DNA of 55,309 nt, filler included, from Basidioascus undulatus (GCA_000826855.1; 5 parts of 5 records of this genome joined end to end with filler, not necessarily neighbours in it), one strand, 5' to 3'; counted from the whole stretch's first letter, positions 1 to 55,309 are shown. A program made the numbers and translations. Notes: a model not told the origin generated them from the sequence alone.

Positions 1-266
1 CGCCCATGGCGTTCCCCGACCCCGTCGCGGAAGACCCGCACATCTGTCACCAGCCGAACGGCACCTCCTCCGCCTCGACGCCCGCAACGCTCTTCGCCCC
101 GCCCCGCCTGCCCGCGAGCGCAAGCCCGCAGCCCCCGCCGCACTTCGCTGGGATGTTTGCCGCTGCCGCGCCACCCGGCCCCGCACCAGGAGGTGGGGGG
201 GTGGGGACGTACTTTCAGCAGGCGCAGACGGTCGCGGGTGCGCAACCGGGGGGGAGGAGAGAATGA
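1..266 (+). CDS. 3' end of an unidentified gene (Pro/Ala/Gly-rich C-terminus), 5'-truncated at contig start
   Basis: GC-rich open frame from the window start to TGA at 264-266, followed by a pyrimidine-rich 3'UTR-like tract; no recognisable domain. Confidence 0.45.
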   Translation, partial: PMAFPDPVAEDPHICHQPNGTSSASTPATLFAPPRLPASASPQPPPHFAGMFAAAAPPGPAPGGGGVGTYFQQAQTVAGAQPGGRRE

Positions 267-1465
267 GGCTTGAGAAGGACACTGCTTTGCTGTGAATCCT
301 TCCTTCGATGTTGCTTTTCTTTGTTCTTACCCACTTCGCTGTGGATGCTCCCTTCCTTCGGTAATTCGTGTACGTTATCCAATCTAGGGCCTTCCGTCAC
401 ATCTACCCCCTCTTCTCATCTCTTCTTTGGTTCGCCGCCGTTCGAGCGCTCGTTTCTTTCTTTCGTTTTCTACTTGAGGCCGCTGTTCGTATTTTTTTTC
501 GGGTCTTTTCCCTGAGCTTTGAGCCTTGAGCCCCTGCCGCAGCTGTTTTATGGATCGAAGAGAAGCCAATGAAGATGAAGAACTGAAGCGAAGTTGATTG
601 TTGCCTGATTGACCGTTGGCTAGCTGTGCGTGCTGAGCTGAATGTGTGTGCAACGGGCATCCTTGGCGTGCAAAAAGAACTGAGAATCCGAACGATGCAA
701 ACTTGCGTGCAGACTGCCGCGTAGGCAGCAACATGGGTGCGATGCGTCCTGGTGCGTGTTTTCGACGCGCCTTTACGACGCGTTTCGGTCAGGGTCCGGA
801 CTCGGGAGTCGGGAAGCGTCGGGTCGGAAGGGACGGGCGCTCAGGGTCAGGGTCGAGGAGATAAAAGGGTATAAGGAACGGCGGTATAAGGAACGGCCGT
901 CAGATCCGGTCGGAGAACTTGGTGCTATGCGTAGAGCGGCCTTGAGCGGCCGTTACCTTGCCAGCGTCGAAGAGAAAGTGGCATCGCGCAAGTTTAGCTT
1001 GGACGCACTTACATTTGTAGTGCTGAAATATTGAGTATAAGCAAACTGGTAAGTCCTGGTTGAAGGGCCGAAGAGGTCATAAATGTGTCGACATGCAGCC
1101 CGTCCTGGCCACAAGAAGTTGCCGCTGAGATACCGCTCTCGAAGCTGCATGCAGGGGCATCGACGTGTTCTTTATGAGGATCCCAATGCCAAGCAATCTG
1201 TATTCCTCGCAAAGTTCGACAACGAGATGTGCAACCCCGCAAACGTGCTGACAGCCCTCCCTTTACGCTTCGGCCGTACAAGGAAGACTCGAACTCCGGC
1301 TGACGGCCGCGAGTGTGCACGCCTCCTGTCCACAGCGAGTCTGTGTTGGTCCGTGCCCTGAAAACGAAGGATACACACTACGCAGCTAGGGTACAATTGC
1401 GCCTTGCAGGCCCCGGTTGTGGATGAGCTGTAGGACCGGTTGAGGGGGGCGGTGAGTGGGGCAGG

Positions 1466-1472
1466 TATAAAA
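1466..1472 (+). promoter_or_regulatory. TATA box of the MFS transporter gene
   Basis: TATAAAA about 100 nt upstream of ATG 1573, followed by a CT-rich tract typical of fungal core promoters. Confidence 0.55.
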
Positions 1473-1572
1473 CCGTTCTCTCGCTGTGCTCTGTTCTCGA
1501 CTCCCTTTTCCGCCGCTACTTGTCCTTCCTTGTCCTTCCTTATCTCTCCTAATACCCTTCATAGTGACCGTA

Positions 1573-4427
1573 ATGGCACAGCCTAATACGCCGCACCTCA
1601 CCCCGCCCGACAACGCGCTCCTCGACACGCAGGTCCGCGTGCCCATCGACGAGAAGGCGTCCCTGGAGGAGGAGCTCGACGGCGCGACTCGCGTGCCCAG
1701 CACCATCTCTGGCGCGGTTACAGACCCCGAGAAGCTGGGGGACCAGAAGGTCAAGCTTGTTACTTTTGAGGAGGGCTCCGGGGAGAACCCAAGGGAGTGG
1801 AGCAACGCGAAGAGGTGGTGAGTCCTCGCTGCACTTTTTGTTACTTGCGTCGAGGAATAGCTGCTGAGGTTAGAAGGACACAGGTTCGTTACTCTCGTGG
1901 TTTCCGCCTTGTGCTTCACTGTCGCGCTGGGGTCGGCGTTGCCCACCGGAGAGTGCGTCCCTACTGCGTGCCCAGTCAGAACGTTACTCACCTGGCAACG
2001 CAGTCTTGGTGGCCCGATGATCGAGTTCGGTGTCAAGAGCATCACGATCAACTCATCTATCACACTCTTGTACGGTATTACATGTAAAATTCCCATAATC
2101 GCTCTTGGGGCTCGCTGACTTTTCCTCTGCCTGGGCAGTGTCGTCGGCTTCGGGGTAGGGCAACGCTCAGCCTAGAAGTATCTTTCCTTTGGTCCTAACG
2201 CTTCTCTTCCACAGCTTGGGCCCTTGTTCTTCGCTCCGCTTAGTGAGGAAATAGGGAGGAAGCCCATCTACATAATCTCGATGTTCCTATTCTTCAGTGC
2301 GTGAAAATGCTCCTCTTCATCCTTCCCAGCTCACACAGCTGACCGTACCTCAAAAACCAGTCTTCACTCTCCCCTGTGCCCTGGCGAAGAACATTGAAAC
2401 CCTGCTGGTTTGCCGTCTGGTACGTACAGATTTCCACTCTTATACCGTACAAGGAGACTCATTCCTGTTTCTGAAAGCTTGCAGGCATCGCTGCCAGCTG
2501 CCCTATGGTACGCCTTTTTCTTCCGTCTTCTCAGTTGCTCGGCTCACCCCGTTCCTCTCTACCTCGTGCAGACGAACGTCGGCGGAAGCGTTGCTGACCT
2601 GTGGGCGGTCGAGGAGCGTGGCATCGGTTCGTTTATCCGGTTAGTAACATGTCCAAGAGTGACGGGCTGACTGCTCCTGCTTGCTACAGCCATGGCCATC
2701 TTCAGTGCGACGATCTTCATGGTGAGCACGGGCGATGCCAGCCTTGCACCGGCCTTTTATGCTGACCTTTTTTTTTTTCTTCAGGGACCGTGCATGGGTC
2801 CTCTGAGTGCGTGCTTACTGATCGTGCTGTCCCGAGGAAACGTTTTCTGACGCAGCTTGGCTTTGCAGTCGGCGGATTCATCGGCATGGAAGTCGGTTGG
2901 CGCAACATCTACTGGTGAGTGAAGCTCCTCTTCAACGCTGAAAGAGATTTTAATCACCCATACTGTAGGACCCTCTTCGCATGGGTCGGCCTAATCTGCA
3001 TCCTTGTCGCCCTCACGCCCGAGACGCTGGGCCGCATCATTCTCGCTCGCAAGGCACAGCGTCTTCGGAAGGAGACCGGCGACCCCTCGTACATGTCGCA
3101 GGAGGAACTCAACAAGACCCCCATGTCGGAGAAGATGAAGGTTGCGCTCGTTCGGCCGCTTGGTGAGTGACTCTTAACGTGACAGCGAAACTGCGACAAC
3201 CACCAACTTCGATTTTCACTCCCCCGCCCCCCTAGTCATGCTTTTCACCGAACCTCTTCTCCTCTGCATGACGATGTATCTCTCTTTAATCTACGCGCTT
3301 CTCTATTTGTTCTTCTTGTGCGTTCCTTCTCTTCATTCACAATACACAAAAGGAAGTTTCCGCTGACATGATACATGCATTCACAGCGCCCTGCCTTTGG
3401 TTGAAATGCAGCATGGCTTCAACCTCGGCGAGTGCGTCATCTCGCTCTCCCGAGGACGTAAAGTGCTCCTTTGACTGATTTTGGCTCAGAATTGGCCTGT
3501 GCTTCATCTCTATCATGATCGGAATTTTTATTGCCCTGGGCGGGATGCCCATGCAGTAAGCAAACTGTTGCTCGAGCACCGCCTCCTGTTCTCACACGAC
3601 GGTGCTGTTTTTAGGGAAAAGATTTACCATCGCCTTACCGAGAAGAATGGGTACAGACCCGAGCACCGCTTGACGCTCATGATGTTCGGAGCAGTGTGAG
3701 CCTTCCTTCCCTTTAATCCCAAAGTTGTACATGAAGATGGTCCGCTTACTTGCATTGGCACGAACCAGCCTCCTCCCCATCGGTCTCTTCATCTTTGCAT
3801 GGTGCTCTCTTCCTCAAGTGTAAGTGGTCTAGTCTCATGTGCGATGCCCACAAAACTTACTAAACGATCTCCTTCAGCCACTGGGTTGCGCCGGTACGTG
3901 TGCTCGAACGCTTCAGCTTGAATGTCGCAGTTGACGAGCGTTGCAGCTCTTCGGCGCCCTGATTTTCGGCATTTCCATGGTCACCGTTTACATCGGGGCC
4001 AACTCATACATCATTGACAGCTATCCTGAGGCGACCGCCTCTGCGGTGGCCGCGAAGACCTTCTTGAGGTCGCTCGTCGGCGCGGCGGTGCCTTTGTTTG
4101 TCGAGCCTGTGAGTTCACTGCTCCCTCTGCAGAGGACACGAAGGCTGAACGGTATATATTGATTCACAGATGTACTTCAACCTGCACTACCAATGGGCTG
4201 GTAAACTGGCTTTTCGTATCTCGTCTCCTCGGGGTTGGCGACTGACATCTTGGGCTTAGGCACGCTCCTCGCATTCCTTGCGGTGGCTGCTCTGCCGATC
4301 CCCTTCGTGTTCTACAAGGTACGCCTCTCCTTGGCCCCAAGATTCAGGAGCTCTGTCTTAACCCGCCTTCGTCTTATCATTGCAGTTCGGTCCTCGCATT
4401 CGTGCCGCGTCTCGCCGCGCTACCTAG
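1573..4427 (+). CDS. MFS transporter, DHA1 (drug:H+ antiporter / Tpo polyamine transporter-like) family, about 22 exons
   Basis: Spliced motifs [109 protein letters not shown] introns throughout. Confidence 0.9.
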
Positions 4428-5488
4428 ACTGCATGTAGTTTGTCCGGCCCAGATGAGCGATTGACACCCCTTCTGGAGTCGGCTTAGACGTCTGGGGAGA
4501 CCCATAGATTTGGAATCCTTGCCGCCACGTAGAGCGTGATGCGCAGAAGCGTAGCATTTTCTGAAAGACATTGCGCGGTACCTCCATGAACTGTCTTTTC
4601 CTCGTTCCAGGTTTTGTGCCTCCGGCAAACTAGCGAGCGCGACATTGTAATAGCTGCATGACACGGATGAACAACGCGGACAACAAACTACGCGGGGTGG
4701 AACGTTTCAGGCATCAAGCGGTGGGGTCGTCGACCGTCCGCAATCCCCGACCCTCCGAATCGAGAAGTGCGACACCTTTGTCGGAAAGACGCAAGGCAAA
4801 CGGCATCAACACCAATGCCAAATGAACCAAGTTTAAATAGCTCTCAGATTGCAGCAGTTTGAGACCTGGGTGATCGTCATGCGAGTTTCAGACCTCAACC
4901 TTTCCAGATGACGTCTGCCGTACTAAGGCTTATTTTGGTCTGATGTTAGTAAATTCCAGGGTTCCCTAATAATTCCCCTTCCATGTACCAAAAGACACGC
5001 GTAGGTGTTCTGCCTGAAAAATAGAACTGTGCGGCACCTCCAGTTCACTGGGCACGCCAGCCGCGTCATATGTCGCGCAAATATGTGAGAGCAAGGTATT
5101 TTCTACTTTAATAGATGCACAGTGCTCGAAGGTTGCGGCGCCCGGGAGGAGAGTCACGAGAGAAGAGTCAGCGAAGGCGGTTGGAGTGTCGAACTGAATG
5201 GGGGGGAGGTGCAGCGTCAGCGCTAGGAGTTCAGCAGTCGGCGACTAGTGAGCATGTTGTTGGTCGGTATTTCTTGCCCGCGGGGATTCAAGTCCCCAAA
5301 GGAATGAGGGAGTCTGTCCACAGCTCTCTGTACCCGCAGCCCCTTCGCACCCGCAATCATCCTCACCAAGAGAGCAAAGGTGCCGACAACGCTCGTACTC
5401 ACATTCATACTGCTGCATATAAGAGGCGCATAACGAGCGCGAGTGTCTGGCTGCGGCCTCTCGTGGGAGAGAGATTGTCAACATCGGA

Positions 5489-6980
5489 CTATGGAGTCTG
5501 AGATGCGCACACAAAACTCCTGACGCACCTTCTAAAAGTTGCACGTCCCATGGGTGTTAAAAATGGAGAAGTCCAAGGAATCGGTGTGTTGAACTCCGCC
5601 GTATACGTGATCCCGGCGTCCTTGCTGCAGCTCTCAATGGCCCCGAAGTTCTTGGTACAGGCTGCATCGTCGATGAACTGGTCGCAGCTGTTCACGATCT
5701 ACACAGACCATGATGGGGAAGTCAGTAAGCGGTTTGCTATTCCCAGACATGACTGATCTGGTTGTAGATGATAGAACGGAAGACTCACAAAGAGATCCCA
5801 GTGCCGGTTGGTCAGGAGCTCCGCGATCTCCGTTTCTTCGCAGGTGCCGACATGCTGACGTTCTGCGATTGCGGCATATTGTCCCTTTTCGAACCGACTG
5901 CAGGAGCGTTTGGCAACGGATTGAGGGTCTTTCGTGATTCCACCGGCATCGGTAGCGCTGCACTACACATCGAAAAGCAAGCCCGTCAATGCAAGGTGAA
6001 GCTACGACTTGGCTACGATTACGAGGGTGGCACTGCTCCTGTGAGCGGCATCAATAATGTCAGAGTGATGTGATGCTGCTTGTTGAATATGTGCATGTGA
6101 ATTATGTAATTCCTCCTGTCCTCCATCCCGAGAGGAGGCTGACTTGAGGAAGTGGGCATGACGGCCATTCCACGTTCAGGCCGGCAGCCCGGATAGGCAG
6201 ATAATTGCAAGCGGGTCAGGTGAATCTTGCATGAATGGATATGTAGGGTTGTCTGTGAAGAGGGAACCAGGTAAGAGGCCGATGCTCGAGGATAGTGATT
6301 CCTCGACTCGGTGCTGGCGGCGGACACGGGCTCGAAAGGGCCACAGGTCATGGCGAAATTCGAATCAAGAGCGAGTAAATTGCTTCTGCCTCCTTCCCCT
6401 TTTCCGGTCCACAGCTTGGGTCTGTACTGCAGACGCAGTGGATGCAGAGCGGTACAATCGGACCTGTCTGCGAGCTGATTGAGGCGTGTGAGCGGGATGC
6501 GGACCCGCGCGTAAGCAGAAAGGGACTCAGAGGTGACCACAGTTGCATACACACACTGTTCAGATTGTGCGCAACAGATACAGCGTCTATTCATAGGAAG
6601 GCATGACCTTGACAACGTCGTCTGCCTCATCGCACAGCCGGATACCACAGCGCTGGAGCTTCATGCTCGTCCTGAGCGCCCATCCGAGAAACTCCCCATC
6701 CTGCATTGTTGCCCAAATGAAGCGTCATTCCGCCACCCATCCTCTATCTGCCGGTGGAAGAGTTCAACAGTTTGGAGCTGCTCAGAAGGTGCCTCCACGA
6801 GAGTGGAAAGAAACTGTTCAATCCCTGCGGCAGTGGACGCAAGTAGAGCTCTTTGCAGACGAGAGGGAGAGATAGCTGCGTCACAAGGACTTGATCATCG
6901 TCCGAATCGGGGTCGAACACCAGCGCGAAAATACGAGTGATAATTTCGAGTGGGATGCGACGATGAGGACTGTGCTCCAT
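5489..6980 (-). pseudogene. Degenerate F-box protein gene (3' extent uncertain)
   Basis: ATG at 6980 gives MEHSPHRRIPLEIITRIFALV...LSLPLVCKELY, a fungal F-box pattern; downstream frames are broken and I could not assemble an intact CDS. Confidence 0.45.
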
Positions 6981-7917
6981 GATGCGATCGAGCACAAAAC
7001 GGTAGGGATAGATGCACAATGCAGCGATAGAACGCGCGTGTCAGTGCGATCGAGTGCAAGAGATGGTGAAGATGGTGGGTAAGAGGAGAGACAAGCTTGC
7101 GCTGCGTAATTACCAGCCCGGAGGCGCGGAAGATCCGAGGATAGGTGTGTAAGGATGTGAATCGCCCCAAAACGCTCTTTCAAGGCCCTGCTCATCGGCT
7201 GTGTGCAGTCTGTAAACCGAAATTCGTGCACGTTAATAGCGCCGAGGTCTGAGATTATCATACCAGCCACAGCGATGGCCATGACCCAGACGGAAGTAAC
7301 GTTGCTGAGCCTCCACGTTGCTTTCAGTTCATCCATATCTCAGCGCTGCATATAATCTTTACCTGCGAAAATCTCAACAGAATCTTTGAGAAAGCCAGAC
7401 CGTTGAGCTGCAGGCAACTACCCCATTTCGCCCTTCGAAGTTCCACACGCGGGTACAACGCACCACGTACACATTTTTCTCGGCACTGGATGAGGCAGAT
7501 ATCTTCAGGAGAAAGCATTGGACATTCTCTCCCCAGCACTGGTGAATTTCTACGGCATAGAACAGGACGCAGGCTGCTGGCCACGTTCCCAAATGGGCTC
7601 TCGTCCTGACTGCTTGAGCAGCGTGCCCCCGTGGGATGAGCCGTTTATTTAGTTCCACTGAAAAAAATTATGTGAGCGCAAATACATGGGTACAGGACCA
7701 GCGAGCGTCAGATTAGCCGTGGTCGCTGCTTTGCGAATTACTGAGCGTCCAAGAGTTGTTCGGGCGCCCCACTGGGTACGCAAGTTCAAGACGAAACTCA
7801 AAAGTAACCAAAGAAGGGGAGGAGTAAATCTTCCAAGGCGAAGATACTTGGCCTATATCCGAAACATGGTTCGGACTCCGGCTTACTTGCGCTCCTTTCC
7901 TGAGTCCCATCATCACA

Positions 7918-8361
7918 ATGGAGACTACCAAAGTCCCTCCATTCGTCCTACCGCACCCGCCGCACTTGTGGAAGCCCTTCCCCCAAGTCCTGGATCTCAT
8001 GGACCCGTTCCTATGTGCGATCGAAGACTGCTACGAGTGCAGCGCCTGGGTGGACGACCCGCCCGCGGACTTCGTGATCGACAGCGAGGTCGACGCGGAG
8101 TTCCTCCCGATTCCGCCTTCGGTGCTCCTGCACGCAGAGGAGTACGAGTCTTGGGCGAACCGGCAGTGACAGATCATTGTCGGGATGAGCGCTCCGGAGG
8201 AGTGGCCGCTGTGGCGCAAGGATTGGCTTCGGGGCCTGCAGTATGGTACGTGTATGTTTCTGAGGGTATTGAAATGTGCTATAGGTGCGCGTGTCTTGGA
8301 CTCAGGTGATTCTGCCGGGGGTGGAAACTCTGACTGGCGTCGTCGCGACAGTGTACCGTGA
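7918..8361 (+). pseudogene. Orphan gene with an in-frame premature TGA (8167-8169)
   Basis: Strong GC3 coding-like bias; the frame continues after the TGA (QIIVGMSAPEEWPLWRKDWLRGLQY) to a GTACGT donor and a CAG acceptor near 8306. Confidence 0.4.
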
Positions 8362-9223
8362 CTACCGCAAACAAGTGAAGGATCTGCCACTGCCTCTACC
8401 ATCACCACCGTGTCAGTTCCCAGCCTCTTCGTTGCTCGAGCGCTCTCTCATCCTTTGACTCCGTAGCCGCAGTGTACGACATACTGGCCAAGGCGACACG
8501 ACGACTCGGCTCCGCCTGGGGTTGGTCGCAAGGGTCCGTCCTCGCCCCTCCGCAAGATCCGCCTTCCTCATTATTGCATGCCCCTCCGCCCTTTTCCTCC
8601 CCCCCGGCCCTCAGGAAGGGTCATCCTGTATTGAGTGATTAACCCTGTTTCCCGCACAACGCTCACTAGCGTGCTTCGCATCCGGATGCGTCCATCAAGG
8701 CTCGAGTTACATCGGCGCCGCTGCTCGCGCACACTGTTCTACTTTTCAAAGGCTGCACTCTCGGCGTGAACCTCAGAGAAATGTCATTTGGACGCTTAAA
8801 GAAGTTTTGAAGTTTTTAGAGTCAAATTTGCGGCAAACGCCCAGTTTCACTCAAAATGACTGTGACAGTCGCAGTCCTTCCTGCTGGGGTCTGAGCCTAT
8901 GGAGACTCGGCGAGGCGTCCATCTTCGTCGCTCTTGCCTTCAACTCCCAGGCCATAACCATACCTTGGAAATGCAACATTAACAGGCCAGACTGTAAGCA
9001 CTGCAGTCGTAGTTTCAGTGTCGTGGCGTTTCAGCTTGACTTGAAACAAAGTAGAGGCGGGGGCTTCGGCAAGATAGGAAATCAAACGAGCACGACATCC
9101 TTAACTGATCGCGTGCCTCCAAGTTTCGCCTCGTGCATCTTGCCCTGCTCGCCATCGCGCTCCTCACGCTCGCTACCCGACGCCCTCTAATCTCCATCGC
9201 CGCCGCCACCACCACGGACGACG

Positions 9224-10989
9224 ATGGCGCGCTCCCTCTCGCCGCCGCCAGTGCGCCGGACCTCGCGCTCGCTGTCGCCGGCGGGCCCGCCCGTGCTCAG
9301 CCCGCCGGCGCGCTTGCTGGATAGGACGGACTACTTTGTGGGGATTGGGCTGGTGCGTTTCCGGTTGGGAGAAAGGAAGGAGGATCCCCGCTGGGAAAGG
9401 AGCTGATGGGGTTCTGGGTGGGTGTGGGGCGCTGTACAAGCTCCTTTGCGTGGTACTCCTCTGGGTGAGTCCGTCTTCGCACGGTTCACATGGGTGTGTG
9501 CGCAGGCTAAACAGGCTGGAGGAATAGGTTTCTAGTAATTTCATCACGCACGACCTGTTCACGGGGGGATACGACAAACCGTTCCTGTGCGCAAGCGCTT
9601 CTCGCTCCCCCTTCTTCCCAGGCCACGCTCACACCCGGTCTTATCGCGGCGCCGAAACCACAGATTAACGTACCTCAACACGTCCTCCTTCTCGCTCTAC
9701 CTCCTCCCCTTTCTCTTCCGACACATCCGACAACACTTCTCCCACCCCTCCAAGCACCCGTACATTCTCTCCTTCACCCTCCTCAGCGCCGTCTTCCCTC
9801 ACCCACTTTCCCCTTCCCTTCCCTCAGCCTCCTCCCCTGCGCCTCCACGCGTCATAACTACTCCACCCTCGCCCCCTCTACGCCGCTTGAGGAAGACGCC
9901 TCGTGGGACGGCGATGACGCCGAGCGGCCGCTCAACACGCGCGAGACGGTTCGTCTCGCGTTCCAGTTCTGTGTGCTCTGGTTCTTGGCCAACTGGACCG
10001 TGAACGCTTCTTTAGCGGTGCGTGGTTTACTTTGGATTAGGTGGAGGATCTTAATTTGTGCGGCACGGGACATGCAGTACACCAGCGTAGCCAGCAGCAC
10101 CATCTTGTCTTCCATGAGCGGTGAGTCTGCGAACCCAACTGAAGTCAGCTCATGAGCCTGCTGCTCAACGTCTTATTAACCACAGGGTTCTTCACGCTCG
10201 CTCTCGGCCGGCTCTTCCTCGTCGAGCGCTTCACGCTCGCGAAGCTCTCCGCCGTGATCGTCTCCGTCCTCGGGGTGATCCTCGTCTCGCTCTCCGACTC
10301 CCATTCTCCCACCTCCGACTCTCCCCCTCCCTCCAAGGACCCCACTACCTTCTCTTCCTCACCCGCGCCCTCCGGGCCCCTCCAGGGCGATGCCCTCGCG
10401 CTCGCCTCCGCGCTTGCATACGCGGCGTACGTCGTGCTCCTCAAGCTGCGCATCGGGCACGAGAGCCGGCTCAACGCGCCGCTGTTCTTCGGCTGCGTCG
10501 GCGCGATCAACATCGCTTGCTTGTGGCCTGTCTTGATCGCCCTCCATATCGCGGGATGGGAGACGTTCGAGTTGCCTCCTGCCAGGGAGGCGTGGGCCGC
10601 TGTGGTGGTCAACATGTTTATCACGTTCAGCAGTGACTTCTTGTACCTCCGGGCCATGCTTAAGACTACCCCGTGCGTCCTCTTACATCCTCCCCTCCCC
10701 CATCCCGCCCCTTCCCGCTTCCCATTCCGCCAAGCCTGATCGCTGAAGCCGTTCGTCGGAAATAGTCTAGTAGTAACCGTCGGCCTCTCCCTCACCCTCC
10801 CCCTCGCCGTCGCAGGCGATTACCTGCGCGGAACAGGCTCAACCACACCGCAGAGCCTCCTCGGTGCCGCGCTCGTCCTCGGCAGCTTTGTCGCGCTCGG
10901 ATTGGGCGACGCGGCGGAGGGCGAGCGCGTTATAAGGGAGACGGAGGAGTGGGAGGGGCTCGAGGTGGGGGAGGGGGAGGGGGAGGGGG
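9224..10989 (+). CDS. EamA/DMT-superfamily transporter, SLC35F5 / Thi74 / YML018C-like; 3'-truncated by contig end
   Basis: Spliced motifs YFVGIGL|LLCVVLLW|VSSNFITHDLFTGGYDKPF|LTYLNTSSFSLYL, WFLANWTVNASL|YTSVASSTILSSMS, GDALALASALAYAAYVVLLK, SDFLYLRAMLKTTP|LVVTVGLSLTLPLA. Confidence 0.9.
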
Positions 10990-11089
10990 NNNNNNNNNNN
11001 NNNNNNNNNNNNNNNNNNNNNNNNNNNNNNNNNTTAATTAATTAANNNNNNNNNNNNNNNNNNNNNNNNNNNNNNNNNNNNNNNNNNNN
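10990..11089. other. Artificial contig linker (N44-TTAATTAATTAA-N44)
   Basis: Six-frame-stop spacer at 11034-11045 within Ns. Confidence 0.97.
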
Positions 11090-12250
11090 GCCGCGGAGGA
11101 GGAGGAGATCGCGATGGAGGTGGAGCGGGAGACGAGGGAAGAGGACATGCCCGAGCCGTACGAGCGCGCGATGAGCCCTGTGCCCATGGAGCGCGGGGCC
11201 CTCGCGTACGAAGACCGCCAGCTTGATGTCGTCGATGAGCTGGAGGACCTGATCAAGCTCGTGAGTTCTCGTTGCTCTCTCTTGCTCTCTCCAGAAAAGA
11301 AGAAAGCAGAAGCAGTCTGACCCCCTCCCTCTCCCTTCCCACCGCAGTTCGCCCTCCGCCGCAAAGTGACCTCCTCCTCCTTCGTCGCCAAGTCCTCTCT
11401 CCCGTCCTCGCAGATCGCGCGCGCGCCCGATGAGCTGGGCGCGTCCGTGTCGGACCTGGCGGCGGAGGCGCTGTTCAAGGCGCAGGAGGCGTCGCGCGAC
11501 ATTGAGGACGAGGACGAGGAGTTCCTCGAGGGCGAGGACACGTTCATCGAGACGCAGACCGCGGGCGCAGCGACGTACACGTGGGAGGACAAGTACCGCC
11601 CGCGCAAGCCGCGATACTTCAACCGCGTCCATACGGGGTACGAGTGGAACAAATACAATCAGACGCACTATGATAGCGACAACCCGCCGCCGAAGGTCGT
11701 GCAGGGTTACAAGGCGCGTTTCCCTCCCACGCAACGACCTCCTTCACCTCTCTCGCCCTTTCCTTTCCCCTGACTTCCACCCCTCTCGTGCCATAAACTG
11801 ACGTGCGCGCGCGCCGACAGTTCAACATATTCTACCCGGACCTGATCGACAAGTCCAAGGCGCCGACGTACAAGATCGTCAAGGACAAGGACAACCCGGA
11901 CATCGCGACGATCTACTTCATCGCTGGACCCCCGTACGAGGATATCGCGTTCACGATCGTCAACAAGCAGTGGGAGTACTCGCACAAGCGGTGCGTACCC
12001 CCTGTCCACTCTTCTGGCTTCCTTTCGTTTGGGGAAAGCGGTGCTGACATGGGAACTGGGGAATGGGGAATGGGGAATGGGGAATAGCGGATTCCGCTCC
12101 TCCTTCGACCGCGGTGTCCTCCAGCTCTGGTTCAACTTCCGCCGCACGTTCTACAGGAAGGTGCGTGCCGCCCCTTCTTCCCTTTTCTTCATCTCCCCCG
12201 CCCCTCATCTCGTTTCGAGCTCACCCTCGTTTCTCCGTCTCCTTCAGTGA
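11090..12250 (+). CDS. CACTIN: Cactin (spliceosome-associated factor), C-terminal part; 5'-truncated
   Basis: WEDKYRPRKPRYFNRVHTGYEWNKYNQTHYDSDNPPPKVVQGYK|FNIFYPDLIDKSKAPTY...AGPPYEDIAF...GFRSSFDRGVLQLWFNFRRTFYRK, the conserved cactin C-terminal domain. Confidence 0.95.
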
Positions 12251-39162: not shown

Positions 39163-41026
39163 ATGCGCACCAACCTCGCTACCTTCTCGGTGGTCTCCCT
39201 CTCGGCATCCGCCATCGCAGCGCCTCTCCTCAGCGTCGCCGGGGCAGCCGTCGCTGGAAGCGCCCTCACCGCCCGTCAGGCCAAGCAGAAGCCCCAGCCC
39301 ATTAACATAAAAAATGCAGTGGACGTACGTGAAAAATTAGAGCCTCTAGCCAAATACACGCTCGGCCCAGCTGATCCCGGCTCCTTACCCCTCCCCAAAG
39401 ACGAATTTGAACTTCATGCTCTCCGAGTTCGAGCACGAGAACTTTGGGCACTTCGGGCATGGCAAGAAGAACAAGCGCCAGATCAAGCAGAAGCCCCAGC
39501 CCGTCAACATCAAGAACGATATTGATGTTCGTGGCCCTCACCTCTGGAAATTACTCCATTCTGGCAACTGGCAATCGCGACTGACACTCTTCACTCGTAT
39601 TCTCCGGTCCTATTTCAGACGAACCTCCAATTTAATCTCTCTGAGTTCGAGCACGAGAGACTCGGGCACCGCGGCCACAAGCGCGGCAAGCGTGCGGTCA
39701 CGAAGGCGCCGAAGAAGACGCCGACGGCGGTCAAGGGTGGCTCGGACTCGGAGTCCGACTTCAAGCCGATCAATATTCTCAATCGCGTGCAGGAGGACGC
39801 TTTCATCACCCTCTCCGAATTCGAGAACGACCACCTCGAGGACAAGAAGAAGGTCAAGAAGTACCGCCGCTCGCTGGACGCTCGCCAGGCCAAGCAGAAG
39901 CCGCAAGAGATCAACATCAAGAATGCCGTCGACGTACGCGTCTACTTTCATCTACTATTCTGTAGATGTAGGCTAGCTGACTCCCGCCCCTGATCCCGCC
40001 GGCAGACCAACGTCGACTTCGTCCTCTCCGAGTTCGAGCACGAAAACTTCTCTCATTTCGGCCATGGCAAGAAGACCAAGCGTGATTCTGCCACAGACAA
40101 GCCTGTGGTGATACATAATCTCGTTGATGCCGACATGGACTTCACCCTTTCTGACTTCAACAACTACCAACACGGCTTCAAATCCGCCAAACCCAAGAAG
40201 CCCAAGCGCGACCTCAAGAAGCCGCAGCCACTGAACATCAAGAACAGCGTCGACGTGAGCCGCCCATTTTCACATTCCCATCTCTTCTGAACACTGGCTG
40301 ACAACTGCTGTGCATCTTGAAGACAAACCTCCAATTCACCATGTCCGAGTTCGAGCACGAAAGTATCAAGCACGGCAAGAGCAAGCGCTCCCTCGCTGCC
40401 CGCCAGTCCAAGGAGAAGAAGAACACGCCAATTAATTTGAAAAACCAAGTGGATGTAGGTGGCCGTGACGTTCATCTCATATTCTCCCAGAGCAGCTGCT
40501 CAGTAACAGCCGAATGCACAGGTGGACGCCTTCATCACTCTCTCCGAATTCGAGCACGACTCTATCAAGCACGGCCGAAAGGTTAAGAAGTCGAAGCGTG
40601 ACTACTCGTCTGACGACGAGTCGGAGGAGGAAGTCGAGGTTATTGAGATTGAGCAGGGGCACGAGTGCCACCACGAGTAAGCTTCTTGCACCTGATTTAC
40701 TTAGACTAACTCATCAAAGCTAATTCTTTACCCCAAATAGGTGCCAGAAAAAGCCTGAGTACCAGCCTAAGTGTGAGGAGGAGAAGTGCCACCACGAGTA
40801 CAAGCCAGTGCACGAGTACAACCCTGTCCACGAGTACAAGCCCAAGTACGAGGAGAAGAAGGAAGAGAAGAAGGTGTACGAGGTGAAGGAGGAGGAGTAG
40901 GTCCAGCTCTCTTTCTCAACGCTTAGCCATCCGCTGATCACACCACCATGCAGCTGCAAGGAGGAGAAGCCCAAGATCCACGTCGAGGAGTACAAGCCTT
41001 GCGAGCACGAGTGCAAGGAGTACTAG
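39163..41026 (+). CDS. Secreted Kex2-processed repeat protein B (~455 aa): signal peptide, seven KR/RR-delimited modules, short EYKP/Cys/His tail
   Basis: Exons 39163-39324, 39401-39526, 39619-39933, 40006-40254, 40323-40454, 40522-40676, 40741-40896, 40954-41026 splice in frame to TAG; module consensus P(I/V/L)NIKNxVD-TNLxFxLSEFEHE...K(K/S/T/N)KR. Confidence 0.88.
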
Positions 41027-41842
41027 ATTTTGTACGTCTTCCTCAGTCTTTCGCCATTTGAATGACTATGGCTGAAGCGTCCAGCAGCAGGTCGACTGTT
41101 TTGTTTCTGTGATTTTGCATCCTTTTTCACTCTTGGACTCTTTTCCGTTGTTTAGGAAATCTGCGCTGCCGTCTTTGTATCAGTCTTCGCTTTACCATCT
41201 GCTGTTGGTCCCAGTCTCATCGCATCTAATGTGGCTCTATGAACCCCATGGCTTTCCAATTGCCTGCTCTGTCTTAAGAGGACATTATGGCAAGATGATA
41301 CCGGCATATCCATTGAGCTTTGGAGTCTGTAATCTTTCGAAGGGTTTCAATTGGTCTTTTTCCCATCATGGCATCGGCTTCCCTGCCCCATCAGGCGGTT
41401 GTCGAGCGACAGGCACCGTCTACCATCGGTGAGCCGAGTCCGTGTCGCGACCTGCAGTATGTCTGTCAGAGTGGCATTATACTTACAAGCGACATCCTGT
41501 TGTCACGACTGCCGATCCACCGTGCAATTGAATAAGTGCTCGACTGAGATCAAGACAGCCCATCAGGGCCAAACAGAATACTACAAAAACCAAATGGAAC
41601 TGTGACAATGGTGCGGGGTACCGTCAAAAGTCAGACAGACCAGGGGGGCTCGAGTCCGTATCGTGTGGGCTGAGATCTTTGCATATCTTCGACCGCTGTG
41701 GTAGCAGAAAAAAAAAATCGGTCTCTCAAACGGACATTCCGCAAACGCCTAAGCACAAGGCGGATGTCGAAGACTGGAAGCTTTCAGGAAAAGCCAGCTG
41801 ACGGCGGTCATTTTACCCGACTTACGGACCCACGCAGACCGC

Positions 41843-42539
41843 GTGCATCTTGCCTTTCGACCACCATCATCCGCTCGCAACGACGAGGACCTGTACATCG
41901 AAGACCACATCTTGATTCCCGCTATACACGGCTTCCTTAATGCTCTTTTCGATCTCTTGTGGGACGGTGCTCCGAAGCTCAGGCACTTGGCGCAGCCCTC
42001 GTGGAAGACCACGGCGTGCCATATTGGTTCATCCCTTCATCGCCACTGCCTCCGCCCGCTGTCGAACAGCTCCTCGACATACGGAATCTATCTCGTCTGG
42101 ACTTGCCCGCGCCTGGCCTCGGTTGGTACGGAGACTATTACCAGCGTTACATGGGCGGCGTTAAGGAGTTCATTCACAAGGCACCGTCGTTGGAGAAGCT
42201 CATCTTAGTTTTCTCTCTGAAATATGGAAGCGCTGGCACAGGCGGTCTCGAGGGGCATAGCGGAGTACCACAAGCTCTTCGCGCAGCACATACCTGAGCC
42301 GCACAAAGTCAAGATCGTCACGGTCTGGGTTGAGCATGACTGGGATTGGCTCCAATATGGAGTTGCAGACGGTACGCTCTGGGAGCTGGGGGATGCTTGA
42401 GAAAGGCTCGCTTGTACGCGGTCGCTATGCCTTGTTCCTTCGCGTTGTGCCATTCACCTCGACCTGTTTCGAACTTGCTGTGCAACGAGTGACCCAGACC
42501 ACGGAAGCTGGTTTATCTCCTCAGTTCCGGTGGTGGTAA
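41843..42539 (+). pseudogene. Fragmented LRR-like (F-box family-type) relic
   Basis: LFDLLWDGAPKLRHL and FIHKAPSLEKLIL in different frames; no intact CDS found. Confidence 0.3.
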
Positions 42540-42865
42540 GTTGCCTCTCAATCTTCCTATGGCGGTGAAAGCACGTTCGCCGGAGTAGTCCATCAACGAA
42601 CCATGGCCAACTTGGCTGCTATGCCCTACGATAACTGCTTGCTGAATGATAAGGAAATTTTTCTTTTAACCATTCTTGGGCAGTCATCCTGGAGCCTGTC
42701 GAGTGCTGAGTGTTTCAAGTCGCACGACGCTGCAACAGGCGCTCGAACTTCCGCGGCCCGCACGCGGTTGACACGCGACGGAACGCGAGCTGTGGGAAGC
42801 AAGCAAGGGGGCTGTCTCTGTACCGTCTCCTGGCCGCTCCTACTCCCAGAATTTATGCGCTGGCA

Positions 42866-44240
42866 ATGCGGGCGGACGACGTTATCGACCGCCTGCTGTC
42901 GTCGACGTCCGTGCCGTCGCGGGCCACCGCGGGCGTCGTGCTCGCTGTGCTGCTCCTTGTCCTCCGCTGGAGGGCCATCATCGTCCTGGCGCTCGCTGCG
43001 TGCGTATGCATGCTGCTGACCTGTACACTCTAAGGCTACCCGACTGACTGAAGGAACGTTATTGCAGATTCCTCGCTACTTCCACTACATTCGCCGACCT
43101 CGTAAAGACCTTCTTGGACGACGTGCGTGTTGATCCACCGTCCACCTTGCCCCGCCAGCGCTGCAACTGACGCTATTCTGGACAGTCGCCATCTTCCGCT
43201 GAGAAGCCACCCCTATCTTCCTCTCAACTCACCTCCGAACCGGTCGTCAACAAATCCCAACCCAGCCCCTCGCACCCCTACGCCGACCCACCTCCTTCGG
43301 CGCTCGACAAGCTCGCAGTCCCGGAGCAGCTCCAGGAACCGCTAGACACGCTTCTCTCCCTAGTCATCCGCGACTTTGTCGAGTGGTGGTACGTACATGT
43401 GCTCATCTTATCAGGCCGAGAGAAGAAAGCTGAGCGTGACGGACTGCCGGGCATGCAGGTACATCCCCATCTCGCTCGTCCCGCATGACCCTGCCTTCCC
43501 ACGCGAGGCGAGGCGCAGCCTCAACTACTTTGCGAGCAACATCTGCAAGCGGATAGACGAGAGCAAGAACGGCGTAGATGTCGTGCGTTCATCTGCTTGC
43601 TCTCGAATCAGAAGTAGCCGGACGCTCAAGGCTCACTCCGCAGGCGGTCTTCCTCTTCTGCTCGACCTCCCAAACCCTCCTACGTGCCTTGCGTTCCCAC
43701 CGCTCTCCCTCCTCCCCCACCCTTGCGTCCCATCTCCCTGAACCCACCTTTCCCACTTCATCGCCGTTCCACCCTCTCCTTCGCTCGACCGCGGCGCACC
43801 TGCTCGCGCTGTCCTCGGCCCCGCGCGACGCAGACAACACGATGCTGCAGGCGCTCCTGACGGAGCTGCTGGCCGTGCAGGTCGAGAGCACCGTCAAGGT
43901 GTTTACGCCCGACTGGGTGAATCGCACCGTTGTGGGCTGGTTCGAGGGCGAAAAAGGGAAGGAGGAGAGGGTCCGGGAAGAGGCGGTCAAGATGAGGGAG
44001 AAGGTCGAGGAGGTTGTGGGGAAGCAGAAGATGGAGGAGGCGGAGAGGGAGGCAAAGAAGGTCGCTGCGGAGGAACTGCCGGAGGAGAAGAAGGCGGTGA
44101 TCCCCGAGGCGCCTCTTCGCGAGAGCCCAGCGCCGCCCACGCCGCCTTCCAAACCCGACCCCCCGACTTCTGCCACCTCCACGCGCACTTCCACCTCCTG
44201 CGCACCTTCCTCCCCCACATGGTCGCGCGCAACGCCGGGC
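42866..44240 (+). CDS. Membrane-anchored PXA-domain protein (Mdm1/Nvj3/SNX13-14-like); 3'-truncated
   Basis: N-terminal TM segment, then PEQLQEPLDTLLSLVIRDFVEWW|YIPIS...DPAFPREAR, ...FHPLL..., LQALLTELLAVQV...VFTPDWVNRTVV, typical of PXA. Confidence 0.75.
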
Positions 44241-44340
44241 NNNNNNNNNNNNNNNNNNNNNNNNNNNNNNNNNNNNNNNNNNNNTTAATTAATTAANNNN
44301 NNNNNNNNNNNNNNNNNNNNNNNNNNNNNNNNNNNNNNNN
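44241..44340. other. Artificial contig linker
   Basis: TTAATTAATTAA at 44285-44296 within Ns. Confidence 0.97.
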
Positions 44341-45278
44341 AGGAGGTGCCTGAGGCCGGGACGGGTCGGGGCGGGGGTGCTGGTGCGGCGTGGGGATAAG
44401 GGTGCTGTGCGGGATGCGTAGAAGAAGGCGAGGAGAAGGGGGGAGTCGCGGTGGGGTGGGGAGGCTGCGGGGTTGGGCGCTGTCAGCAGGAGCACTGAGC
44501 TCTGTGGGGAGGATGAAGGATAGACCCACCTCCCCAGCATAGCTCACGGGTCTGGGCGGAGGAGATGCGCCGACGATTGATGTCGGCCGGGAAGAAGGGG
44601 CGGCGTGAGGTCGTGGGGGCGGACGGGGCGGGGCGGGCTGGGTCGCAGCGTGTTGCGGCCAAGACGGACGCTGTGGTTCTCGGGGCTTGGCATACAGCGG
44701 GGGCTGCTTCGAGAAGAGGTCTTGGAGAATCTGGGTGAGGGTGAGGAGGTTGAAGGCCTGGGATCCAGCGCACCACCTTATCAGCGGGTGGACCCACGCC
44801 GAGCCGAGCACAAGGGCCAGCGACGCACCTCCGGTTTCCGACTCCAGTCCTTGACATAGTCCACCTCGACCTGGCCGCTCACGTCCACGCCGGGCCCCGC
44901 GCGCACGAGCATGTCGCTCGTGGGCGTGACGTACGCGAGGGGCGGGGCGCGCGGGTACTCGTGCGGGAGCCAGAAGGAGACGGGGATATTGTACTGCGCG
45001 CCGCGGAAGGTGATGGGGAGCGTGCCGTGCAGGTTGAGCAGAAGCTGCGTGCGGCCATCGTTATGGGCTGATAGAAGAGGAATCGGATCAGATCTGATGC
45101 TGGGGTTGGGATGGGGCAGAGGGATGGGGCACGGTCACGGACCGTAGGTCTCCGTGCGCGGGGAGAGGGTCGGCAGCGCGGTGAGGACCGCTGCGACGTC
45201 TGCGTGTGTGCGCTGTGGAGATGCATAGGGCACGAGTACGCTGTTGAGCCAGCGCGATACCACTGACGACAGCGCCAT
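44341..45278 (-). CDS. VPS23: ESCRT-I subunit Vps23/Stp22/TSG101 (UEV domain plus Pro-rich region); 3'-truncated
   Basis: LSPRTETY|..NDGRTQLLLNLHGTLPITFRGAQYNIPVSFWLPHEYPRAPPLAYVTPTSDMLVRAGPGVDVSGQV...QDLFSKQPPLYAKP. Confidence 0.93.
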
Positions 45279-45700
45279 CGCGAGCTGGGTTGGCGGGCAA
45301 GGTTGGGAGGAGGAGAGGTTGAGGCCAAGGAACACGAGAGCGAATCCGGCCCGGCGTCATCGCGCTCGCTGGGCAGTCACAGTGTGCCTCAGCGCAAGTG
45401 GGAACCGGCCATAGCTCTCTGTATGTGTACCTTTGTTGGGATTAACGTTTCTGGTTGTTTCACATAAACAACCCCCACAAGAGCAGGAAAAGCCTGAGGG
45501 GGTGGGGCAGCAGGACGTTTTCTTTACCGCTCCAACTCGCACAGACACGTGCAACCGCACACCCAAGGGGGAGCGCGTGCCTTCCCACTTCCCCTTTCCA
45601 CCCTTTTCCTTTGCCTCATCTTTCTCCCTACCCTCCTCTCCTTCCACTTCCCGAATAATCACAGAAGCAACCAAGCCATAATCCACTCATCGCGTCCATC
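45279..45700. promoter_or_regulatory. Putative bidirectional promoter between VPS23 and STT4
   Basis: Head-to-head start codons 422 bp apart, with CT-rich tracts facing each gene. Confidence 0.5.
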
Positions 45701-48700
45701 ATGGACAGGTCCGATTCGCCTTGCCCATGTGCACGCTCAACCCCCCGCTCACCCCCCTGTCGCACCCGCAGCCTCGATCTCAACATCCGCCAGCTCATCC
45801 TCAGCGACCTAGCGCGCAACATCGCCGAGTCGCCCGAGGACGATCTCAGCCCCTCGGACCGCGACGCGCTCCTCTCGCGCACTTCGAACCTCGGCCAGCA
45901 GAAGGCCGGCGCCAACCTCAACGGCGCTGTCCCCGAGCCGCTCACGATCGTCCGTTGCTCTCTTCTCAAGGCGTAGTCCGAGAAGGAAGGAGAACTGATG
46001 GGAGCACGAGACAGTCGACCTCCCGCGCGCAGTGCGACATTGCGTTCGCGGAATACGCGGCTGCGGCGGCGACGCGTGATGCGGAGTCGACGTCGAGGCA
46101 GCTCCTCGGGCTGCTGCGTGAACTGCCGGACGTGGAGATTGAGACGGACCTGCGCTGGACCAGCAAGTCACGCTCTCAACCTATCGGCTCTTCATACGTC
46201 GTACTGACGCGTGATGGGCACTCCACAGCCTGGGCGCTCCCCGACCAGGTCGCTTTCGCCGCCGTCACCGCGCTCCTTCAGATCGCCGCTGCCAACCCGG
46301 AGGCCCGCCGAGGTATAATCGATGGGCTGGTGGAGTTCACCGCTGCGCTCGCCAAGCACCTCGAGGGCGAGAGCGGTGCGTCTATCCCCATGTCCGCTTC
46401 CTGACCCTTCATCTCACTTCCCTCCCTTCAGGCCCGCACGTCGTGACGCACATCGTGCCCGCCTTCCACGGGCTCTACCGCGCCATAACCGAGACACCCT
46501 TCCCGTGGACCGTCTCCGAGTGGTCGGCCTACATGCAGCGGACCAAGACGCTGTTCGCCTTCCCGCTCGTCGCGCGCCTCAACGACGTCCTCCTCCTCGG
46601 CGCCTCATCCTCCGCACCGGACGAAGACGCGTCCTCGTACGCGCACGCACTCCTCGCGCGGTACCGCGCGAACGGCCGCCCGCTCTCGGGCAACTTCGTC
46701 ATCTGCGGCGTGATCGAGACGCAGTGGGTCGTCCTCGCGCAGGCGATCGCAGACGCGCCCGAGGCGCTCCAGCCACGCGCGCCGCTCCCTCCCCCCAGCC
46801 CGGCAGCAGGGGAGGTCAGCGAGGCGGCCGACGCGGCGTGGGATGCGCTTACGACGCGCGAGGCCAAGCCACTCGAGCACGCTGAGGGCGCAGTTAGGGA
46901 CGATCTCGCCGCGGCGCTCAAGTCCGCGGTGCAGTGCTATGACGACCTGCTTGGTCTGCTCGACAAGCTAAACGGCGAGCCGCCGTCAGACATCTACTCG
47001 TTCGAGATCATGTCTGAGAGCTTGGTGCGTCGCTTTAGCGAGCGGGTGCGAGGAGGATATGGGCGCAAGCTGATGAAGGCAGAATAGAAACTGGCAACGC
47101 TGTGCACGACCGCACTGCGCTCGCTCGACTCGGGACTGCTCTCCCGCCTCAAGCTTCTCCTCAGTGAGAGCACGCCTGTCACCGAGGCCTTAGTCCAAGA
47201 GACGGCGCTGCAGGTCATGTCCATCCTCGCGATCAAGTGCGTTCTTCCCATTGCACCGTTTCAATCTCCTGCACTCAAATTCCGGACGGCAGACGCTGAC
47301 TTTGAGGGTATGTCCTGCGCAGCTTCCCGTTGATCGCTATGCCCATGACTGCCCACCTCCGCCGCTTCGTCACTGCCCCACTCGACATCTTCGAAGCCGA
47401 AGTGACCGACGCGTCCGGCACGCCGGTGCTCAGCGCCGCAGCGCATTGTCTGGCAACGTGCATCAAGGTAAGCTTCTCACTCTCCTCCTACCTGTGTCCC
47501 ATCTCATCCAATCCTGGCCCTCTTTTGCCCCCCGCAGATCGCCCCCGGCGAGGACCTCATCATGTCGACGATGTACTCCCTGCTCAACTACCTCTCCGCC
47601 CCCTCGCGCGATGCCTCGGGCGCGGCGAGCATCCGGACCGTCCCCGCCGGGCTCAACTACGACCAGCAGACGGTCGGGATGCATACGCGCTCGCTCGACC
47701 AGAAGAAGCGCATCAGCATGAGCACCATCGCGGTTGTCACGAAGCTCGCACTGGACTTCAACCGCCCGGAGGTCCGTCTTTCCTGCTGTCACTTCCAAGC
47801 TCAATGGGCAGCGCGACTGACGGCTCGCTGGGTGTCGTCTGGTGGGCCAGATCACAAACCTCACGATCTCGATGCTCCTCCAGCGGCTGCAGGGCGCGGA
47901 CCCTATCGCCGAAGCCGCGATCCTCTCCAACCTCGTCGACCTCGCGCTCATCGCCGACGTCCCCGCGTTCATGGACGTCGTCAAGGCGTTCTCGGAGATC
48001 AGCATGAGCGCGAACCCGGAGGACCCGACCGTCTCGAGCAACGCTGTGCGTCAAGATCCTTTGTAGTTTCCGCACGGCAAGGTAGCTTATTTCGATGCGT
48101 GACAACGGCCTACAGGTCATCACCGCCCAGACGCGTCTCGCTCGGAACCTCGGCTCGCGCACCGACTGCTGCGACGTCTACCTGCACGAGCTGCTCACAC
48201 TCTTCGCGGAGAAGGGCATGCAAGTCCAGATCGTCTCCGCGCAGTGCAAGGACCAGGACCGGGTGCGTACTTCGACCTTTTCGGGCCTCCGCATCGAGCA
48301 CCCTTCTGACCTTCTGGCTTAACTCCCCTCCCGACAGGCCTCGGACCTGACCGGCAACGTCGCCGCTCTCCTGCTTGCGATCGACGCGCTGCTCGCGCAC
48401 CCAAACTTCAACCCGCACGCCGCGCCCTCGCCCGACCTCGTCTCGCTCTTCCGCAACATGTGGTTCCTCTGCGTCCTCTTCGGGTTCACGCCCCAGAGCC
48501 CGACGAGCGAGACGCCCGAGTGGCAGCGCGCGAGCCTCGCGCGCATCACGCTCAAGACGCCCGCGCTCGTGCTCGAGGGCGCGCAGAACACGCTCGACAG
48601 CGACCTCGAGTACAATTCGATATTGAGACGCGACTTCTCCGCTGGCGTGCGTTGCTCCCCCCAGACTGTGTTTCCACCCTGGGCGCCTGACTAACCTCAG

Positions 48701-51700
48701 GTGAGGGCCTTAAACAGGCTCTCGCGCACCAACGCAGCGTCCTCACATCGTTCATCCCCAAGCACGCGCACGAGATCCGCTCGTTCACGCTAGCCCAGGT
48801 CACGTTTCTCCTTACGATCTACCACGTCGAGCGCATGCGCAGCGAGCTCGGCAAGCCGTCCATGATTCTCTGGTACTTTGTCAACGAGGCGATCAACAGC
48901 AGCCCGCTCATCTCGTGCATGGAGACCATCGCAGACCAGGTTCGTCCCGCTTCACGCTTCACCATTCCATTCCAATATTTGGGTCGCAGGAACTGACAGC
49001 GAATGGTGCAACGTGCACGTGCTAGGTCTCGGACGTCTACATCGCGACGCTGTCCAAGCAGGCGGTCGAGCAGAGCGTCGACCCGAACGTGGCGGAGGAG
49101 GTCAAGCGCCTACTCGTCGGGAGCTGCCACCGCCTCGCCAAGGTCCGGGACGTCTCGTTCAAATACGCAAACCGGCTCGTCACGACCTTTCCCGCGTTCA
49201 TGTGCGAGCCCACGCTTGTCGTCGCCCTACTCGAGGCGATCACGCTGCTCCGCCGGGCGTGTGACGGCGAGGTCCTGGATGAGGTGAGTCTTTGTTCTGC
49301 TTGACTTTTGTTGTCTTGCAACAATTATGGATGAGTGACTGCGGACGCCCATGCAGTACTCGCCCGTTTTCGAATTCCACTCCGAGAAGGCGCAGATCAC
49401 GCTCGAGCTCACGGACTCGTACGCCGTCCGCAACGAGATCCTCACTCGCCTGCACCAAGCCGCGCGCGAGTGGCTGGGGCTGGGCCTCACGCATGCGCCA
49501 GTCGAGGTGCAAGGCATCCTGGAGGTGCGTCACGACTGCGATGTTCCGCCTACGCATGACGCTGTTTGACAGTGTTCCCCTCTCCTTCGCAGACATACCT
49601 CGACAGCTCGGACGAAGCGTTCCTACCCGGCTCGGTCGAGATGGGCGCGAGCATCGCTCTCGACTTTGCTTCCAGCCTGCCCCGCTTGGATCGCAAGAGC
49701 GGTACGTTGTTTAGTTGGAGCGTCTGGACGCTCGCATCAAACGCTCACACCCGGCTCTGCAGCGTCCCTCCCGCCTGCGGGCGGCTGGAAGGCCGACGCC
49801 TCCGCCATTTTCGCCAACCGCTTCTCGTTGCGCAGCCGCGCCAACGGCGAGATTATCGGTGTGCGGCTGGCGCTCAACCGCGGCAAGGATACACCAGTCT
49901 CACTGCATTCGAGTGTGCTCACTGATAATGGACACCCACAGGACTGCACGAGATGCACAAGGTCCCGGACAACGACATCCCGCGGGAGGACGTGTCGAAG
50001 ATCAAGGAGCAGATGGCGGACGTCCTACGCCAGATTCGCGGCAAGACCGGCCACCTCACCATGTCCGACCTGCAGCGTCTCCTCTGGCGTTGCGCTGGCG
50101 TGCTCGTAGCTTCGAACTCCGTGCGTTGGGATGTGGCGCCCATGAGCTGGGCGGGATTGATGCTGACATCAAAGCGGACAGCCCGACCACGACCTCCTTC
50201 ACCACCTCGTCTCGGTGCCGTTCCGCGTCTTCACCCCGCTCGCCATGTCGTGCGGCCGCGATGCGTGGACGTGGCTCATCGGCGAGCGGCCGGACCTGGA
50301 GGCCAAGCTCATGGTCGAGATCACGTCCGAGTGGCTCACGAGCATCCGCTGTCGGCGTGGCATGTTCTCGGGCAACGTCGCGTGCGTCTGCAGCTTTCAA
50401 TTCCTACTCCGAAGCGACGCTGTAAACAAACCCTTCCTCCGCGCCGCAGGTACAAGAACCCCTTCAACGACAGCATCGAGTACTCGCCGACCAACAAGGA
50501 CATCATGGACCAGAACCTCTCGACGGCCAAGCGCGTCCTCGGCCCGCATAAGCTTCTTATCCAGATGCTCTCGAGCCGCTTCCAGGCTATCCGCTACAGC
50601 GAGGACGCGATGGTCATCTCCCTCACGCGTCTCCTGTTCAACTCTGCACGCGCGCACAAGCTCATGAGGCAAGCTAGAAAGCGGCTCACTCTCGAAACCG
50701 CCATCACTGACGCCTGCGCACTTCACGCAGCACGCATCCGCTCGCGCGCGAGGTCCGCTTCTCGCTGCTGCTGCTCGGCTTCCAGGTCCTGCAGAACACG
50801 CGCACGGAGGGCACGATGGAGCTCCGCCTTCGGCAGGCGCTGTACGACGCGGCGTTCTCATGGTTCTCTGTCCGACCTCAGTGCGTAGTCGCATGAGGGC
50901 TCAGCCATTCCTGCTCGCTTTCCTTACCGAATTTTGTGCAGATGGTCGTACGGCAGCGACCGCACGCAAGTCGAGGCCGACATCCGCCTCCTGCAGGACT
51001 TCCTTGGCGCCCTTCGCGGCGACACGCTGCGTACGAGCCGCTTCGTCACGAGCTTCCCGGACTTGCGGCCGCGCTACGCTTTGCCAGGTCCGTCCCACTT
51101 TACCGGTGTTTGTATCCCGCCAGAGCTCACGATTCGCGCTCAGGTGCGACGTTCGAGGACGTCGTCGCCCAATACAAGGAGCGCCGCAAACTCCTCGACC
51201 TCCTCGTCGAGAACGAGATCCACCACCTCAGCGTCTGGACCAACCCGCTCAGTGATCCCCGCCGCGGCGCCGACGCCGTCAGCCTCATGGAGAAGGGCAC
51301 CACCGACGTTAGTCGACTACCTTGATCCTGTAGTCTCGCCCCCGCTAAGCCTGTTTCTCATCTAGGACTCGTGGATCCGCCACGTTCGCACTGCCTGGTT
51401 GGTGCAGCCTGCCGTCGCAGTGCACATGGCCGAGCGTTTCAAGGTCGCGAGTGTGCGATCCGAGGTCACCAAACTCGTCCGCCAACGCCCGAATGATGCG
51501 ATCGACATCCCCGAAGCCCTCGAGTTCCTCATCGGCGAGCAGCTTGATCCTAGCGTCAAGAAGAGTTTGAAGGTACGCCTTGCGATATCCGGCTTTAGTT
51601 TCTTTTCTCTGATTTCCGTTTATGGCAGTCCTTGCTCTTCTGGGCGCCCGTACCGCCAGTTTCGGCGATCAACTACTTCCACCCGCGCTACCGCAACGAC

Positions 51701-53605
51701 CCGCTCATCCTGCAATACGCGATGCGCGTCCTCGAGCAGCACCCGGTCGACCTGACTTTCTTCTACGTCCCGCAAATCGTCCAGGCTCTCCGTCACGACG
51801 GTCTCGGTCCGTGTCTCTCTGAAGCCTGGTCCTTTGCGAAATTCTGACAGCATGTTCAGGTTACGTCGAGCGCTTCATCTTCGAGACAGCCAAGATCTCG
51901 CAGCTGTTCTGCCACCAGATCATCTGGAATATGAAGGCCAACACCTACAAGGACGACAACGCCGAAGTCGTAGGTCACTGGCATGGTCACGGTTTGCTGC
52001 TCTTGCGGAGTTTGACACAGGAATGCCCGGATCGCGTAGCCCGACCCGATGAAGCCGCTGCTCGACCGTATGATCGACATGATCGTCGCGGCTCTGTCAG
52101 GAGAGGCGCAGGAGTTCTACGATCGCGAGTTCGGCTTCTTCGACGCGGTGACGTCGATCTCCGGCAAGCTCAAGCCGTACGTGAAAAAGTCGAAGCCGGA
52201 GAAGAAGGTATGTTCTTCGGGCTACGTCCGGGACTAGAGATCGTCGGACTCACGGGTAATGGTAATTTATAGGCCAAAATCGACGAGGAGATGGCCAAGA
52301 TCGAGGTCAAGGTCGGCGTTTACCTCCCTAGTAACCCGGACGGTGTCGTCGTCGACATCGACAAGAAGTCCGGCCGTCCTCTGCAGAGTCACGCGAAGGT
52401 CAGCCTATATAGGCCCGGGGCCGAACCGCATACTCACTCCTTACCCATTACATTTTCAGGCGCCGTTCATGGCTACTTTCCAAGTCCGCAAGGAGAAGAC
52501 AGACGTCGCCGGTCAAGGCGACGACTCGCTCGAGGCCGACGAGAAGCGCGACAAGCACACATACGAGGTCTGGCAGGCCGCGATCTTCAAGGTCGGCGAC
52601 GACTGCCGGCAGGACGTCCTCGCTTTACAGGCCATCGCCATGTTCAAGAACATCTTCACGAGCGTCGGACTCGTTCTCTACCTCAACCCTTATCGCGTCA
52701 CGGCGACTGGACCCGGGGTACGGTTAATTTCGCTGTCTTTCTTTGAAGCGTCCGCGCCGCTCACGCTTTGTAACGCAGTGCGGCGTCATCGATGTGGTTC
52801 CGAACGCGACGTCTCGCGACGAGATGGGCCGTGCCAAGATCAACGACCTCTTCGCCTTCTTCGTCCGCAGCTTCGGACACCCCGACAGCATCAAGTTCCA
52901 GCACGCTCGGCTCAACTTTATCCAGTCGATGGCTGCGTACTCGCTCGTCTGCTACATCCTGCAGGTCAAGGACCGCCACAACGGCAACATCATGATTGAC
53001 GGCGAGGGGCACATTGTGCACATCGGTTCGTCCTTTCGATGAAGCGCTGCGTGATTTACTCACTGACACAACGCAATTATCAGACTTCGGGTTCCTCTTT
53101 GATATTGATGAGTATCTCTTTAATCTCCCGAGTTGGCAAACGAAGCTGATTTTTCGTCTTGCCTATCTCCACGTCCCGGAGTAAGCATCTTCCTCTTACT
53201 TTCAATATTTCCATGATTATTCGCTGACCTCGCGCGGTCTGGTAGGGCGTCAAATTCGAGCCGAACTCGTTCAAGCTCAGCCACGAGATGGTCGTCGTCA
53301 TGGGTGGTCGCGACAGTCCTGGCTACCGCATGTTCGTCGAGCTCTGCGTCAAGGGCTTCCTCGCGATCCGCATGTACGCGGACCAGATCGTGGACGCAGT
53401 TCACCTCATGCTCGGCACCGACTTGCCGTCGTTCAAGGGCGAGGGCACGATCCACCGCCTGCGCGAGCGCTTCCAACTGCAGCTCAGCGATCGTGCCGCG
53501 GCCCAGTACATGGTCGGCATCGTGCGGAACGCGCACGAGAACACGCGCTCGGTCGCGTACGACGAGTTCCAGCGCCTCACGAACGGTATTCCGTACGCTG
53601 TGTAG
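45701..53605 (+). CDS. STT4: Phosphatidylinositol 4-kinase type III alpha (Stt4), highly intron-rich
   Basis: LFRNMWF, STHPLAREVRF, QYAMRVLEQHPVDLTFFYVPQIVQALRHD, QLFCHQIIWNMKAN, SGRPLQSHAK|APFMATF, AIFKVGDDCRQDVLALQ, LQVKDRHNGNIMID, HIDFGFLFDI, YDEFQRLTNGIPY. Confidence 0.96.
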
Positions 53606-54206
53606 ATGGCTTTCACAGCGTACATGCGTTGCATTTTGCTGGAAGTTTCAAATTGAATTGTGCTGCAGGCCGCTGTTGGCCAAGTCGAAGCGGTAGTGAC
53701 TGCCACAGCGCTGCATTGCTCTCCAATCGTGTTGTGATCGGCGATCCTTCTAGCAAGGGCCAGCCTGTTGTCGCAGCATTGAGTCAGGCCAGTCGCGCAG
53801 AGCTCGCAACGCAGACGGCAGTATGGAGTCAATCAAAGACACATGCTTAAATATGAGATTTGTGCAATGAACAGCGAGTAAGGGTTGTGAAATAGATAAA
53901 CGAGGCGAAAACAGCGTGGGCATGCAGCAACGGTAGGGTGGAAATCGACAAAGAGCGGGGTGATGGAGGCGTCCGAATTGCGACAATAAGTAAAAACGAG
54001 GCGAATGCGAAGGGAATCAACGACAAGGGGTATACGGGTGAGGTTGATATGCAAAATGCGGATGTGCGAAGTAATGGACAGGCAATGCAAAGACTAGAAT
54101 AAGAGCGAAAACCCGGCTAATGGGCAGGTCCTCGAAAGAAAAGGAGGGATAGGGCAGCAGCTATGAAATGGGGTGAGTAGACCGCGGAGAGGGAAGGAGC
54201 GTCGCA

Positions 54207-55256
54207 TCATGAAGCGTAGGGAGCGGGTGTGCCGGCCGGAGCGCCGCGAAGGGGCACGATACTGCCCTTGCAGATCCCGCGTTGGCGGTGGCGCATGAGC
54301 GCGTCGCCGCGAGCGAAAGTCTTTCCGCAGGGACAGGTGAACTCCTTCGACCTACCAGGGAAAGAGTCACACGTGAGTGAAGTGCAGAGGAATGAAGCAA
54401 AACGGTGGACGGACCCGCTGTGGATGCGATCGTGGCGGTCGAGATCGTGCTTGCGGACGAAGGCAGCGCCACTGTGATTACGAGGCGCGAGTTCAGTGAA
54501 GCGAACGCCGGGCGAGAGCAACTTGAAGACGTACCAGCCTTGCTCGTAACACACATATGGCTTGATGCCGAGATGCGTCTGAACGTGGGACTTGACCGCG
54601 TTGGGGCGTTTGAAGGTCCGGTCGCAACCTTCCCAGCCACAAGCCCAAAGCTTCTGGCCATCTGTCCCCGCCTCCTCGATGTACCTCCCGAGAGGATCGT
54701 TCTTGGAGATCCCCGACAGGGCGTGCGCCTCGTCCGCGTAGAGGTACCCCATCTGCGGCGGCGCGTGCGCGGTCGGGAACGCGTAGGAAGCGCTCGTCGG
54801 AGAAGTCAGGCTGCCGAAGGCGCTTGCGCCGGGCGGGACGGAGCTCGGGCGGTGGATGTATGTGGACTGGTGTTGAGGGAGGGGCAGCGAGAAGGAGCGG
54901 GTGTCGAGGCTGGATGGAGGCGCGTCGGAAGGATGGTAGACGGCGGACGTGGACGCGGCGTCGGGAGGAGACGTCTTCACGTCGTTCTCGCTACTACCGT
55001 TGCTGCGCGACGGGCGCCGCCGAGGCTTGGGGCCGGGCTTGAGACGTTTCGCGCCGGTGCCGGCTGGGAGCGCGATGATGGAGAGCGAGGCAGTCGAAGA
55101 GGAGGAGGAAAGAGAGTCGCCGCGGACCCGTTTCGACGCGGCGGGGTCGTCGGCCGCGTTCTGGTGGGCGAACTCGGACTGGTTGTACGAGGCGGAAGGC
55201 GGGCAGGAGTAGTCGCCGAGGGCGGGGGTGGGAGGGAAAGTGGAGAAGGAGGACTG
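54207..55256 (-). CDS. C2H2 zinc-finger transcription factor, Ace2/Swi5-like fingers; 5'-truncated
   Basis: WACGWEGCDRTFKRPNAVKSHVQTHLGIKPYVC...C|GAAFVRKHDLDRHDRIH...FTCPCGKTFARGDALMRHRQRGIC; the atypical CPC...H...C third finger matches Ace2/Swi5. Confidence 0.85.
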   Translation of the reverse strand, partial: QSSFSTFPPTPALGDYSCPPSASYNQSEFAHQNAADDPAASKRVRGDSLSSSSSTASLSIIALPAGTGAKRLKPGPKPRRRPSRSNGSSENDVKTSPPDAASTSAVYHPSDAPPSSLDTRSFSLPLPQHQSTYIHRPSSVPPGASAFGSLTSPTSASYAFPTAHAPPQMGYLYADEAHALSGISKNDPLGRYIEEAGTDGQKLWACGWEGCDRTFKRPNAVKSHVQTHLGIKPYVCYEQGWYVFKLLSPGVRFTELAPRNHSGAAFVRKHDLDRHDRIHSGSVHRFASFLCTSLTCDSFPGRSKEFTCPCGKTFARGDALMRHRQRGICKGSIVPLRGAPAGTPAPYAS

Positions 55257-55293
55257 CTGGTTGTGCGAAGAATGGGGCGTGTCAGGATGAGAG

Positions 55294-55309
55294 AGATCGG
55301 AAGAGCACA
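55294..55309 (+). other. Illumina TruSeq adapter read-through (artefact)
   Basis: AGATCGGAAGAGCACA, exactly the first 16 nt of the adapter, at the contig end. Confidence 0.93.

What the first reader, a model, noticed from the sequence alone, without database searches (positions are those of the whole stretch)
39163..41026. Hidden polyprotein of seven Kex2-releasable amphipathic peptides (repellent/amyloid-like candidate)
Seen: the ORF track fragments this gene, but splicing 8 exons gives a signal peptide plus seven modules, each ending in KR/RR. (1) QAKQKPQPINIKNAVDTNLNFMLSEFEHENFGHFGHGKKNKR; (2) QIKQKPQPVNIKNDIDTNLQFNLSEFEHERLGHRGHKRGKR; (3) ...FKPINILNRVQEDAFITLSEFENDHLEDKKKVKKYRR; (4) ...QKPQEINIKNAVDTNVDFVLSEFEHENFSHFGHGKKTKR; (5) DSATDKPVVIHNLVDADMDFTLSDFNNYQHGFKSAKPKKPKR; (6) DLKKPQPLNIKNSVDTNLQFTMSEFEHESIKHGKSKR; (7) ...NTPINLKNQVDVDAFITLSEFEHDSIKHGRKVKKSKR. 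The core alternates I-x-I-x-N-x-V-x-T-x-L-x-F-x-L. Known: signal peptide plus dibasic-separated repeats defines fungal Kex2-processed repeat proteins, e.g. Ustilago maydis Rep1, whose peptides form amyloid-like surface coats. Inference: this is a family I do not recognise, yielding self-assembling beta-sheet peptides with His/Lys-rich tails for a spore or hyphal surface coat.
Basis: partly seen in the sequence, partly recalled or inferred. Interest (0 to 1): 0.88.

Follow-up and report, generated by a model that had tools for sequence, protein, structure and literature searches.

The report
Secreted seven-peptide precursor gene, orphan fungal family
An intron-rich fungal gene encodes a secreted protein built from seven related 37-59-residue units, each ending in a protease cutting site; this is the already known "Kex2-processed repeat protein" design, here in a family with no detectable relatives and an untested function.

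Summary
Joining eight exons at 39163-41026 (+) gives a 455-residue protein: signal peptide, short pro-piece, seven related modules each ending in KR or RR, and a 101-residue acidic Cys/His/Tyr-rich tail.

The gene looks real:
- Third codon positions are 82% G+C, against 51% in the introns.
- Module pairs are saturated at silent sites but conserved as protein, with dN/dS of 0.05-0.2 among M1, M2, M4 and M6.
- The joined modules match the two intron-free ones.

[quoted passage not shown] I file it as a new member of a known kind.

New here:
- A paralogue about 4 kb upstream on the same contig has the same signal peptide and pro-piece. It carries one module and then a tail of about 490 residues of KPEYKP-type repeats.
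- The window is five separate contigs glued by N linkers. The real context is only 33261-44240.

No relatives were found in Pfam, 1.84 billion protein representatives, PDB sequences or metagenome contigs. Cleavage, splicing in vivo and the amyloid or coat idea remain untested. The two fold predictions were of low confidence.

The parts
39163..41026 (+). Whole gene ('KEP7'): 8 exons (39163-39324, 39401-39526, 39619-39933, 40006-40254, 40323-40454, 40522-40676, 40741-40896, 40954-41026), 455 aa plus stop
   Evidence: Spliced model is open and in frame. GC3 is 0.82 and GC2 0.30, against intron GC of 0.51.
39163..39219 (+). Predicted signal peptide, residues 1-19, ending S-A-I-A
   Evidence: 19-residue hydropathy maximum is 1.83 in the first 30 residues, against 0.54 at most later on. 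It aligns with the paralogue's N-terminus. Heuristic only; SignalP was not available.
39220..39276 (+). Pro-piece, residues 20-38, ending L-T-A-R before the first Gln of module 1 (an LxxR-type site)
   Evidence: The LxxR extended Kex2 motif is from passages of PMC8528282.
39277..39478 (+). Module 1 (residues 39-80, spans intron 1), ends KR
39479..39693 (+). Module 2 (residues 81-121, spans intron 2), ends KR-G-KR
39694..39870 (+). Module 3 (residues 122-180, no intron, long N-terminal extension), ends RR
39871..40083 (+). Module 4 (residues 181-227, spans intron 3). It starts with the spacer S-L-D-A-R and ends KR.
40084..40209 (+). Module 5 (residues 228-269, no intron, most divergent), ends KR
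40210..40388 (+). Module 6 (residues 270-306, spans intron 4), ends KR
40389..40599 (+). Module 7 (residues 307-354, spans intron 5). It starts with the spacer S-L-A-A-R and ends KR. It is the module closest to the paralogue's.
   Evidence: blastp of M7 against the paralogue's module gives E = 7e-17.
40600..41023 (+). C-terminal tail (residues 355-455, spans introns 6 and 7): acidic D/E/S stretch, then 7 Cys, 9 His and EYKP-type repeats. Net charge is -17, with no Arg.
38988..39092 (+). 32-bp tandem repeat, 3.3 copies, ending 70 nt upstream of the ATG (promoter or 5' leader)
   Evidence: 3 matches in the window, 0 in 100 shuffles.
33316..35271 (+). Paralogous gene: exons 33316-33507, 33568-33818 and 33885-35135, plus a proposed last exon 35205-35271. 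It encodes 586 aa, or 565 aa if the last intron is not used. Layout: signal peptide, pro-piece ending S-L-A-A-R, one module ending KR, an acidic stretch, then about 490 aa rich in K, E, P, Y and Cys (KPEYKP-type repeats).
   Evidence: Profile hit at 47 bits. Gene model. blastp N-terminus 1-82 against 1-92 gives E = 1e-15. The intron inside the module is at the same place. The tail is predicted disordered, pLDDT 45.
33261..44240 (.). The one contig (10,980 bp) that holds both genes. It is bounded by 100-bp linkers of N44-TTAATTAATTAA-N44.

Best explanation
This is a real, intron-rich fungal gene for a secreted polyprotein of the Kex2-processed repeat protein (KEP) type.

Proposed path (inferred, not shown):
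1. The signal peptide is removed after residue 19.
2. In the late Golgi a kexin cuts after each KR or RR. It probably also cuts after the three L-x-A-R sites that precede a Gln.
3. A Kex1-type carboxypeptidase trims the basic ends.
4. The cell exports seven related 35-57-residue peptides plus a 101-residue acidic Cys/His/Tyr-rich fragment. The peptides are cationic and His-rich, and four of them could start with pyroglutamate.

Each peptide carries a conserved 15-residue stretch of strictly alternating apolar and polar residues, followed by S-E-F-E-H and a His/Lys tail.

My best guess for their role is action at the fungus's own cell surface, by binding the wall or by strand-to-strand association. 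A soluble antimicrobial or signalling role is almost as likely.

The gene belongs to a two-gene family on one contig. The sister gene keeps one module in front of a long disordered KPEYKP-rich tail. The module therefore probably began as an N-terminal pro-piece or partner of that tail and was later multiplied sevenfold.
For: Gene is real:
- The open spliced frame has canonical splice signals.
- GC3 is 0.82 against intron GC of 0.51.
- Silent sites between modules are near saturation (pS 0.44-0.75) while the protein is kept. dN/dS is 0.05 for M1/M4, 0.09 for M1/M6, 0.17 for M1/M2 and 0.34 for M7 against the paralogue's module.
- Introns at the shared module position are no more alike than shuffled ones, 0.58 against 0.52, and TRF sees no DNA-level repeat across the modules. 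The copies are therefore old and selected as peptides.

Secretion:
- There is one N-terminal hydrophobic stretch and none later.
- The N-terminus is homologous to the paralogue's typical signal peptide.

Cleavage design:
- 7 of 7 modules end in [KR]R. There are 8 such sites against 3.0 expected (P = 0.004).
- Arg is scarce (17 R against 65 K). 12 of the 16 Arg after the signal peptide lie in [KR]R or L-x-A-R sites, and the 101-residue tail has none.
- Leu at P4 with a variable P2 fits the extended Kex2 motif (passages of PMC8528282).

Fit to the class:
- The protein fits the KEP criteria of PMC6339444 section 24 and PMC7329392 section 13.
- Repeat sizes of 25-50 aa and above 51 aa are known KEP size classes (PMC6339444 section 6).
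- Pyro-Gln KEP peptides were found by mass spectrometry in Coprinopsis (passages of PMC9769878).

The Rep1 layout (10 peptides of 34-53 aa plus a larger protein) is similar (PMC3133707 introduction).

No folded domain is predicted for the uncut chain, as expected for a peptide precursor.
Against: - There is no transcript evidence for any junction.
- No homologue from another species was found, so conservation can only be judged between internal copies and one paralogue.
- KR sites lie in Lys-rich stretches, where some would arise by chance.
- Asp at P3 in S-L-D-A-R is reported as unfavourable for Kex2.
- The paralogue has a single module before a tail of about 490 residues, which fits a pro-piece better than a multi-copy bioactive peptide.
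- The modules are very hydrophilic (GRAVY -0.9 to -1.6), and only 4 of 7 cores beat shuffles for beta-amphipathicity at P < 0.05.
- The signal peptide was not checked with a trained predictor.
- The organism is not identified, and only about 11 kb of true context exists.
Confidence: 0.6

Rival explanations
1. Uncut repetitive secreted or wall protein. The chain stays whole, the KR dipeptides are only part of Lys-rich linkers, and the protein acts as a disordered, charged, Tyr/Lys-rich matrix or adhesive component. Its functional core would be the KPEYKP-type tail.
For: The paralogue is mostly tail: K 114, E 137, P 69 and Y 56 of 586 residues. Both the tail and the module stretch are predicted disordered. 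Thirteen KK pairs show a generally Lys-rich make-up.
Against: The Arg at each module end is invariant although Arg is otherwise rare. There are 8 [KR]R sites against 3.0 expected, and the tail has no Arg. Accessible KR sites in a disordered secretory protein are the usual kexin substrate (established knowledge).
Confidence: 0.2
2. The released peptides assemble into amyloid-like amphipathic beta-sheet fibrils that coat hyphae or spores, as Rep1 repellents do in Ustilago maydis.
For: The layout matches Rep1: signal peptide, peptides of 37-59 aa against 34-53 aa, and a larger C-terminal product. A 15-residue alternating core lies at the same place in 7 of 7 modules and in the paralogue, with an invariant Asn on the apolar face. 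GC3 of 0.82 suits a highly expressed gene (inference).
Against: No sequence relation to any library protein was found. The peptides are hydrophilic and cationic. AlphaFold2 predicted no strands, though at low confidence. TANGO and Waltz were not available.
Confidence: 0.15
3. Precursor of a modified cyclic peptide (dikaritin or ustiloxin-type RiPP).
For: These precursors share the signal peptide plus KR-separated repeat design.
Against: No DUF3328/UstYa, tyrosinase or methyltransferase hit was found. The scan covered 13 ORFs of 140 aa or more on the contig (within the 75) and 38 ORFs of 70 aa or more in 35.2-38.7 and 41.1-43.7 kb (within the 62). The modules are 37-59 aa with no short aromatic core repeated exactly. 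The contig covers only 5.9 kb upstream and 3.2 kb downstream, so a cluster partner further away is not excluded.
Confidence: 0.04
4. Not a working gene: a decaying repeat or a chance open frame.
For: There is no transcript evidence and there are no homologues.
Against: dN/dS is 0.05-0.2 between old copies. GC3 is 0.82. Seven clean introns restore the frame. A paralogue has the same gene structure.
Confidence: 0.03

Closest known systems
Kex2-processed repeat proteins (KEPs) as defined by Le Marquer et al. 2019 (PMC6339444) and Umemura 2020 (PMC7329392)
   Same: It has a signal peptide, at least 3 tandem related units separated by KR/RR, units of 8-100 aa, and repeats covering 69% of the protein. 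It has no later hydrophobic segment. Orphan ('stand-alone') types are common in this class.
   Different: The class is operational, not a homologous family. Here the units are long (37-59 aa), 5 of 7 are split by an intron at the same point, and they are followed by a Cys/His/Tyr-rich acidic tail. A sister gene with a single unit shares that tail.
Ustilago maydis Rep1 repellent precursor
   Same: Both have a signal peptide, an array of Kex2-bounded peptides of similar size (34-53 aa in Rep1) and one larger C-terminal product (PMC3133707 introduction).
   Different: No detectable sequence similarity: the profile search returned no protein at all. The peptides here are hydrophilic, cationic and His-rich. 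Amyloid formation and a surface role are untested.
Kex2-processed pro-domain (K2PP) secreted proteins (Outram et al. 2021, PMC8528282)
   Same: The paralogue at 33316-35271 has a signal peptide, a short N-terminal piece ending in KR or LxxR, and then a large mature part.
   Different: K2PP proteins are folded effectors of plant pathogens. Here the mature part is a disordered KPEYKP-rich repeat, and the pro-piece is itself the unit multiplied in the neighbouring gene.
Ustiloxin/dikaritin RiPP precursors
   Same: They share the signal peptide and KR-separated repeats.
   Different: Their core repeats are much shorter, and a DUF3328/UstYa gene usually lies nearby. None was found on this contig.

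Membership tests
KEP (Kex2-processed repeat protein, operational class) | N-terminal signal peptide for the ER | tested here: met
   Hydropathy peak of 1.83 in the first 30 residues only, an S-A-I-A site, and homology to the paralogue's N-terminus. Heuristic only; SignalP was not run.
KEP (Kex2-processed repeat protein, operational class) | At least 3 related tandem units bounded by KR, RR or KK | tested here: met
   7 of 7 modules end in KR or RR.
KEP (Kex2-processed repeat protein, operational class) | Units of at least 8 aa and at most 100 aa (Umemura). Repeats cover at least 15% of the protein (Le Marquer). | tested here: met
   Units are 37-59 aa. The repeat region is 316 of 455 residues, or 69%. 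Criteria were read.
KEP (Kex2-processed repeat protein, operational class) | No transmembrane segment | tested here: met
   Maximum 19-residue hydropathy after residue 30 is 0.54. TMHMM was not run.
KEP (Kex2-processed repeat protein, operational class) | Actual cleavage by a kexin and release of the peptides | not testable with these tools
   Needs peptidomics or a kex2 mutant.
Rep1-type repellents (Ustilago) | Sequence homology to Rep1 | tested here: not met
   The module profile found 0 proteins at E <= 0.001 among 1.84 billion representatives. At that scale the same profile recovers even the single-module paralogue, at E = 2e-7. I did not confirm that Rep1 itself is in the library.
Rep1-type repellents (Ustilago) | Signal peptide plus an array of Kex2-bounded peptides of about 34-53 aa and a larger C-terminal product | tested here: met
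Rep1-type repellents (Ustilago) | Peptides form amphipathic amyloid fibrils on aerial hyphae | not testable with these tools
   Only a sequence pattern is available. The fold models are of low confidence.
Dikaritin/ustiloxin RiPP precursors | DUF3328 (UstYa) gene close by | tested here: not met
   No such Pfam hit on the contig 33261-44240. Only about 11 kb is available, so the test is weak.
Dikaritin/ustiloxin RiPP precursors | Short, near-identical core peptides | tested here: not met
   Modules are 37-59 aa and 42-63% identical as permuted units.
Alpha-factor-type pheromone precursors | Repeats of 9-24 aa, often with Ste13 (X-A / X-P) spacers after KR | tested here: not met
   Units are 37-59 aa. 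The residues after KR/RR are Q-I, A-V, S-L, D-S, D-L, S-L and D-Y, with no X-A/X-P runs.
Any Pfam family | Match above the curated cut-off | tested here: not met
   Four exon translations gave 0 families at or above the cut-off. The best was E = 0.077 at 13.8 bits, against a cut-off of 27. The paralogue's tail ORF gave 0 families.

The most novel reading that the evidence does not exclude
The module is a new self-associating unit: a 15-residue alternating strand with a conserved Asn, followed by an acidic/His clasp. Once released sevenfold from this gene, it would assemble on the cell surface together with the acidic, Tyr/Lys/Pro-rich tail proteins of the same two-gene family. That would be a second repellent-like surface coat, evolved independently of Rep1 and hydrophobins, in which basic peptides and an acidic disordered scaffold come from one precursor design.
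Probability: 0.1. Interest if true: 0.7.

Novelty: new member of a known kind. Interest (0 to 1): 0.38.

Why it matters
KEPs are widespread, but very few have a known product or role. A member with long, strongly selected peptides and a sister gene that shows where the unit came from is a tractable case for two questions. How do multi-copy peptide precursors arise, here apparently by multiplying an N-terminal pro-piece? And do fungi other than smuts use Kex2-released peptides as surface material? As it stands it is one more orphan KEP, with no evidence on expression or function.

Tried and rejected
- Whole genome: none is held for this window, so further paralogues, hydrophobins, kexin genes and longer context could not be checked.
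- RNA evidence: no RNA holder was listed for 39000-41300.
- Word-indexed protein search: exon 3 against longer proteins gave none of 147 candidates. The paralogue's tail gave none of 7999 scored candidates.
- Exhaustive profile search: 0 hits.
- Metagenome contigs: the first alignment was too variable to scan. With a narrower alignment, 54 pattern matches were found and none was confirmed by tblastn.
- PDB sequences: one non-significant match (E = 0.4) to the pro-domain of prohormone convertase 1 for the module profile, and none for the tail. I treat the match as chance on the basic stretch.
- Complex prediction: four copies of module 3 gave no verdict, score 0.01 against a mark of 0.32.
- AlphaFold2 on exon 4 with a 2-row alignment gave pLDDT 57 and no strands. 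On the paralogue's tail it gave pLDDT 45 and one helix. Both are too weak to use as structure.
- Literature word searches: module motifs matched 0 papers. Tail motifs matched 8 unrelated papers.
- Supplements: the motifs were absent from the supplements of PMC7329392 and PMC6339444. The first holds accessions, not sequences, so that blank says little.
- Earlier findings of this scan: nothing by place or sequence, and only unrelated prokaryotic repeat peptides by words.
- Taxon: the PI4-kinase gene on another contig is nearest to Basidiomycota, 60-68% identical in the kinase piece and about 41-49% overall.
- An exhaustive splice-site search script timed out and an off-by-one start gave nothing. 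Both were replaced by explicit coordinates.

Full report
**1. What is in the sequence**

The region 39163-41026 (+) reads as fragments in the six frames. Joining eight exons gives an open 1368-nt frame of 455 codons.
- The exons are 39163-39324, 39401-39526, 39619-39933, 40006-40254, 40323-40454, 40522-40676, 40741-40896 and 40954-41026.
- The seven introns are 57-92 nt. All are GT..AG with donors typical of fungi (GTACGT, GTTCGT, GTACGC, GTGAGC, GTAGGT, GTAAGC, GTAGGT).
- All have a CTRAY-like branch motif 15-37 nt before the acceptor. One of them is GTAAC.
- If retained, 5 of 7 shift the frame. 4 of 7 carry an in-frame stop, including both introns whose length is a multiple of three.

**2. 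Is it a real coding gene?** Three internal lines of evidence say yes.
- Composition by codon position is G+C 0.55, 0.30 and 0.82, while the introns are 0.51. The intron borders therefore coincide with a sharp change in composition.
- The modules are old copies held by selection. Pairwise silent-site differences are 0.44-0.75, which is near saturation. Replacement differences are small among M1, M2, M4 and M6: dN/dS is 0.05 for M1/M4, 0.09 for M1/M6 and 0.17 for M1/M2. Other pairs range up to about 1, for example 1.12 for M3/M4.
- Tandem Repeats Finder sees no DNA-level repeat across the modules. The five introns that sit at the same module position are no more alike than shuffled ones, 0.58 against 0.52.
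- Five modules are interrupted by a phase-0 intron at the same point. Once spliced they have the same layout as the two uninterrupted modules, M3 and M5.

No transcript evidence could be obtained.

**3. Anatomy of the protein**
- Residues 1-19 are a hydrophobic N-terminus ending S-A-I-A. No other hydrophobic segment follows: the maximum 19-residue hydropathy later on is 0.54.
- Residues 20-38 form an Ala/Gly-rich pro-piece ending L-T-A-R.
- Seven modules of 37-59 residues follow, then a 101-residue tail.
- Each module has four parts: a basic K/Q/P-rich start; a 15-residue stretch in which apolar and polar residues alternate strictly, with an invariant Asn on the apolar side; a near-invariant L/M-S-E/D-F-E/N motif; and a His/Lys-rich end closing in KR or RR.
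- Modules 4 and 7 begin with the five-residue spacers S-L-D-A-R and S-L-A-A-R, each followed by Gln.
- The modules are hydrophilic (GRAVY -0.9 to -1.6) and net +1 to +6.
- The tail is net -17, with 7 Cys, 9 His, EYKP-type repeats and no Arg.

**4. The cutting sites are more than chance**
- The protein has 65 Lys but only 17 Arg.
- Of the 16 Arg after the signal peptide, 9 lie in the eight [KR]R sites and 3 in the L-x-A-R sites.
- Shuffling the repeat region gives 3.0 [KR]R sites on average, against 8 observed (P = 0.004).
- Leu at P4 with a non-basic P2 fits the extended LxxR Kex2 motif. Asp at P3, as in S-L-D-A-R, is reported as unfavourable (passages of PMC8528282).
- Four products would start with Gln. 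Pyroglutamate-capped KEP peptides were detected in Coprinopsis (passages of PMC9769878).

**5. A paralogue changes the picture**
- A profile of the seven units, scanned over all 1906 six-frame ORFs of the window, finds the gene's own exons and one further module at 33217-33861.
- That module belongs to a second gene: 33316-33507, 33568-33818 and 33885-35135, with a likely last exon at 35205-35271.
- Its layout is: a homologous signal peptide and pro-piece ending S-L-A-A-R; one module with the intron at the same point, ending KR; an acidic stretch; and about 490 residues rich in Lys, Glu, Pro, Tyr and Cys (KPEYKP-type repeats).
- The N-termini of the two proteins align at E = 1e-15. Module 7 aligns with the single module at E = 7e-17.
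- The tails share the acidic stretch, the Cys/His block and a K/E-rich segment with Val-Tyr. This last point is my reading; blastp on the tails alone is weak (E = 0.006 to 0.08).
- AlphaFold2 predicts the long tail to be disordered apart from one helix (pLDDT 45).
- The unit "module plus acidic Tyr/Lys/Pro-rich tail" is therefore the family's ground plan. The gene in question multiplied the module and kept a short tail.

**6. True context**
- The window contains four 100-bp linkers, each N44-TTAATTAATTAA-N44. The five pieces measure 10989, 10988, 10983, 10980 and 10969 bp.
- The steadily falling lengths indicate five size-sorted contigs of a fragmented assembly, not one locus.
- Only 33261-44240 is real context. 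It holds the paralogue, an unassigned stretch, a two-HMG-box gene on the minus strand (37286-37960), the gene in question, and the start of a PXA-domain gene (43171-44240).
- No DUF3328/UstYa, tyrosinase or methyltransferase hit lies on this contig. With 5.9 kb upstream and 3.2 kb downstream this is a weak test.
- A PI4-kinase gene on another contig is closest to Basidiomycota, at only about 41-49% overall identity. I do not name a taxon.

**7. Relatives elsewhere: none found**
- Pfam gave nothing at or above cut-off. The word-indexed protein search gave nothing.
- The exhaustive profile search of 1.84 billion representatives found 0 proteins at E <= 0.001.
- A control shows that, at that database size and with default filters, the profile still recovers all six module-bearing frames of the window. 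This includes the single-module paralogue at E = 2e-7.
- PDB sequences gave one non-significant match. The metagenome scan gave 54 pattern matches, none confirmed.
- The window's own proteins were not found either, so this genome is probably not in the collections, and close relatives may be missing too.

**8. What it most likely is**
- The protein meets the published working criteria for Kex2-processed repeat proteins. Its unit size falls in known size classes.
- The class is large and mostly orphan: 7878 KEPs, of which 2560 are stand-alone (abstract of PMC7329392).
- The nearest functional analogue by layout is Rep1 of Ustilago maydis. Rep1 has 12 repeats and is cut into 10 peptides of 34-53 aa plus a 229-aa protein; the peptides form amyloid fibrils on aerial hyphae (PMC3133707 introduction).
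- The resemblance is of design only. No sequence relation was detected, the peptides here are hydrophilic and cationic, and nothing I could run supports self-assembly.
- I therefore commit to a secreted, kexin-cut polyprotein giving seven cationic His-rich peptides and an acidic tail fragment (confidence 0.6).
- A cell-surface role is my leading guess. The amyloid-coat reading is a minority sub-case at 0.15.
- The main rival is an uncut disordered wall or matrix protein (0.2).

**9. Verdict**
- It is a new member of a known kind.
- Interest is moderate to low as it stands. The paralogue, which suggests that a pro-piece was multiplied into a peptide array, raises it somewhat.

Noticed in passing
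window 10990-11089, 22078-22177, 33161-33260, 44241-44340: Four 100-bp linkers (N44, TTAATTAATTAA, N44) split the window into pieces of 10989, 10988, 10983, 10980 and 10969 bp. The window is five size-sorted contigs glued together, so genes on different pieces are not neighbours.
   Followed up: yes
window 38988-39092: A 32-bp unit is repeated 3.3 times, 91% matching, and ends 70 nt upstream of the start codon. It occurs nowhere else in the window. It may be a promoter element or part of the 5' leader.
   Followed up: partly
window 37286-37960 (-): A gene with two HMG-box hits (E = 3e-8 and 2e-7) lies between the two paralogues on the opposite strand.
   Followed up: no
window 22178-33160: This whole contig has lower G+C (0.47-0.48 over most of its length, against 0.51-0.65 elsewhere) and almost no long open frames or Pfam hits. 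It may be non-coding or degenerate repeat DNA, or from a different genome compartment.
   Followed up: no
window 45773-53596 (+): A PI4-kinase (STT4-type) gene with about 20 short introns lies here. Its best matches among those listed are Basidiomycota, at only about 41-49% overall identity.
   Followed up: partly
window 42205-42450 (-): A small Cys-rich open frame has weak, non-significant Pfam matches (E = 0.006-0.009) to Dickkopf and spider-toxin cystine motifs. It is probably chance.
   Followed up: no
window 43171-44240 (+): A PXA-domain gene starts here and is cut off by the end of the contig.
   Followed up: no
window 35136-35271: The paralogue may end at a stop at 35137-35139. Alternatively it may splice (GTGAGT at 35136, acceptor at 35204) to a short last exon ending Cys-Tyr, which mirrors the last exon of the gene in question. 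This is undecided without RNA.
   Followed up: partly
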